A DNA stretch of 64,000 nucleotides from a bacterium (GCA_021813505.1 JAKAKI010000071.1:45-64044), one strand, 5' to 3'; counted from the first letter of the stretch, positions 1 through 64,000 are shown. Translations and numbers: made by a program. Notes: generated from the letters alone by a model not told the origin.

Positions 1-348
1 ATCCAACGGGTGCCTGGCTCCCCACTTGGAACTCACCCCCAGGTTATTGGCCGACCGACCACTGAGGGCACGCGGGAGAACGCGCCTCACCCCAGTCCGG
101 GATGGCAGGTGTTACCTCCGCCGGGTGCGCGTGGCCGCAATCTCTGATTGCGGACGGCCGGAGGCCGGCGTGGTGTGTGCCCGCGGGATGTAGCATTGTG
201 TGTCCGCATTCCTTGCTTCCAACTAATGTCATACATCAACCACCCCACTTTCTTCTTGACATCTGGAATATCTGCCGCCTTCGTGGGTATGACTGGGTGT
301 AGAGGCAGTGCGCCGACAACTAAATACTTAACCGAAGGGAGGGGACCC

Positions 349-3300
349 ATGGTTACACGCAAGGCCGTCATCACGGCGATGTTGGTGCCGTTGGCGGTGT
401 GCACACTATTGGCCGCTGGCGGTTCCGGCGGGCCGCCGCCAACCCAGAAGGATCTGGAGCGGCGATTTCAGGAAGGGCGGATTCCAAGTCCGCTGGACCG
501 ACTTCGTGACACAACTCATCGTCCGATTAATCCAAGGGCGCTGGCGGCACTTCATAGGCTCCAGGAGGCGAGTCATCAGCGATGGCAGGTGAAGTGGGAT
601 ACCACTACTGGCTGTCAGGCCGGGCTAACCGGCGGGCGCTGCTGGGGACGGGGGGCTACACGTCGGGAGCAGGCCGCCAACTTCCTGCACGATTACTTTG
701 ACCTGTTCTGGCAGCCCGATTCCAAGTACAAAACCCCCAAGCCCGAACTGAGGTTTGAGCTGGATCGGGCTGGAGGGATAAGCTTCAACGCGTATTCCCA
801 AGGTTTGGAAGTGTTCAATGCAAGGCTCGTTGTGTTGTTTACTCGCGATGGGGAAATCAGTGCGATAAACGGTCGCATCCCGATAGTAGGAAAGACGGAG
901 TTATCCCCGAAGTTGAGTCCTGAAGCTGCTTGTGCAAACGTGCTGAGATCCGGGAGGGTTTCTCCCGATTCACGGATTCCCGACGCCCCCCACCTACTAA
1001 TCTATCCATCTCGCCCGCCTCGGTTGATGTATTCTGTGTTTGTGGAGTTTGGTCCGCACTTGCTTGTCGATGCCGATACTGGTGAAATCTACCCCGGATT
1101 CTGGGCTGGACCTTCCAAATATCAAGCAGCGGTAGAGGGACTTAACAAGGGGGCTGCGGCCAGCGTATTACCTGATTCTGCTTTGCGAAACCGACTTGGC
1201 GTTCCCCGGCCATCGGTTCCAACCTCCTTGGAATCGGTCATGGAGAGGTCCCGGCGCGTTGATGGTCGTGAACCGCATTGGCATGAGCCGACACCTCACC
1301 CACTTTCGGCACCAGTGGTTTCAACCCGCGAAACGAGCGGGGGTCATGAACCCGCCGCCATCGTGAAAAGGCTGACTGGGACAGAGGCGACTCGCGCCGA
1401 CTCTGCCCATCGGCGGTTGACAGACAATCACCTAATCTCCTATTCCATCGACGACATCGCTGTAGTTTACAGCCTAGACCTTGACGGCGACGCGTATTCA
1501 AGAGACGCCCAACTCGGTGTGGACATCGATCTCAGCCCTCCCAGCGCCAACGCCGTCCTGTATCTCGAGGTATTCGGGCGCGAACCGGCCTACGGGGGCA
1601 CGGTCCTGATCCAGACAGGGCAGTTTCCCGTCATCGGCGCTGACAACGTCTACGAGCGAGTTCCGCTCTCAGATTTTCCTCACGGCGGTTGGGACTTCCG
1701 AATCGATGTATACACATACGATGGTACGTGGGTTGCCTCCTCCACATATGGGCAGTTCCCTGGAGCTACTTCCGTCGCCCTGGAAACCGCGTACCAGGAC
1801 GCTGTGTTCCAAGCCTACGGCGCGTATGCGGATCAGGAGTTGAGGGACTGGAACGGAAACGGTTACAGTTGCACCGTTCAGTTGGACTGGGCGATCCGAA
1901 CCGACGACGGCACACACTCGATATGGAGCGACTTCTACATCTCGGATGGCGTGACAGAGTGGTTGTTACCGACAACTCAACCCTACGTGGTCGATACGGG
2001 CCATGCCTGGCATCACCTCTTGATCGCGGGCAAACCTCACGGGCACTACGGAATCCGTATGATACTCAGGGAGGCGGGCACCAATCAGTTTCTACGAGAG
2101 TTTCACTACGGTGAGCTCCTCAACTGGACGAACATTCCCTTGGAGACTGGCCGGGAGGACCGGGGGCCGTCCCAGGTATTTGACCCGAATCCGGTGAATG
2201 TGCTCAACAATCCATGCCTGTGGGATCACCACGACTCAGTTTCAGCGGTGCCATCCACCGCATACTCTCCCGTCGACCTGGACAGCCTGAATGAGCCACC
2301 ACTTGATGACGGATTCTATCACCTCTCTGGAGCATACGTCAGCATCATAGAGATAAACCCTCCAGCTGTCTCGCCACCCCTGATGCCCGGCGCCTCGTAC
2401 GCGTACACCAGAGACGAGACAGGATTTGAAGCGACGATGGCCTATTATCACATAACCAGGAGTCAGGAGTACATCCAATCCTTGGGCTTGGGATACGACG
2501 TTTGTAACCGGCAAGTGCCGGTGGATGTGTTTGCCAATCGAGAGAAACCGGACGAGGCTTCCGCCTACTTTCCTAACCTGACGGGCACCGGTTTTATAAC
2601 TTTCGGCCTGAACGGGTACGGCGGTACCCCAGGTGTTGACAATGCCGAGGATGCAGATGTCATTATGCATGAGTACGGGCATGCGATCGTAGACAACGTC
2701 GCACCCCTCACCTTCAGCCTTGCGGGCAACAGCGTTCAATCCCGATGGATGGACGAAGGATTCGCGAACTATTGGGCGGGCTCGTCTGTGTTGGAAGGGA
2801 GTGTGGCACATGGCTTTCCACCGGAGTATATTGGAGAATGGTATGTGAAGAACACACCAGGATGCCAGCCTGAATACTGCTCATATGGCGACCTTGAAAA
2901 CAACTGGACGTACACGAGTATTCCCTGCTGCCCGTTTGACTCCACGGCGGAGCACCGCGATGCCCAGCCATGGGAGGGGGCACTGTGGGATATGCTTCAG
3001 GCCCTCGGAAAGAACAGCGCAGACAGGATAATAATCGAGGGGTACAAGGAGTCGAGGGGACTCGTCGATCCATCGGTTCTTGACGTTGCACGACGATTCC
3101 TCGCTGCGGATACGCTCCTTTACAGCGCGGCCCACGCACAACAGATCATCAACATCTTCACCGCACGTGAATTCTACCTGATTCCGACCTGCAACTGCCC
3201 GCTCCAAGGGGACATCAATGCCGACTTGGCGATAGACTTGTTCGACGTGATCGCCTGCATCGGAATCGCATACAGCGGCGATCTTGATCCTCAGGACGCC

Positions 3301-3423
3301 GCCTGTCCAACAACACGGGGCGACGTCAACAACGACGGCACGACCGATACTTTTGATGTAATCTATCTCATCGCCACCGCGTTTAGCGGCGGACCGAATC
3401 CGATAGGCCCATGCGCGCCGTGA
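349..3423 (+). CDS. secreted zinc metalloprotease (HExxH) with propeptide-like N-region and C-terminal dockerin-like double repeat
   Basis: Long ORF 148..3423. Preferred start is ATG 349, preceded by a GGGAGGGG purine run and followed by a signal/lipoprotein-like peptide (MVTRKAVITAMLVPLAVCTLLAAG). HEYGH at nt 2668-2682 is followed by MDEGFANYW. The C-terminus (nt ~3190-3420) has two GD(I/V)N.D...D.FDVI...SGG repeats. Confidence 0.8.
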   Translation: MVTRKAVITAMLVPLAVCTLLAAGGSGGPPPTQKDLERRFQEGRIPSPLDRLRDTTHRPINPRALAALHRLQEASHQRWQVKWDTTTGCQAGLTGGRCWGRGATRREQAANFLHDYFDLFWQPDSKYKTPKPELRFELDRAGGISFNAYSQGLEVFNARLVVLFTRDGEISAINGRIPIVGKTELSPKLSPEAACANVLRSGRVSPDSRIPDAPHLLIYPSRPPRLMYSVFVEFGPHLLVDADTGEIYPGFWAGPSKYQAAVEGLNKGAAASVLPDSALRNRLGVPRPSVPTSLESVMERSRRVDGREPHWHEPTPHPLSAPVVSTRETSGGHEPAAIVKRLTGTEATRADSAHRRLTDNHLISYSIDDIAVVYSLDLDGDAYSRDAQLGVDIDLSPPSANAVLYLEVFGREPAYGGTVLIQTGQFPVIGADNVYERVPLSDFPHGGWDFRIDVYTYDGTWVASSTYGQFPGATSVALETAYQDAVFQAYGAYADQELRDWNGNGYSCTVQLDWAIRTDDGTHSIWSDFYISDGVTEWLLPTTQPYVVDTGHAWHHLLIAGKPHGHYGIRMILREAGTNQFLREFHYGELLNWTNIPLETGREDRGPSQVFDPNPVNVLNNPCLWDHHDSVSAVPSTAYSPVDLDSLNEPPLDDGFYHLSGAYVSIIEINPPAVSPPLMPGASYAYTRDETGFEATMAYYHITRSQEYIQSLGLGYDVCNRQVPVDVFANREKPDEASAYFPNLTGTGFITFGLNGYGGTPGVDNAEDADVIMHEYGHAIVDNVAPLTFSLAGNSVQSRWMDEGFANYWAGSSVLEGSVAHGFPPEYIGEWYVKNTPGCQPEYCSYGDLENNWTYTSIPCCPFDSTAEHRDAQPWEGALWDMLQALGKNSADRIIIEGYKESRGLVDPSVLDVARRFLAADTLLYSAAHAQQIINIFTAREFYLIPTCNCPLQGDINADLAIDLFDVIACIGIAYSGDLDPQDAACPTTRGDVNNDGTTDTFDVIYLIATAFSGGPNPIGPCAP

Positions 3424-3514
3424 TCGTGATTGCGACAAGTTCCTGATTAGAGTCAGTGCTGCTTCGCCATTCCCACACCCTCAAGGGCCATCGATTTCCA
3501 TCACAAAGCAGAAA

Positions 3515-3556
3515 CCCGTCCTGCTCCAGTGAGCGGGACGGGCTTCGTGTTTTCGT
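3515..3556. terminator. hairpin terminator shared by convergent genes
   Basis: CCCGTCCTGCTC-CAGT-GAGCGGGACGGG (12-bp stem with one T.G pair) at 3515-3542, with T-rich tracts on both strands. It lies between the stop at 3423 (+) and the stop at 3573 (-). Confidence 0.55.
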
Positions 3557-3572
3557 TTGGCTTTTGAAATCG

Positions 3573-4379
3573 TCAGCGCTGTGACGTTGGCGCCGGGCCC
3601 CAGCGGCGGGCTTTGCTGATCGGGATCGTGAGGCGCGTGTGCGCCGCATCGGAAGCCTCGATCGTCATCGACTTGTTGAACAAGTCTTCTGCGATGCTCT
3701 GCTCGAACTTGAATCGGAATGTTTTCTCGCCCCCGGCGCTGACGCTTTTGTTCTCTGGGAAATCGACCTCGACGTATTTGTCGGGGCGCGAGACAATCGT
3801 GAATTTCAAATCCTCATTCGTGATGTTCTTGATTTTGAACTCGTAATTCCACGGGTCCTTCTGGTCCTGCGGACGATTGGCGTCGAGATCCACCTGCGGG
3901 GGCGTCACATGAAAGACACTGACCGAGTCGGGATTGGCCATCACGTCGACCACCAGCGTCAGCCGGGGAATATTCCCGGCCGCGTTGCAGAGAATCTGGG
4001 CGCTCTTGCGCGTCTTGGACGTGTAGTGCCCGGTTGAGAAAATCAGTTCGACCTTTGAGCTGTCACCGACAGCCAGCTCCTTTTTTTCAAGCGGAGCTTT
4101 TGTGCATCCTCACCCAGGCTTGACATCGGTGATACGCAAAGTATCCTCACCGATGTTCTTGATCCAGAACACGTGGGAGATGGTCGATCCCTGCGGCACC
4201 CGCCCGAAATCGAACTCCTCCGCCGAGACCGCTACCCGCGGCAGCTTGGCCCCGACCGGCGCGGCCTGATCGGTCTGCGGCGGCGGCTGGGCCGGAGGGT
4301 GCTGCGCGAATGCGGGCGCTGCCGCCAATGCGGCCACCCCTGCGTACGCAAGCAACCTGGACAACAATCTGTGACTCAT
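3573..4379 (-). CDS. secreted DUF1573-domain protein with a single in-frame TGA (candidate selenocysteine; alternatively a nonsense pseudogene)
   Basis: Track ORFs 4110..4379 and 3573..3953 are in the same frame, and I found no other stop between them on manual translation. The N-terminus is a signal peptide (MSHRLLSRLLAYAGVAALAAAPAFAQ). The DUF1573 signature FDFGRVPQGSTISHVFWIKNIGEDTLRITDVKPG-[TGA]-GCTKAPLEKK matches the paralog ...LEITKLVPN-C-GCTEAPLEKK. Merged length is 268 codons versus 276 aa for the paralog. Confidence 0.6.
4059..4109 (-). promoter_or_regulatory. two stem-loops immediately 3' of the in-frame UGA (candidate bacterial SECIS)
   Basis: Minus-strand RNA reads UGA-GGAUGCACAAA-AGCUCC-GCUUGAAAAAAA-GGAGCU-GCUGUC-GGU-GACAGC. 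The first stem (+ coords 4075-4098) starts 12 nt after the UGA and its apical loop begins with G. The second is a perfect 6-bp stem with a GGU loop (4059-4073). Confidence 0.35.
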
Positions 4380-4517
4380 CTAGTATCCTTTGAATGGGTT
4401 TGACCACCAACTGATGCGAATATAGAATCTCCCCGGACCCCGCGCAAGAGCCGGTGGCCCGGTTTGTGACTCTCAATCAGACTTAAACAATCGACTCCCC
4501 CGGAAGTTTCCCCGCCG

Positions 4518-5348
4518 TCATTTCGTCTTCGCCCCCGTGCCGCCCGGCTTGCTCCCCCAGGGCGCTTTCTGGAAGATCGGCAGCGTAACCCGGGTGGTGT
4601 CGGCGCCGATGGCTTCGAAGGTCACCGACTTGGAAATGACGAGCTTGGGCAAATCCGGCTCGAAATGTAACAGTATTTGTCTTTCTTCACCGGCGCCCAG
4701 CCGGCCGGAGAAATCGTTGCAGCCCACCTGGCGGTCGGGCCGCTCCACGATGTTGATGGCCAGCGGCGATTTGGTGATGTTGCGCAGCTTGACCACAGTG
4801 TTCCAGCCATCGCGGGCCGAATCGGCCATCTGCAATCCGAGGTCGACCGAACGGGGCGTCATGGTAATCGATCCGGTGGGCTCCGAATCCGCGGCAACAT
4901 GGGAGCGAAACGTCAGTGCGGGAACCCGTCCAGCCGCATTCGACTCGATCTGGACAAACTTCTCGACAAACCCATGGTAGAGCCCCGAACCAAATGCGAT
5001 TTCAACCCGGATGCTGTCGCCCGGCGCTGCATGCTTCTTCTCCAGCGGGGCCTCCGTGCAGCCGCAGTTGGGCACCAGTTTGGTAATCTCCAACGGTTCA
5101 TCCCCAGTATTGCGAAGCCAAAAGACATGGGACACCACCCCTTTTTCAGGGACGATCCCAAATGGGAAGATCTCCTCGGCAACCTTGATTCTCGGTCCCC
5201 GTTTCGCGCTTCCCGTCTGAGCATCCGCACAGGAGTTTAGGAGCAGAACGATTGCGAGAATCGCACCGGCCTGGAACGCCGGAGTCGTCAAGGGCCGCAC
5301 CCGCCGCGATAAGCCGCTATCCCACAATTGCATAGGCCTTTGATTCAA
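4518..5348 (-). CDS. DUF1573-domain lipoprotein (Cys-containing paralog of 3573..4379)
   Basis: TTG start at 5348 with GGGAGG 5 nt upstream. Lipobox-like LLLNSC. DUF1573 signature FPFGIVPEKGVVSHVFWLRNTGDEPLEITKLVPNCGCT. Confidence 0.8.
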   Translation of the reverse strand: MNQRPMQLWDSGLSRRVRPLTTPAFQAGAILAIVLLLNSCADAQTGSAKRGPRIKVAEEIFPFGIVPEKGVVSHVFWLRNTGDEPLEITKLVPNCGCTEAPLEKKHAAPGDSIRVEIAFGSGLYHGFVEKFVQIESNAAGRVPALTFRSHVAADSEPTGSITMTPRSVDLGLQMADSARDGWNTVVKLRNITKSPLAINIVERPDRQVGCNDFSGRLGAGEERQILLHFEPDLPKLVISKSVTFEAIGADTTRVTLPIFQKAPWGSKPGGTGAKTK

Positions 5349-5580
5349 GATACCTCCCGTCGAATTCGTACCAGCTCAAACATCCCTTATACCCCCATTC
5401 GGCGCTCCCAATAAGCCAGACCAGTGAAAGTGATTCAACGATTGATATTTTCGGTTGCGTCCGGGACAAATGTTCAGTATTGGGTATGTGCGCCCTGACC
5501 AGTGAACTGCGCGTGAGGGGTTTCGCTGACGTAACGTAGGACCAGGCCAATCGACAACCCGGATGAAATGGAGAAGCGTC

Positions 5581-6201
5581 ATGACTATCAATAAGTTACC
5601 TCTCACCGAGCGCCAGCGGGAGATCTACGAGTTTATCCGCGAGGCGGTTCACACCGAAAGCCGCCCGCCTACCATGCGTGAAATCGGTGAGCGTTTTTCC
5701 ATCAGTTCGACCAATGGGGTTCGTGAAGCACTTGAAGTACTGGAGAAAAAGGGGTACATCCGCCGCCAGCCGTTCCTTTCCCGGGGCATTGAACTTGTGG
5801 AATCAGTGCCTGCGCCCGCTGACGTGATCCCGATTGTCGGCCGGGTCGCCGCCGGATTGCCACTCTTGGCGGTGGAAAACATCGACGGCCACATCGCAGT
5901 CGACCAGTCGTTCCTCCCCTCCGGAGAAGTCTTCTCGCTTCGGGTTACCGGTGAGAGCATGCGCGACGAGGGAATCAAAGACGGCGATCTCGTTTTGGTG
6001 CGCAAACAGGAGAGCGCTCAAAAAGGAGATATCGTTGTGGCCGTCATCGGCGAGGAAGCGACCGTGAAACGGTTCTATCCCGATCGAAGCCGCGTTCGCC
6101 TGGAACCGGCCAACCCAGATTTTGGACCGATAATCGTTGATCGCCGCGCGCCGGGATTCTTCATCGCCGGCGTGGTGGTCGGACTCCTGCGCCGCATGTG
6201 A
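5581..6201 (+). CDS. lexA: LexA repressor (S24 autopeptidase)
   Basis: N-terminal wHTH (LTERQREIYEFI...PTMREIGERF), Ala-Gly cleavage context VAAGLPL, catalytic Ser in GESM, Lys in VKRF. ATG 5581 has GGAGAA 5 nt upstream; the track ORF starts at 5563. Confidence 0.9.
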   Translation: MTINKLPLTERQREIYEFIREAVHTESRPPTMREIGERFSISSTNGVREALEVLEKKGYIRRQPFLSRGIELVESVPAPADVIPIVGRVAAGLPLLAVENIDGHIAVDQSFLPSGEVFSLRVTGESMRDEGIKDGDLVLVRKQESAQKGDIVVAVIGEEATVKRFYPDRSRVRLEPANPDFGPIIVDRRAPGFFIAGVVVGLLRRM

Positions 6202-6267
6202 TTCCGTAACTGCTCTCCCCGCCATCCATCCCCCGTGGCGGATTACCTTCCTGATGGCCCAAACAAG

Positions 6268-6297
6268 TCCCCCGCTGTGACGCATCACGGCGGGGGA
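6268..6297. terminator. hairpin between convergent lexA and the cohesin/dockerin gene
   Basis: TCCCCCGCTGTGA-CGCA-TCACGGCGGGGGA, a 13-bp stem with one T.G pair. T-containing tails on both strands. Confidence 0.45.
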
Positions 6298-6351
6298 TGT
6301 CTGCATTCGGGGTTCGTCTCGGGCAGCAACCGTGCACCCCGGCTGGTGGCA

Positions 6352-7179
6352 TCAACAGGGTGGCTGGCCACCGCTGAAGGCGTAGTCAATCAAGTAGATC
6401 AAGTCGAACACGTCAGTGACGAGGTCGCAATTGACGTCGGTGAGATTATTCGGGCATGCGGGTGGCCCTCCGCTGAAGGCGATGTCGATCAACTGGACGA
6501 TATCGAAAACATCAACCACGATGTCCGAGTTAATATCTCCCCGCGTCGTTGGAGTGATCGTCACCGACCCGGAAGTGAAATCGGTCGGCTGGATCAGAGT
6601 CCCCTTGGGATCGCTGAAGTAGGATCCCACGATATTCGCGGTCACGAACACGGTGCGGTCCTGCAAGGTGTCCGGTATATCGCAGAACACGTGCCCGATC
6701 ACCTTGATCAGCACCCCATTGGTGTAGGGCAAAATCGGCAGCGGCAGCCGGTCGAAGTTGTTATCCACGATCCCGGTAAGTTGCAGGTCGAATGTGCCGT
6801 AGGTTCGCGCCTGCACGTAATCCCAGTTGTAGGTCAGTGTGCCGGCGCTCGAGGATGGCACCACGGCCACGGTACAGGGATAGGCCACGACGGAGGTGCA
6901 CGCGGCATTGGAACACTTGTAGCAGGTTTGCACCATTGTATCGGCAGTGAACTCCATTATGTCCGGCCTTGAAAGCGTCAGCGACAATTGGAATCCGGCG
7001 ATGGAATCACCCATGTTCTGGAGATACACCGTGAGGGGCACAACCGCACCGGGAGACACCGACGTATCGGCAACATCCAGGTAGAGCTTTGGCGTCTGCG
7101 CCCGAGCCGGCTGTGCTCCGTGGATCACGATCAACACAACCACACCGATCCACATCAAGCAAGGCAAACGACGGAACAT
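6352..7179 (-). CDS. secreted protein with N-terminal cohesin-like module and C-terminal dockerin-like double repeat
   Basis: ATG 7179 has AAGGAGAG upstream. Signal peptide MFRRLPCLMWIGVVVLIVIHGAQPARAQ. Cohesin-like segment LYLDVADTSVSPGAVVPLTVYLQNMGDSIAGFQLSLTL. C-terminus reads GDINSDIVVDVFDIVQLIDIAFSGG...TDVNCDLVTDVFDLIYLIDYAFSGG (nt ~6355-6552). Confidence 0.75.
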   Translation of the reverse strand: MFRRLPCLMWIGVVVLIVIHGAQPARAQTPKLYLDVADTSVSPGAVVPLTVYLQNMGDSIAGFQLSLTLSRPDIMEFTADTMVQTCYKCSNAACTSVVAYPCTVAVVPSSSAGTLTYNWDYVQARTYGTFDLQLTGIVDNNFDRLPLPILPYTNGVLIKVIGHVFCDIPDTLQDRTVFVTANIVGSYFSDPKGTLIQPTDFTSGSVTITPTTRGDINSDIVVDVFDIVQLIDIAFSGGPPACPNNLTDVNCDLVTDVFDLIYLIDYAFSGGQPPC

Positions 7180-7733
7180 GGGGCTCTCCTTACCTTCTTG
7201 GGACATGACATTCGCGCAATTGGCATCGCACAACGGGTTCGCCCCTGCCGTACGCCTGGCACGCCCAATTGATCGACTTGACTCCGTTGATCGATCGACA
7301 TGCCACACCGAGATGGTCCCAAAGCTCTCGGACCAGCGCCTAACTCTAATTATCGAACCAACGCCAGTTCCCCTATAGCACTACTGCCTACGACGAGGGT
7401 AACGTTGGTCCAAACAACCGAGCGCTTTGGGCTATGACATCTCCTGCGAGCGAACCAGCTTCTGATTGTACAATTCCCCGGGCAATCTCGCACCAAGGCA
7501 ATAGAGGTATCGTCGTTAGAGCCCGAATCGGAACTTCCGACCGGGACAATCAAGGGGTAATCTAATCACTCCTAACGATTTGTCAAGCCGATTTACCGAA
7601 AAGTTGCGCGGCCAAGATGAGACGCGATTCGCTATCTGTACGCACCGGCTCGAAGAGAATCCTGCGATCAGGCAAATTGCGACATTCAACCCAGCTCTTG
7701 CACAGCTCGTCGCGTGAGCGACGGCCCAATACC

Positions 7734-8456
7734 CTACTTCTTCTTCACAGTAGGCCGGCACGGGGCAACGTGGGCAATCGCATCGCGGAGAACAACTTGC
7801 TTGATGAGATTGCCCTTCGTGTCGGAGAGGCGCGTCATCATGTTGTCCAACCGTACAATTGATGAATCCCCATCAATGTAGGCCACCTTCGATTCGGCCA
7901 TCTCCAACGGCAAGCTGAACAGTACACCTGAGTCTCCAGGGACTAATGGGCGAGGTCGAGAGTCGCCCAGGAAATACGCCAGACCGACAATTTTCACCGA
8001 CAGCCCGCTGTCGCCTCGTGCCTCAAAGAACTCCCACTTTGCGATGAGTCCATCCGCACGACTGATCTTCGGCCTCTGGGCGAGGCTGCCGGGAACTAAT
8101 TTGGAGTCTTTCGCCCCCGATTCCCCCTTGCGGCCACCCGGCTCTGAATCAGATGGCCTGGCAAGAGCAAACTTCGCGAAATCCGGCCGGTCCCATGTCA
8201 GAAAGATCTCAAATCCCTGAATGGTATCGGGCGTGGAGACGAGCCATACTTGCACTGCCTTGGGACACTGATCGGGACCGGAAACGAGCCGGGATTCGAG
8301 GACCAATGGCACCTGTGTGGAGTCCCCCGGCCCCGCCCACGCAACCGGCCCGCTGACAATCAGTGCAATGACGATCGCCGTCAGAATACTACTCCAACCG
8401 AGTTGGGCGATCCGACCACCCGTTCGGGACGCAACCCGTACCTTCTGTGTCATCAT
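7734..8456 (-). CDS. hypothetical membrane-anchored/secreted protein with cohesin-like segment
   Basis: ATG 8456 directly abuts the TAG stop (8457-8459) of the upstream M48 gene. N-terminal hydrophobic anchor. IQGFEIFLTWDRPDF resembles IAGFQLSLTLSRPDI of 6352..7179. Confidence 0.6.
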   Translation of the reverse strand: MMTQKVRVASRTGGRIAQLGWSSILTAIVIALIVSGPVAWAGPGDSTQVPLVLESRLVSGPDQCPKAVQVWLVSTPDTIQGFEIFLTWDRPDFAKFALARPSDSEPGGRKGESGAKDSKLVPGSLAQRPKISRADGLIAKWEFFEARGDSGLSVKIVGLAYFLGDSRPRPLVPGDSGVLFSLPLEMAESKVAYIDGDSSIVRLDNMMTRLSDTKGNLIKQVVLRDAIAHVAPCRPTVKKK

Positions 8457-10793
8457 CTACTCCACCCAATCGGCGATGAAGATGTTCGTCTCGCCCGGTT
8501 TGGAATCATTGCGGTTGGACGCAAAGACCAGCTTGGTGGCGTCCTTGTTGAACATCGGGAAGCCATCAAACGATTGATTGTAAGTTACACGCTCGAGTCC
8601 TGTTCCATCCACGTTGATCAGGTAGATGTCGAAGTTGCGCTTCTTGGGATCGTCCATGTTCGAAACGAAGATGATCTTCTTCCCATTGGGATGGAAGTAC
8701 GGGCAGAAATTCGCCGCACCATTGTGCGTGATCTGCTTCTTGTCCGAACCGTCCGCGTTCATGACGAAGATTTCGAGCGTGGACGGGCGAATCAGTCCCT
8801 CGGCCAGAAGTTTCTTGTAATCGGCGACCGCTTCCGGGGACGCCGGATGGTGAGCCCGAAAGACGATGCGCTTGCTGTCGGCGGAGAAGAATCCGCCGCC
8901 GTCATAACCGACCTCATGCGTCAGCCGCGTTTGATTGCTGCCGTCGGGATTCATGGTGTAGAGTTCGAGATCGCCATCACGCGCAGACGTAAATAGAATC
9001 TTCTTCCCGTCCGGAGAGTAAACAGCCTCAGCATCATAGCCGGATGTCGTGGTCAGACGCATGAGGTCTGTACCGTCGGTCTTGACCGAAAAGACATCGA
9101 AGCCCTTGTACAGCGACCAGACATACCCGTGCTCGTACGAGGGCTTGGGCGGACAGGAATCGTCCACCAGGTACGTGGAACAATAGACGACGCGCCCGCC
9201 ATCCGGAGCAAAAAACGAGCACGTGGTCGTGCCGCCGCGCTCCGAGAGCTGGCGGACATTGGAACCATCCGTTCCCATGAGGAAGATGCGGTCACAGTCC
9301 CAGTTGTCGCGCCGTGATTGGAACGTCAGCATCTTGCCGGTTCCATCGAAGTAGGCCTCGGCGTTTTCACCAGCAAACGTCAGCTGCCGGATGTTGGCCA
9401 GATGTTTCTCCCCCGGGATTTGCAGAGAGTCCGTGGCCGCGACTGCCGGCGCCGATGCCGGAGATTGCGCTCCTCCCCCGCCGCCGGCCGCATCGTTGGG
9501 CGAATAGCTGCGGGCAAACCGCACCCGCTCACTCAACGCCGGATGATCGAAAAGCCAGAACTCGACGAACGGCGACGGATCAGGGTTGGAGAGGTTGACG
9601 GAAGCCAGTTTCTCAAATGCCGCCGCCGCCGCCTCGCCGCTGTGCGTGCGCTCCAATCCGAAGATATCGGCACGATGCTCGAAGTAGCGGGACAGCCCGT
9701 TCTGAATCGGCGACGTCAGGAATCCCAGCACCGTTACACAGAGCATAATCAGCGGGAAACTGGCAAAGCTGGTGAGCTGGTCGAACCCGAAGCGTGCGTG
9801 ATTGGCGGAAATGATCCGGCCCATGGCGAGGTGTGACAGATAACCGACAAGGAAGATCAACCCGATGGCAACCGACAGCAGAATCCAGATGTGATGCAAC
9901 ACGTAGTGTCCCATTTCATGCCCCAATACGAAGAGGATTTCCGGTGGTGTCATGGAATTCACCAGATTGTCGAACAGGACGATTCGCTTGGTCCGTCCCA
10001 GACCCGTGACATAGGCATTCAGTTTCTTGGTGTCTTTGGAAGCATCCATTACAAAGATGCGTGAGTCGGATATTCCCGATTTCTCCGCCAGATTGAGAAT
10101 CTGCGTCTTGAGCGGTCCGTCCGCCAACGGCGTTGTCTTATAGAACATCGGCGTGATCACGATCGGCGCAATGATGATGAAGAACACGGCAAAGGGTACG
10201 GCGCCGAGCCCAAACCACGCCCACCACGAACGCGGATGACGGCGAATCAGTGCATACAGAGCGCCCACAACCAGCATCAGGATCACGAGCGAGATCGCCT
10301 GCGACTTGAAGGAATCGATCAGCCAGGCGCCAAATGTCTGGTTGGAGAGCTTAAACTGGTGCTCCAGATAGAACCCCTGGTAATAGTCGAGAGGAAACGA
10401 TGCGACCATGTAGGCAATCTGGAATGCGGTCAGATAAAGTAGAAAGATTCCCACCCGCCGCCCGGTGATTTTCCGGCACCACTCCAGCACCGTTTGCGAG
10501 AATCCGGAGAACAGGACCACCAGCAGGATGACGACCGCGTAGGCAACCCCGGCAAATTGCAGGATATGCCGTGTCGTGGAGTACGAGACCGCCCGTTCCC
10601 GCTGCTCCGGCGACATCTGTCCCCATCCCGGTGCTGCCGTTGCACCATGTCGCGTCGAATCTGGCGCGGCGCTTTGCGCCATCGCCACCGATCCGAGGAG
10701 CGGGAAGCAATCGCTCCCGAACTGAATACCGTATCCCAAACCGAGCACAGCCACAAGGATCAAAAGACTGGTCAGGCGCGTACGCATCGTCAT
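8457..10793 (-). CDS. Ste24-type M48 zinc metalloprotease fused to a C-terminal TolB-like PD40 beta-propeller
   Basis: Multi-TM N-half. HEMGH on + coords 9906-9920 (LGHEMGHYVLHH), then LFDHPALSERV. A Gly/Ala/Ser linker is followed by at least 5 PD40-like repeats (FAPDGGRVVY, YSPDGKKILFTSARDGDLELY, FSADSKRIVF, FHPNGKKIIFVSN, FNKDATKLVFASNR). ATG 10793 has GGGAGGA upstream; the track ORF begins at TTG 10844. Confidence 0.8.
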   Translation of the reverse strand: MTMRTRLTSLLILVAVLGLGYGIQFGSDCFPLLGSVAMAQSAAPDSTRHGATAAPGWGQMSPEQRERAVSYSTTRHILQFAGVAYAVVILLVVLFSGFSQTVLEWCRKITGRRVGIFLLYLTAFQIAYMVASFPLDYYQGFYLEHQFKLSNQTFGAWLIDSFKSQAISLVILMLVVGALYALIRRHPRSWWAWFGLGAVPFAVFFIIIAPIVITPMFYKTTPLADGPLKTQILNLAEKSGISDSRIFVMDASKDTKKLNAYVTGLGRTKRIVLFDNLVNSMTPPEILFVLGHEMGHYVLHHIWILLSVAIGLIFLVGYLSHLAMGRIISANHARFGFDQLTSFASFPLIMLCVTVLGFLTSPIQNGLSRYFEHRADIFGLERTHSGEAAAAAFEKLASVNLSNPDPSPFVEFWLFDHPALSERVRFARSYSPNDAAGGGGGAQSPASAPAVAATDSLQIPGEKHLANIRQLTFAGENAEAYFDGTGKMLTFQSRRDNWDCDRIFLMGTDGSNVRQLSERGGTTTCSFFAPDGGRVVYCSTYLVDDSCPPKPSYEHGYVWSLYKGFDVFSVKTDGTDLMRLTTTSGYDAEAVYSPDGKKILFTSARDGDLELYTMNPDGSNQTRLTHEVGYDGGGFFSADSKRIVFRAHHPASPEAVADYKKLLAEGLIRPSTLEIFVMNADGSDKKQITHNGAANFCPYFHPNGKKIIFVSNMDDPKKRNFDIYLINVDGTGLERVTYNQSFDGFPMFNKDATKLVFASNRNDSKPGETNIFIADWVE

Positions 10794-10954
10794 AAGACCA
10801 TCCTCCCAGCGCAGGCGGCGTTCCTGCCCGGTTGGTTTACACAAGATGGGAACTGAGACGATGGCGCGTCAAACTCAAACTACTGTATGGGATGTGTGGA
10901 ACGCTGTCGGCGATGATTGATTGGTGAAATCGGCGAAGCAAATTGAATTTCCGA

Positions 10955-13129
10955 TTACGAATTCGACGCCCCAGCCGGTGTGGTTGGCCAGTTTAGGGTG
11001 AAAATGGACCCGCCCTCGGGGTTCGGACGGTAGGAAAGTTGCGCTCCCGAAGAATCGACGATGCGCTTCACGATCGCGAGGCCAACTCCAGACCCTTCGG
11101 CGGATGCATTGCGGCCGCGGAAGAACAGCTCACAGATGTGCGGCCGGTCCTCCGGCTCGATCCCGATTCCGGAGTCGCGTATCTCGAGCGCGATTGCGCC
11201 GGCCTGACGTTGCCAGACGATTTCAACGCGGGACGGCCGTTCGGGCAAACGGTGAGTGACTGCGTTAACCAGCAGGTTTTCGAGGACCCGCTCAAACGCC
11301 ACGGGGTCCGCCCACAGCAGGATCTTATCCGACGGCGCTGTGAGCTGGTCGCGATTGGCAACTCCCGCTTCGACCAGGTGAGTCCAAACCGCCTCAATCA
11401 GGAGTCCGGCGTCAACCGCCCGTCGCGCGGCAGGATCGGCCCCCGACCGGACATAGACCACCAGGTCGCCGATCAACCGCAGCAGGCGCGCGGCTTCGGA
11501 ATCCAGCCGGCGCGTGATGTCGCGTCCGCGTTCGTCGAGCCGCTTGGCATAGTACCGCCGGAGTTGGCCCAGAAGCCCGCGCACGGTGATCAGGGGTGAC
11601 CTCAAATCGTGCGAAACGATATGCACGAACGACTCAAGCTCCTTGTTCTTGTTCTGCAAGCGCCGGTTGAGCTCGATGCTTTCCTCCTGCCGCTGGCGGG
11701 AGCGCAGGACGGTTGAACGGAGGGCTCGATTGGCGGAGTCGAGCCGCTTTTGCTGGTCCTTCATCGTATGCAGCATTTGTTCCCGGTCGGTGATATCCCG
11801 CCCGACGCCCTGTACGCCAATGACTTCTCCGGATTCGTCGCGGATCAACGATTCGTTGAATTCCATAAGGAATACACGACCATCCTTGGAGCGCAGCTCC
11901 AGGACGAACGGATCGACCATGACACCATCGTTGATTTCCGCATCGAACGCCTCGAAAGCGGCCTGGTTGATGGGATCGTCCGTCAGCCAGTCAGAGAAGT
12001 GTGTTCCCAGAAACTCCTCGGGCTTGACGCCGAGATAACGCTCCAGCGAGGGGCTGACATAGAACATGTGACCGGTTTTGTCATGCGCATAGATTATATC
12101 GCGGGCGTTCTCCGCAACCAGCCGATAGCGCCTCATCGCCTGATCACGTTCCTCCATCAGCCGGCGGACGGCGGAGACGTCGCGAATCGCACCCTCGATC
12201 GTCACCGGCTGGCCATCGGCATCGACCACCGCCACCGACCGGTCGGCCACCCAACGCACGGAGCCATCCCGATGCACGATCCGATATTCGCTCTCCGAGG
12301 GAATACGGCCGGTTCCATGTCCCAGTGTGGCTAAAGACAAATGGATTGAACGTACGCGCTCGCGATCGTCGGGATGGATGAAACGGCGAACCCATTCATC
12401 GAATGAGACACCGATGATATCCGCGCGTGGAAGCCCGGTGAAGATCGTTCCCGCCGGACTGGCTTGAGAAAACCGTTTCGACACCACGTCAATTTCGTAA
12501 TGGAAATCGCCGGATTGCCCCAACTGGCGTTCCCAGCGATGGTGCGCCGCATCGAGACCGCTCCGCAATTCGAGCAGCTCGATCTGCGTCGCCGCGCGAG
12601 CCACAATGTACTCCAAAGGCGGCAAAACGGACGCCGTCGGGCGGCTGCCATTGAAGGGTTCATCGACCGAACAAAACCCTATCACCGATCCGTCGGCGCG
12701 GCGCAACGGCGCAAACAACTCATCGCCTGCCTTCCAGCCGGCCTCCGCCGTGGGATCGGAATCGGATGGAATGTGGCGCGACTCATCGTGCATCGGGATT
12801 CCCGACTCCGCCGGGACGAAATATGATTCCCCCAACAGGAAGCGCGGATCGAGAATCGCCTCGCGCACTTCCTTGCGGACCCGCGGGGCGCGCCGCGCCT
12901 GCTCGATCAATTCACGCGGAATTCCACAGTGCCCGATCGGACCGAGATTGCCGTCGGCGTCGTGAAGCGACAGGACCGCCCGCCGGTAGAGCCGCCGTTC
13001 GACAATGGCCTCTGCCGCCAGCTGGAGAACCTCACGGGCGTCGGTAAGCGTTCGAACGTCGCGGTCAAAATCCAGTTGCAACGCCCCGAGATCGGACGGG
13101 GGCGCCCATTCGAGCGGTGACTTCTTCAA
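10955..13129 (-). CDS. GAF/PAS sensor histidine kinase
   Basis: H-box FVHIVSHDLRSPL and a C-terminal HATPase_c (LLVNAV..., RDSGIGI, GSGVGLAIV). At least two PAS-like segments. TTG start 13129 has GGGGAGG 8 nt upstream. Confidence 0.85.
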   Translation of the reverse strand: MKKSPLEWAPPSDLGALQLDFDRDVRTLTDAREVLQLAAEAIVERRLYRRAVLSLHDADGNLGPIGHCGIPRELIEQARRAPRVRKEVREAILDPRFLLGESYFVPAESGIPMHDESRHIPSDSDPTAEAGWKAGDELFAPLRRADGSVIGFCSVDEPFNGSRPTASVLPPLEYIVARAATQIELLELRSGLDAAHHRWERQLGQSGDFHYEIDVVSKRFSQASPAGTIFTGLPRADIIGVSFDEWVRRFIHPDDRERVRSIHLSLATLGHGTGRIPSESEYRIVHRDGSVRWVADRSVAVVDADGQPVTIEGAIRDVSAVRRLMEERDQAMRRYRLVAENARDIIYAHDKTGHMFYVSPSLERYLGVKPEEFLGTHFSDWLTDDPINQAAFEAFDAEINDGVMVDPFVLELRSKDGRVFLMEFNESLIRDESGEVIGVQGVGRDITDREQMLHTMKDQQKRLDSANRALRSTVLRSRQRQEESIELNRRLQNKNKELESFVHIVSHDLRSPLITVRGLLGQLRRYYAKRLDERGRDITRRLDSEAARLLRLIGDLVVYVRSGADPAARRAVDAGLLIEAVWTHLVEAGVANRDQLTAPSDKILLWADPVAFERVLENLLVNAVTHRLPERPSRVEIVWQRQAGAIALEIRDSGIGIEPEDRPHICELFFRGRNASAEGSGVGLAIVKRIVDSSGAQLSYRPNPEGGSIFTLNWPTTPAGASNS

Positions 13130-13143
13130 TTGGCGAGCCTCCC

Positions 13144-13689
13144 CTACAGCATTGCCGCGTGCGCCGTTGCTGTTGCCGCCAGCATGCGCCCGGCCACACG
13201 TGCCAGACCTTCAAAGCAGCCGTCCGCCTTGTCGTAAATTTCCACGGCCAGGCGTTTACGGATCGATTCCGAGAGGTGGGGACGGAAGAAGGAGGTCATC
13301 ATCATGACCGGCACCCGCTGACCGCGCCGGGACAGCTCTTCGATCACCCAGAGCCCATCCTTCTTCGGGATGCGGTAGTCAAGGATGAGAAGATCGTAGT
13401 GATTCTGCTCGATGTGGTCCAGGCACGCTTCGGCCGAAGCGGCCCAGTCGGCAGTGACTCCCCAGTCTGTTTCCAAAAGTTCCATCAGCAGACTGGCGTG
13501 CGTCTCATTGTCGTCGGTGATCAGCACGCGCTTGTGGCCGTTCGGAATCCGCGTGTGGAGGACAGAGACCTGGCCCTCCAGGATGTTATTGACGACGACC
13601 GCGAACTTGTTGGGCGTTAACTGCTGTAGCGCGATGGGATGCCAGCGCGTCTTCGGTGGAAGGGATCCTCCGGGCAAGTATCCTCCCAT
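13144..13689 (-). CDS. stand-alone response-regulator receiver protein
   Basis: KRVLITDDN...DLLILDYRIPKKDG...VMMMTS receiver motifs and no output domain. Its stop lies 14 nt upstream of the kinase start. Confidence 0.75.
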   Translation of the reverse strand: MGGYLPGGSLPPKTRWHPIALQQLTPNKFAVVVNNILEGQVSVLHTRIPNGHKRVLITDDNETHASLLMELLETDWGVTADWAASAEACLDHIEQNHYDLLILDYRIPKKDGLWVIEELSRRGQRVPVMMMTSFFRPHLSESIRKRLAVEIYDKADGCFEGLARVAGRMLAATATAHAAML

Positions 13690-13964
13690 ACTTTTTTGGG
13701 TCGGGCGACCCTATGTGACTTCTCTGCGGGGCTCAACCCCGCGACTCGGAAAGACAAATTGGTCGGACTATTTCAAGACACTCCTCACACCAACAACAAT
13801 ACGCATTGGCGCAAAGTAATGCAAGTTCGTTTGCACTTGCCGGCAAACTTTTGGGAATTGACATCCGGGTCGGGAATCGGCAAACTGTTTGACTGGCATC
13901 CCAAGGCCGGGCGCGGTCGCCACCGTCCCAACGCCGAACTCGGTGCCCGGCGACGACGATCACG

Positions 13965-15242
13965 ATGACTTCCCTACCGGACATCCATCGCCTTCAGGGC
14001 ACCGCCGACCTGCTTCCCGCCGAGTCATTTCAGTGGGCGGAGGCCGAGCGTGTCATCCGCGCCACCATGTTTCGCTTTGGCTTCGGAGAGATTCGCTTCC
14101 CGGTGCTGGAGCCGACGGAGCTTTTCGCACGCGGGACCGGGGCGTCCACCGACATCGTTCAGAAGGAGATGTACACGCTGGTCGATCGCGGCGGGCGCTC
14201 GCTGACATTGCGACCGGAGGGCACGCCTTCGGTGGTTCGTGCCTACCTCGAGGAGAATCTGGGCAGCCAGCGTCCGGTCTGGAAACTCTTCTATCTCGGA
14301 CCAATGTTTCGCGCCGAGCGTCCGCAGAAGGGACGTTACCGGCAATTCCATCAGTTCGGCGCCGAGATGATCGGGGCAGCCTCACCCGAGTCGGACGTGG
14401 AATTGATCGCGCTCGCTCGCGCCATCCTTCACGATCTGGGTTTGACCGGGCTCCGGCTGCAATTGAATTCCATTGGATCGCCGGCGGCGCGCCACGACCA
14501 CAGCGAGAAGTTGCGGGCCTTCCTCCGCCAGCCCGACGTGTACGCAAAGATCGACGAGGATTGCCGGCGCCGTATGGAGACCAACCCGTTGCGCGTGTTT
14601 GACTGCAAAAACGAAGAGTGTATCCGAATCATGCGCCACGCCCCGACCATCGACCAGTTCCTGACCGCCGAGGATCAGGATCACTTTGCGCGCGTCCGTC
14701 GTGGCCTGGAAAGCCTCGGCATCACTTACGAACTGGACCCCCGAATGGTGCGGGGACTCGATTACTACACGCGCACGACATTCGAATTCAAGACGGACCT
14801 TCTCGGCGCCCAGGATACTGTCTGCGGCGGCGGTCGGTACGATTTGCTGGTGGAGACCTTTGGTGGCCCGGCAACTCCCGCCGTGGGATTCGCCTCGGGA
14901 ATCGAGCGGATACTGGCGGCGGCGCAGGAAGCCGGCGCCTCGCAAGGGACTCTGCCCCGTCTCGATGTCTTCGTCAGCGCCCTCGGCGATCAGGCGCGTG
15001 GGCTGATATCATCGATACTGGCCCGACTCCGCGGTCTTGGATTCTCGGCCGACAGTGATTTTCTGGGAAGGGGATTGAAGGCGCAGATGAAAGAAGCCAA
15101 CCGTCTGGCCGCCCGGCTGGTGGTGATCGTTGGCGATGACGAAATCACTCGGGGACAATTCACTATGCGCCGCATGGACGAGGGCGGCCAAACCGAGATC
15201 CCCGCGGACCTGGCGCAGTGGAACAAAGAGACGTTTGCATGA
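13965..15242 (+). CDS. hisS: histidine--tRNA ligase
   Basis: LQGTADLLP, EMYTLVDRGGRSLTLRPEGT, RYRQFHQFGAEMIG and a C-terminal anticodon-binding region. Typical HisS length of 425 aa. Confidence 0.92.
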   Translation: MTSLPDIHRLQGTADLLPAESFQWAEAERVIRATMFRFGFGEIRFPVLEPTELFARGTGASTDIVQKEMYTLVDRGGRSLTLRPEGTPSVVRAYLEENLGSQRPVWKLFYLGPMFRAERPQKGRYRQFHQFGAEMIGAASPESDVELIALARAILHDLGLTGLRLQLNSIGSPAARHDHSEKLRAFLRQPDVYAKIDEDCRRRMETNPLRVFDCKNEECIRIMRHAPTIDQFLTAEDQDHFARVRRGLESLGITYELDPRMVRGLDYYTRTTFEFKTDLLGAQDTVCGGGRYDLLVETFGGPATPAVGFASGIERILAAAQEAGASQGTLPRLDVFVSALGDQARGLISSILARLRGLGFSADSDFLGRGLKAQMKEANRLAARLVVIVGDDEITRGQFTMRRMDEGGQTEIPADLAQWNKETFA

Positions 15243-15353
15243 TTGGGAACGCCGGTGACGTTGGGTTTCAATCTGCCCTGATCGGCGATGTCTTGGACCA
15301 CTGATGGAATCACTTATGAGCGTGACGAATTGTCGTACGAATCAACAGTTTTC

Positions 15354-15443
15354 GGGAGGGCGAGGCTCCTGCCGAGCCATGGTTCCGGGCGATAATCAGA
15401 CTCGCGCACGAAAACGGGGCTCGGCGGGAGCCTCGCCCTCCCC
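15354..15443 (+). repeat. palindromic intergenic element, family 1, copy a
   Basis: Arms GGGAGGGCGAGGCTCCTGCCGAGCC (15354-15378) and GGCTCGGCGGGAGCCTCGCCCTCCC (15418-15443) around a 39-nt loop. Near-identical arms recur at 23771, 32191 and, as a variant, 35652. Confidence 0.85.
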
Positions 15444-15520
15444 AGATCGGTGACCTTAGAAGTTCACTGTCAGCGGGGCTTCGGGCACTCTTCATCCCAA
15501 ACATGGAACTTGGAGCAACG

Positions 15521-17353
15521 ATGAAATCGAATCTGCCAATAGAATCAATTCAACGAACCCACACCTGCGGCGAGTTGCGCGCCACCCATACCGGCACGAC
15601 GGTCAGGCTGAATGGCTGGGCCGCCCGCTGGCGCGATCTGGGCGGCCTGCTGTTCATTGATTTGCGCGACCGTTATGGCGTCACGCAAGTTGTGTTCAAT
15701 CCCCAGAATCTGGACGCAGACACGATGAAGATCGCGGCCGCAGTGCGGGCCGAGACGGTGATCGGGATCGAAGGCTCCGTGCGCAACCGTCCCGAAGGAA
15801 CCATCAACAAGAAGTTGCCGACCGGCGAGATCGAAGTGATGGTCTCCCGTCTGATCGTGCTGAATCGTTCCAAGACCCCCCCCTTCGAAATCGCCGACGA
15901 CACCGATGCTTCCGAAGATTTGCGCCTAAAGTACCGCTACCTCGATTTGCGCCGTCCGGTGCTTCAGGAGAAGATGCGCATCCGGCATCGCACCGCCAAG
16001 GCCGTCCGGGACTATCTCGATTCCCAGGGATTCTATGAGATTGAGACGCCGCTGCTGATGCGATCGACGCCGGAGGGCGCGCGTGACTACGTCGTCCCGT
16101 CACGCGTGCACAAGGGGCGATTCTACGCCCTGCCGCAATCGCCGCAGTTGCTCAAACAGATTTTGATGATCGCCGGCTACGACCGCTATTTCCAGCTGGC
16201 GCGCTGCCTGCGCGATGAAGACTTGCGCGCGGACCGCCAGCCGGAACATACCCAGATCGACATGGAAATGACTTTCGTCACACCCGATGACGTTTGGAAG
16301 GTCGTCGAGGGCATGATGGCGCACGTCTTCCAGGAGGTTCTCAGTGTAACGCTGAAGCCGCCCTTCCCGCGGTTGACGTACGAGGAGGCGATGGACACCT
16401 ACGGGATCGATAAGCCGGACCTCCGGTACGACCTCCCCATCGTCAATCTTTCCGATGCGGTTCGCGGCAGCGGGTTCCGTGTGTTCGACGAGACGCTGGC
16501 AGCCGGTGGACGTGTCGCCGGGATTCGCGCGCCGGGGCTGGCGACGATGTCGCGCAAGGAAGTCACCGAACTCGAGGACGTGGTCAAGAAGTTCGGGGCA
16601 GCGGGTCTGGCGACGATTCTCTACGCAGAAGGCGGCGTGAAATCACCGATCACCAAGTTTCTGTCTACCGAGGCATTGGACAAGATCACAGGGGCGACCG
16701 ATGCGCGCGTCGGCGATGCCGTCCTGATCGTGGCGGCGAATACAGCCGTGTGCCGATCATCACTTGGGCAGCTTCGGATCGCGCTGGCGAAGCGATTGAA
16801 ACTCGCGGACACCGGGCGATTTGCCTTCCTGTGGGTTTACGAATTCCCGCTTTTCGAATTCAATCCGCAAACAGGCCGCTACGATGCGATGCACAACATC
16901 GTCACGCATCCTTACGACGAAGATATTCCCAGACTCGAAGCTGGATTCACCACCACAGCAACACCCGGCACGCCGGAGCATCCCTGGGACAGAATCCGCG
17001 CCCACCAGTATGATCTCGTGGTCAACGGGACTGAAATCGCCTCCGGCGGGATTCGCAATTATCGCTCCGATTTGCAGCGCCGGGTGCTGAACGCTCTTGG
17101 GATCGACGATCAACGTGCCCAGCGGATGTTCGGCTTCCTGCTTGATGCGCTCGACTATGGTGCCCCGCCCCACGGAGGCATTGCTCCAGGACTGGATCGG
17201 ATTGTCGCGGTGATGACGGGGTCCGATTCGCTGCGTGATGTTATCGCCTTCCCGAAGACGACCCAGGCGCAGTCCTTGATGGACGGTTCCCCGGCGGAAA
17301 TCGAGCAGAACCAGCTTGACGAACTGGGACTGGTGATCAAATCCGGCAGCTAG
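15521..17353 (+). CDS. aspS: aspartate--tRNA ligase
   Basis: RTHTCGELR...VRLNGW...FIDLRDRYG OB-fold region, FYALPQSPQLLKQ, RCLRDEDLRADRQPEHTQID, GGIRNY. ATG 15521 has GGAG 5 nt upstream; the track ORF starts at 15503. Confidence 0.92.
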   Translation: MKSNLPIESIQRTHTCGELRATHTGTTVRLNGWAARWRDLGGLLFIDLRDRYGVTQVVFNPQNLDADTMKIAAAVRAETVIGIEGSVRNRPEGTINKKLPTGEIEVMVSRLIVLNRSKTPPFEIADDTDASEDLRLKYRYLDLRRPVLQEKMRIRHRTAKAVRDYLDSQGFYEIETPLLMRSTPEGARDYVVPSRVHKGRFYALPQSPQLLKQILMIAGYDRYFQLARCLRDEDLRADRQPEHTQIDMEMTFVTPDDVWKVVEGMMAHVFQEVLSVTLKPPFPRLTYEEAMDTYGIDKPDLRYDLPIVNLSDAVRGSGFRVFDETLAAGGRVAGIRAPGLATMSRKEVTELEDVVKKFGAAGLATILYAEGGVKSPITKFLSTEALDKITGATDARVGDAVLIVAANTAVCRSSLGQLRIALAKRLKLADTGRFAFLWVYEFPLFEFNPQTGRYDAMHNIVTHPYDEDIPRLEAGFTTTATPGTPEHPWDRIRAHQYDLVVNGTEIASGGIRNYRSDLQRRVLNALGIDDQRAQRMFGFLLDALDYGAPPHGGIAPGLDRIVAVMTGSDSLRDVIAFPKTTQAQSLMDGSPAEIEQNQLDELGLVIKSGS

Positions 17354-17692
17354 AGCCATGAACTATGATCGGTTCACGCAATGATAATCCGTTGAATGGT
17401 AATGGATTATCCTCCCAGGCCCGTGCCCGAGACAATAAGTTCGAGATTGACTGACGGCGCCGTAGTATATTGGTAGGCGACCGTCATGTGTGATCACAGT
17501 CAGGATCCACCAGCCGTGCGCGCGGCAATCACCCTGCCTGCGCCGATAATCCCGTAGGAATGAGAATGCAGTCTGTGCGGACTCTTCAGCCTTGTCTGGC
17601 TGCCGAGTTCGCCTTTTGAGGAGGTCAGGATCAACCAGCGTAATTCAAAGCAAGGCCAGCGGATAATTCCCCTCGAGGGGTGTGACCCTCGG

Positions 17693-18697
17693 GTGCTGTT
17701 TGGGCGCAATGGCGTCTTCCTCAGCCTGATTGAGGCACGCTTTGGCGTGCAGGTCGTCGCCCGTGGCGATGAGATGATCGCCACCGGCGATCCGGAACCG
17801 CTGGAATTGGTGGACCGGCTCTTCACCGATCTATTTCAGCACATCGAGAAGACCGGTGAACTATCCGAGCGATACCTTCAATACGCCATGACCCAGGTTG
17901 CCGAAGCGGGCGAGGGCCCCTCCTCGCGTCTGCAAACGACGCCGGAGATGGCCAGTGCCGGACGCCAGCGCATCATTCCGAAGACTCTCGGACAAAAAGA
18001 GTATGTCGATGCCATGGAGCACTTCGACATCACCTTCTGCATCGGACCAGCGGGCACCGGCAAGACTTACTTGGCGGTGGCGATGGCGGTCGCGGAACTG
18101 AAGGCACGGCTCGTGGATCGCGTCTTCCTGGCGCGCCCCGCTGTGGAGGCCGGCGAATCGCTGGGATTCCTGCCCGGTGATATCCGCGCCAAAGTTGATC
18201 CGTACTTGCGGCCGGTGTACGATGCCCTGCACGAAATGCTGTCGTTGGATAAGATTGGCCGCTTCATGGAGAACGGCACAATCGAAATCGTGCCGCTGGC
18301 GTTCATGCGCGGACGGACATTGAACCACTCATTCGTCATTTTGGATGAAGCGCAAAACACCACCTCCGCGCAGATGAAGATGTTCCTAACGCGGCTGGGT
18401 GAGCATTCCAAAGCCGTGATCACCGGGGACGTCACTCAGATCGACCTGGAAAAACCCTCGTCCTCCGGACTCCTCTCGGCCCCGCGAATCTTGAAAGGAA
18501 TCAAGGGCATCGGCCATGTGCGCCTGACCGAGAAGGACGTGGTGCGCCATCCGCTCGTATCGGCGATCATCCAGGCATACGAGCGCGAGGAGAATCCCCC
18601 CGACAGCAGTCCATCGGGGCCATCGGAGCCCGGCGGCCGGGAATTGGAATCCCGTACAGCAGGGATCCCCGCCAAAGTGCGGCCTCCGGCGCGGTAA
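17693..18697 (+). CDS. phoH: PhoH/YbeZ-family ATPase
   Basis: Walker A GPAGTGKT, RPAVEAGESLGFLPGD, DPYLRPVYDAL, AFMRGRTLN, ILDEAQNTT. 17693 (GTG) is the first canonical start, but conserved-looking N-terminal sequence continues upstream (see the finding at 17618..17695). Confidence 0.88.
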   Translation: MLFGRNGVFLSLIEARFGVQVVARGDEMIATGDPEPLELVDRLFTDLFQHIEKTGELSERYLQYAMTQVAEAGEGPSSRLQTTPEMASAGRQRIIPKTLGQKEYVDAMEHFDITFCIGPAGTGKTYLAVAMAVAELKARLVDRVFLARPAVEAGESLGFLPGDIRAKVDPYLRPVYDALHEMLSLDKIGRFMENGTIEIVPLAFMRGRTLNHSFVILDEAQNTTSAQMKMFLTRLGEHSKAVITGDVTQIDLEKPSSSGLLSAPRILKGIKGIGHVRLTEKDVVRHPLVSAIIQAYEREENPPDSSPSGPSEPGGRELESRTAGIPAKVRPPAR

Positions 18698-18718
18698 TCG
18701 TGATTCGGGACACCTGGT

Positions 18719-21052
18719 ATGTTTGCGGTACTTCTGCGATTAAAGCGGGCTGTGGCGGCCAGATACCGGGAGGTCTTCGCCCGGTGGGCGGAGTCGCCCA
18801 CATTCCGACGTTGGCGGGGAGTGCTGCACGTTCTCATTGCTCTGGGAGTGGTCGCGGTTTCCGTGCTCGCCTTTCCCTTGCCGGAGCTGTTTATCCCGCC
18901 GGATTTCCCGCATGTTGGCGACATCTCCACCGAAAACCTGATCGCCCCATTCGATTTCCCCGTCTTGAAATCGAGTACCGAGTTGGAGGCCGAAAGCACC
19001 AGGGTCATCGCGGAAACCCCGCCGGTGCTTCGCTACAGCCGGCCGGTTGCCGACTCGGTGCAACGCACCCTGATGAACTTCTTCGACCGGGCCGAACGGC
19101 TGGCGTCGACATCGATCAGTCCGCGGCTGCGCTCCGAACGGCTGGCGTCCGATTTCCCGTGGCTCGATGTCTCGGTCCTATCCCCACCGCGATCCTCCGG
19201 CGGATGGCTGGCGTTGCGCTACGCCACCGCGGACATCGTGAAACGCTTTTACAGCACGGGCATTTTCCCCGACAATCGGTACCTGCCCGGACCCGAGAGT
19301 CCATTCGTGGTCGTCGAGCGTCCCACGGGGGAAATCCCGCTTAAGCGCGATCAGGTGATCGACACGCGCAGTGCCACCGAACGGTTGCGCCGCGAACTTG
19401 CCGAGATTCCCGGCGTCGACTCGACAGAGCAGGAAGTCTTCGTACGGTTTATCGGTTCACTGATTAAACCCAATCTCGAATTCGATCCCGAGATCACCGA
19501 GCAGCGGCGCCAGGATGAACTGGCGCAGATTCGGCCCCACAAAGTGCGGATATTCCGCGGCGAACGGATCATCGCCAAGAACGAACGTGTCACGCCGGTT
19601 CATATCGAACGCCTGGCGGCACTGGCGCGGATTCGAATCGAGCAACGCGGCCACGGCAATCTGCTGGGCATCTACGCGCCCATTGGCGGCCGGATCATGT
19701 ACGCCCTCTTCTGCATCATGGGTGTGGCCGCGCACTTCTTTTACTTCCGGCCTCGTTTCCGAACCCGAACGACGGCGGTGCTCCTGTTGGCGGTCATCTG
19801 GTCCGGGGTTCTGATCGCCACCCGATTCGCGCATGCCGCCGGCGGCGCGGCGATTTACCTTATCCCGGTGCCATTGGCGGCGATTCTCGTCACGGTCCTG
19901 CTCGATTTGGGAACGGGGCTGGTGTCGACCGTCTTCCTGTCCATTCTAGTCGGTGTGGTAACAGGCTTCGACTACACCATCTTCTCTGTGGCCCTGGCCG
20001 GTGGAATCGTCACCGCATACAGTTCGCGTTCGATCAGACGCCGGTACGATTTTTATCGGCCGGCGCTGTACGGAGCGTTTGCCTATCTCATCGGGATCTG
20101 GGTGGTGGAGTCGCTGCGCTTCTCTAGCCTCTCCACGATTCTGGCGGCCACCGGATACGGAATGCTCAACGCTGTTGTCGGAGCCTTTATCGCCGTGGGT
20201 GTGCTCCCCGTGTTTGAATCGCTCCTGGGATTCACGACCAATCTGACATTGCTGGAGCTGTCCAACCTGAATCACCCGTTGCTGCGCCGTCTCGCCCTCG
20301 AAGCTCCAGGCACCTATCATCATTCGATGGTGATCGGCAATCTCTCGGAGGCCGCCGCCGAGGCGATCGGCGCCAATGCGCTGCTTGCGCGCGTTGGATC
20401 CTATTTCCACGACATCGGCAAGATGGACAAACCCGAGTATTTTGTTGAAAACCAGCAGCACCTGCGCAGCAAACACGAGAAACTCCCGCCATCGATGAGC
20501 GCGCTGATTCTCGAATCGCATGTGAAACGAGGACGTGAGCTGGCGCTGGAGTACGATCTGCCGGATGCGGTCATCGATTTCATCGAGCAACACCATGGCA
20601 CCACCACGATGACCTTCTTTTACCACAAGGCGCAGCAGCAGATTCTCAATCTGCCGGTCAAGGAGGACGATTTCCGCTATCCCGGCCCGCGTCCCCAAAC
20701 ACGTGAGACCGCCATCGTCATGCTGGCCGACTCGGTCGAAGCCGTCAGCCGAACGTTGGACGACCCCAAGCCGGGCCGGCTCCAGAACGCCATCCGCAAA
20801 GTGGTGGAGACCAAATTTTCGGCAGGCCAATTGGAAGAGTGCGACCTCACGTTGCGTGATCTGACCAAGATAGAAGAGAGTTTCCTCAAGATCCTCCTTG
20901 GCGTCTTTCACTCGCGCATCGACTACCCTTCCGCGGTCCGCAGAGACCAGGATGAAACCGAATCTGACCGAAAAGTCGCGCCGTCCCACTTGAATCCCGC
21001 AGACAAGAAACCGCCGATTCGTCCGGCGAAGGCTGACCATGCGACCGGCTAG
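18719..21052 (+). CDS. pgpH: 7TM-receptor/HD-domain phosphohydrolase (PgpH/YqfF family)
   Basis: Extracellular N-region followed by 7 TM helices, then an HD domain (YHHSMVIGNL...YFHDIGK...IEQHHGT). Sits in the conserved phoH-yqfF-ybeY position. Confidence 0.8.
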   Translation: MFAVLLRLKRAVAARYREVFARWAESPTFRRWRGVLHVLIALGVVAVSVLAFPLPELFIPPDFPHVGDISTENLIAPFDFPVLKSSTELEAESTRVIAETPPVLRYSRPVADSVQRTLMNFFDRAERLASTSISPRLRSERLASDFPWLDVSVLSPPRSSGGWLALRYATADIVKRFYSTGIFPDNRYLPGPESPFVVVERPTGEIPLKRDQVIDTRSATERLRRELAEIPGVDSTEQEVFVRFIGSLIKPNLEFDPEITEQRRQDELAQIRPHKVRIFRGERIIAKNERVTPVHIERLAALARIRIEQRGHGNLLGIYAPIGGRIMYALFCIMGVAAHFFYFRPRFRTRTTAVLLLAVIWSGVLIATRFAHAAGGAAIYLIPVPLAAILVTVLLDLGTGLVSTVFLSILVGVVTGFDYTIFSVALAGGIVTAYSSRSIRRRYDFYRPALYGAFAYLIGIWVVESLRFSSLSTILAATGYGMLNAVVGAFIAVGVLPVFESLLGFTTNLTLLELSNLNHPLLRRLALEAPGTYHHSMVIGNLSEAAAEAIGANALLARVGSYFHDIGKMDKPEYFVENQQHLRSKHEKLPPSMSALILESHVKRGRELALEYDLPDAVIDFIEQHHGTTTMTFFYHKAQQQILNLPVKEDDFRYPGPRPQTRETAIVMLADSVEAVSRTLDDPKPGRLQNAIRKVVETKFSAGQLEECDLTLRDLTKIEESFLKILLGVFHSRIDYPSAVRRDQDETESDRKVAPSHLNPADKKPPIRPAKADHATG

Positions 21053-21527
21053 CGAAACCGGCGCCCGCAGGAAGGCCCCGTTGACGGTGAAGATCGAGCG
21101 CTCCATTCGGCAGGGTCGAATCCCCCGAAAACTCATCGTTGCCGCCGTGGAGCAAGTGGGCCGAGGTGAAAGACTTTCCGGCTCGCTCCGGATAATCGTG
21201 GTGGGGGATTCCTTCATGCGCCATCTCAATCGCAGATTCCGGATGAAGGACCAGCCCACCGACGTGCTGGCGTTTCCCCTGGGGAACCCATTCCCAAACG
21301 CGGGAGCGTCATCGCTCATTGGCGAAGTGTATTGCAATTACGATCATGCCCGGCGCTGGCACCAGGAACATGGAGGCACGATTGCGGCAGAGCTTTCCCG
21401 GCTGGCCGTCCACGGCGCTCTGCACCTGGCGGGCTACGATCATCACCACCCCGGCGAGCGCAAACAAATGACCGCCGCCGAAAACCGGTATTTGTGTGAT
21501 GCCGGATTGTTGGAGATCCGAACTTGA
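21039..21527 (+). CDS. ybeY: rRNA maturation endoribonuclease YbeY
   Basis: HGALHLAGYDHH zinc-binding motif; 162 aa; overlaps the pgpH stop by 14 nt. Confidence 0.88.
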   Translation: MRPASETGARRKAPLTVKIERSIRQGRIPRKLIVAAVEQVGRGERLSGSLRIIVVGDSFMRHLNRRFRMKDQPTDVLAFPLGNPFPNAGASSLIGEVYCNYDHARRWHQEHGGTIAAELSRLAVHGALHLAGYDHHHPGERKQMTAAENRYLCDAGLLEIRT

Positions 21528-21542
21528 GCACGCGAGCCCACG

Positions 21543-22826
21543 ATGTTTCTTGAAGTCCTCATCGCCGGACTTGTGCTTGCCGCCTTTCTGCTGGCGACAT
21601 ACGTCGTTGCACTCATTGCCGTCCGACTCTTCGCTATCACCAGTGACGAAGGAAAGGACGATTCCGCTGCCGGAGAGCAAGGCAGCAGCTTGATTGACGC
21701 ATTCACGAAGTCGCCGCATCAAGTGCTCTTGGCGGCCGATTTGTTCCGGACATTGGCACTGCTGTTGGAAACGGCAATCATCACATGGGCAGTACCACGC
21801 TGGTCTGCCCAACTGGGCATGCCGTGGTTGCCGGCCATGGTGATCGCCCTGGTTGTGATCTGGATTCTGCATGTGCTCGTTGCCGAGATTCTGCCGAAAT
21901 CTGCTGCCCTGGAAACGAACGGGAACGCACCGGAGTTCACCGATGCCACGCTGGCTTCCGCCTGGTTTCTCCTCTGGCCGTTCGTCGCCATCGCGAAAAT
22001 CATCGCCCGCAAGCGCCCGGCCGTCGCCGCTTCGCCTGAGGAGCGCGAGGAAATCGTGGAGCGGGCGCTGGAATCGCTGGCCGAATCCGCCGGCGTCCAC
22101 GAACCCTTGCTCGAAGAAGATGAACGCGAGATGATCCAGGGAGTTATCGGCCTGGAAGACACGGAAGTCCGGGAATTGATGGTGCCGCGGATCAATATCG
22201 TAGCCGTCGACGCAAATGCGTCGGTGGATGATGTGCGCCGACTGACCACCGAATGGGGGCACTCCAGACTGCCGGTCTTCGACGGTGATCTCGATTCGAT
22301 CATCGGGATTCTCTATGTGAAAGACCTCTTCTGCGCCCAGCACGAAGACGCTGTCAGCCTGGCAACTCTGGCGCGCCGGGCGTTCGTTGTGCCGGAAACC
22401 AAAAAGGTCGATGCCTTGCTTGAGGAATTCAAACGACGCCGGGCGCACATTGCGATCGTCGCCGACGAGTTCGGCGGCACCGCGGGCTTGATCACGCTGG
22501 AGGATATCCTCGAGGAAATCGTGGGGGAAATCGAGGATGAACACGACCGCGGCCGCCGTCACATCGAACCGATTGGCGAGGGCGCCATCCGAGTCGATGG
22601 TGTGGTGCCGTTGAGCGACATCGCCGATGCGCTCGAAGTCGACCTGCCTGAACAGAAGTTCGAAACTATCGGCGGCCTGATCTACGATCGCGTGGGCGGA
22701 GTTCCTGAAGTTGGCCGGACAATCACGGATTTGGGATTGACCCTGACCATCGAAGAAATGGATGGTCAACGCATTCGCCGGGTTCGAGTTAGCCGTGTCT
22801 TGAGTCCTTCGCCGCGCAGCGATTGA
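21543..22826 (+). CDS. CNNM/TlyC-family protein (DUF21 TM domain + CBS pair + CorC_HlyC)
   Basis: N-terminal TM region with ILPKS; CBS region (VRELMVPRINIVAVD; HSRLPVFDGDLDSIIGILYVKDL); IAIVADEFGGTAGLITLEDILEEIVGEIEDEHD. Confidence 0.85.
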   Translation: MFLEVLIAGLVLAAFLLATYVVALIAVRLFAITSDEGKDDSAAGEQGSSLIDAFTKSPHQVLLAADLFRTLALLLETAIITWAVPRWSAQLGMPWLPAMVIALVVIWILHVLVAEILPKSAALETNGNAPEFTDATLASAWFLLWPFVAIAKIIARKRPAVAASPEEREEIVERALESLAESAGVHEPLLEEDEREMIQGVIGLEDTEVRELMVPRINIVAVDANASVDDVRRLTTEWGHSRLPVFDGDLDSIIGILYVKDLFCAQHEDAVSLATLARRAFVVPETKKVDALLEEFKRRRAHIAIVADEFGGTAGLITLEDILEEIVGEIEDEHDRGRRHIEPIGEGAIRVDGVVPLSDIADALEVDLPEQKFETIGGLIYDRVGGVPEVGRTITDLGLTLTIEEMDGQRIRRVRVSRVLSPSPRSD

Positions 22827-22950
22827 CAATCTCTTGCGGGCGGTCAAACGCCCATCCTGAATTCTCCGTTATTGCCACCGAGACACCTCCTGTTTAAATA
22901 ACAGGGGAGTTTGCCCCGCACAACTGGCGTGGCGGAAATGGAGAATACGG

Positions 22951-23166
22951 GTGCCTATCTTTTCTTATCGATGTGAATCCTGCGGCAAGATGTTCGACGA
23001 ACTCATTTTCTCGACAGCGGCCGAAAAGTCGCTGTCATGCCCCTCGTGCGGGGGCACATCCCTGAAACGGCAGTTGGCGCCATTTGCCGTGGGTAAATCC
23101 TCACCGGCAGCGGAGCCCGGCTGCGGCCAAGGACGTTGTTCGTCGTGTGCCTTCGGTGACAATTAA
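22951..23166 (+). CDS. FmdB-family zinc-ribbon protein
   Basis: GTG start. MPIFSYRCESCG...LSCPSCGG is the CxxC...CxxC pattern typical of FmdB/TIGR02605-like proteins. Confidence 0.7.
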   Translation: MPIFSYRCESCGKMFDELIFSTAAEKSLSCPSCGGTSLKRQLAPFAVGKSSPAAEPGCGQGRCSSCAFGDN

Positions 23167-23202
23167 CACGGGAAAGCGCCGGCGTGATCGGCAGTGTGCG
23201 CC

Positions 23203-23766
23203 ATGACCCAGCTTGACTTATTCTCGGTTCTGACTTCGCGACTCCCCGACGAGGACGAGCTGGTGCAACGGTTCACCCGCTTCAATCACGTCTACTTTGA
23301 GGGATTGCTGCCGACGACGGCCATTCGCTGGTCATCGCGGATGCGGATCGCCGGCATGTGCGACACGCGCAAACGGATCATCTCACTGTCGCGTGCCTAT
23401 CACACACATTTCCCGGAAGACATCGATGACACCCTCAAACACGAGATGATCCACCTGATTCATCCGAGTCACGATCTGGAATTCCGGCGCGAGGCGAAAC
23501 GCCTGGGCGCAACCGTCCACTGCAAGGAATACCCCGGACTGCATCCGCGCGCCCGCTTCGTCTACATCTGCCCGCATTGCCGCACTGTTTTCCATCGCAG
23601 CAAACGCGAACGGCTGTATTGCGGGTTGTGTTCGCGCCGCCGGATTGACGAGCGGTTCATGCTGGTTCTACGCCCCCCAGTTCCCATCCGTCATGTGCCC
23701 GAACCGGCGATTGCCGCCCGCCGTCCCGCGACAAACCGTCCCAAGCGACGATCCCGGCAACGTTGA
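23203..23766 (+). CDS. SprT-like zinc metalloprotease-domain protein
   Basis: FNHVYFEGLLP...RWSSRMRIAGMC...LKHEMIHL (HExxH) and a C-terminal CxxC..CxxC zinc ribbon. ATG 23203; the track ORF starts at GTG 23194. Confidence 0.7.
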   Translation: MTQLDLFSVLTSRLPDEDELVQRFTRFNHVYFEGLLPTTAIRWSSRMRIAGMCDTRKRIISLSRAYHTHFPEDIDDTLKHEMIHLIHPSHDLEFRREAKRLGATVHCKEYPGLHPRARFVYICPHCRTVFHRSKRERLYCGLCSRRRIDERFMLVLRPPVPIRHVPEPAIAARRPATNRPKRRSRQR

Positions 23767-23770
23767 GTCT

Positions 23771-23840
23771 GGGAGGACGGGGCTCCTGCCGAGCCTTGCT
23801 GGCACGTCGTGAAGAGGCTCGGCGGGAGCCTCGCCCTCCC
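23771..23840 (+). repeat. palindromic intergenic element, family 1, copy b
   Basis: GGGAGGACGGGGCTCCTGCCGAGCC (23771-23795) and GGCTCGGCGGGAGCCTCGCCCTCCC (23816-23840). Confidence 0.85.
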
Positions 23841-23909
23841 TCCAATTCCCCAGCTTTGACTGGATCATCACCCAAGTCAGATTGACTAATGTTGCACCAC
23901 GGAGACAGC

Positions 23910-24308
23910 ATGCCCGTTACTTACAAGACTGAACCCAAGGTCAGCCCCGCAGAGGTTGCCGGCCTGTATCGCCGTGCGCCCCTCAACCGGCCGGTCGACG
24001 ATCTGGACCGAATGGGCCGCATGCTGGCAGGGGCCAGCGTGGTCATTTGCGCTCGCGACGACGGCCGACTGGTCGGGATCGCCCGTGCCCTGACCGATTT
24101 CTCCTATTGCTGCTATCTCTGCGACCTGGCCGTCGACCCCGACTACCAGCGCCAGGGGATCGGTCAGGAGCTGATCCGGCTGGTGGAGGAGGCGATCGGG
24201 GATGAATGTATGCTCCTGCTGTTTTCGGCTGTGACCGCCCATAGCTATTACCCCCACATAGGCTTCGAGAAGATTGACAACGCCTGGGAGAAGCCCCGCA
24301 AGCGGTAG
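23910..24308 (+). CDS. GNAT-family N-acetyltransferase
   Basis: Acetyl-CoA motif context LAVDPDYQRQGIGQELI. ATG 23910 has GGAG 5 nt upstream; the track ORF starts at 23889. Confidence 0.75.
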   Translation: MPVTYKTEPKVSPAEVAGLYRRAPLNRPVDDLDRMGRMLAGASVVICARDDGRLVGIARALTDFSYCCYLCDLAVDPDYQRQGIGQELIRLVEEAIGDECMLLLFSAVTAHSYYPHIGFEKIDNAWEKPRKR

Positions 24309-24409
24309 CGGGCGATCCTTCAGCTTATGGTCAATTGGGTCGATAACGATAAGGGAGTGGGTACAGGGTTCCCGGGGGGGAGCCTCGACTCAACGAGGGT
24401 AGCGGAGCT

Positions 24410-24784
24410 ATGGCAGCATCGAAAGAACGCAAGATTCTGGTTGTTGAAGACAACCCGAATATGTCCAGCCTCCTGGCGGACATGCTCGAGGTATTCGCTG
24501 TCCAAAGTGTGCGGGCCACCGATGGCGAGGACGCTCTGCGCAAGCTGGCTGAAGAGTCCATCGGGCTGGTCATCTCTGACTTGCGGATGCCCAAGATGAA
24601 CGGCACCGAACTGTTGTCCGCCATCAAGGACAAAGACCCCCAAATGCCGGTGGTGTTGATCAGCGGCTACTCTCTGGCCAGTATCGATGACAAGAAGGCC
24701 ACGGCGCGCGCCGACGGCTTCCTCACCAAGCCCTTCAAGATGAACGACATCAAGGGCATCCTCGACCGGCTGTATCAGCGCTGA
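24410..24784 (+). CDS. CheY-like single-domain response regulator
   Basis: KILVVEDNP...LVISDLRMPKMNG...VVLISGY...KPF receiver motifs; GGAG upstream. Confidence 0.85.
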   Translation: MAASKERKILVVEDNPNMSSLLADMLEVFAVQSVRATDGEDALRKLAEESIGLVISDLRMPKMNGTELLSAIKDKDPQMPVVLISGYSLASIDDKKATARADGFLTKPFKMNDIKGILDRLYQR

Positions 24785-24892
24785 ACCACCTTTTCACGGG
24801 AGTTTGGCAGAACTTTGCGCTCGAGCCCGATTCCTGGCTTTTGAATTGTGCTTGCAATTGTGCATTTGGAATGCATAATTGCAGGGGACAAC

Positions 24893-26119
24893 ATGACAAC
24901 GCCCTCTTATTACAGTCGGACTTTGGAGAAGGTCTTGAAGCGCTCCGCGGCAGAGTTTCCTGCCGTGGTCCTTACGGGACCCCGCCAGTCGGGCAAGACG
25001 ACTCTGTTGCGGCATCTGTTCGGCCGCACGCACACCTATGTGTCTGTCGAACCTCCCGATGTGCGGGCGGCAGCGATGGCCGATCCCCGTGGTTTCCTGG
25101 ATCTCTATCAGCCTCCCGTCATCCTCGATGAAATTCAACACGCACCGGAATTGCTGCCTTACATCAAGGAATGGATCGATGAACACCGCACCAAAGCGGG
25201 ACAGTTTCTTCTGACCGGATCCCAGAATCTCTTGCTCTTAAATCGAGTAACCGAAACCCTCGCGGGACGAGTGGCGATGTTGAGACTGCTCCCCATGTCA
25301 CGCCACGAGGCCAATCAGAACCCAGCCGCCAAGCTCCCGTGGGAATCGAGTTCCCCCCAAGCCAAGGAAACCGCTACCCACAGTGCGCAATTATGGCAAT
25401 CGTTTCTACGAGGTGGCTACCCGGAATTGGTGGCGCATCCCAGGCGCGACGCATACCTCTGGCACAATAGCTACGTACAGACTTACCTCGAGCGCGACAT
25501 CAGGACGCTTCGCCAGGTTGGCGACCTCTCGGCTTTTCAATCGTTTCTGCGTATGGCCGCTTCACGGAGCGGACAGTTGTTCAACATGACAGGGGCGGCC
25601 CGCGATCTCGGCGTCGCGGTCAATACCGTGAAGGCGTGGGTCTCAGTGCTTGAGGCGACATTTCAGGTCGTGGTTCTGCGCCCTTATCATGCCAATGTCG
25701 GCAAACGTCTCGTCAAGACACCGAAACTCTACCTGACGGACACGGGCACGCTTTGTCATCTGGCAGGTTTGAAAGACCCTGCCCATGCAGTCGATGGCCC
25801 ACTGGGTGGCGTCATTTTCGAGACCGCTGTCCTCTCAGAGATCATGCGCACTCTCACTCACAGGGGAACTGTCCCTGAAGTCTACTTCTGGAGAACGGCA
25901 TCCGGATCAGAGGTGGATTTCATTGTAGCCGTGGACGGCCAGTTAATCCCCATTGAGGTTAAATCAACTGCCACTCCCCGGCCGGCGATGACCAACGGTA
26001 TCCGCGCATTCCAGGACGATCTGGGAAGGAAATCCGGTGCAGGGTACGTCTTGCATCTCGGGCAGGTGCGGTTGCCGCTGGCACCGGGCGTGACCGCGCT
26101 CCCATTCTGCAATTTGTGA
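24893..26119 (+). CDS. AAA-family ATPase with DUF4143-like C-terminal region
   Basis: Walker A LTGPRQSGKTTLL, Walker B-like VILDEIQ, and a C-terminal restriction-endonuclease-like segment (EVDFIV...IPIEVKS). ATG 24893; the track ORF starts at 24848. Confidence 0.75.
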   Translation: MTTPSYYSRTLEKVLKRSAAEFPAVVLTGPRQSGKTTLLRHLFGRTHTYVSVEPPDVRAAAMADPRGFLDLYQPPVILDEIQHAPELLPYIKEWIDEHRTKAGQFLLTGSQNLLLLNRVTETLAGRVAMLRLLPMSRHEANQNPAAKLPWESSSPQAKETATHSAQLWQSFLRGGYPELVAHPRRDAYLWHNSYVQTYLERDIRTLRQVGDLSAFQSFLRMAASRSGQLFNMTGAARDLGVAVNTVKAWVSVLEATFQVVVLRPYHANVGKRLVKTPKLYLTDTGTLCHLAGLKDPAHAVDGPLGGVIFETAVLSEIMRTLTHRGTVPEVYFWRTASGSEVDFIVAVDGQLIPIEVKSTATPRPAMTNGIRAFQDDLGRKSGAGYVLHLGQVRLPLAPGVTALPFCNL

Positions 26120-26199
26120 GCGAGCCATCCCGGCAAAGATGCGGAGCAGCTCAAGCGCTGGCCGTTGCTCTTATACCAGAGCGCAGCCGATTGCCGTTG

Positions 26200-27561
26200 C
26201 TACTTCCCAACCCCCATCTGCCGGTACTTCTCTTTGTACTTTTCGTTGAGCATCTTCTGCTTGTCCGACAGATCGATCTTCTTGCCCTGAATGAATTCCA
26301 TCGTGACCTGCGTCGGGATCTCGAGTGGATTCCCGGTGGTCACAATAATGGTCGCGTCCTTGCCGGTCTCAAGTGATCCCACACGGTCCGCGGCGCCGAG
26401 TATCTGCGCTGGATACAAGGTAATCGCTTTAATTCCCTCGTCCTCAGGCAGGCCGTAGGTAACTGCTGTCGCCACGTGATACGGCAGATTGCGCACGTTG
26501 GCTGCTTCGCCGCCTCCGGAGATGCAGTAGGCCACACCGGCTTGACGCAGGCGATCCGGCACGGTAAACGGCGCGTCGTACGGATCATCGTTGCGCATCG
26601 GATCCCGGTGAATCCCGTCAACAATCACGGGCACGTTGTTCTTCTTAAGGAGGTCGGCACACAACGGTGCATCATATCCGCCACAGATGATGAGCTTGAC
26701 CTTCTCTTTTTCCGCGAACGCCACCGCTGCCTGGATCTGTTGAATCTGATCGGCGTTGACGATGATCGGAAGCTTCCCCTCCAATACCGGGATCATCGCC
26801 TCCCAACGCGAATCAAAACTGTGGTACTGGACGCCCGGCGTCGCTTCGGCCTGCTTGGCCGTCATATACGAACGCGCGTCCGCGAAGGCGTTGCGAATGT
26901 CGTTGAGTGCCTTGTCGCGGTTCTCCAATTGTTTCTCTTCCGAATCCTGCATCCACCACGCGGTGCGCGGCACCATTGATGGCCAGTTGACATGCATCCC
27001 GACCGGCGCCTTGAACGTCATCTCCTCCCAAGTCCAACCGTCGAGACAAAGCAGTGCGGACGTCCCGGAGATCACTCCGCCACTGGGATCGGTGAGCACC
27101 ATCGTAATGCCGTTGGAACGGGCGACAGGGATCAATTCGCTTTCGGGATTGACCGCGACCTGCGCCTTGGCGTTGGGATTGATCGGCCCGGTCTCGCTGC
27201 GGTCATTGGTCGCACGTACCGCGCCTATTTCCGTCAGGCCGATGGCCGTGTTCGCATCGATCATGCCGGGATACACATGCTTGCCGGTGACGTCGATCTT
27301 CTCGGCATCGGCTGGGATGCTGACGCTCGCGCCAAGCGCGACGATCTTGCCCTTGTCGAACACAATCGTGCTGTTGGGGATGTCCGCGCCGCTCACCGGG
27401 TGTATCGTCCCGCCCACCAGCGCAATCGGATGATCCTGAGGCTTGGCGGGAATCTGCGTCGAGGCGATGACCGACTCGGGTAAGGCTGTTACCACAATCA
27501 CGATGGACAACCACAGAATCCACGTTGTCCACGCCGTCCACTTGGTCCACATAGTCTTCAT
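26200..27561 (-). CDS. amidohydrolase-family protein (HxH position degenerate)
   Basis: Signal/TM segment, then GGTIHPVSG...FDKGKIVALG...GKHVYPGMIDANTAIG (no His at the usual HxH position). C-terminal GSLETGKDATIIV. ATG 27561 lies 2 nt after the upstream TAG, with GGAGGGG upstream. Confidence 0.75.
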   Translation of the reverse strand: MKTMWTKWTAWTTWILWLSIVIVVTALPESVIASTQIPAKPQDHPIALVGGTIHPVSGADIPNSTIVFDKGKIVALGASVSIPADAEKIDVTGKHVYPGMIDANTAIGLTEIGAVRATNDRSETGPINPNAKAQVAVNPESELIPVARSNGITMVLTDPSGGVISGTSALLCLDGWTWEEMTFKAPVGMHVNWPSMVPRTAWWMQDSEEKQLENRDKALNDIRNAFADARSYMTAKQAEATPGVQYHSFDSRWEAMIPVLEGKLPIIVNADQIQQIQAAVAFAEKEKVKLIICGGYDAPLCADLLKKNNVPVIVDGIHRDPMRNDDPYDAPFTVPDRLRQAGVAYCISGGGEAANVRNLPYHVATAVTYGLPEDEGIKAITLYPAQILGAADRVGSLETGKDATIIVTTGNPLEIPTQVTMEFIQGKKIDLSDKQKMLNEKYKEKYRQMGVGK

Positions 27562-27563
27562 GT

Positions 27564-30500
27564 CTATCGCCCCTCCACACTGAGACGAAATGTCTCGTCG
27601 AATACGTCTTCGCGTGGCCATTTCGGCTTCTTATCGCCACCGCCCATGTCGCCGGCATCGCCGGATTTGAGCACTTTCTGGATCAACGCGGCGCGCATCT
27701 TCTCGTTCTCGGCGCGGCGGGTCACATCGTCCTGACGATCGAAGTACTTGCGCCCATCAATCCAAGTCTGCTCACAATGTGACAATGAGGATAATGGCGG
27801 CCCGCTCCAGAGTGCGAGATCAGCATCTTTGCCCACCTCGATCGATCCAACACGGCTGTCGACGTGCAACTGCTTTGCCGGGTTGATCGTGACGAACTTG
27901 AGGGCATCCTCCTCCGGCACGGCGCCGTACTTCACGGCTTTGTCGGCCTCCCAATTCAATCGGCGGGCCATCTCGCCGGAATCCGAGTTGAACGACACCA
28001 ACACACCGCTGCTGTGCATCAAGGCGCCATTGTAGGGAATGGCATCGCAGACTTCCATCTTGTAGGCCCACCAATCGGAGAAAGTCGATCCACCGACGCC
28101 GTGTTTGGCCATCTCCAGGCCGATCTTGTACCCCTCGAGAACATGCTCGAACGTCACAAGGCGGATCCCGAAATCCTCAAAGGTGCGCATGAGCGCCAGC
28201 ATCTCATCCTGTCGGTAGGCATGGCAGTGGACGAGACGTGTGCCATCCAGAATCTCGACAATAGCATCCAGCTCGAGATCGCGGCGCGGCGGAATCCCCT
28301 TTTTGTCTTTGCGCCACTGAGCCCAGCGGGCCTTGTAATCGAGTCCCGCCTTGAATTCGTCGCGTACGATCTGCTCAGCCCCCATTCGTGTTTGCGGGTA
28401 GCGCGTGTTATACCGATCGCCCCAATTGCTCTGCTTGACGTTTTCACCAAGCGCGAACTTGATGTCCTCGGGAGCGCCCGCCAGTTTCAACTCCTCAGGC
28501 GCCACGCCCCAGCGCAGTTTGATGATCTGGTTTTGCCCGCCGATCGTGTTGGCCGAGCCGTGGAGCACATGCGCCATGGTCACCCCGCCGGCGAGCTGGC
28601 GATAGATCGTGATATCATTGGGATCGATAAAGTCGCCGATGCGAACTTCGGCGGAGATGGTCTGCCCACTCTCGTTGACGCCGCCGTCGGTGGCGATGTG
28701 CGAGTGCTCGTCGATCACGCCGGGCGTCAGGTGTTTTCCCGTCGCGTCGACAATAACCGCACCCGCGGGAACTGCAAGGTCACGGCCGACCGCCGCGATC
28801 TTGCCCTTCTGCACCAGCACCGACGCCTTATCCAGTTTCCCCTGCGGGCCGCTGGTCCATACAGTCGCATTCTGGAAGAAGACCGCATCCGGCTGCGGCG
28901 GAATCGCGGCGACGCCGAATCCACCCAACGGATAATTCACGGGGAACGAGGCCATCTCCGGCGGCGTGACCTTCGCCGTGTCGGGTTCTGGCGCGAACGG
29001 CGCGGTACGTTTCCCGGTCCATGAGAATGCGCCGCCATCGGCCCAGTTGCCGGCACCCAGGAGAGCATCACCGGACAATGTCGCGCTCATGCGCACTACG
29101 CCCGGCCAGGTCAGTGAGTCGCCCTTGAACGCGAATCCCAGGCGGGTGTCGTTCAATCCCACAGAACTGAATTTGCTCTCTTTGCGATTCCGGGTGATGG
29201 AGCCAGACAGTTTGGCCGGCTCGCCTTTCAGGGATAGAGTCACGGTATCGTTCGCCCCCTGGCTCTCCGAAAACTTGAGCTCCCAAGTGCCGCGCACATC
29301 GGCCGCCGGGGGCATATCAGTCTGGAATCGGTCTCCCAGTACCCAAGTCTCCAGAATCTTTGTCTTCTTATTGAAGAGGTCGCCGTCGGTGACAATGAAG
29401 TTCGCCGCCTTGCCAACATCGAGCGTACCGAAGCGATCCGCAACCCCGAACAGTGTCGCGGGCGTGACGGTCAGAGCCTTAAGCGCGGCATCTGGATTCA
29501 ACCCACGTTCGACGGCCTTGCGCACGGCGCCGAGGAATTCGCCGCGATCCTTTAGCCCTTCACTGGTGAAAGCGATGCGCACTCCAGCCTTGTCGAGGCG
29601 TCCGGCATTCTCGGGAGCGATATCCCAGTGCATCATTGTCTCGAGCGAGACCGCCATCGCTTCTTCCGGTGTCTTGACCTTGGGGACATCCGGCATATTG
29701 AGCGGCACAATGATCGGACGGCCTGTTGCCGCAATCTCGTTGAGCCGCCGGTACTCGTTTCCGGAACCGCGGATGATCACGTTCAGACTGAATTCTCTTC
29801 CGATTCTATCGGCTCGCAGGTCGTATAATTCGTCCCCGGCATCGATCACCACCGGCGCGGCTCCTCCCGCATATCCCTGCAACGCTTCGAGTGCATCGTT
29901 TCTTTCCGGACGAGGCAGGGTCTTGTCCTTCTGATAGGCATCCCATGCCTGGCGATACCAATCGGCATCGTAGAAAGACTGGCGGAACAGCGAGTAGGCC
30001 CCCATCGGAGAACCAGGATATCCCTCACCATCGCCGAAGCCGCGCGATGTCGTGATCTTACCGTGGAGGGCCACCCGGTCCTTCACGATCGAGGCTGTTC
30101 CATCCCCCTCACCGGTAGTGACCAGAACACTGGTCCCCTTGATGATCCCCTTGGCCGGCGCCAGCAGGCGGGCCGTGATGCCCTGGCCGCGCAGTTTCTT
30201 GTTGAGATCGTCATCCGGGACATAGGTCCGGTCGGCGCGTGTCTGCGGGACAATGTCGGCGCTCCAATAATTCGCTCCGCCCTTGGGCGCGGGAGTCCCG
30301 GGACCCTGGCCGTCGCCACGCATTCCCATGCCCCCGCCCTGTCCCGGCGCCTCTTTGGGAGGCTCGGTATAGGCATCGATCAACCCGGCGTAGACCGTCT
30401 TTCCGGTCATATCAAAAACGCGAGCGTCCTTGGGGACTGCGACATTTGGTCCAGCGGCTGTGATAACGCCATCCCGCACCACGAGTGTGGCTTTCTCCGC

Positions 30501-30677
30501 AACCTGTCCGGGAGCGGCGACCAAACGTACGCCGGTGAGCGCAAATACCGCCGGTGTGTTTTCGCGAATACCCGGTGGCGGCACGGTTGTCTCCGCCGCC
30601 ATGGCGAGCGTGAAGCCCGCGACGGACGCGAAGACCAAAAAGGTACGGTGGATCCGGCGGCCATGAAATGCGTGCAT
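27564..30677 (-). CDS. large two-lobed amidohydrolase-family protein
   Basis: Signal peptide. N-lobe GKTVYAGLIDAYTE has no HxH. C-lobe GKHLTPGVIDEHSHIATDGG has a canonical HxH, and ...GSIEVGKDADLALW is also present. Confidence 0.8.
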   Translation of the reverse strand: MHAFHGRRIHRTFLVFASVAGFTLAMAAETTVPPPGIRENTPAVFALTGVRLVAAPGQVAEKATLVVRDGVITAAGPNVAVPKDARVFDMTGKTVYAGLIDAYTEPPKEAPGQGGGMGMRGDGQGPGTPAPKGGANYWSADIVPQTRADRTYVPDDDLNKKLRGQGITARLLAPAKGIIKGTSVLVTTGEGDGTASIVKDRVALHGKITTSRGFGDGEGYPGSPMGAYSLFRQSFYDADWYRQAWDAYQKDKTLPRPERNDALEALQGYAGGAAPVVIDAGDELYDLRADRIGREFSLNVIIRGSGNEYRRLNEIAATGRPIIVPLNMPDVPKVKTPEEAMAVSLETMMHWDIAPENAGRLDKAGVRIAFTSEGLKDRGEFLGAVRKAVERGLNPDAALKALTVTPATLFGVADRFGTLDVGKAANFIVTDGDLFNKKTKILETWVLGDRFQTDMPPAADVRGTWELKFSESQGANDTVTLSLKGEPAKLSGSITRNRKESKFSSVGLNDTRLGFAFKGDSLTWPGVVRMSATLSGDALLGAGNWADGGAFSWTGKRTAPFAPEPDTAKVTPPEMASFPVNYPLGGFGVAAIPPQPDAVFFQNATVWTSGPQGKLDKASVLVQKGKIAAVGRDLAVPAGAVIVDATGKHLTPGVIDEHSHIATDGGVNESGQTISAEVRIGDFIDPNDITIYRQLAGGVTMAHVLHGSANTIGGQNQIIKLRWGVAPEELKLAGAPEDIKFALGENVKQSNWGDRYNTRYPQTRMGAEQIVRDEFKAGLDYKARWAQWRKDKKGIPPRRDLELDAIVEILDGTRLVHCHAYRQDEMLALMRTFEDFGIRLVTFEHVLEGYKIGLEMAKHGVGGSTFSDWWAYKMEVCDAIPYNGALMHSSGVLVSFNSDSGEMARRLNWEADKAVKYGAVPEEDALKFVTINPAKQLHVDSRVGSIEVGKDADLALWSGPPLSSLSHCEQTWIDGRKYFDRQDDVTRRAENEKMRAALIQKVLKSGDAGDMGGGDKKPKWPREDVFDETFRLSVEGR

Positions 30678-31010
30678 GCCAGTTCCTTTCGTCGATCAGT
30701 GGTTTGTTCAGTCCTCCGCCGGCGTGCATTCTGCCGGCGACTGCTTGCTGCGGTCGGGAGCACGTGTGGATATCGAGTGGCTCCCGGCGACTTGGAGATG
30801 ATAGTCATTCGTTGCACGGAATCCAGCCAAATCGGAGAAAATCAGATGCCTCTGGCACGTTGCGCGTCGTATCCGAAAACAGGCTGTGTATCGGTTGAAA
30901 CATTTGCACGCCCAACCCGTAAGATCAGAGTGCCGCCGTATTGGCGGCAAGGTGGCGTTCGTGTCCGCGTACGCAAATTCTCGCAACGACTGAAACTTCG
31001 GGAGTGAAGG

Positions 31011-32102
31011 ATGGTTAAGAAAATCCTGCTGGGCCTAACACTGCTTGTGGTGGCCGCCGCAATCGTCTTCATGGTCTTCAAGCGCACTGGTCAGACGGAC
31101 AATTCATTCAAACTCGTCAAAGTCGAACGGGGCACCGTTGTCGACAAGGCGCTGGCAATCGGCCGCATCGAGCCGGGAAATGAAATCGCGATAAAGTCGA
31201 AGATATCCGGGCTGGTCAGAAAGATCTATGTCGAGATCGGCGATTCGGTCAAGGTGGGTGATCCACTGATCGAAATCAAACCCGACCCGACGCCGCAGGA
31301 ATACGCCGAAGCCAAACGTAGCGCACAGTTGGCGGCGGTTACCTATGACAACGCCAAACGTGAGTACAATCGGGCGCAGGATTTGAAGGAAAAGGGCCAC
31401 ATCTCGGAACAGGATTTTGAAAACGCGCGGCAAGCTTCCGACGAAGCGGATCTGCGTCTCAAGCTGGCCGATGAGCAGTTGTCTCTAATCGAAAGTGGCA
31501 AGACGAGGGTTGCCGACCGGTCCGTCGAGTCAGTTCTCCGTTCACCCATCAGTGGCACGGTGCTCGCCCGCCATGTGAACGAGGGCGATCCGGTCGTGCC
31601 GCTGACCACCTACCAGCAGGGAACCGAAGTCTTGACACTGGCCTCGATGGCGCAACTCCTGTTCAAGGGGACGGTTGATGAGATCGACGTCGGCAAGTTG
31701 CGGGAAGGGATGCCGGCGGAAATCAAGATTGGCGCCCTGCCATCCGCCCAGGTCAAAGGCACGCTCTACAAGATATCTCCCAAAGCCCGCAAGGAAGACA
31801 ACACCATCCTCTTCGACGTTGAGATTCACTTGAAGCCCTCCGACTCAATCGTGGCATTGCGCGCCGGCTATTCCGCCAACGCCGACATCGTCATCAACAA
31901 GAAAGACAGCGTCCTGGTTTTGCCGGAGCGGCTCGTCACATTCAAAGCCGACAGCGCTTTTGTGGAGATCCCCGGCGAAAAGGGTGAAGCTACGAAACTA
32001 GCGATCAAGACAGGTCTCTCCGACGGCCTGAAAGTGGAAATCCTCGCCGGTATCGATGAGGGCAAGGAAGTGATTGAGCGGCCACCCAAGGAGATTAAGT
32101 AG
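31011..32102 (+). CDS. efflux periplasmic adaptor (HlyD/MacA-like membrane fusion protein)
   Basis: N-terminal anchor; lipoyl-like IKSKISGLVRKIYVEIGDSVKVGDPLIEI; coiled-coil hairpin; beta-barrel region. Confidence 0.85.
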   Translation: MVKKILLGLTLLVVAAAIVFMVFKRTGQTDNSFKLVKVERGTVVDKALAIGRIEPGNEIAIKSKISGLVRKIYVEIGDSVKVGDPLIEIKPDPTPQEYAEAKRSAQLAAVTYDNAKREYNRAQDLKEKGHISEQDFENARQASDEADLRLKLADEQLSLIESGKTRVADRSVESVLRSPISGTVLARHVNEGDPVVPLTTYQQGTEVLTLASMAQLLFKGTVDEIDVGKLREGMPAEIKIGALPSAQVKGTLYKISPKARKEDNTILFDVEIHLKPSDSIVALRAGYSANADIVINKKDSVLVLPERLVTFKADSAFVEIPGEKGEATKLAIKTGLSDGLKVEILAGIDEGKEVIERPPKEIK

Positions 32103-32190
32103 ACGGCGTGAACTACACTCGGCTCACTCTGCGAACGAGCTGGATCAAAACCGACATGAGTATCCAATGCTTACGTGAAGATGCGTTTCT

Positions 32191-32260
32191 GGGAGAGCGA
32201 GGCTCCTGCCGAGCCCTGATGCCGCGCGCGCGAATGGCTCGGCGGGAGCCTCGCCCTCCC
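32191..32260 (+). repeat. palindromic intergenic element, family 1, copy c (between the adaptor and permease genes)
   Basis: GGGAGAGCGAGGCTCCTGCCGAGCC (32191-32215) and GGCTCGGCGGGAGCCTCGCCCTCCC (32236-32260). Confidence 0.85.
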
Positions 32261-32327
32261 TGCAAGTATCTGACACCTTGGATGCAAGCGATGACTTCAG
32301 GAATGCGATTGAGCTAGGTCGGTCCCC

Positions 32328-33560
32328 ATGGCCCTCGGTGTCTTCGTTTCCCAATTCTTCCGTGATCTGCGCTCGCAGAAGCTGAGAACGTTTCTGACGG
32401 TGTTCGGGATTTTTTGGGGGACGGCGTCGGTGATACTCCTGCTCGCGTTCGGCAAGGGCATCCACGCCCATCAGCAGAAGGCATTTCGCGGGATGGGTGA
32501 GTACATCGTGATCATGTGGCCGGGGCGCACATCGATTCCGTATCAGGGCCTGGGGAGAAATCGGGCAATACGGTTTCGTGAGGCCGACGTGGAGGTCCTC
32601 AAGCGCGACGTACCCCACATGGGCTCGATCTCACCGGAGTACGTCATGTGGGACGCGAAAGGCCGGGTGGGAAAGCTGGAGAAGCTGATGCGCGTGCAAG
32701 GCTGCTGGCCCGAGTTTGCACCGATGCGCAACATTATCCCGGACGCAACCTCCCGCTTCCTCAACGACGAGGACATGGCACTGAAGCGGCGCGTGATATT
32801 CCTTGGGACTGATTTGAAGAAGGAACTGTTCGGCGATGAAGACGCCATCGGGCGCATGGTCTTCGTGAATGGCGTGCCCTTCAAAGTGATCGGCGTCATG
32901 GTGAAGAAGGAGCAGGATTCGTCGTACGGCGGACGCGATGTCAACAGCGCCTGGATTCCCTCGACGACGTTCAAGGCGATGTACGGACGCGAGTATGTCA
33001 ATGACGTCGTCTTCAAGGCGGACGATATCACCCGTACGGAATCGGTCAAGAAAGGCGTCTACCAGGTCCTGGGTGCACGTTACAAATTTGATCCCGACGA
33101 CAAGGAGGCTCTGCAACTCTGGGACACCACGGAGCAGGAGAAGTTCTTCGGGACATTTTTCATGGCGTTCCGCGTGTTCCTCGGTGTCATCGGCGCGTTT
33201 ACGCTGATTGTCGGCGGCATCGGCGTCTCCAATATCATGAACGTGGTCGTCGAAGAGCGCACCAAGGAAATCGGCATCAAGATGGCGCTGGGCGCCAAGC
33301 CGCGGTTCATCATGAGTCAGTTCGTGATCGAAACGTTCATGCTCACCGGCATCGGCGGAATCCTCGGGTTCCTCTTCGCCTGGGCGGTGGTATCGGTGGT
33401 GCCGAGTTTCAAAGTCGAAGATTATATCGGCACACCGGAGATTTCACGCTCAGTTGCCATCGCCGCGATGATGGTTCTGGGTATTGTCGGCATGCTCTCC
33501 GGCTACTTCCCGGCGCGGCGGGCATCGCAGTGCAATCCGATCGAGGCACTCCGATTGTAG
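32328..33560 (+). CDS. ABC transporter permease, MacB/FtsX type (periplasmic MacB_PCD + FtsX)
   Basis: LRSQKLRTFLTVFGIFWG N-terminal TM, a large periplasmic loop and a C-terminal FtsX region (ERTKEIGIKMALGAKPRFI...YFPARRASQCNPIEALR). Confidence 0.85.
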   Translation: MALGVFVSQFFRDLRSQKLRTFLTVFGIFWGTASVILLLAFGKGIHAHQQKAFRGMGEYIVIMWPGRTSIPYQGLGRNRAIRFREADVEVLKRDVPHMGSISPEYVMWDAKGRVGKLEKLMRVQGCWPEFAPMRNIIPDATSRFLNDEDMALKRRVIFLGTDLKKELFGDEDAIGRMVFVNGVPFKVIGVMVKKEQDSSYGGRDVNSAWIPSTTFKAMYGREYVNDVVFKADDITRTESVKKGVYQVLGARYKFDPDDKEALQLWDTTEQEKFFGTFFMAFRVFLGVIGAFTLIVGGIGVSNIMNVVVEERTKEIGIKMALGAKPRFIMSQFVIETFMLTGIGGILGFLFAWAVVSVVPSFKVEDYIGTPEISRSVAIAAMMVLGIVGMLSGYFPARRASQCNPIEALRL

Positions 33561-33575
33561 GTTTTGGGCTTTGTT

Positions 33576-34826
33576 ATGACGTTGAAACTCTTCCTCCAAT
33601 ATTTCTGGCGCGACTTCCGCAAGCAGAAGAAGCGTGCGACGCTCACGGTCGCCGCCATTGTCTGGGGGACGTTTTCCATTCTGATGCTGCTCGCGTTCGG
33701 CGAGGGGTTGAAAGACCAGCTCGGCAAGAACCAGCGCAGCCTCGGTGAATGCATCATCATCGTCTGGCCGGGGCAGACGTCCATCCCATACAAGGGTCTC
33801 CCACGCGGGCGCCGAATCCATTTCCGCCCCGAGGACGTGGAATTGATCAAGAAGAGTATCCCGGAAATCTGGCGCGTGGGCGCCGAGTATTCCAACTGGG
33901 GTGTCGACGTCGTGAACGGCAAGAGAGTCTTCTCGCAGCACGTTACCGGAGAATACCCCACCTACGAATTCATGCGCGTGCAGTACGCCGAGCGCGGCGG
34001 TCGGTACTTGAATGACACCGACATGGAGTTCAAGCGCCGGGTCGTGTTCCTCGGTTACGAACTCAACAAGAAACTCTTCGGGGATGAGCCGTCGGTGGGT
34101 CAAACCGTCTTCATCGCGCGGATTCCGTTCACGGTCATCGGGGTCGGGCAGAACAAGCAGCAAATGGGCATGTACGGCGGACCCGATGTCGAGAAGGCCA
34201 CCATGCCGGCCACGACTTACCAGTCGATCTTCGGAGACAAGTACCTCGACAATTTGGTGATCCAGCCACGGGATGCCGAAACCGCCGAGTTGGTCAAGTC
34301 GCGCCTCTACCAGGTGCTGGGGGCCAAAAACCAATTCGACCCCGCCGACAAGCAGGCATTGTCAATCTGGGACACGATTGAGAATCAGAAAGACTTTAGC
34401 AAGATGATGCTGGGGATGCAGATCTTCATGGGGATTCTCGGCGGATTGACGCTGCTCATCGCCGGTGTCGGCGTCGCCAACATCATGTATGTGGTGATCA
34501 AGGAACGCACCAAAGAGATCGGGATTAAGATGGCGCTGGGTGCCAAGCCCCAGACAATCCACAATCAGTTCCTGTTGGAAGCACTTCTGATTTGCTTCTC
34601 CGGCGGCGCAATTGGCATCTTCATTTCGCAGCTCATTTGCGATCTGGCATCGGTCGTTCCGCGTGATCCCACCTCGTCAATGTCGTGGCTCGGCAATCCC
34701 ACAATCTCGCTGCCGATCGGCCTGATTACCGTCGTCATTCTCGCGATCATCGGGCTGACGGCCGGTTATTTCCCGGCACGACGCGCCGCCCGTTTGAACC
34801 CAGCGGAGACATTACGGTATGAATAA
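33576..34826 (+). CDS. ABC transporter permease, MacB/FtsX type (second paralog)
   Basis: Same architecture as the first permease (ERTKEIGIKMALGAKPQTI...YFPARRAARLNPAETLR). ATG 33576; the track ORF starts at TTG 33564. Confidence 0.85.
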   Translation: MTLKLFLQYFWRDFRKQKKRATLTVAAIVWGTFSILMLLAFGEGLKDQLGKNQRSLGECIIIVWPGQTSIPYKGLPRGRRIHFRPEDVELIKKSIPEIWRVGAEYSNWGVDVVNGKRVFSQHVTGEYPTYEFMRVQYAERGGRYLNDTDMEFKRRVVFLGYELNKKLFGDEPSVGQTVFIARIPFTVIGVGQNKQQMGMYGGPDVEKATMPATTYQSIFGDKYLDNLVIQPRDAETAELVKSRLYQVLGAKNQFDPADKQALSIWDTIENQKDFSKMMLGMQIFMGILGGLTLLIAGVGVANIMYVVIKERTKEIGIKMALGAKPQTIHNQFLLEALLICFSGGAIGIFISQLICDLASVVPRDPTSSMSWLGNPTISLPIGLITVVILAIIGLTAGYFPARRAARLNPAETLRYE

Positions 34827-34934
34827 TGTGTGGTTAAAACGAGTCGCTCCCGTGAAGCGCAAGGGGCTGAAAGCCCCTTGGAGTCCCGAATACCGAAGAG
34901 ACCCGAGTCTTAACACCTGTTTGAGGATTTCATC

Positions 34935-35627
34935 ATGAGCAGCAATGGCACAATGGTCAAACTCAGTGGTGTTCGCAAAATCTACGACACCGGCAAAGTC
35001 AAAGTTGAAGCGCTGCGCGGGATCGATCTGCATGTGCGCCGCGGCGAATTCATGACGCTGGTCGGACCGTCGGGCTCCGGCAAATCGACCTTGATGAACA
35101 TCCTGGGATGCCTGGATGTGCCCAGCGAAGGCACCTACGAATTCGATGGCCAGCGCGTCGACCGTCTGCCAGTCAGCCAACTGGCGGAAATCCGCAATCG
35201 CAGCATCGGATTCGTGTTCCAGAACTTCAACCTGCTCCCCTACTCGACGGCGCTTGAAAATGTCGAACTGCCGCTGGTGTTTCGCGGCCTCGGTGCCAAG
35301 GAACGGCGCAAGCGCGCCGCCGAACTTCTTGAAAAGATCGGACTGGGTGACCGCATGGAGCACAAAGCCACCGAGCTTTCCGGCGGGCAGATGCAACGTG
35401 TCGCCATCGCGCGCGCGTTGGCCAACAACCCTCCCCTGCTCCTCGCCGACGAACCGACCGGAAATCTCGACTCCGCCTCGGGCCGTGAAATCGTTGATTT
35501 GTTCGAAAATCTCTGGAAGGCCGGCCACACGATCATGATCATCACGCATGATCCAAACCTCCCGATGCGCACCGAGCGTACAATTCACTTGCGCGACGGA
35601 CGGCTGGAAGACGGGGCCGCGGGTTAG
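34935..35627 (+). CDS. ABC transporter ATP-binding protein (MacB/LolD-like)
   Basis: Walker A GPSGSGKST, signature LSGGQMQRVAIARAL, Walker B LLLADEPTGNLD, H-loop ITHD. Confidence 0.9.
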   Translation: MSSNGTMVKLSGVRKIYDTGKVKVEALRGIDLHVRRGEFMTLVGPSGSGKSTLMNILGCLDVPSEGTYEFDGQRVDRLPVSQLAEIRNRSIGFVFQNFNLLPYSTALENVELPLVFRGLGAKERRKRAAELLEKIGLGDRMEHKATELSGGQMQRVAIARALANNPPLLLADEPTGNLDSASGREIVDLFENLWKAGHTIMIITHDPNLPMRTERTIHLRDGRLEDGAAG

Positions 35628-35651
35628 TTCTTTGCGCACAGCTTAGCAGGT

Positions 35652-35738
35652 GGGAGTGCGATCCGCCGCGGCGGACTGCCGAGCCGTGTGCCCGCGCGGA
35701 AAGAGACTCGACAGTCCGCCGCGGCGGATCGCCCTCCC
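35652..35738 (+). repeat. palindromic intergenic element, family 1 variant, copy d
   Basis: GGGAGTGCGATCCGCCGCGGCGGACTGCCGAGCC ... GACTCGACAGTCCGCCGCGGCGGATCGCCCTCCC. It shares the GGGAG.GCG / CGCCCTCCC termini and the GCCGAGCC motif with copies a-c. Each arm contains the self-palindrome CCGCCGCGGCGG. Confidence 0.7.
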
Positions 35739-35808
35739 ATTTCGGCGTCCTAATCCTGCAACCAATCTTGATATCACGATTTGTGACTTCAAGATTTCCG
35801 ATCAATAG

Positions 35809-36807
35809 TCACAGCTCTTTAACTATCGCCTCCGCAAACTCCAGCGTCGTCGCCGTCCCGCCCAAGTCGGCGGTGCGGATTTCGCCGCGTTTGAGAACCG
35901 CGAACGCGGCAGTGCGGATACGATCAGCGATGTCGTCTTTCCCCATCCGGCGCAGCATGAGAATGCCGGAAAAGATGATGGCCAGTGGATTTGCGATTCC
36001 CTTGCCGGCGATATCGGGTGCCGATCCATGCACCGCTTCGAAGACAGCACACTGGTCGCCCAGATTCGCCCCCGGCACGACACCCAATCCCCCGACAAGT
36101 CCCGCCGCCAGATCGGAGACGATGTCCCCGTAAAGATTGGACAGGAGCAGCACATCAAACCGTTCGGGAGTCATGACCAGCTTCATGCACAGCGCATCGA
36201 CGATGCAATCGTCGAATTGGATGTCCGTGAACTCGCGCGACACTTTGCGCGCCGAGTCGAGAAACAGCCCATCTGAGACCTTCATGATGTTGGCCTTGTG
36301 GACGACCGTGACCTTCTGACGGCCGCGCTTCCGGGCGTACTCGAACGCAAAGCGGGCAATGCGCTCGGAGGCCAGCGCCGTGATCACCTTGATCGATTCA
36401 GTCACGCCGGGAGCGATGATGTGCTCGATCCCGGAGTACAGATCCTCGGTGTTTTCGCGAACGATGATCAGATCAATGTTGTCGTAACGCGACTTGATCC
36501 CGGCCAGTGTGCGAACGGGACGGACATTGGCATACAGATCCAGCTCTTTGCGGAGCGTAACATTCGCGGAGGCGAAGCCCTTACCCACAAACGTTGTCAG
36601 CGGCCCCTTGAGCGCCAGCCCATTGCGGCGAATCGAATCCAGGAGCGAATCGGGCACCGGTTTGCCGAAATCGGCGAAGACCTTCATACCGGCATCGTGG
36701 CGCTCCCATTCGATATCCGCTCCCGCCGCATCGATGATCCTTACCGCGGCTTCGCTGATTTCCGGCCCGATCCCGTCACCGGGGATGAGTGTCACTTTGG
36801 CTGGCAT
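35809..36807 (-). CDS. isocitrate/isopropylmalate dehydrogenase family enzyme, most like NAD-dependent isocitrate dehydrogenase
   Basis: LIPGDGIGPE, RENTEDLYSG, VHKANIMKVSDGLF, NLYGDIVSDLAAGLVGGLG, HGSAPDIAGKGIANP. ATG 36807 has AAGGAG 8 nt upstream; the track ORF starts at 36909. Confidence 0.85.
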   Translation of the reverse strand: MPAKVTLIPGDGIGPEISEAAVRIIDAAGADIEWERHDAGMKVFADFGKPVPDSLLDSIRRNGLALKGPLTTFVGKGFASANVTLRKELDLYANVRPVRTLAGIKSRYDNIDLIIVRENTEDLYSGIEHIIAPGVTESIKVITALASERIARFAFEYARKRGRQKVTVVHKANIMKVSDGLFLDSARKVSREFTDIQFDDCIVDALCMKLVMTPERFDVLLLSNLYGDIVSDLAAGLVGGLGVVPGANLGDQCAVFEAVHGSAPDIAGKGIANPLAIIFSGILMLRRMGKDDIADRIRTAAFAVLKRGEIRTADLGGTATTLEFAEAIVKEL

Positions 36808-36999
36808 CTTATCGCTCCTTTCGAGGCCGGGCGGTTCCGAGCTTTGAAATAACGGTCCGCCACTGTAGATTCGGTCGCCCCGGCCACTCGGTGGACGGGT
36901 CGGAATCAATATGGCGACTCAAGCGGCATCGAGTGGCAAAAACAGATCGCGTATGGCGCGTATTGTTGCGTCCCGGCGCCTGAGGATCAAGGACGCGAG

Positions 37000-37647
37000 A
37001 TGATCGCTCAAGTCCTCGATTTCATCCTTCATATCGACCGGCATCTCAACGGATTGATCCAGCAGTATGGCACTTGGACCTACGGAATTCTGTTCACCAT
37101 CATCTTCGCCGAAACCGGTCTGGTCGCCACCCCGTTTCTTCCCGGCGATTCGCTGCTGTTTGCCGCCGGCGCGTTTGCGGCGCAGGGTTCGCTGGACGTG
37201 GCGGTCCTGTTCTTCCTGTTGGGCGCCGCCGCAGTGCTCGGGGACACGGTCAACTACTGGATCGGGCGGTTCATCGGTCCCAAAGTGTTTCACGATGGCA
37301 AAGTGCGCTTTTTCAAGCGGGAACATCTCGAACGCACACATCGATTCTATGAGAAGTATGGTGGCCGGACCATCATCATCGCCCGCTTTGTGCCGATCAT
37401 TCGCACCTTCGCTCCATTCGTGGCTGGCATCGGCAGCATGAGCTACGGCCGCTTCATGAGCTACAACGTCTTTGGCGGCATCGGCTGGATCGCGGTGTTT
37501 CTGTTCGCGGGTTACTATTTTGGCAATATCCCCAGTGTGAAGAACAACTTCACCCTCGTCATTCTTGTCATCATCCTGATCTCGGTTGTGCCCGCGGTCG
37601 TCGAGATAATTCGTCAGCGCCGGGCAGGAAGACCCGCGAAATCGTAG
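37000..37647 (+). CDS. DedA-family (VTT/SNARE-associated) membrane protein
   Basis: [19 protein letters not shown]...[11 protein letters not shown]...[23 protein letters not shown]. Confidence 0.85.
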
Positions 37648-38048
37648 AGGTTCCCTGATCGCGTGGTGCATCGGGTGCCGCTTGGCCAGCGGTTCATCCG
37701 TTTCGTGCCTCCAATCGCCCGGGTTCTGCTGCCGGATGGCGTAATCGGTTGGGATTCAAGCCGATACGCCCGGAAGGCGGGGGCCGGCGAGGACGGGGCA
37801 TTAGTAAAGAAGATACATTATATGTCGATAATTCAAACCGAGGGCTAAGATCAGCTTAGCGAGACTGGCCGATCCAAAATCGGCTGGGGTGGTAACTCGT
37901 CTTAAGGTGCGGCGGGGCCATCGCTCGTTCGAATTCAACGCTTGCTGCCAGACGGGTCGAGCATGTTTGCGTCACAAGCCAACGTTTCCCGCTGTTGCCG
38001 GTCCCATCGGCATGAGTCGTCCCGGATGCCCCTCGGGCAGCCTCACGG

Positions 38049-41000
38049 GTGCACACGGACATGACGGCGATCCTGATCATTTCCGTGGTGCTTCAATCAT
38101 GTGCGGCGTTCATGGCGTTGCGTATGATCCCGATCACCCACAGGCGGAAGGCGTGGATTCTCATCGCATCGGCCCTGTCGCTCCTGGCTCTGCGCCGGGT
38201 GGCCACCGCATACTACGCGCTGCTCGCTTCCGGGGATGCTGCCACGATCCCGGTGGCGGAAGTCATCGCTATGATCGGCTCCGCGGCGCTGGTTGTCGGC
38301 ATGGCAGCCATCCGCCCGATGTTCCTGGCAATGCGGGCCTCTGAGGATGCCGTCCGTCAGAGTGAACGGCGCTTCCGCAATCTCTACGAATCGGCTCCCT
38401 GTGGATTTCTCTCGCTGGACCGTGAAGGTATCATTCGCCAGTGCAATCGGCGGGCGGAACAAATCCTGGGCTATGCACGCGGGGCGCTCCTCGGAGTACC
38501 CATGGCCGGGCTGCTCCTCGAATCCGACGGGGACAACAACGGACGGTCAGTGATGTCGTCGGAGCGATTGTGGCAGGGCTCCTCGTTGACCGATCTCGAA
38601 GTCCAGATGTGCACCGCCGATGCGCACGCCATTTGGGTCAGCCTGACGATTGACCCCATCATGGATACCCATGATACACTCACGGAATTCCGTGCCATTA
38701 TTGTCGACATCACAGAACGGCTGGTCGCCAATGACCAGCTCCGTTCAACGCAGTTCGCCGTCGATCACGTGGGCGAGGCGGTCACGCAGATCGGCGCCGA
38801 CGGCCGCTTCCTGTACGCCAACGATATCGCGGTGGCCAGTCTGGGCTATTCGCGGGCTGCTCTTCTCACCAAGCATCTCTGGGACATTGACCCGCAGTTG
38901 TCCGAGGCCGGGTGGCCGACATTCTGGGACGATCTCCGCCATCGCGGGACCGTGGTGTTGGAGTCGGAGGCTCGCCATGCGGACGGCTCTCTCCACCCGG
39001 TGGAGGCGACCATCAGCTACGTCGACCTGTCGGGTAACGAATTCCTATTCAGCTTTGTCCGAGACATTTCCGAGCGCAAACGCGCTCAGGAGCGGCTGGA
39101 ACAAACGCAATACATCGTCGATCACGCAGGGGAAGCCATCTTTCTCATGGATCGAGATGGCCGATTCACCTACGTCAACGACACAGCCTGCAGATCCCTC
39201 AAGTATTCCCGGGAAGCACTGTTGGGGATGAAAGTCTTCGATATCGATCCCGTGTTTACAAAGGAACAATGGGAACTCGGTTGGCAACAGATCAACCGGC
39301 GCACATCTAAACTCGTGGAATCAGTGCATCGTGACAAGAACGGGAGAGACTTTCCCGTCGAAATCAGTGCCAATCACATGATTGTCGGTGGCCATGAGTA
39401 CGATTGCGCCTTCGTTCGTGATATCTCCCAACGGCGGCAGTCAGAGGCAGCGTTGAAATTGAGCGAGGAGCGATTCCGTGTCTGCCTGAAAAACTCCCCG
39501 ATCGTGATGTTCAATCAGGATTCGGAACTGCGCTACACCTGGGTCTATCACCCCGTGGAAGGCACGCGCGAAGGCGGCATCATCGGCCTGACCGACACCG
39601 ATCTCCTGGCTCCGGCGGAGGCCAACCCGCTGATGGTCTTCAAGCGGAGCGTGATTGAAAGCGGGCTCGGCCGCCGGGGCGAATTCAAGCTGACCATGGT
39701 CAGGGGGAATCCCCGAATCTACGATTTGACCGCCGAGCCGCTGCGCGATCCCACCGGCGCTATCGTTGGCATCACCTGCGCCGCCGTCGACGTGACCGAT
39801 GTCCGCGACATGCAGCAATCCCTCAGTGAGAGTGAGGAACTGCACCGGACCGTGGTCAATGCACTCGATGAAGGCGTCCTGATCTGGGGACGTGAGGGTC
39901 GGGTACTGGCCGTCAATCCATCGGCCGAGCGGATTCTCAAGATTTCGGTCGAACAGGTTCTTGCCAATCCCGCCCCCGCGCAGGGCTGGCAATTCCTGCG
40001 CACCGATGGTTCCCTCATTGCCATCGAGGAGCTTCCCAGCGAACGCGCCATCCGGTCCGGAGAGACCTGCACTGACCTGATCGTCGGCATACGCCGTCCC
40101 GGGAGCGACCTCCAATGGTTCTCGGTCAATTCCTGTCCCATCTACCACGGGAGCCAGAGTGAGCCATATGCCGCCGTCCTGTCCTTCCGGGATATCACCT
40201 CGATTAAGGCCATCCAGGACGCACTCCGCGAGTCCGAACGCCGCTTCCGCGAGATGCTGGCCGGCGTGCAATTGATCGCTGTGACACTGGACATCAACGG
40301 CAAAGTCACGTTCTGCAATGATCACCTGCTCACGCTGACCGGCTGGCAACGGGACGAAGTGATCGGTCAAGGCTGGTTCGACCGATTTGTCCCGATTGAC
40401 GTACGGGCGGAAACCAATCCCAGCTTCCGGCACGACACGCCGCTGGGCATGATCCCGGCCCACCGGGAGAACGACATTCTGACGAAGGACGGCCGGCGGC
40501 GTCTCATCCGCTGGAGCAATACCATCCTACGGGATCCGCAAGGCCAAGTCATCGGAACGGCCAGTCTCGGCGAGGATATCACAGAACGCAAGCTGGCGGA
40601 AGAGACGCTGCAACGCGATCTTGTCTTCAAGACGGCCGTTGTGGATATCTCCGAACATGCGCTTCTCCCCACGGCGGACATTGCCTCGATCGCGCACCTT
40701 GTACTGGAACGGGCCATGGCGCTCACTGGAAGCAAACATGGGTTTGTCGCCGAGGTGGATCCGGCGTCCGGGGATGTCATCCCTCATACACTGGTGCAAG
40801 TGATGGACCCGGGCTGCGAGGTCACCCACGACAGACAGAGCATCGTCTTCGCCAAAGGACCCGACGGTTACACTGGGCTGTGGGGTTACGCCCTGAATAT
40901 GGAAAAACCGTTCTACACCAATTCACCGCCGGATCGTCCCGGCGTCCAGTATTGCTGTCCCAAGTGCCATGTGCCCATTGAACGACTACTGTCAGTGCCG

Positions 41001-43910
41001 GCGACAAGCGGCAAGAGGATCGTTGGCCAGATCGCGCTGGCCAATTCGTCCGCCGACTACACGGACGATCAGCTCGACTCGATCCGCGAACTGGCCGCCG
41101 TGTATGCCATGGCCGTCGAACACCTTCACTCGGGAGGCGCTCTGCGCCACCGGGAATACCAGCTCAAAGAGGCCCAACGTCTCGCACTCGTGGGCAGTTG
41201 GGAATTGGATTTGAGCACTGACACGCTGGCATGGTCCGATGAGATCTTTCGGATCTTTGAAATCGATCCTGACAAGTTCGGTGCGTCGTACGAGATGTTT
41301 CTGTCCACCGTCCATCCCGAAGACCGGGAGATGGTCGACCGCGCGTTCTCCGACTCTCTGGCCAACAAGACACCGTACGACGTGGTCCACCGGTTGCTCT
41401 TCCCGGATGGCCGGCTAAAGTATGTCCACGAGCGCGGCGAAACCCACTATGACGATACCGGCCTTCCGCGCCGCACCGTCGGGACCGTCCAGGACATCAC
41501 CGAACAGAAGCACTCCGAGGAGGAAATCGGCATCCTCAAGCGCGCCCTGGATGCGCATCACGATGGCGTTTACTGGATGGACAGTGACAACAAGTTCGTG
41601 TATCTGAATGATGCCGCCTGCCACATACTGGGATACCGGCGAGAGGAACTGATCGGGAAATTCGTCTGGGAGGTCAACCCGGTGGCGACGCCGGAGGGGA
41701 TGGCAGGCGTCTGGGACAAGCTCCGGACGGATGGGTACTTTAATGCCGAATCGGTGTATCGCCGGCGGGACGGCAGCACGCTGCCCGTCGAGATCATGAC
41801 CACGTACGTCCTGCACGAAGGGCGTGAATATGCCGCCGGATTCGCACGCGACATTTCTGAGCGCCAGCGGACTGAAGCGATTGAAACCGCCCGCCTCAGA
41901 CTGCTGGAATTCGCGGTGACGCACGATCTGGATGAAGTTCTGCAGAAGTGCCTGGATGAAGCAGAACTGCTAACGGGCAGCAGGATCGGGTTCTACCATC
42001 TTGTGGATCCCGACGAGAAGTCCCTGACACTTCAGATCTGGTCAACCAAGACCCTGGCGAACATGTGTACCGCCGAAGGAAAGGGCAGCCACTACGCTAT
42101 CGACGAGGCGGGCGTGTGGGTGGATTGTGTGCATGAACGGCGCCCTGTGATCCATAATGACTATGCCGCTCTCAGCCACCGCAAAGGTCTGCCGGCCGGA
42201 CACGCAGAGGTCACACGGGAACTCGTAATTCCGGTCATGCGTGCCGATCACATCGTTGCGATCATGGGCGTTGGCAATAAGGAGCACGATTACACCGAGG
42301 ACGATGTCAAAGTCCTGTCGCACCTGTCGGACCTCTCCTGGGACATCGCCGGGCGCTTGCGGGCCGAAGTTGCGCTCAGAGAAGCCCTCACACGGCTCGA
42401 GGCCGTCGTGGGCCAGACCCCCCTGGTGGCAATACAGAGTCTCGACCGGGATGGCAGAATCAAAGCCTGGAATCCCGCTTGCGAGAGGCTCTATGGACAC
42501 GCTGCGGCCGGTGTGATCGGCCGGAGTCTCCAGGAAGTGCTCTTTGACGATCAAGAGGCATTGAACTTCGAGGACACCTTGCGTTCCGTGTGGGATGAGC
42601 GCAAGCCGTCCACGCCGCGGGAGCGTGCCGCCCATACGCGCGACGGAGCGGCTCGGATTACCTATTCCGCGATGTTTCCCATTCTGGAAGACAAGACAGT
42701 CGTCGAAGTCATCCGCATGGACGTTGACATCACCGGCCGCAAGCAGGCAGAGGAACAGCTTCTGCGAGCCAAACGTCTCGAAGCGGCCGGCCAGTTGGCA
42801 GGACAGATCGCCCATGATTTCAACAATCTCCTTGGACCGCTGGTGGCGTACCCAGAGCTGATCGCGCCGCATCTCCCGCCGGATGCGCGCCTGCAGGAAA
42901 TGCTGCACGACATGGCGGCGGCGGCCCGCCAAATCGCCGACATCAACCAGGAGTTGCTGACCATGAGCCGCCGCGGGCACTACAATCTCGAACCGCTCGA
43001 TTTGAACCGTCTTGTCGAGCATTGCCTGCGCACTGTGTCAACCCCCGCACCGATCACGGTTGAACGTCAACTGAGCGAACGTCTCCCACTGGTGCGCGGC
43101 GGCGCCTCGCAAATCATGCGACTCCTGAACAACCTGATCAATAATGCTTTTGACGCCATGCCGGAAGGCGGTGCGCTGACGGTACGCACGTCGAAGGTCA
43201 GCCTCAACGCCCCGCTCAAACGGTACCCCGATGTTCGGCCCGGTGAATTCATCCGCCTCGACATCACCGATACCGGCCGTGGCATCCCCACCGGCACAGC
43301 CGAGCGTATCTTCGAACCGTTCTTCACCACCAAGAAGGCCGACCGCCGGCGTGGCAGCGGCCTGGGACTCGCGGTTGTCCACTCGGTGATGGAGGACCAC
43401 GAAGGCTACGTTGATTTCGAAAGCGAGCCCGGCAAGGGGACAACCTTCAGCCTTTATTTCCCGGTCCATCCCATCACGGCACCGGAGCCCGTACGCGATG
43501 CGGATGTTCCGATGGGCACCGGACAGAGTGTGCTGGTGGTGGATGACGATTCGATGCAGCGGCGGATCGCCGAGCGCACACTCAAGCGTTTGGGGTACAC
43601 CGTCCACACGGTGGGGAGCGGCGAGGAAGCTGTCGAATTTGTCGCCCAGCATCCGCAGGAGATTCTCCTGTTGGACATGGTGATGGACGGCATCGACGGC
43701 ACCGAGACCTTGCGCCGGATCAAAAGACAATACCCCGGCCAAATTGCGATCATTCTCTCGGGCTACGCGTGCAGCGATCGTGTCGACGAAGCGCTGCGTC
43801 TCGGCGCGAAAGGCCTCATCCAAAAGCCGGTTCATCTCGCGACCCTGGCATCGGCCCTCCATGATGCCCTGCACGAGAAGGAAGTCACTACCGCAACGGT
43901 CATTTCCTGA
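38049..43910 (+). CDS. giant hybrid sensor histidine kinase (TM anchor, ~9 PAS, 2 GAF, HisKA, HATPase_c, receiver)
   Basis: 1953-aa ORF. Repeated PAS cores (e.g. RFRNLYESAPCGF, IVDHAGEAIFLMDRDGRFTYVND). GAF-like segments (LTGSKHGFVAEVD; LTGSRIGFYHLVD). H-box QIAHDFNNLLGPL. HATPase NLINNAFDAM...DTGRGI...GSGLGLAVV. Receiver VLVVDDD...LLLDMVMDGIDG...IILSGY. GTG 38049; alternative ATG 38061. Confidence 0.88.
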   Translation: MHTDMTAILIISVVLQSCAAFMALRMIPITHRRKAWILIASALSLLALRRVATAYYALLASGDAATIPVAEVIAMIGSAALVVGMAAIRPMFLAMRASEDAVRQSERRFRNLYESAPCGFLSLDREGIIRQCNRRAEQILGYARGALLGVPMAGLLLESDGDNNGRSVMSSERLWQGSSLTDLEVQMCTADAHAIWVSLTIDPIMDTHDTLTEFRAIIVDITERLVANDQLRSTQFAVDHVGEAVTQIGADGRFLYANDIAVASLGYSRAALLTKHLWDIDPQLSEAGWPTFWDDLRHRGTVVLESEARHADGSLHPVEATISYVDLSGNEFLFSFVRDISERKRAQERLEQTQYIVDHAGEAIFLMDRDGRFTYVNDTACRSLKYSREALLGMKVFDIDPVFTKEQWELGWQQINRRTSKLVESVHRDKNGRDFPVEISANHMIVGGHEYDCAFVRDISQRRQSEAALKLSEERFRVCLKNSPIVMFNQDSELRYTWVYHPVEGTREGGIIGLTDTDLLAPAEANPLMVFKRSVIESGLGRRGEFKLTMVRGNPRIYDLTAEPLRDPTGAIVGITCAAVDVTDVRDMQQSLSESEELHRTVVNALDEGVLIWGREGRVLAVNPSAERILKISVEQVLANPAPAQGWQFLRTDGSLIAIEELPSERAIRSGETCTDLIVGIRRPGSDLQWFSVNSCPIYHGSQSEPYAAVLSFRDITSIKAIQDALRESERRFREMLAGVQLIAVTLDINGKVTFCNDHLLTLTGWQRDEVIGQGWFDRFVPIDVRAETNPSFRHDTPLGMIPAHRENDILTKDGRRRLIRWSNTILRDPQGQVIGTASLGEDITERKLAEETLQRDLVFKTAVVDISEHALLPTADIASIAHLVLERAMALTGSKHGFVAEVDPASGDVIPHTLVQVMDPGCEVTHDRQSIVFAKGPDGYTGLWGYALNMEKPFYTNSPPDRPGVQYCCPKCHVPIERLLSVPATSGKRIVGQIALANSSADYTDDQLDSIRELAAVYAMAVEHLHSGGALRHREYQLKEAQRLALVGSWELDLSTDTLAWSDEIFRIFEIDPDKFGASYEMFLSTVHPEDREMVDRAFSDSLANKTPYDVVHRLLFPDGRLKYVHERGETHYDDTGLPRRTVGTVQDITEQKHSEEEIGILKRALDAHHDGVYWMDSDNKFVYLNDAACHILGYRREELIGKFVWEVNPVATPEGMAGVWDKLRTDGYFNAESVYRRRDGSTLPVEIMTTYVLHEGREYAAGFARDISERQRTEAIETARLRLLEFAVTHDLDEVLQKCLDEAELLTGSRIGFYHLVDPDEKSLTLQIWSTKTLANMCTAEGKGSHYAIDEAGVWVDCVHERRPVIHNDYAALSHRKGLPAGHAEVTRELVIPVMRADHIVAIMGVGNKEHDYTEDDVKVLSHLSDLSWDIAGRLRAEVALREALTRLEAVVGQTPLVAIQSLDRDGRIKAWNPACERLYGHAAAGVIGRSLQEVLFDDQEALNFEDTLRSVWDERKPSTPRERAAHTRDGAARITYSAMFPILEDKTVVEVIRMDVDITGRKQAEEQLLRAKRLEAAGQLAGQIAHDFNNLLGPLVAYPELIAPHLPPDARLQEMLHDMAAAARQIADINQELLTMSRRGHYNLEPLDLNRLVEHCLRTVSTPAPITVERQLSERLPLVRGGASQIMRLLNNLINNAFDAMPEGGALTVRTSKVSLNAPLKRYPDVRPGEFIRLDITDTGRGIPTGTAERIFEPFFTTKKADRRRGSGLGLAVVHSVMEDHEGYVDFESEPGKGTTFSLYFPVHPITAPEPVRDADVPMGTGQSVLVVDDDSMQRRIAERTLKRLGYTVHTVGSGEEAVEFVAQHPQEILLLDMVMDGIDGTETLRRIKRQYPGQIAIILSGYACSDRVDEALRLGAKGLIQKPVHLATLASALHDALHEKEVTTATVIS

Positions 43911-43974
43911 GGAAGTAAATTCGAATCCGTGCCGCCCGCACCGTTTACCCACCCTATCGGATAGTGAGCGCTGG

Positions 43975-44470
43975 GAGGGCGCCCACGCCACATGCGCGGC
44001 AACGCGCGCCGTCAAAGCGCCCTCACCCCCGGCCCCTCTCCCAGAGGGAGAGGGGAGAAAAGCTTCCCGTTGGCACAGTTCGCGTAGCACAGTTCGGGTA
44101 GCACAGCTCGGTAGCACAGTTCGGGTAGCACAGTTCGGGTAGCACAGTTCGGATAGCACAGTTCGGATAGCACAGTTCGGATAGCACAGTTCGGATAGCA
44201 CAGTTCGGTAGCACAGTTCGGATAGCACAGCTCGGTAGCACAGCTCGGTAGCACAGTTCGTGCACCTCACGGCTGCCTGCTCCCTCTCCCTCTGGGAGAG
44301 GGTTGGGGTGAGGGCGTTTTGGGAGCGGCAGATCCGAATGTGGCCGGGTGCCCCACAACTCGCTGTGGGTCGACTTCCGCACGCACAAGGCGCACTTGTG
44401 CACAAGCTGGCGCCCACAGCAAGCTGTGGGGCGCCAAATTCCACGCGGGCGAGGGCGCCCGCGCCACATG
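43975..44470. repeat. composite mosaic of nested palindromic modules upstream of thiL
   Basis: Modules, in order: GAGGGCGCCC.CGCCACAT; GCCCTCACCCCCGGCCCCTCTCCCAGAGGGAGAGGGG; a tandem array; the inverted copy CCCTCTCCCTCTGGGAGAGGGTTGGGGTGAGGGC; then GGTGCCCCACAACTCGCTGTGGG...CCCACAGCAAGCTGTGGGGCGCC (44347-44435). The same modules recur at 46603-47354. Confidence 0.85.
44071..44260 (+). repeat. tandem repeat, 14 units of 13-14 nt (consensus G(A)TAGCACAGTTCG(G))
   Basis: Counted directly, unit by unit, over 44071-44260. Variants include GTAGCACAGCTCG, GATAGCACAGTTCG and GTAGCACAGTTCGG. No spacers. Confidence 0.95.
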
Positions 44471-44565
44471 CACTCGCCTCCCCGCCTCCATTCCCGATTG
44501 ACCCATCGCGTCATCCGATTGTTATTCACATCTGTCGTCCGGTGTCGGGCGACGATCGGACTCCC

Positions 44566-45585
44566 ATGCGTCCCGGCGAATTCGAATGGATTGAACAACT
44601 GGCGCGCCGCTTCGGCAGCGGTGATCGCGGCGGTGGCCTGATCGGCATCGGCGATGATGCCGCCATCATTCCGTTCGGTCCATCCGTCGCTGATGAGGCG
44701 CTCGCGATCTCGGTCGATGCACAGGTTGAGGACATACACTTCCAGCGCGGCTGGATCGGCTTTCACGATCTCGCACGGCGGCTGGTCCACGTCGGATTCT
44801 CGGACATCGCGGCGATGGGCGCCGCCCCGCTCTATGCACTGGTCTCAGTGGAAGTCGGCCCGGAGATCGGCGAGGACGATCTGGCCGCATTTACCGAAGG
44901 CATGCAGATTGGATTGCGTGAGTTGCCCGCGGAGCTGATCGGCGGGAATGTTTCGGCGCGTGCCGGCGGTTTCTCGGCGCACATCACGGCCATCGGGCGA
45001 CAGAAACGCCAGTTGATGCTGCGCCGCAATGGCGCGCATCCGGGCGATGGCATCTATGTCACCGGCAAACTCGGTGCCGCCGCCGCTGCGATTCGCGCGT
45101 TCACTTCTGTCAAGGACGCATCGCTCCCCATTCCTCCAGCCCTGATTGATGCGTTTCGAAAACCACGCGCGCATATCCGCGAAGGACTGATTCTCGCGGA
45201 ATCCGGCTGGGCGACGGCGGCGATTGATATCTCCGACGGATTGCTCCCCGACCTCGGTCACATTGGCAAGGCGAGCGGTACCGGCGCGACTCTCGATCTG
45301 GACCACCTGCCGATTTCCGATGCGCTGCGCGCCTGGATGCCGAACGATGTCGCCGGCGCCGAGGTGCTGGCGCTCACCGGTGGCGAGAACTATGTTCTCC
45401 TGTTTACCGCGGCCAACAATCCCGCCAAAGAAGCGGAAGCAGCCCGCCGGTTTGCAGAAGCGGGTGGGCAATTCTGGCGAGTTGGCACAATCACTGCCGA
45501 GAAGCACATGGTTGGACTGCGGACCGGGCGGGAAGTCCCGCTGCCCACCGGGCGATTCGATCATCTGCACGGACCACTACCTTAG
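44566..45585 (+). CDS. thiL: thiamine-monophosphate kinase
   Basis: EFEWIEQL, GIGDDAAI, SVDAQVEDIHF, GFSDIAAMGAAP, IGGNVS, PGDGIYVTGKLG. The track ORF (from 44260) reads through the repeat mosaic, so ATG 44566 was chosen. Confidence 0.85.
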   Translation: MRPGEFEWIEQLARRFGSGDRGGGLIGIGDDAAIIPFGPSVADEALAISVDAQVEDIHFQRGWIGFHDLARRLVHVGFSDIAAMGAAPLYALVSVEVGPEIGEDDLAAFTEGMQIGLRELPAELIGGNVSARAGGFSAHITAIGRQKRQLMLRRNGAHPGDGIYVTGKLGAAAAAIRAFTSVKDASLPIPPALIDAFRKPRAHIREGLILAESGWATAAIDISDGLLPDLGHIGKASGTGATLDLDHLPISDALRAWMPNDVAGAEVLALTGGENYVLLFTAANNPAKEAEAARRFAEAGGQFWRVGTITAEKHMVGLRTGREVPLPTGRFDHLHGPLP

Positions 45586-45634
45586 GGGCCTGTTGAGAAA
45601 CCCCGGGAACGAATTCTATCAATGTGGGGGAGAG

Positions 45635-45790
45635 GGAGATTGCTTCGTCGCTCCCTCCGCCTTCGGCGGAGACGCTCCTCGCAATGACTTGGGGCACAAT
45701 AGCTCCGTGATACTCGTGGCGCAATGACTTGGGGCACAATTCGCGCCCGGATACCCGCAACGTCATTGCGAGCGGAGCGAAGCAATCTCC
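45635..45790. repeat. MITE-like inverted-repeat element with internal 20-nt direct repeat
   Basis: Left arm is GGAGATTGCTTCG...CGCAATGAC, carrying an inserted CTCCGCC-TTC-GGCGGAG hairpin. Right arm is GTCATTGCGAGCGGAGCGAAGCAATCTCC. GCAATGACTTGGGGCACAAT occurs twice (45691-45710 and 45721-45740). Confidence 0.75.
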
Positions 45791-46032
45791 GCCTCACTGC
45801 TGCGGCACCGCCTCGATTGCTCGGGGTTCTGCAAGACGCCCATAAGCTGGCGCGGACACGGCCCTCCCGGTAACACGTTTTCCATCTTGAACATGACTGT
45901 CAATTCGCGGGCCGGGCTCGCCGTGGGCACTTGACTGGGAACCCTGTGAGGTAGTAAGGTTGAAGCTCGGCATTGTGGGGTACCTGAACCTCGAGTGCCG
46001 GCGACAATTGGAAGAAATGGAGGATCGACAAA

Positions 46033-46551
46033 ATGAGTGTGCAAATCGGCCAGCCCGCCCCGGAACTGCAGGGCCAGGCGCTAGTCAACGGCGAGATCAA
46101 GGAATTCAAGCTCTCCGACTTTCGCGGGAAAAACTGGGTGGTGCTGTTTTTCTACCCGCTCGACTTCACCTTCGTCTGCCCGACCGAAATTCGCGGCTTC
46201 AACGCGCATTATGGCGAATTCGAGAAACTCGGTGTCAAAATTGTCGGCGCGTCGGTCGACTCGGTCTACTCCCACAAGGCGTGGGTGCAAGCCGATCTCG
46301 GACCGCTCAAGTTCCCGCTCTTCGCCGACATCACCAAGGACGCTTCGCGCTCCTACAATGTCCTGAAAGAGGACGCCGGGATCGCGCTGCGCGGTACGTT
46401 CATCATCGATGACAAGGGCGTCGTGCGCTCGATCGTGGTCAATGATCTCGGCACCGGCCGTTCGGTCGACGAGACCTTGCGCACAATCGCGGCGCTGCAG
46501 ACCGGCAAGAACACGCCCTGCGAGTGGAAGCCGGGACAGAGCACGCTGTAG
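46033..46551 (+). CDS. typical 2-Cys peroxiredoxin (AhpC/Tsa family)
   Basis: FFYPLDFTFVCPTEI peroxidatic Cys motif, and a resolving-Cys context TPCEWKPG near the C-terminus. GGAGGA 8 nt upstream of the ATG. Confidence 0.9.
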   Translation: MSVQIGQPAPELQGQALVNGEIKEFKLSDFRGKNWVVLFFYPLDFTFVCPTEIRGFNAHYGEFEKLGVKIVGASVDSVYSHKAWVQADLGPLKFPLFADITKDASRSYNVLKEDAGIALRGTFIIDDKGVVRSIVVNDLGTGRSVDETLRTIAALQTGKNTPCEWKPGQSTL

Positions 46552-46574
46552 TTTAATTCCCATGGAACACTTCT

Positions 46575-46599
46575 GGGGTCACGCATAGCGCGTGACCCC
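46575..46599 (+). terminator. stem-loop just after the peroxiredoxin stop
   Basis: GGGGTCACGC-ATAGC-GCGTGACCCC, a perfect 10-bp stem with no clear U-tract. Confidence 0.4.
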
Positions 46600-46602
46600 G
46601 GA

Positions 46603-47215
46603 CCCTCACCCCCGACCCCTCTCCCTGAGGGAGAGGGGAGAAAAGCTCCCCGTTAGCACAGTTCGTGTAGCACAGTTCGTGTAGCCCAGTTCGTGTAGCA
46701 CAGCTCGTGCGCTTCACGGCAGTCTGCTCCCTCTCCCTCTGGGAGAGGATTGGGGTGAGGGCGTTTGTGGCGCGGCCGCCCTCGGCCGCGTGCGCGCGAA
46801 GCGCGCGTCCTCTATCCCAGCGCTCACCCAAAGAGGTTCACCGCTGCGCGGTGAACGCGAGCGAGGGCGCCCGCGCCACATTCGCGGCGGCTCGCGCCAG
46901 CGGAGCGCCCTCACCCCCGGCCCCTCTCCCTGAGGGAGAGGGGAGAAAAGCTCCCCGTTAGCACAGTTCGTGTAGCACAGCTCGTGTAGCACAGCTCGTG
47001 CGCTTCACGGCAGTCTGCTCCCTCTCCCTCTGGGAGAGGGTTGGGGTGAGGGCGTTTGTGGCGCGGCCGCCCTCGGCCGCGTGCGCGCGAAGCGCGCATC
47101 CTCCGTCCCAGCGCTCACCCAAAGAGGTTCACCGCTGCGCGGTGGACGCGGGCGAGGGCGCCCGCGCCACATTGGCGGCGGCTCGCGCCAGCGGAGCGCC
47201 CTCACCCCCGGCCTC
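46603..47215 (+). repeat. direct duplication of a ~291-305 bp composite palindromic unit (2 full copies plus the start of a third)
   Basis: The CCCTCACC anchor recurs at 46603, 46908 and 47199, giving periods of 305 and 291 nt. The 14-nt difference equals one extra tandem unit (4 versus 3 TAGCACAG(T/C)TCGTG units, at 46654-46709 and 46959-47000). Confidence 0.9.
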
Positions 47216-47265
47216 TCTCCTTGCTGGCCTGTGCGGGTCAGCCCTTCGGGCTGACCGTGCCGCCG

Positions 47266-47354
47266 GGTGCCCCACAGCTTGCTGTGGGTCTGCTTCCGCG
47301 CGCACACGGCGCACTTGTGCACACGTTGCCTCCCACAGCAAGCTGTGGGGCACC
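47266..47354. repeat. 23-bp perfect inverted repeat, each arm itself palindromic
   Basis: GGTGCCCCACAGCTTGCTGTGGG (47266-47288) and CCCACAGCAAGCTGTGGGGCACC (47332-47354). A paralogous copy lies at 44347-44435. Confidence 0.9.
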
Positions 47355-47669
47355 CGGCACCCGGTATCGGCCTTCCTTCCCCCCCGGAAGTCGACTTGCC
47401 CGCTCTTGTCCAACCTGCACCAATGTTGCAAATCGTTGCAGTCCGGTTGCGCGATTCCTGGGGGGAGGATGGCAATATGGGGAACAGGCCATTGAATTAA
47501 GATGTTATGAGCCAACGAGAAATGATGGCAACCTGCCGGGCTGAACGACCCCTGTACCGAGATTTTGCAACCTTCCCGATTGGCATGGCTCATGCGTGGT
47601 ATGTCCTCGCCAAGACCTTATCCAAGTGGTGGTTTGGTCTGGTGGCATGAAGTGTTACAGCAATGAGGC

Positions 47670-47697
47670 TTGACAAATTGGCACAATTCATTATGAT
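47670..47697 (+). promoter_or_regulatory. candidate sigma70-type promoter upstream of the giant T9SS cargo gene
   Basis: TTGACA (47670-47675), a 16-nt spacer, then TATGAT (47692-47697), in a locally AT-richer stretch about 300 nt upstream of ATG 48001. Promoter consensus for this lineage is unknown. Confidence 0.3.
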
Positions 47698-48000
47698 ATC
47701 AGAAGCAAGGCAGCCCCGCACTGCCTTCCAATGGAATGCGAGCAATTGCTCGACGAGTGATGTTGATCGGAGGCAGCAGTTCAGGATTCACGTGCCGTTC
47801 CACTGCGGGACAATAAATTCGCTTCCCCGATTTGATTTCCACCGTGCTTCGAGTTTTTATTCCCCGGCGCCAATGCGGTCTTCTGTTCATTTCATGATGG
47901 CAGAGACAGACCCTGGCTTGCCGCAACGGGATCAACACATGAGCTATCAACCGTTTGAAAATAGAAGTCAATTAATCCACCTTCAAGGAGGTCGCTGCGT

Positions 48001-51000
48001 ATGAAACGCATGCTCTGGCTCGTTGTCCTGGCCGTCCTGCTGTGCGGTACCACAGCCATGGCTGCCAACTCGGTCGTCGTGGAATCGAAGAGCGTCGCCC
48101 TGAACGCTAAAGGCGTGACGATCGGCGTTTTCGTCTCTAACGACGTCGCAATAAAGAATGTCGTCATCCCACTGGAACTTCGCTCAACTAACGGCGGAGC
48201 GTTCGTCGATAGCATGAAGCGTTCGTTCCCGACTGGTACACGCCTGGACGGTAAACTTACCGACATTCGCATCTCCAACCAACTCGATAGTGACAGCATT
48301 GGCACGTGCAAGCAGAACCAGCCCGGCGGTTACGCACGGATCATTAGCCCGGATGTCGATTCGATGATTCGGGTTCTCGGCTCCCCAGTGGCGGCGTTTT
48401 TCACTTATGGAAAGATCTTCGGCCCCGACCTCCCCGCTGGCGCAGATGGCCCGACAGCTCCCCAACTTCTAATGACGGTCAATGTGAACGGCCTGAACGG
48501 CCAGTTCATTGTCGACACAACCTGCACCAACCCGGCGAACCACTTGGTGTACGCCAGATCGACCGGCACTCCGGTCCAACTCATGCCTTCATTTACTGCC
48601 GGCGAGATCACGGTCGGCACTCCGATTCCGGATAATAGCGCCCCGGTCGCATCGGATACGACGGTGACCGGACCGGAAGACGCGAACATCAACGTGCCGC
48701 ATCTGCCGGCAACGGATGTCGATGCCGGACAAATCCTGAGCTACTTCCCGACCATCATGCCACAACATGGCGTGATCGGTGTGATGAATGGATCGACCGG
48801 CCAGTTCGTCTATACACCGAATTCCAACTACTGCGGCCCCGATTCGCTCCAGTTCATGGTTTGCGACAACGCCCCTTCCCCACTGTGTGCGACGGCCTGG
48901 GTGCATATCGATGTCACCTGCGTCAATGACGCGCCGGTCGCCAGCGACCGCGTCGTTTCGACTAACCAGAACACTCCTCTTCCTGTAGCGGCATTAACCG
49001 CAACTGATCCCGATGCCGGACAGACAAAGACATTTGCGATTCTGAGCGGACCATTCCACGGAACAGCTGACGGATTCAACTCTGCGAACGGCAGCTTCAC
49101 CTACAATCCGGCCACTGGATACTCAGGTCCTGATTCGCTCAAATTTACTGTCTGCGACGATGGCGTCCCTTCGAAGTGCGATACCGGCACGGTCCGCATC
49201 ACGGTCATCGCGGTCAACCAGCCGCCCGTGGCGATTTGCCGAGATGTCACCGTGAACGCCGGCCCGGCTTGTACAGCGGCGGCGGACGTCGACAGTGCGT
49301 CGTACGACCCGGACGGTGACCCGCTCACAAAGACATACACGCCTGCCGGTCCATATCCGAAGGGCGTTACTCCGGTCAAATTGGTTGTCGACGACGGCAA
49401 AGGCGGCAAGGATTCTTGCAACGCCAGTGTGACGGTCATCGACGCGACTCCGCCGGAGATTGCCTGCCCAACGAATGTCACCGCATACACGACGGCCGCG
49501 GGCTGCGACACGCTGATCACCTTCTCGGGTGCGCGCGCGGCGACCGCCACCGATAATTGCTCTGGCCTCGGCACGATTACCTACACGGCCCCCGGTGTCA
49601 CGATTAGCGGCAACCCACCCTCCGGCGTCTTCCCGCTGGGCACGAAGACCGTGACCGCGTCGGTGACCGACGGCGCCGGCAACACGGTGCAATGCCAGTT
49701 CAACGTAACGGTGAGCGATGTCCAGAAACCGGTCGTGGGCTGCCCGGGGAATATCACCCAGGGCAACGATCCGGGGCAGTGCGACGCGGTCGTGACGTTC
49801 TTCATTTCGGCCTCGGACAATTGCGCGATGGGCTCAATCGTTGCCACACCGCCATCGGGCTCGACATTCCCGAAAGGCACCACGCCGGTGAATGTTGTTG
49901 CGACCGACGCCGCCGGCAACAAAGACAGTTGCACGTTCAATGTGACCGTGAATGACACCACCAAGCCGGCGATCACCTGCCCGATCGATTATCAACTTAC
50001 GACCGAGCCGGGCCTGTGCACAGCGACTGCCACTTTCAGCCCGTTTGCGACGGACAATTGCCCTGGTCCGATCACGATCAGCTCGGTGCCGCCGTCAGGA
50101 TCGTCGGTTCCCAAAGGCGACAATCTCATCACGGTAACCGCGACCGATGCCTCCGGCAATCAGCAGTCGTGCTCGTTCCACGTTACCGTGATCGACAATG
50201 AAAAGCCCGTCGTTACCTGCCCGCCGACGGTGGTCGTGAATGTTCCGCACGGTTCCACAAGCGGGATCGCCACGTATAGTCCCTCCGTCTCCGACAACTG
50301 TCCTGGGGCTGGGATTGTCGCGACGCCTGCGTCAGGTTCGAGCTTCCCGCTGGGATTGAGCGACGTGAAAGTGGTGGCGACCGACGCCGCCGGCAACAAG
50401 GATTCATGCACATTCCAGGTAAGCGTGGAGGTCGGCAACTCGCCGCCGGTCTGGGATCCGGCACCGGCCCAGTCGGTCAACGAAGGCGTTAATCTGAACT
50501 TCAATGTTGCCGCGCACGATTTGGACGGAGACAATACGCTCACTCTGTCCGCGATCGACAAGCCGGCCGGCGCCAATTTCACCGACAATGGCTCGGGCAG
50601 CGGCACGTTTGACTGGACCCCGTCCTGCGCGCAGGGTGGGTCGGACTATCACGTCAAGTTCATCGCGTCGGATGGAAGCGTCGCCGAGACTGTGGATGTT
50701 GCGATTACGGTCAATGACATTCCAGAATCGCTGGTCGCGAACCCGAACTCGGTCAACTTCAACTATCAGATGGGTGCTCCGGCCCCAGCCCCGATTCCGG
50801 TCAGCCTGACCGATCCGGGTTGCAGCGGCCAGTTCTCCTGGCAGGCCTCATCCGACGCTCCCTGGCTCATCGCTGACGCCGACACCGGCACCACGCCATC
50901 GAATGTGAATGTCATAGTGGTTGCGGGCGTTCTCGGTGAGGGTGATCATACCGGCACCGTCACTTTCGGCGCGCGCGTCGCGAACAAGGCGAACTTCGTG

Positions 51001-53250
51001 CCCGTCAATTCGGTCACGGTTCACATCCACGTCGGTCCGGCCCCGCACGACTCAGTGTGGGTGACCAACGGCTCCGGCAAGCTGGGTGACACTGTGAGCC
51101 TCGACGTCAACTTCTGCAACAACCACGAAGCGACCGGCATTTCGGTCGGCTTGAAGTACTGGCCGCACATGCACTCGATCGGCGCCAGCTTTGCCGGTTC
51201 GCGCGTGGAGGGCATCAACTTCACGAGCGCCACGATCAACACCGTGGAACGCACGATCTGCATCGCGGCGATTCCGCTCCCGTCGGAGCCGCGCATCGCC
51301 GAGGGTTGCGGCAAGCTTGTGACGTTGTTCTTCGTCTATGATTCGGCCGGATATTGTCCGTTCCCGGAAAGCTCGATGGTCGAGGCGTTCCCGGTTCCCC
51401 CGGGCTGCTCGACGATGCTGACCGACACGCTTCTGGCGCAGGTCGTCCCGTCGTTCGTCCCTGGTATGATCAGCCTGATCTGCCCGCCGCGCATCTGCGG
51501 CGTCGTGACGGATCAGAGCGGCGCCCCGCAGCAGAACGCGGTGATCCAGCTCTGGAGTTCGTATCCGTCGGGCAGTGTCCTTGGCTCAGAGATCAGCGAT
51601 CCGTCTGGCAACTTCTGCCTGAGCAATCTGCCGGGCGCCGGTCCGTTTGATCTGCGCATCTTCCTGCCGAACCACTGCACCAAGATCATGACGGGTGTCG
51701 GCCCGACCGGCGAGGGTTCGCTCGACGTCGTGCTCGACCAGCTCCCGGCCGTGCCCACCGAACCGAGCTTCGCGTGGTACTGGTCGGATATCGCCGCGAT
51801 CAGCGGCGTGCCGCTATTGCCGGGCGACGTGATCACCGCGGTCGATCCCAACGGCATCGTGTGCGGCAAGACGACCGTGACTCAGGATGGCAAGTACAAC
51901 ATCTACGTTATGGGTGATGACGTTACCACGCCGGGCACGGACGAAGGCGCCCACTCTGGCGATTTGATCACTCTTTACTTGAATTGCACCTGCGCTCTGC
52001 TCGCCCCCGGAACCTGGACGGCGATGACGGGAACGCAGTTTGACGCCAACTTCGACTGCTCGTCGAAGGCGGTGGACATTCCTCTGTGCGACCCGTGGAC
52101 GCTGTTCTCCTTCAACGTGACCCCGGCCAATCCGTCGCCGGCGTCGGTGCTGTCGTCGATCGCGGGCCAATACCAGATCGTGTTCACCTCGACTTGCGCC
52201 TACGGTCCGTTGTCCTGGGATGCCAGCCGTCCGTTCAACGATCTGACCTCGATGGATCCGTTCCATGGCTTCTGGCTGAAGACCACGGGTGCGGGCGTCG
52301 GTCCGATCAGCCTCTCCGGAGTTCCCGTGCCGGTGAGCACCCCGCTCGACCTGTGCGAAGGCTGGAATCTGATCTCCTACCTGCCGGATGTTCCGGACAC
52401 GTTCAGCCACGCGCTGGGCTCGATTGACGGCGACTACTCGCACGTGTTCGGGTTCGAGTGCGGCAAGGGTTACGTGTCGTGGGATGCCAGCCGCCCGGCG
52501 TTCTTAAACGACCTGACGTGCATGCGTCCGCTGATGGGTTACTGGTTGAAGACCTCGGTCAACACGACCCTCACCTACCCGTCGGCCGGATACACCTGCA
52601 ACGAAGGCGCTCCGATCCTGAGCAAGCCGGTCAATCTGCTGGCGAATGTCACCACGACACCGTGGGTGGCGGACTTCTGGTCCGTGGCCAATAGCAGTGT
52701 GAGTGGCATTCACTCCGGTGACAACCTGACGGTCCGCACCTCTGCCGGCGTGATCTGCGGCGAGTGCCTCGCCGGTTCCGACGGCGCGTTCCTGGTCCAC
52801 GTCTACGGCGATGATCCGTCGACGGCCCAGGTCGAAGGGGCGGTCAAGGGTGAGGCGCTGACGTTCGAAATCAACAACGCCCCGGCGTCTGTCCAGTCCG
52901 GTTCGGTCGTGTGGAACGAGCGTGAGTCGGTGAAACTGGCGCTGGTCGCCGGCCAGTCGGGCGCGGTCCCGTCGGACTATGCGCTCTTGCAGAACTACCC
53001 GAACCCGTTCAATCCGTCGACGGTCATCCGGTTCCGTCTGCCGGCCGCTGCGGACGCCAAGCTGACGATCTACAACGTGCTTGGCCAGACCGTGCGCGTG
53101 CTGTTCAACGGCAATCTGTCCGCTGGTGAGCACTCGTACGAATGGAACGGCCTGAACGAAAACGGCGAGTCGGTCCAGAGTGGAATCTACTTCTACCGCC
53201 TGGAGACACCGTCGTGGGCCGATTCCAAGAAGATGACGTTCCTGAAGTAA
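48001..53250 (+). CDS. giant secreted multidomain adhesin-like protein with T9SS C-terminal sorting domain
   Basis: AAGGAGG 9 nt upstream and a signal peptide (MKRMLWLVVLAVLLCGTTAMA). Domains, in order: two cadherin/VCBS-like repeats (APVASD...TDVDAGQ); ~5 HYR-like repeats (nt ~49216-50420; D..KP...CP...C.A...F...A.DNC...GT..V...A.D..GN...C.F.V.V); a cadherin-like module; a BACON-like segment; a cohesin-like segment; a CarboxypepD_reg-like segment; and a CTD (NYPNPFNPSTVIRFRLP...GIYFYRL, nt ~52981-53247). Confidence 0.88.
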   Translation: MKRMLWLVVLAVLLCGTTAMAANSVVVESKSVALNAKGVTIGVFVSNDVAIKNVVIPLELRSTNGGAFVDSMKRSFPTGTRLDGKLTDIRISNQLDSDSIGTCKQNQPGGYARIISPDVDSMIRVLGSPVAAFFTYGKIFGPDLPAGADGPTAPQLLMTVNVNGLNGQFIVDTTCTNPANHLVYARSTGTPVQLMPSFTAGEITVGTPIPDNSAPVASDTTVTGPEDANINVPHLPATDVDAGQILSYFPTIMPQHGVIGVMNGSTGQFVYTPNSNYCGPDSLQFMVCDNAPSPLCATAWVHIDVTCVNDAPVASDRVVSTNQNTPLPVAALTATDPDAGQTKTFAILSGPFHGTADGFNSANGSFTYNPATGYSGPDSLKFTVCDDGVPSKCDTGTVRITVIAVNQPPVAICRDVTVNAGPACTAAADVDSASYDPDGDPLTKTYTPAGPYPKGVTPVKLVVDDGKGGKDSCNASVTVIDATPPEIACPTNVTAYTTAAGCDTLITFSGARAATATDNCSGLGTITYTAPGVTISGNPPSGVFPLGTKTVTASVTDGAGNTVQCQFNVTVSDVQKPVVGCPGNITQGNDPGQCDAVVTFFISASDNCAMGSIVATPPSGSTFPKGTTPVNVVATDAAGNKDSCTFNVTVNDTTKPAITCPIDYQLTTEPGLCTATATFSPFATDNCPGPITISSVPPSGSSVPKGDNLITVTATDASGNQQSCSFHVTVIDNEKPVVTCPPTVVVNVPHGSTSGIATYSPSVSDNCPGAGIVATPASGSSFPLGLSDVKVVATDAAGNKDSCTFQVSVEVGNSPPVWDPAPAQSVNEGVNLNFNVAAHDLDGDNTLTLSAIDKPAGANFTDNGSGSGTFDWTPSCAQGGSDYHVKFIASDGSVAETVDVAITVNDIPESLVANPNSVNFNYQMGAPAPAPIPVSLTDPGCSGQFSWQASSDAPWLIADADTGTTPSNVNVIVVAGVLGEGDHTGTVTFGARVANKANFVPVNSVTVHIHVGPAPHDSVWVTNGSGKLGDTVSLDVNFCNNHEATGISVGLKYWPHMHSIGASFAGSRVEGINFTSATINTVERTICIAAIPLPSEPRIAEGCGKLVTLFFVYDSAGYCPFPESSMVEAFPVPPGCSTMLTDTLLAQVVPSFVPGMISLICPPRICGVVTDQSGAPQQNAVIQLWSSYPSGSVLGSEISDPSGNFCLSNLPGAGPFDLRIFLPNHCTKIMTGVGPTGEGSLDVVLDQLPAVPTEPSFAWYWSDIAAISGVPLLPGDVITAVDPNGIVCGKTTVTQDGKYNIYVMGDDVTTPGTDEGAHSGDLITLYLNCTCALLAPGTWTAMTGTQFDANFDCSSKAVDIPLCDPWTLFSFNVTPANPSPASVLSSIAGQYQIVFTSTCAYGPLSWDASRPFNDLTSMDPFHGFWLKTTGAGVGPISLSGVPVPVSTPLDLCEGWNLISYLPDVPDTFSHALGSIDGDYSHVFGFECGKGYVSWDASRPAFLNDLTCMRPLMGYWLKTSVNTTLTYPSAGYTCNEGAPILSKPVNLLANVTTTPWVADFWSVANSSVSGIHSGDNLTVRTSAGVICGECLAGSDGAFLVHVYGDDPSTAQVEGAVKGEALTFEINNAPASVQSGSVVWNERESVKLALVAGQSGAVPSDYALLQNYPNPFNPSTVIRFRLPAAADAKLTIYNVLGQTVRVLFNGNLSAGEHSYEWNGLNENGESVQSGIYFYRLETPSWADSKKMTFLK

Positions 53251-53311
53251 CCCGATGGAAACGACAGGACAAATGATGTCATCGAGACAAACAACCAGAG
53301 ATTCAAAGGTC

Positions 53312-53340
53312 CCGTACCCCGCCAGCCAGGCGGGGTACGG
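53312..53340 (+). terminator. perfect 12-bp GC-rich hairpin after the giant gene
   Basis: CCGTACCCCGCC-AGCCA-GGCGGGGTACGG. There is no U-tract, so it may be an attenuator or stabiliser rather than a full terminator. Confidence 0.45.
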
Positions 53341-53371
53341 CCCGGCGAGTCCAGCCAAAGGGGTGTTAAAC

Positions 53372-54679
53372 GTGAACAAGGCACTGGGAAGTTTCGTGAG
53401 GGGCGCCTTGGTAGCGGGGATTGTACTGGTCACGGCTTCGTCCGGATGGGCGCAGGTCGCCGGCTCAGTTGTGAATGACGTCGGAACGGCCGTGCCGGGT
53501 GCGAGAGTCGAGATCTGGAGCACTTATCCCGGCGGCTCAATTCTGAACGCCGGGAATACAGACGGCGCAGGGGCATTCTCCCTGCCCTCCCCCGCCCCGG
53601 CGAATTTCGACCTGCGGGTCTACAAGCCGACTGCCGGCAAGCCGGAATTCTACCCGTCGGTCATCCGCAATCTGGCCAAGCCCGTGACCAACGTGCTCGC
53701 CATTCTCTCTCCGCTGGGCAGTGTCCTGGCTTCTCCCGAAGTGCGGAGCTACTGGGACACGACGTCGACCTTCCTCGGCAGCCGTCTGAAAGCCGGCGAT
53801 GTGCTGGAGGCGTATGATCCGACCGGCGTGCTGTGCGGCTTGGCGGCATCTGCCGGCAATGGCGGATTCATGATGTATGTGGTCGGCGACGATGGGATGG
53901 CGGATGGGATTCATGAAGGACCGTTCGCCGGCGAGACGATCGACTTCAAGATCAACGGCCTGCCGGCCGAGACACCGGTCGTGTGGTTCCCGCTCGGCAA
54001 TTCTCAAAATCATCACCTGGCCGGTTCGAACATCGCGTACGGCGTGACCGCAATGGGAGCGGCGGATGCCGACGGACAGCAAGGGACCAACGCCCTGCTT
54101 TCGTTCCTGTTCACCAACACCGGTTCCGTAACCGATTCGTTCACCTACTCGGCGGCTATCCCGACGGGCTGGCTGATTACCTATCCGGTGGCGAAGCTGC
54201 CCAGTCTCACGCTGGCGGCGGGCGCCACAGCGTCGGTCGATATACTGGTCCACATCCCGCCGGGAACCCCGGATCAGACGGTGATCGTGACGTTCGAAGC
54301 CTCTTCGCGCTCCCTGGGTACGATTGCGGCGGGCGTGACCACCGAACTGTCGGTGACCACACCGACCGACGTCGCTTCGGGCGATGGCGGGCTTCTGCCC
54401 TCCCAGTTCGCGCTGGCGCAGAACTATCCGAATCCATTCAACCCTGAGACGGAGATTTCCTTTAGCCTTCGGGTGGCGGGGCATGTTCGCCTCGAGATCT
54501 TCAATCTGCTCGGCCAGAGCGTGGCGGTCCTGGTGGACGGGTATCGTCCGCAGGGCGTGAGCACGGTTCATTGGGATGCTCACGACGCACGTGGCAATGT
54601 GGTGCCGACCGGTATCTACTTCTACCGGTTGACGCAGGACAATCTGTCGCAGGTCCGCAAGATGGCCCTGCTCAAGTAG
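53372..54679 (+). CDS. secreted protein with CarboxypepD_reg-like domain and T9SS C-terminal sorting domain
   Basis: GTG 53372 gives the signal peptide (M)NKALGSFVRGALVAGIVLVTASSGWAQ and lies downstream of the 53312-53340 hairpin; the track ORF starts at 53255. CTD reads NYPNPFNPETEISFSL...GIYFYRL (nt ~54408-54676). Confidence 0.8.
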   Translation: MNKALGSFVRGALVAGIVLVTASSGWAQVAGSVVNDVGTAVPGARVEIWSTYPGGSILNAGNTDGAGAFSLPSPAPANFDLRVYKPTAGKPEFYPSVIRNLAKPVTNVLAILSPLGSVLASPEVRSYWDTTSTFLGSRLKAGDVLEAYDPTGVLCGLAASAGNGGFMMYVVGDDGMADGIHEGPFAGETIDFKINGLPAETPVVWFPLGNSQNHHLAGSNIAYGVTAMGAADADGQQGTNALLSFLFTNTGSVTDSFTYSAAIPTGWLITYPVAKLPSLTLAAGATASVDILVHIPPGTPDQTVIVTFEASSRSLGTIAAGVTTELSVTTPTDVASGDGGLLPSQFALAQNYPNPFNPETEISFSLRVAGHVRLEIFNLLGQSVAVLVDGYRPQGVSTVHWDAHDARGNVVPTGIYFYRLTQDNLSQVRKMALLK

Positions 54680-54705
54680 AATTCAGTCTGCAGCACTTCC
54701 GACCC

Positions 54706-54738
54706 GAAGCCCCCGGCATCCGCCGGGGGCTTCTTTTT
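54706..54738 (+). terminator. rho-independent terminator
   Basis: GAAGCCCCCGGC-ATCC-GCCGGGGGCTTC followed by TTTTT. Confidence 0.85.
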
Positions 54739-54896
54739 GGCCGCCAGTCCACGGATTCCCCTTGCGATGAGGGTATCCGTCATGAGTATTTCGGCCTACG
54801 CCCCGGCATGCCGGCCGGGGGGAATCGGGATGATCAAGCAACAGTGGCAGATGACGGCAGGGGAAGAAATGTATCCGCTTTAAGGAGGAAATGGGA

Positions 54897-55997
54897 ATGT
54901 CGAAACACCACCGGTTAGGGAGCCCGGCATACGTGGCCATGGGTGCAATGGCCACACTGGTCATATGGGGAACTCTGAGCGCCTGGGCCGATGTGACAGT
55001 CAAGCGCACCGCCAACACCAAGGGGATGGCGGGTATACTGGACGCCGAGATCAAGTCAGAAGAATGTATCCAGGGAGAGAAGAGCTGTACGGATACCGAA
55101 ACGCGGTCGACCAACAAGGTGATGAAGTTCCTCGCCGGCAGCAAACCAGCCAAGAGCAGCTCCATCGCGCGGCTCGACAAGGATGTGATGTGGCAGGTCG
55201 ACCACAAAGGGAAGACGTATACAGAAATGACCTTCGCCGAGATGCGCGCGATGATGGATTCGCTCAAGGGCATGATGGCCGGCAACGAAGCTAAGACAGA
55301 GATCGACACCTCCGAGGTCACGTTCGCACCGCCGACATTCGAGGTCAAGCAGACCGGGGTGAAAGAAACCATTGCCGGGTATCCGTGTGCGCAATCGATC
55401 CTGACCATGACGGTCGAAGGCACGAATAAGAAGGACGGCAAGAAGTTTCAGATGGTGACCACGATGGACATGATGCTCACCAAGGACGTGCCCGGTGCCG
55501 GTGAGTTCGAGGCGTTCGGCAAGAAGATGGCCGAGAAGATGGGCCTTGGTATGGATCAGTCGGGCGCCCAGGCGATGATGTCGGCAATGGGCGCGTACGG
55601 CGTGGATGCCAAGAAACTCGCCGAGGAGGCCGCCAAGATAGAAGGATTCCCCATGCGCCAGGTTGTTCGCTTCCTCGGCCAGGGGCAGCAGTTCGCGTCT
55701 GCCGAACCGGCCAAGGAAGAAGCCGGCGACAAGGATAAGGACAAAGAGTCCGAGTCCGCCGAAGAGGACAATTCCAGCAAGAGCGATCTGGCCTCCAAAG
55801 CCCTCGGTGGACTTTTCGGCAAGAAGAAGGACAAGAAAGACAAAAAGGCCGAGGACAGCGGCAAGCCCGCCGAGGCGCCGGATAACGCGATCTTCAAGAT
55901 GACTTCGGAAGTCACGGAGATCTCGACATCGTCGGTCGCGGCCAGCAGGTTCGAAATTCCTGAGGGGTACAAGCTGAAGCCCGCTGGCAAGAAGTAG
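54897..55997 (+). CDS. hypothetical secreted protein (possibly DUF4412-like) with Lys/Asp/Glu-rich insert
   Basis: AAGGAGG upstream and a signal peptide ending SAWA. KQTGVKETIAGYPC is reminiscent of DUF4412 proteins. Low-complexity KDKDKESESAEED...KKKDKKDKKAED. Confidence 0.55.
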   Translation: MSKHHRLGSPAYVAMGAMATLVIWGTLSAWADVTVKRTANTKGMAGILDAEIKSEECIQGEKSCTDTETRSTNKVMKFLAGSKPAKSSSIARLDKDVMWQVDHKGKTYTEMTFAEMRAMMDSLKGMMAGNEAKTEIDTSEVTFAPPTFEVKQTGVKETIAGYPCAQSILTMTVEGTNKKDGKKFQMVTTMDMMLTKDVPGAGEFEAFGKKMAEKMGLGMDQSGAQAMMSAMGAYGVDAKKLAEEAAKIEGFPMRQVVRFLGQGQQFASAEPAKEEAGDKDKDKESESAEEDNSSKSDLASKALGGLFGKKKDKKDKKAEDSGKPAEAPDNAIFKMTSEVTEISTSSVAASRFEIPEGYKLKPAGKK

Positions 55998-56101
55998 TCG
56001 GACGTGGAGAATCGCGGCGCCCGGTCCTCCGGGATGGGGCGCCCAGACGGTTGACATCGAGCGGAGAAAGGTCCATCTTTCCTCGTCTTGGACGGAAACT
56101 G

Positions 56102-57190
56102 ATGCCGAAATTCATTATCACCAAAGCCGGACAAACACTGCAGACGCTCACCCTTGAGGGTGAGCGTATTGAATTGGGTGCGGCGCGCACCTGCCCATTG
56201 TTCATCGATGATCTTCTGATCTCGTTGCACCAGATGGCCTTCGTCAAGTCGCCCGAGGGGTACCGGGTCGAGCCAATCAGCCGTACGCCGGTGATGCGGG
56301 TTCGGGGGCGGGCGGTGGATGCCCCTACTGAACTGGATCCCGGCGATACCGTCGAAATCGAAGGGTACAAGATCCAGGTGGAATTTGACCTGACCACCAT
56401 GCCGCTGCCGCCGGAGCCGATCCCGCTGGATGCAAGCACTGATCCAGCCAAGACAGTCTTTCAGATCAAGCCGCTAGGACAACTCACGATCATTGCCGGA
56501 CCGCTCAAAGGGATGTCGCGGCCATTGGTTCCGGGAGAGATTCGCATCGGGCGCGATCAGACGCAAAACGAAATCGTCATCCGCAGCGATACCAAAGGGG
56601 AGGTCGACAAGAGCATTTCCCGGCGCCACGCATCGATCCACGTGGAAGGGAGCAATGTCTACGTTGAGGATCAAAAGAGCGTGGCGGGAACATTTGTGAA
56701 CGGCCGCCAGGCGGCCGCCAAGCAGCGCGTATTGCTGAAATCGGGAGACCAGGTCGAGATTCGTTCGGCGAAAGAGAGTACAATCATCCGTGTGGAGATG
56801 CTCGGCGCGGGAACGCATGATGCGCCGCAGCCGTTGCCCGGCCCGGCGCCGCTGCCGCCGCTCTCCGACGTGTTGCCGCCGCTGTCGCAAGCGCCTCTCC
56901 CGCCGCCTCTCTCGTCGGCCCCACCACCGTTGACGCCACCGCCACTGGCACCACCGCCGCCGCGTGCCCCTCAGCCGGCGTGGCCGGCGCCGCCGGAACC
57001 GGTACGTGAAGTGCAGCCGGAACGGTCCGACCGGCCTTCACGCGTCCGGCCGAGAGCGACATTCGATGATAATCCGTTTCAACAAGTGGAAGACGTTCAT
57101 TGGTACAGTGCTTTGCCCTCATGGACCTGGTTTGCCGTCGGGGCGGGAGTCATAATCCTGATTGTGTCTTTACTGCTGATCTGTCGATAG
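56102..57190 (+). CDS. FHA-domain protein with Pro-rich linker and C-terminal TM anchor
   Basis: Canonical FHA (IRIGRDQ...SISRRHASIHVEG..VYVEDQKSVAGTFVNG) preceded by a degenerate FHA-like module. PPLP-rich tract, then a C-terminal hydrophobic helix. ATG 56102; the track ORF starts at TTG 56051. Confidence 0.8.
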   Translation: MPKFIITKAGQTLQTLTLEGERIELGAARTCPLFIDDLLISLHQMAFVKSPEGYRVEPISRTPVMRVRGRAVDAPTELDPGDTVEIEGYKIQVEFDLTTMPLPPEPIPLDASTDPAKTVFQIKPLGQLTIIAGPLKGMSRPLVPGEIRIGRDQTQNEIVIRSDTKGEVDKSISRRHASIHVEGSNVYVEDQKSVAGTFVNGRQAAAKQRVLLKSGDQVEIRSAKESTIIRVEMLGAGTHDAPQPLPGPAPLPPLSDVLPPLSQAPLPPPLSSAPPPLTPPPLAPPPPRAPQPAWPAPPEPVREVQPERSDRPSRVRPRATFDDNPFQQVEDVHWYSALPSWTWFAVGAGVIILIVSLLLICR

Positions 57191-57238
57191 ATTTCCTGAG
57201 GTGCTGGTTCCAGCGATTGCGCCAACCGGGTGGGTTGT

Positions 57239-58258
57239 ATGTTGAAAATCGGGATGCACGGCGACACAAATATCGGGCTGGTACGCACCATCAATGAAGA
57301 CAACTTTCGTAAGATCCCCGCGCGCGACACGATTGTAGTCTGTGACGGCATGGGCGGCCATGCGGCGGGTGAGGTCGCCTCGCTGACGGCGGTTGAGACC
57401 GTCGAAGCCAGCCTGCTCCGCGACCCGGCGGCGGCGCGCTCGCGCCTCCCCGAGTTATTGCATCCGGAGCTCCCCGAGGGCGCGCTGGAGCTCGTTCATA
57501 GTGTCCGTTTGGCCAATCGCCGGGTGTTTCTCACCGCCAAGTCGCAGCGCAGCATGCATGGAATGGGCACGACGCTTGTGGCGGTACGGTTTTGCGGCGG
57601 GCAGGTTGCGGTTTGCCACGTGGGCGATTCGCGCGTCTACAAGTTCGCCGACGGCGTGCTGACCCCGCTGACGATCGATCATTCGCTTCTGGCCGAATGG
57701 AAGCTGCGCGGTGAAATCTCCGACGAGGATGAGCGCAACTTCCCGGAGCGCAATATCATCACGCGGGCGCTCGGAACACGCCCCTCGGTGGCCGTCGATG
57801 TGCGGATCGTGCCGGCGAAAAAGAACGACTGGTACGTGTTGTGTTCCGATGGCTTGTGCGGGTATGTCGATGACCGCACGATCACGAAAGTTCTCAATCA
57901 GCATCATTCCGATCCCGACCGTGCGATTCGGGGACTCATCGACGTCGCCAATCACGCCGGCGGTCAGGACAACGTGACCGTGGCCATCGGCATCATCGAA
58001 GCTACCGACCTGCCATCGGGCGCCGCCTTCGACGCCCAAACCATTCCGGAGACGTCCGAGGAAGCCGCTCATCTCGAAGCGGCGTACTTGCAGGAGCTGT
58101 TCCCCGCGGCGGGGTTGGAAGACAGCCGTCCGGTGGAACCCGACACCGACAAGATCCCCACCTTGCCGATGGTCAACCGGGTACCTGAACGCCAGCCAGA
58201 AGACACGTCCGAGAAGCCGAAACGCGGATTCTGGCCCTGGTCCTCGAAAGACGAATAG
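57239..58258 (+). CDS. PP2C-family Ser/Thr protein phosphatase
   Basis: GLVRTINEDNF, VVCDGMGGHAAGEVAS, GMGTTLV, VGDSRVY, LCSDGL, GGQDNVTVAI. Confidence 0.88.
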   Translation: MLKIGMHGDTNIGLVRTINEDNFRKIPARDTIVVCDGMGGHAAGEVASLTAVETVEASLLRDPAAARSRLPELLHPELPEGALELVHSVRLANRRVFLTAKSQRSMHGMGTTLVAVRFCGGQVAVCHVGDSRVYKFADGVLTPLTIDHSLLAEWKLRGEISDEDERNFPERNIITRALGTRPSVAVDVRIVPAKKNDWYVLCSDGLCGYVDDRTITKVLNQHHSDPDRAIRGLIDVANHAGGQDNVTVAIGIIEATDLPSGAAFDAQTIPETSEEAAHLEAAYLQELFPAAGLEDSRPVEPDTDKIPTLPMVNRVPERQPEDTSEKPKRGFWPWSSKDE

Positions 58259-58711
58259 CGAACAAGCACCGCCCCTAAGTCCACAGCATCGCTTGTTGTC
58301 CTGGATGGCGCTCACCAACTGTCATGCTGAGGAGCGCAGGAGAAGAATGGTGGGCAGAGCTCACCCTACCTGCTGAGGCACGTAGCGACGACTTCCAGGC
58401 TCCTGGCATTCTTGGGAGAGCTCTCCCGGTTGTCGTGCTGAGTCGCGCAGCGACGAAGCACCTGCTGTCCGTGGGTTACGGCAGGGTCCCAACAAACAGC
58501 GGATCCTTCGTCGCTTCGCGACCCAGGATGACACCACCGCTCTCCCTTTCACATCATCGCCTTTGCACACATCGAGTTGCACGACAGCTTCTCTCGAGAT
58601 CGCACTTGCTACAGGACGGCATTTCCGCGTTGACTTTGGCGCCATTTGGCGCGTACTCTATACGGCAGAGTTCATCGGACCACGCTTGTGGCAGCCGGTG
58701 ACGCGTTGTAT

Positions 58712-58785
<74 letters not shown>

Positions 58786-58954
58786 CTTTCTTCGACAGAC
58801 TGATTTCTAATAGGACGCGCCGGATTGAGGCGGCGCACGGCATCGCCGTGAGGTTTGCAAGGCTGAACTGAAGACGAAAAAGACCACCGCCAGTGTCGGG
58901 AAATTCCTCAGCGGCATTGCCGGTGAACAACAGCGCGAGGACTGTCTCGCCCTG

Positions 58955-59296
58955 GTGGAGATCATGCGCAAGGCAACGGGTGCGGACCCGAAGATGTGGG
59001 GCACCAAAATCATCGGCTTTGGCGACTTTCGTTACAAGTATGCGAGTGGCCGTGAGGGCGACTGGTTTCTGGCAGGGTTGGCGCCGCGCAAGTCCGAAAT
59101 CACCATCTACCTCACCGGCGGACCGAGACAACATCCCGAATTGTTACAGACGCTCGGGAAACACAAGATGGGTGGCGTCTGTCTCTATCTCAGGCGGATC
59201 GAGGATATCCATCTGCCGACATTGCGCAAGCTGATTGCCGCGAGCATAGAGTCACTCAAGAAGGCCGGTTCTATCCGGAGCTTGAAACCAGCCTGA
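58955..59296 (+). CDS. DUF1801 (YdhG-like) domain protein
   Basis: MWGTKIIGFGDFRYKYASGREGDWFLAGLAPRKSEITIYL is typical of DUF1801. GTG 58955 is the first canonical start, but family-like sequence (KTTASVGKFLSGIAGEQQREDCLALVEIM) continues in frame upstream to the stop at 58826. Confidence 0.7.
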   Translation: MEIMRKATGADPKMWGTKIIGFGDFRYKYASGREGDWFLAGLAPRKSEITIYLTGGPRQHPELLQTLGKHKMGGVCLYLRRIEDIHLPTLRKLIAASIESLKKAGSIRSLKPA

Positions 59297-59348
59297 CTCG
59301 CATCCCAAGTTCCTCAATAGTCAAGATTGGCAGTAGCCCCCCCCGCGT

Positions 59349-59379
59349 GCCACTGACCTTGGTCAGTGGCTTCCTCGTT
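59349..59379 (+). terminator. hairpin terminator after the DUF1801 gene
   Basis: GCCACTGACC-TT-GGTCAGTGGC palindrome followed by TTCCTCGTT. Confidence 0.5.
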
Positions 59380-59489
59380 GGACGCGTCGGGCATGCCACT
59401 GCACATTTTCTCTCCAGCAGCCGGGCTTCATCACTCGTGACTAAAATTGTAATCATTATCGGATGAACAAACGAAGAGCGGGAGACCAC

Positions 59490-59795
59490 ATGAAGAATCA
59501 ATCGATGTCCACGGTCAACGTGACCCCGGGAGCCAATGGCTTCAAGGTGACGAAGGTGAAGTACGATTGCATTCGGGACGCCATCCTCACCAATCTGCCG
59601 TCCTCGAAAGAGGGGCTCAAGTTCAACGAGTTGGTGTCCAGGATTAAACGCGACGTCGGCAGCCGGAAGGACCTCTTCCCCAAGGCTGGTTCGGTCATGT
59701 GGTATACGAAGGTCGTGCAACTTGATCTGGAGAAGCGCAAGCTGATCGAGCGGATTCCCGAGGCGGTCCCCCGGCGGTTGCGCCGCCTGAAGTGA
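59490..59795 (+). CDS. small hypothetical protein
   Basis: ORF 59463..59795. ATG 59490 has GGGAGA about 5 nt upstream. No family recognised. Confidence 0.5.
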   Translation: MKNQSMSTVNVTPGANGFKVTKVKYDCIRDAILTNLPSSKEGLKFNELVSRIKRDVGSRKDLFPKAGSVMWYTKVVQLDLEKRKLIERIPEAVPRRLRRLK

Positions 59796-59860
59796 GAATC
59801 TGCCAGCGTCAGGGGTGTGCTACTGACCTTGGAGCTGTCGAAAGCCAAGTACACCAGCGA

Positions 59861-59995
59861 GGTGCCACGGACAAGCTGATTCTCCGGCTCTTTGGAGAAT
59901 CAGCTTGTCCGTGTCTTCTTACCGCAAACACAAAAAAGACACGGACAAGGAAGACCGAGCAGAAGAGCCGCTCGGTCTTCCTTGTCCGTGGCACC
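59861..59995. repeat. twin long hairpins with shared base (CACGGACAAG/CTTGTCCGTG) between convergent genes
   Basis: H1 is 59866-59885 paired with 59894-59913 (20 bp, perfect). H2 is 59940-59960 paired with 59970-59990 (21 bp, perfect). Alternative pairings: 59904-59917 with 59936-59949 (14 bp), and the outer GGTGCCACGGACAAG with CTTGTCCGTGGCACC. Confidence 0.9.
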
Positions 59996-60080
59996 TGAGC
60001 AGTCGGGCTTTCGACTTGATAGATCAGAGTTCTTTAACACGCCCCAAGATCAGTGGCACGCGCGATCACGGCAGCTGCGA

Positions 60081-60902
60081 CTACTTGACCGTAATCGTCC
60101 GTTCGGTCGTGTTGTAGTTCCCTGCGACCACTTGGTTGGATTTGTTCACCAGTTCCAGTTTGAAGTGATGGTCCCCCGGTGGGAGTCCGGTTACCAGGTA
60201 CGGCACCCACTCGGTGAGATTCGCCGACTTCCCGTCGATTGTCAGCCGGACCTTGTAGCCATAGGATGACAGCTCTGCATTGCTGAGATAGAAGTCCACG
60301 AGAATGGATTTCGCGTCGGCTCCGGCATAGACATCCTTGGGACGGCTGTACGTCAGCAGGGGCTTGCCGGGTTGGATTGGCGAGGGCGCCTTGGCGTCAC
60401 CGACATAGAAGGTCACCGTCTTGAACGATCCCGCGGATTTGATGCTTTCATGCCAACTGCGGCTGGCGAAGACACGGATCGTGTGCACGCCCTCGGGCAG
60501 AACACCAATTGGGAACGGGCTGCCATCGGCGTAGTTGGCCATGTATGGTTGATTGTCGACGATGACATGCACGTGCTGTCCCTTGCCGGAATTGGCGAGC
60601 CCGCATCCCTCCGCGTGCATCGTTTGCTGGCCGAGGCTGACACCGGTCACACTGACCGCGACATAAAGCGACTCGCCGGCCTTGAACCTTTCCCCTTCCT
60701 TCGGGGATAGGATCGTGACTGTCGCCGAATCAGACGGACGCGAGTTGGCCCACTTCAACAAGCCTGGAATGTCGCCTTTCACGGGACTCGCGGTCGCGAA
60801 CATGGAATCGGGCATACTCGCCAGCACCGGACGGCCGGCGAGCAGGGCTGACGCCGTCAGGATTGAAAGCACGAGTGCCAAACAAGAGCGCTTAGATGAC
60901 AC
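60081..60902 (-). CDS. secreted protein with two His-containing beta-sandwich-like repeats (DUF4399-like)
   Basis: GTG 60902 has AGGAGG 4 nt upstream. Signal peptide SILTASALLAGRPVLA. GQHVHVIVDN...LPEGVHTIRVF and LPPGDHHFKLELV resemble DUF4399 motifs. Confidence 0.65.
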   Translation of the reverse strand: MSSKRSCLALVLSILTASALLAGRPVLASMPDSMFATASPVKGDIPGLLKWANSRPSDSATVTILSPKEGERFKAGESLYVAVSVTGVSLGQQTMHAEGCGLANSGKGQHVHVIVDNQPYMANYADGSPFPIGVLPEGVHTIRVFASRSWHESIKSAGSFKTVTFYVGDAKAPSPIQPGKPLLTYSRPKDVYAGADAKSILVDFYLSNAELSSYGYKVRLTIDGKSANLTEWVPYLVTGLPPGDHHFKLELVNKSNQVVAGNYNTTERTITVK

Positions 60903-61087
60903 AATTCCTCCTGATTAAGAGAACAAACACACGACGACATTGGGAAAGGCAAGCCATATCCATTCGAAGCCGTTAAACCCGATCGAGAGCGCCTGAGTTC
61001 CCGCGAGTTTCCCAGCCCCGGAGGGGCGAAAGATTGTAGCCCATGGCCCCAGGGCGTGTTGAAATACGCCATCATCTGGAGACGAGA

Positions 61088-61162
61088 GCGCGGACAAGAG
61101 TGTCCGCGCCACTGAGAGACAAGAACTTCCATGACCACGAGTGGGGCAGACACTCTTGTCTG
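61088..61162. repeat. two short GGACA-core hairpins in opposite orientation
   Basis: GCGCGGACA-AGAG-TGTCCGCGC (61088-61109) and CAGACA-CTCT-TGTCTG (61147-61162). The core is related to the base of the 59866-59990 hairpins. Confidence 0.7.
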
Positions 61163-61252
61163 TCCGGTTTTTCAACAATCCCGCCAACCATGGGAGACGC
61201 AAGGCGCCACTGGAATCTGCCATCAGCCCCGAAGGAGCGTACATTAACCCAG

Positions 61253-61834
61253 CCCAGGCCGCAGGCCTGGGTCGGGAGCGTGGAAATCACAAGCCCTGAA
61301 AGGGCGTCATAATCTCAATCCCACACGTACCGCTCGTCAAACGCGACACCGTATTTCTCCAACAATCTCCGCAACTCCTCTTGAAACGAAACCGACTGAT
61401 GGTGCTCAGCCTGCGCTGCGATATAGTCCTTCACTCGAGGTGCGTGCGATGGCGACACTGAAAACGCTGCATAGCCATTCTGCCAGTGGAATCGCGACAA
61501 ACGATCGCTTCTCGTCTTCAGCCATCTCGATGTAGCTGTCTTCAACTTCTCAACCAGCTGCGCAATCGTGAGGGTCTTGGGCATTATGCACAGAATGTGA
61601 ATGTGATCTGTCGATCCGCCGACCTGGGCTGACGGGCAATCAATATTCCGCAATACCGTTGCGGCATATGGCCATAATTCGCGCGCGACATCATCTGAAA
61701 GGCACGGCTCACGTCCTTTCGTGCTAAACGTGATATGCACGGTTATCTTCGCCAACGATTGCGACATTCGTTATAACGCCCTTTCAGGGCTAACGATTGT
61801 TTGGCGAGGCCGGTACCCAGGGCTACGCCCTGGG
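61253..61834 (-). mobile_element. IS200-like/RAYT (Y1 HUH transposase) gene bracketed by ~65-bp inverted two-hairpin modules
   Basis: Left flank: CCCAGGCC-GCA-GGCCTGGG (61253-61271) and GCCCTGAAAGGGC (61293-61305). Right flank: GCCCTTTCAGGGC (61778-61790) and CCCAGGGC-TAC-GCCCTGGG (61816-61834). The flanks are reverse-complement-related in order and spacing. Confidence 0.7.
61315..61767 (-). CDS. IS200/IS605-family Y1 transposase-like protein (REP-associated tyrosine transposase-like)
   Basis: ITVHITFSTKGREPCL, HUH motif HIHIL, catalytic Tyr context WQNGYAAFSVS; 150 aa. Confidence 0.85.
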   Translation of the reverse strand: MSQSLAKITVHITFSTKGREPCLSDDVARELWPYAATVLRNIDCPSAQVGGSTDHIHILCIMPKTLTIAQLVEKLKTATSRWLKTRSDRLSRFHWQNGYAAFSVSPSHAPRVKDYIAAQAEHHQSVSFQEELRRLLEKYGVAFDERYVWD

Positions 61835-61986
61835 CTGAATTAGTGTATGTGCCCGGTCGCACATTAGTGCGCCCCTTTCAGGGGCGAACTGCTGTCATTA
61901 TATCTCCCGGCAAGACGAAGATTCAATCACTTTCAATCTACCGAGGCCTCGAATACGCGAAAGGCCCCAATTCCTTCGGTCACGGC

Positions 61987-62070
61987 TTATGGCCACAATG
62001 TGGGCGCGACATCGTCCGAAAGCCACGTCTCACGTCCCGGCGTCAAGCCCTCGAGCGCCAATGTCGACAT
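61987..62070 (-). pseudogene. 5' remnant of a second RAYT-like gene
   Basis: About 80% nucleotide identity by eye between 61985-62070 and the 5' end of the intact gene (61655-61767). Minus-strand translation MSTLALEGLTPGRETWLSDDVAPTLWP* compares with MSQSLAKITVHITFSTKGREPCLSDDVARELWPY. Confidence 0.55.
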
Positions 62071-62171
62071 TGACCTGCCTGTCACAGGATGCGATTCCCC
62101 CTACGCCCCATTTGTTTTCTGGAGAGCCGCAGTATAGCTTCCCGGTCTATGCCAACCCAGAGGAGGTCAGC

Positions 62172-63506
62172 ATGAATGGATGGAGGGTGGCGCTTGCCGT
62201 GGTGTTGTGTCTCGGCATCGGCGTTGCGGTGGCACGGGCCACAGAGAAGACGTTTCCGTACCAGTACCAGCAGACGGTGCTCGACAACGGGCTCACCGTG
62301 GTCACGATCCCGATGGAGTCTCCGGGGATCGTGGCGTACTACTCCGTCGTGCGCACCGGCAGCCGCGACGAGTACGAACCGGGACATTCGGGATTTGCGC
62401 ATTTCTTCGAGCACATGATGTTTCGCGGCACGAAGAGATACCCCGGCGAAATCTACGACAAGCTCATGACCGAGATGGGCGCCGACGCCAACGCGTTCAC
62501 GTCGGACGACATCACCTGCTACCATCTCGAGGTCACCACCGATGATTTCGAAAAAGTGATGGAGCTCGAGAGCGACCGGTTCCAAAACCTGTCGTATCCG
62601 GAAGACGCCTTCAAGACCGAGGCCGGCGCCGTTTATGGCGAGTATCGCAAGAGCGTCTCGAGCGCCGGATTTGTTCTGCGTGAAACAATGCAGAACACGG
62701 CGTACGACAAGCACACCTACAAACACACGACCATGGGCTTCAAGCAGGACATCGAGGCGATGCCGACGATGTACGAGTACAGCAAGTCGTTCCTCCACCG
62801 CTACTACCGACCGGAGAATGTCGTGCTCTTGATTGTCGGCGACATCAAGCCGGAGCCGACCCTGGCGCTGGTGAAGAAGTACTACGGCGGCTGGCAGAAG
62901 GGATATACCGCGCCGCAGGTTCCGGTGGAACCGGAGCAGACCGCACCGCGCCGCGCCGACGCCAAGTTTGACGGACGCACTCTGCCGATCATGGGCATCG
63001 GGTACAAGTCGCCGGCATTCGATCCCACCAACATCACATTGGCGGCGTGTCAGATTTTGGGCGAACTCGCCTTTGGTGAAACCAGTGATATCTACAAGAA
63101 GCTCGTGCTCGACGAACAGCGCGTGCAATACATCCGCGCCGGCTTCGAGCCGAGCCGCGATCCAGGTCTGGCGACCATTTACACCATGGTGAAGGACACA
63201 GCCGACATTGCGGGGGTCGAGCAGGAAATCTACAAGACGATCGAGAAGTTCCAGACCACGCCCCCCGATGAGAAACTCCTGAACGACGTAAAGAGCAACA
63301 GCCGCTACGGTTTCCTGATGGGGCTGGATACGCCGGGCCATGTCGCCGGCGCGCTGGTGGGGTTTCTGGCCATGGGTGGCAAGATGGAAGTCGTCGATCA
63401 GGTTTACGAGACCTTGAATAAGGTCACCCCCAAAGATGTGATGGACGCGGCCAAGACGATCCTCGTTCCCAACAAGCGGACCGTGGTCTTAGTGGAGGGC
63501 AAATAG
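62172..63506 (+). CDS. M16-family (pitrilysin-like) zinc peptidase, active subunit
   Basis: AGGAGG 5 nt upstream of ATG 62172 and a signal peptide. Inverted zinc motif HFFEH in GFAHFFEHMMFRGT. The track ORF starts at 61989. Confidence 0.88.
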   Translation: MNGWRVALAVVLCLGIGVAVARATEKTFPYQYQQTVLDNGLTVVTIPMESPGIVAYYSVVRTGSRDEYEPGHSGFAHFFEHMMFRGTKRYPGEIYDKLMTEMGADANAFTSDDITCYHLEVTTDDFEKVMELESDRFQNLSYPEDAFKTEAGAVYGEYRKSVSSAGFVLRETMQNTAYDKHTYKHTTMGFKQDIEAMPTMYEYSKSFLHRYYRPENVVLLIVGDIKPEPTLALVKKYYGGWQKGYTAPQVPVEPEQTAPRRADAKFDGRTLPIMGIGYKSPAFDPTNITLAACQILGELAFGETSDIYKKLVLDEQRVQYIRAGFEPSRDPGLATIYTMVKDTADIAGVEQEIYKTIEKFQTTPPDEKLLNDVKSNSRYGFLMGLDTPGHVAGALVGFLAMGGKMEVVDQVYETLNKVTPKDVMDAAKTILVPNKRTVVLVEGK

Positions 63507-63508
63507 CC

Positions 63509-64000
63509 ATGCGGAGAAACAGAAGTGTAATTGCGGGGCTCCTCGTGGCCTGTGCCTGCGTCATCGGTTGGAGCCAGTTGTCGTGGGGCGTCGGGACCAT
63601 TGAACTGCCGGTCCCATCCGATCCGACCATCTCGTTTCGGATTTGGTTCAAAGTCGGGTCGCAGAACGATCCGGCCGGCAAAGAGGGACTGGCGGCCCTG
63701 ACCGCCGGAATGATCAGCGATGCGGGGACAACCAGCAACACGTACGATCAGATTCTCAAGAAGCTGTATCCGATGGCGGCAGGATATGGCGCCATGGTCG
63801 ACAAGGAGATGACGATCATCACCGGCCGCGTTCACAAGGACAACGTGAACGCGTTCACAGATCTTCTGTTGGATGCGATTCTTCACCCGGCATTCTCTGC
63901 CGATGATTTCAAACGTCATCAGACCGATGCGCTGAATTATCTCGACAAAACCCTTCGGTATTCCAATGACGAGGCGTTCGGCAAGGAGATGCTGTACGAC
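63509..64000 (+). CDS. M16-family peptidase-like protein, second subunit (partial; runs off the window)
   Basis: Translated manually; not in the ORF track because it is open-ended: MRRNRSVIAGLLVACACVIGW...FRIWFKVGSQNDPAGKEGLAALTAGM.... ATG 63509 lies 2 nt after the upstream stop. No HxxEH at the equivalent position. Confidence 0.75.
   Translation, partial: MRRNRSVIAGLLVACACVIGWSQLSWGVGTIELPVPSDPTISFRIWFKVGSQNDPAGKEGLAALTAGMISDAGTTSNTYDQILKKLYPMAAGYGAMVDKEMTIITGRVHKDNVNAFTDLLLDAILHPAFSADDFKRHQTDALNYLDKTLRYSNDEAFGKEMLYD

Follow-up and report, generated by a model that had tools for sequence, protein, structure and literature searches.

An in-frame UGA at the first Cys position of a DUF1573 CGC motif is a probable selenocysteine codon in Zixibacteria-type bacteria

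The window analysed here, a bacterial DNA stretch of 64,000 nucleotides, contains on its minus strand a DUF1573 gene interrupted by an in-frame UGA (4112-4110), and we conclude with high confidence that this UGA is a genuine selenocysteine (Sec) codon. The original prediction had placed a Sec codon on the leading Cys of CGC, beside a Cys paralogue, and this proposal is supported by TGA/TGY alternation among homologues, by the pattern of selection, by conserved hairpins and by independent assemblies. In the explanation that we consider very likely as a whole, the region 4379..3573 would be a single functional gene encoding a secreted DUF1573 protein with two Ig-like domains, and its UGA would be decoded as Sec, which would give the first domain a U-G-C motif within a tight turn. 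Recoding would be steered by an mRNA element within the coding sequence (hairpins 4098-4075 and 4073-4059), and the recoded motif would provide a reactive selenolate/thiol pair. If other bacteria are a guide, the two-hairpin element would be the binding site of SelB with its Sec-tRNA(Sec), and both SelB-dependent Sec insertion and export of the protein by the Sec pathway are steps that we infer. The features are collected in Table 1.

Table 1. Features of the DUF1573 locus in the window
Feature	Position	Strand	Description
Putative selenoprotein CDS, complete	3573..4379	minus	268 codons including Sec90; stop 3575-3573; from translation and Pfam
In-frame UGA, probably read as Sec90	4110..4112	minus	Position 1 of U-G-C; pairs with the Cys of the paralogue and of Cys forms
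Signal peptide, predicted Sec-type	4305..4379	minus	Residues 1-25 (MSHRLLSRLLAYAGVAALAAAPAFA, followed by Q); inferred from sequence by eye
DUF1573/HYDIN-like Ig domain	3948..4229	minus	Residues 51-144, holding U90-G91-C92; Pfam PF07610, PF22544
Second Ig-like beta-sandwich domain (modelled)	3606..3932	minus	Approximately residues 150-258; from the model of the Cys orthologue P0004
SECIS candidate hairpin 1	4075..4098	minus	AGCUCC, 12-nt loop GCUUGAAAAAAA, GGAGCU; begins 11 nt past the UGA
SECIS candidate hairpin 2	4059..4073	minus	GCUGUC, GGU triloop, GACAGC; 1 nt beyond hairpin 1
Likely terminator of the selenoprotein transcript	3515..3542	.	12-bp G+C-rich hairpin, convergent genes on either side
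Tandem Cys paralogue, upstream	4518..5348	minus	276 aa, DUF1573, Cys-Gly-Cys; first Cys codon TGC 5066-5064

Reading frame and the in-frame UGA

Translation of the minus strand showed that the frame from 4379 to 3573 contains the TGA at 4112-4110 as its sole internal stop, in the context ITDVKPG-(TGA)-GCTKAPLEKKELAVGDS. The ORFs called at 4110..4379 (89 aa) and 3573..3953 (126 aa) are pieces of this single frame, as had been proposed. The start ATG (4379-4377) is preceded by AAGGA at 4390-4386. When U was treated as C, the read-through product matched the tandem paralogue with 42% identity (BLASTP, E 8e-56). The alignment was ungapped over the motif, and the TGA therefore falls on the first Cys of CGC, exactly where the original prediction had placed it. 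TGA serves as an ordinary terminator in 14 of the 37 called genes of the window, including those ending at 3421-3423 and 6199-6201, in line with the standard code that had been assumed.

A blind split-gene scan of the window was also tried and set aside. It returned 105 TGA sites with at least 60 open codons on each side and no real gene pair, and it was uninformative in a sequence with a G+C content of 59%.

The hairpin at 3515-3542 was reported by the scan of the plus strand, and the T-run UUUCUGCUUUG comes after it when the minus strand is read. T-runs are present on both strands, and the M36 peptidase gene and the selenoprotein gene converge on the hairpin, which is likely a bidirectional terminator.

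TGA/TGY alternation among homologues

A protein search retrieved many fragments of 157-173 aa that cover only the C-terminal part, together with full-length Cys forms containing VKPGCGCTKAP, and a profile search added ~21 further clusters of N-terminal fragments (79-111 aa) ending before the CGC motif. Orthologue DNA was fetched, and the fragment pairs were rejoined and read across the TGA. A TGA at the exact Sec90 codon was found in 23 distinct orthologous sequences with 45-96% protein identity to the window protein, a recurrence that greatly exceeds what chance would produce. The two fragments in these sequences always lie in one frame and exactly one codon apart, and that codon is aligned with Cys. 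The motif context of the Sec forms is [VI][KRV]PG-(TGA)-GCTKAP, the 23 orthologues carry no further lesion, and they match the window gene in length and architecture. Nearly all named records of Sec forms are Candidatus Zixiibacteriota metagenome-assembled genomes (MAGs), and two are labelled Ignavibacteria or Acidobacteriota.

The TGA/TGY alternation that the original prediction had called for at the Sec90 column is thus present, with 23 TGA sequences versus 20 distinct Cys-form sequences. The opposite pattern, uniformly Cys orthologues combined with additional lesions in this copy, was not seen. The paralogue clade (LVPNCGCTEAPLE) has TGC or TGT at this column without exception. Furthermore, the identical 807-nt gene with its TGA is present in three ENA samples and in GCA_027349185.1, and its occurrence in these four independent assemblies excludes a sequencing error. 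Locus L031 holds a divergent Sec copy with 45% identity in a different gene neighbourhood.

One MAG contains two different Sec DUF1573 genes on separate contigs, L026 (JACRMA010000089.1) and L019 (JACRMA010000080.1), each of which adjoins a Cys paralogue. The N-terminal fragments of these genes are entered at NCBI as 'DUF1573 domain-containing protein' (P0097) and as 'hypothetical protein' HZB43_10550 (P0113).

Selection and evolution

The all-pair mean values of pS and pN among the Sec forms were 0.63 and 0.17 in the 38 codons before the UGA, and 0.63 and 0.24 in the 45 codons after it. Synonymous divergence is therefore near saturation, and nonsynonymous changes are few both before and after the TGA. 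The low pN after the TGA indicates that the C-terminal part is translated and selected. In codons +1 to +17 after the UGA, pS drops to 0.29.

A TGC or TGT codon becomes TGA by a single-base change, so that a decaying pseudogene hit by a nonsense mutation, or an error of sequencing or assembly, would be a simple origin for the stop. However, the TGA recurs in 23 distinct orthologues with pS of ~0.63, low pN on both sides and no other lesion, and the sequence is the same in each of the four assemblies. We regard the probability of a defect or an error as negligible, and the comparative data have already refuted both.

In a neighbour-joining tree, the Sec forms constituted one clade with at least two Cys lineages nested inside it, and the paralogue clade was uniformly Cys. 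This pattern is the usual dynamic exchange between Sec and Cys. One of the nested Cys lineages, at locus L020, is a near-identical tandem duplicate in which both hairpins described below are retained. The two copies at this locus (2006 and 3002; JAVHPP010000077.1) differ in that one carries TGA and the other TGC, and both hairpins are still present in the TGC copy. The pair looks like a very recent duplication with conversion of Sec to Cys or of Cys to Sec.

A third Cys, C131 (ILCNAAG; 3987-3989 on the minus strand, 41 codons after Sec), is present in 21 of 22 Sec forms. Most Cys-form relatives have Ser in this column, among them all three members of the older Cys lineage inside the Sec clade. 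Exceptions are L021_7779, a Sec form with Ser, and L020_3002 and P0011, which are Cys forms with Cys. C131 could be a resolving partner for Sec90, or it could reflect mere shared ancestry.

A conserved two-hairpin RNA element after the UGA

A stem-loop downstream of the UGA, which the original prediction had suggested searching for, is conserved in the 23 sequences and leaves a footprint at synonymous sites. All Sec forms share the same layout of UGA, 11-nt spacer, hairpin 1, one linker base and hairpin 2, and RNAalifold recovered both hairpins from the Sec-form alignment. Standard pairs occupied 276 of 276 pair cells (23 sequences, 6 bp per stem), as opposed to 29-58% when the partners were slid. 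The stem of hairpin 2 was invariant in the 23 sequences, and variation was confined to the third loop base (GGN). In hairpin 1, the pair at the base of the stem alternates between A-U and G.U among the Sec forms, and one compensatory change from U-A to A-U was found in L014, at the price of a change from E to V in the protein. The strong conservation of the element leaves little covariation, and this change is its single compensatory pair. Both stems were also kept in the divergent copy L031, where the hairpin-1 loop and its encoded residues (LEAT) differ. Hairpin 1 of L025 can be extended by one C-G pair, as read from the aligned sequence.

The synonymous-site footprint is the strongest evidence for the RNA element. 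The third-position entropy of degenerate conserved codons was 0.51 in codons -2 to +17 versus 1.05 elsewhere (p = 3e-4), and the entropy of fourfold sites was 0.54 versus 1.48 (p = 2e-4). The constraint follows the proposed structure within this region. Paired third positions showed an entropy of 0-0.26, save for 0.99 at the base pair of hairpin 1 that alternates between A-U and G.U, whereas third positions in the loop and linker varied freely (1.3-1.7). The Cys-form homologues showed high entropy at the same third positions, and the footprint was absent from them. For example, the residues AVGDS, which are encoded by hairpin 2, use other codons in Cys forms, such as GCGGTGGGCGACAGC in L021. 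TGC lineages tend to lose the hairpins.

The folding energies of the individual hairpins were -9.8 kcal/mol (z -2.8) for hairpin 1 and -8.4 kcal/mol (z -3.3) for hairpin 2, and a 96-nt fold gave a z of -1.25. The energy of a 57-nt segment did not separate Sec forms from Cys forms (-18.6 versus -17.5 kcal/mol, p = 0.18), and folding energy was dropped as evidence for the element on this account. The case rests on the conserved identical structure and on the synonymous constraint.

Comparison with published SECIS models

We compared the element with the bacterial SECIS consensus constraints of bSECISearch, as summarised in PMC13188914. The consensus has a loop of 3-9 nt, a stem of 4-16 bp, a distance of 16-37 nt from the UGA, a G within the first two loop positions and a minimum free energy (MFE) of at most -7.5 kcal/mol. 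Hairpin 1 lies at an allowed distance (17), has a 6-bp stem and a sufficiently low MFE, and carries the G in 21 of 23 sequences, but its 12-nt loop is too large. Hairpin 2 agrees in its GGN loop, stem and MFE, but the loop lies 42 nt from the UGA, which is too far. A search of Rfam (release 15) gave no match on the minus strand of 3950-4200 at E values up to 10, and none at the gathering score in the whole window. Since each hairpin fails one consensus constraint and Rfam gave no match, we labelled the element an atypical SECIS candidate, conserved and composed of two hairpins.

The candidate resembles the SECIS of the Escherichia coli fdhF type in that a stem-loop lies inside the coding sequence right after the UGA, with the first stem 11 nt on. 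In addition, the first loop base is G, the stems have 6 bp and each hairpin is below -7.5 kcal/mol. It differs from the E. coli type in having two adjoining hairpins instead of one. A further reading, which we consider speculative and rather unlikely, is that the Zixibacteria-type signal constitutes a distinct SECIS class and serves an Ig-fold selenol/thiol envelope module that is paired with a tandem Cys paralogue. In such a class, the GGN triloop at 42 nt may be what SelB binds, with hairpin 1 as a spacer that brings it within range.

Domain architecture and fold

The read-through protein matched Pfam PF07610 (DUF1573) over residues 51-144, spanning the UGA, with 90.1 bits (gathering threshold 26.1, E 9.6e-26), and it also matched PF22544 at 69 bits. 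The CGC motif is invariant across diverse DUF1573 members. An AlphaFold2 model of the Cys orthologue P0004 (pLDDT 87) showed two beta-sandwiches, and the motif occupies a tight turn at the centre of the first one. A Foldseek search with this model returned Ig/ASH/PapD-like domains and 2qsv and no thioredoxin fold. The match to the single-domain structure 2e6j had a probability of 1.0 and a TM-score of 0.34 when normalised by query length and 0.73 by target length. Sequence searches of the PDB were uninformative, and our search for DUF1573 literature found virtually none.

The position of the motif bears on the question of whether the UGA is a true stop. The gene product would then be a secreted fragment of 89 residues, perhaps accompanied by a separate C-terminal protein, and the hairpins would serve pausing or mRNA stability; public gene calls, which give two separate proteins, agree with such an arrangement. 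However, the split would halve one beta-sandwich in the model. The C-terminal piece has no signal peptide and no conserved start, as gene callers chose TTG, CTG, ATG or GTG at codons that differ among the orthologues. The pieces are also always in frame and separated by one codon that aligns with Cys. With starts that vary in this way and a motif in the middle of a sandwich, two separate polypeptides would make no structural sense, and we judge termination at the UGA to be very improbable.

The Sec forms and several of the Cys forms retain the tail RRWGPAPTSQR (3576-3608, minus strand), which diverges in a subgroup of Cys forms and in the LVPNCGCTE paralogue. This tail could be a sorting or processing signal.

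Possible function of the U-G-C motif

Decoding of the UGA as Sec would place a selenolate and a thiol two residues apart on a predicted exported protein, and their function can be read in two ways. We see roughly even chances that Sec90 and Cys92 form a reactive selenolate/thiol pair for redox exchange in the cell envelope rather than for metal binding. Such a pair would form a reversible selenenylsulfide and act in redox chemistry, either thiol-disulfide exchange or a different reaction, and the tandem Cys paralogue may act alongside it. Alternatively, U-G-C may bind a soft metal or metalloid (Cu(I), Hg, Ag, As or Zn) on a secreted Ig-like scaffold, with a role in sequestration, delivery or sensing and not as a catalytic redox centre; we treat this alternative as possible but somewhat doubtful. 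Vicinal Cys/Sec pairs bind thiophilic metals, and this chemistry favours a metal site. The modelled fold is of a binding type and not an oxidoreductase fold, and no gene for a redox partner lies nearby, which both point in the same direction. On the other hand, metal-resistance or transport genes are not consistently adjacent, and peptides with C-G-C are redox-active mimics of disulfide isomerase. Reviews of selenoproteins also describe most known bacterial members as redox proteins, which again speaks against a metal site.

The DsbA-like, DsbG-like and thioredoxin-like selenoproteins (PMC9312934) resemble the window protein in being secreted or periplasmic, in having Sec near a Cys and in having Cys homologues. 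However, they have a thioredoxin fold with UxxC or CxxU, as opposed to the Ig-like beta-sandwich with UxC predicted here. The HYDIN/ASH/PapD-like Ig domains (PF22544; PDB 2e6j; 2qsv from Porphyromonas gingivalis) share the fold of the window protein, but they are structural or binding modules without known Sec.

Relation to the OS_HP2 family and public annotation

The original prediction had taken Sec in DUF1573, if real, as a mark of an exported thiol/selenol redox module in a family of no assigned function. The assignment of the Sec codon to the first Cys of CGC was borne out, whereas the novelty was overstated, as both the family and the Sec position are already catalogued. In two reviews, the prokaryotic selenoprotein families include a 'DUF1573 domain-containing protein, PF07610, motif UGC', which is credited to Zhang & Gladyshev 2007 (PMC1976440), a study of the Olavius symbiont metagenome that named the family OS_HP2. 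The NCBIfam model NF041425, 'OS_HP2 family (seleno)protein', has a cut-off of 100 bits, and the window protein reached 76 (E 2.2e-21) over profile positions 2-93 of 98. This score under the cut-off places it in a diverged branch, as a relative outside the trusted range. The two share the Pfam domain, Sec at position 1 of C-G-C ('UGC') and the existence of Cys homologues. They differ in origin, with Zixibacteria-type MAGs here and delta-proteobacterial symbionts of Olavius there, and the branch of the window protein is distinguished by a second Ig-like domain, the RWGPAPTSxR tail and the tandem Cys paralogue. The gene is best described as an added member of a catalogued selenoprotein family, with unusually clean comparative support.

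Public MAG records enter the gene as two short fragments named 'hypothetical' or 'DUF1573' (e.g., P0097, P0113, P0029 and P0119), probably because this branch scores below the NF041425 cut-off. Rebuilding NF041425 would bring back dozens of genes and mark Zixibacteria-type lineages as users of Sec. The sequences also provide a clean natural data set on an off-consensus bacterial SECIS, comprising 23 Sec forms, Cys revertants nested among them and one Sec/Cys pair from a very recent duplication. A selenoprotein in DUF1573 does not overturn current understanding, but it would strengthen the case that the invariant CGC of this widespread domain is a reactive centre.

Sec machinery and the inserted residue

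We searched for selA, selB, selD and tRNA-Sec and found none in the 64-kb window or in the annotated related loci; loci L005-L026 were scanned for tRNAs only. A literature search on the use of Sec in Zixibacteria returned nothing relevant.

Recoding without Sec has to be weighed at this point. Some bacteria are known to recode UGA to Cys by means of selC-like tRNAs. Here, a SelB-delivered, tRNA-Sec-like tRNA(Cys) with a UCA anticodon could insert Cys, or a near-cognate tRNA could read through the UGA with stimulation by the hairpins. The conserved UGA and hairpins point to recoding and not to the residue that enters, and the outcome of the gene search above agrees with this scenario. However, the UGA takes the place of the first Cys in a motif already catalogued as the UGC of selenoproteins. 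For the mere insertion of Cys, a TGY codon would suffice and would spare the cost of a recoding element, and lineages that switched to TGC do exist, with a tendency towards hairpin loss. We consider recoding to a residue other than Sec quite improbable, and Sec remains our preferred assignment for codon 90.

Two further candidates for the Sec system in the window were rejected. The ORF at 44260-45585 has AIR-synthase domains and was considered as selD, but NCBIfam identified it as thiL (227 bits versus 37 bits for selD). The peroxiredoxin at 46033-46551 (plus strand) was considered as a second selenoprotein, but its peroxidatic residue is Cys (FTFVCPTE). The best NCBIfam match of this 2-Cys peroxiredoxin was the PrxU selenoprotein model, with 155 bits against a cut-off of 270. 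Directly upstream of the thiL ORF as called, a tandem array at 44073-44260 consists of 13.7 copies of a 14-nt unit (GCACAGTTCGGGTA) with 91% matches.

Gene neighbourhood

The neighbours of the DUF1573 pair are genes for M36 and M48 peptidases, lexA and a two-component system, and they give no pointer to redox chemistry. The lexA gene (5563-6201, plus strand) is divergent from the DUF1573 pair, and the same arrangement was found in most Zixibacteria loci (L001-L004 and L027-L030) and is absent from L031 and L032. A search with a repeat tool found no LexA-box-like palindromes in the promoter regions, including the one shared by lexA and the DUF1573 genes.

Elsewhere in the window, the products of 148-3423 (plus strand) and 6352-7308 (minus strand) are secreted proteins with C-terminal dockerin-like D-x-N-x-D repeats and a terminal Cys or Cys-Ala-Pro. 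The latter also gave a weak sub-threshold match (E 0.006) to the C-terminus of the NCBIfam 'Omp28-related selenoprotein'. Furthermore, the regions 48001-53250, 53255-54679 and 61315-61767 hold genes for two large proteins with T9SS type A C-terminal sorting domains and an IS200-like (Y1) transposase gene.
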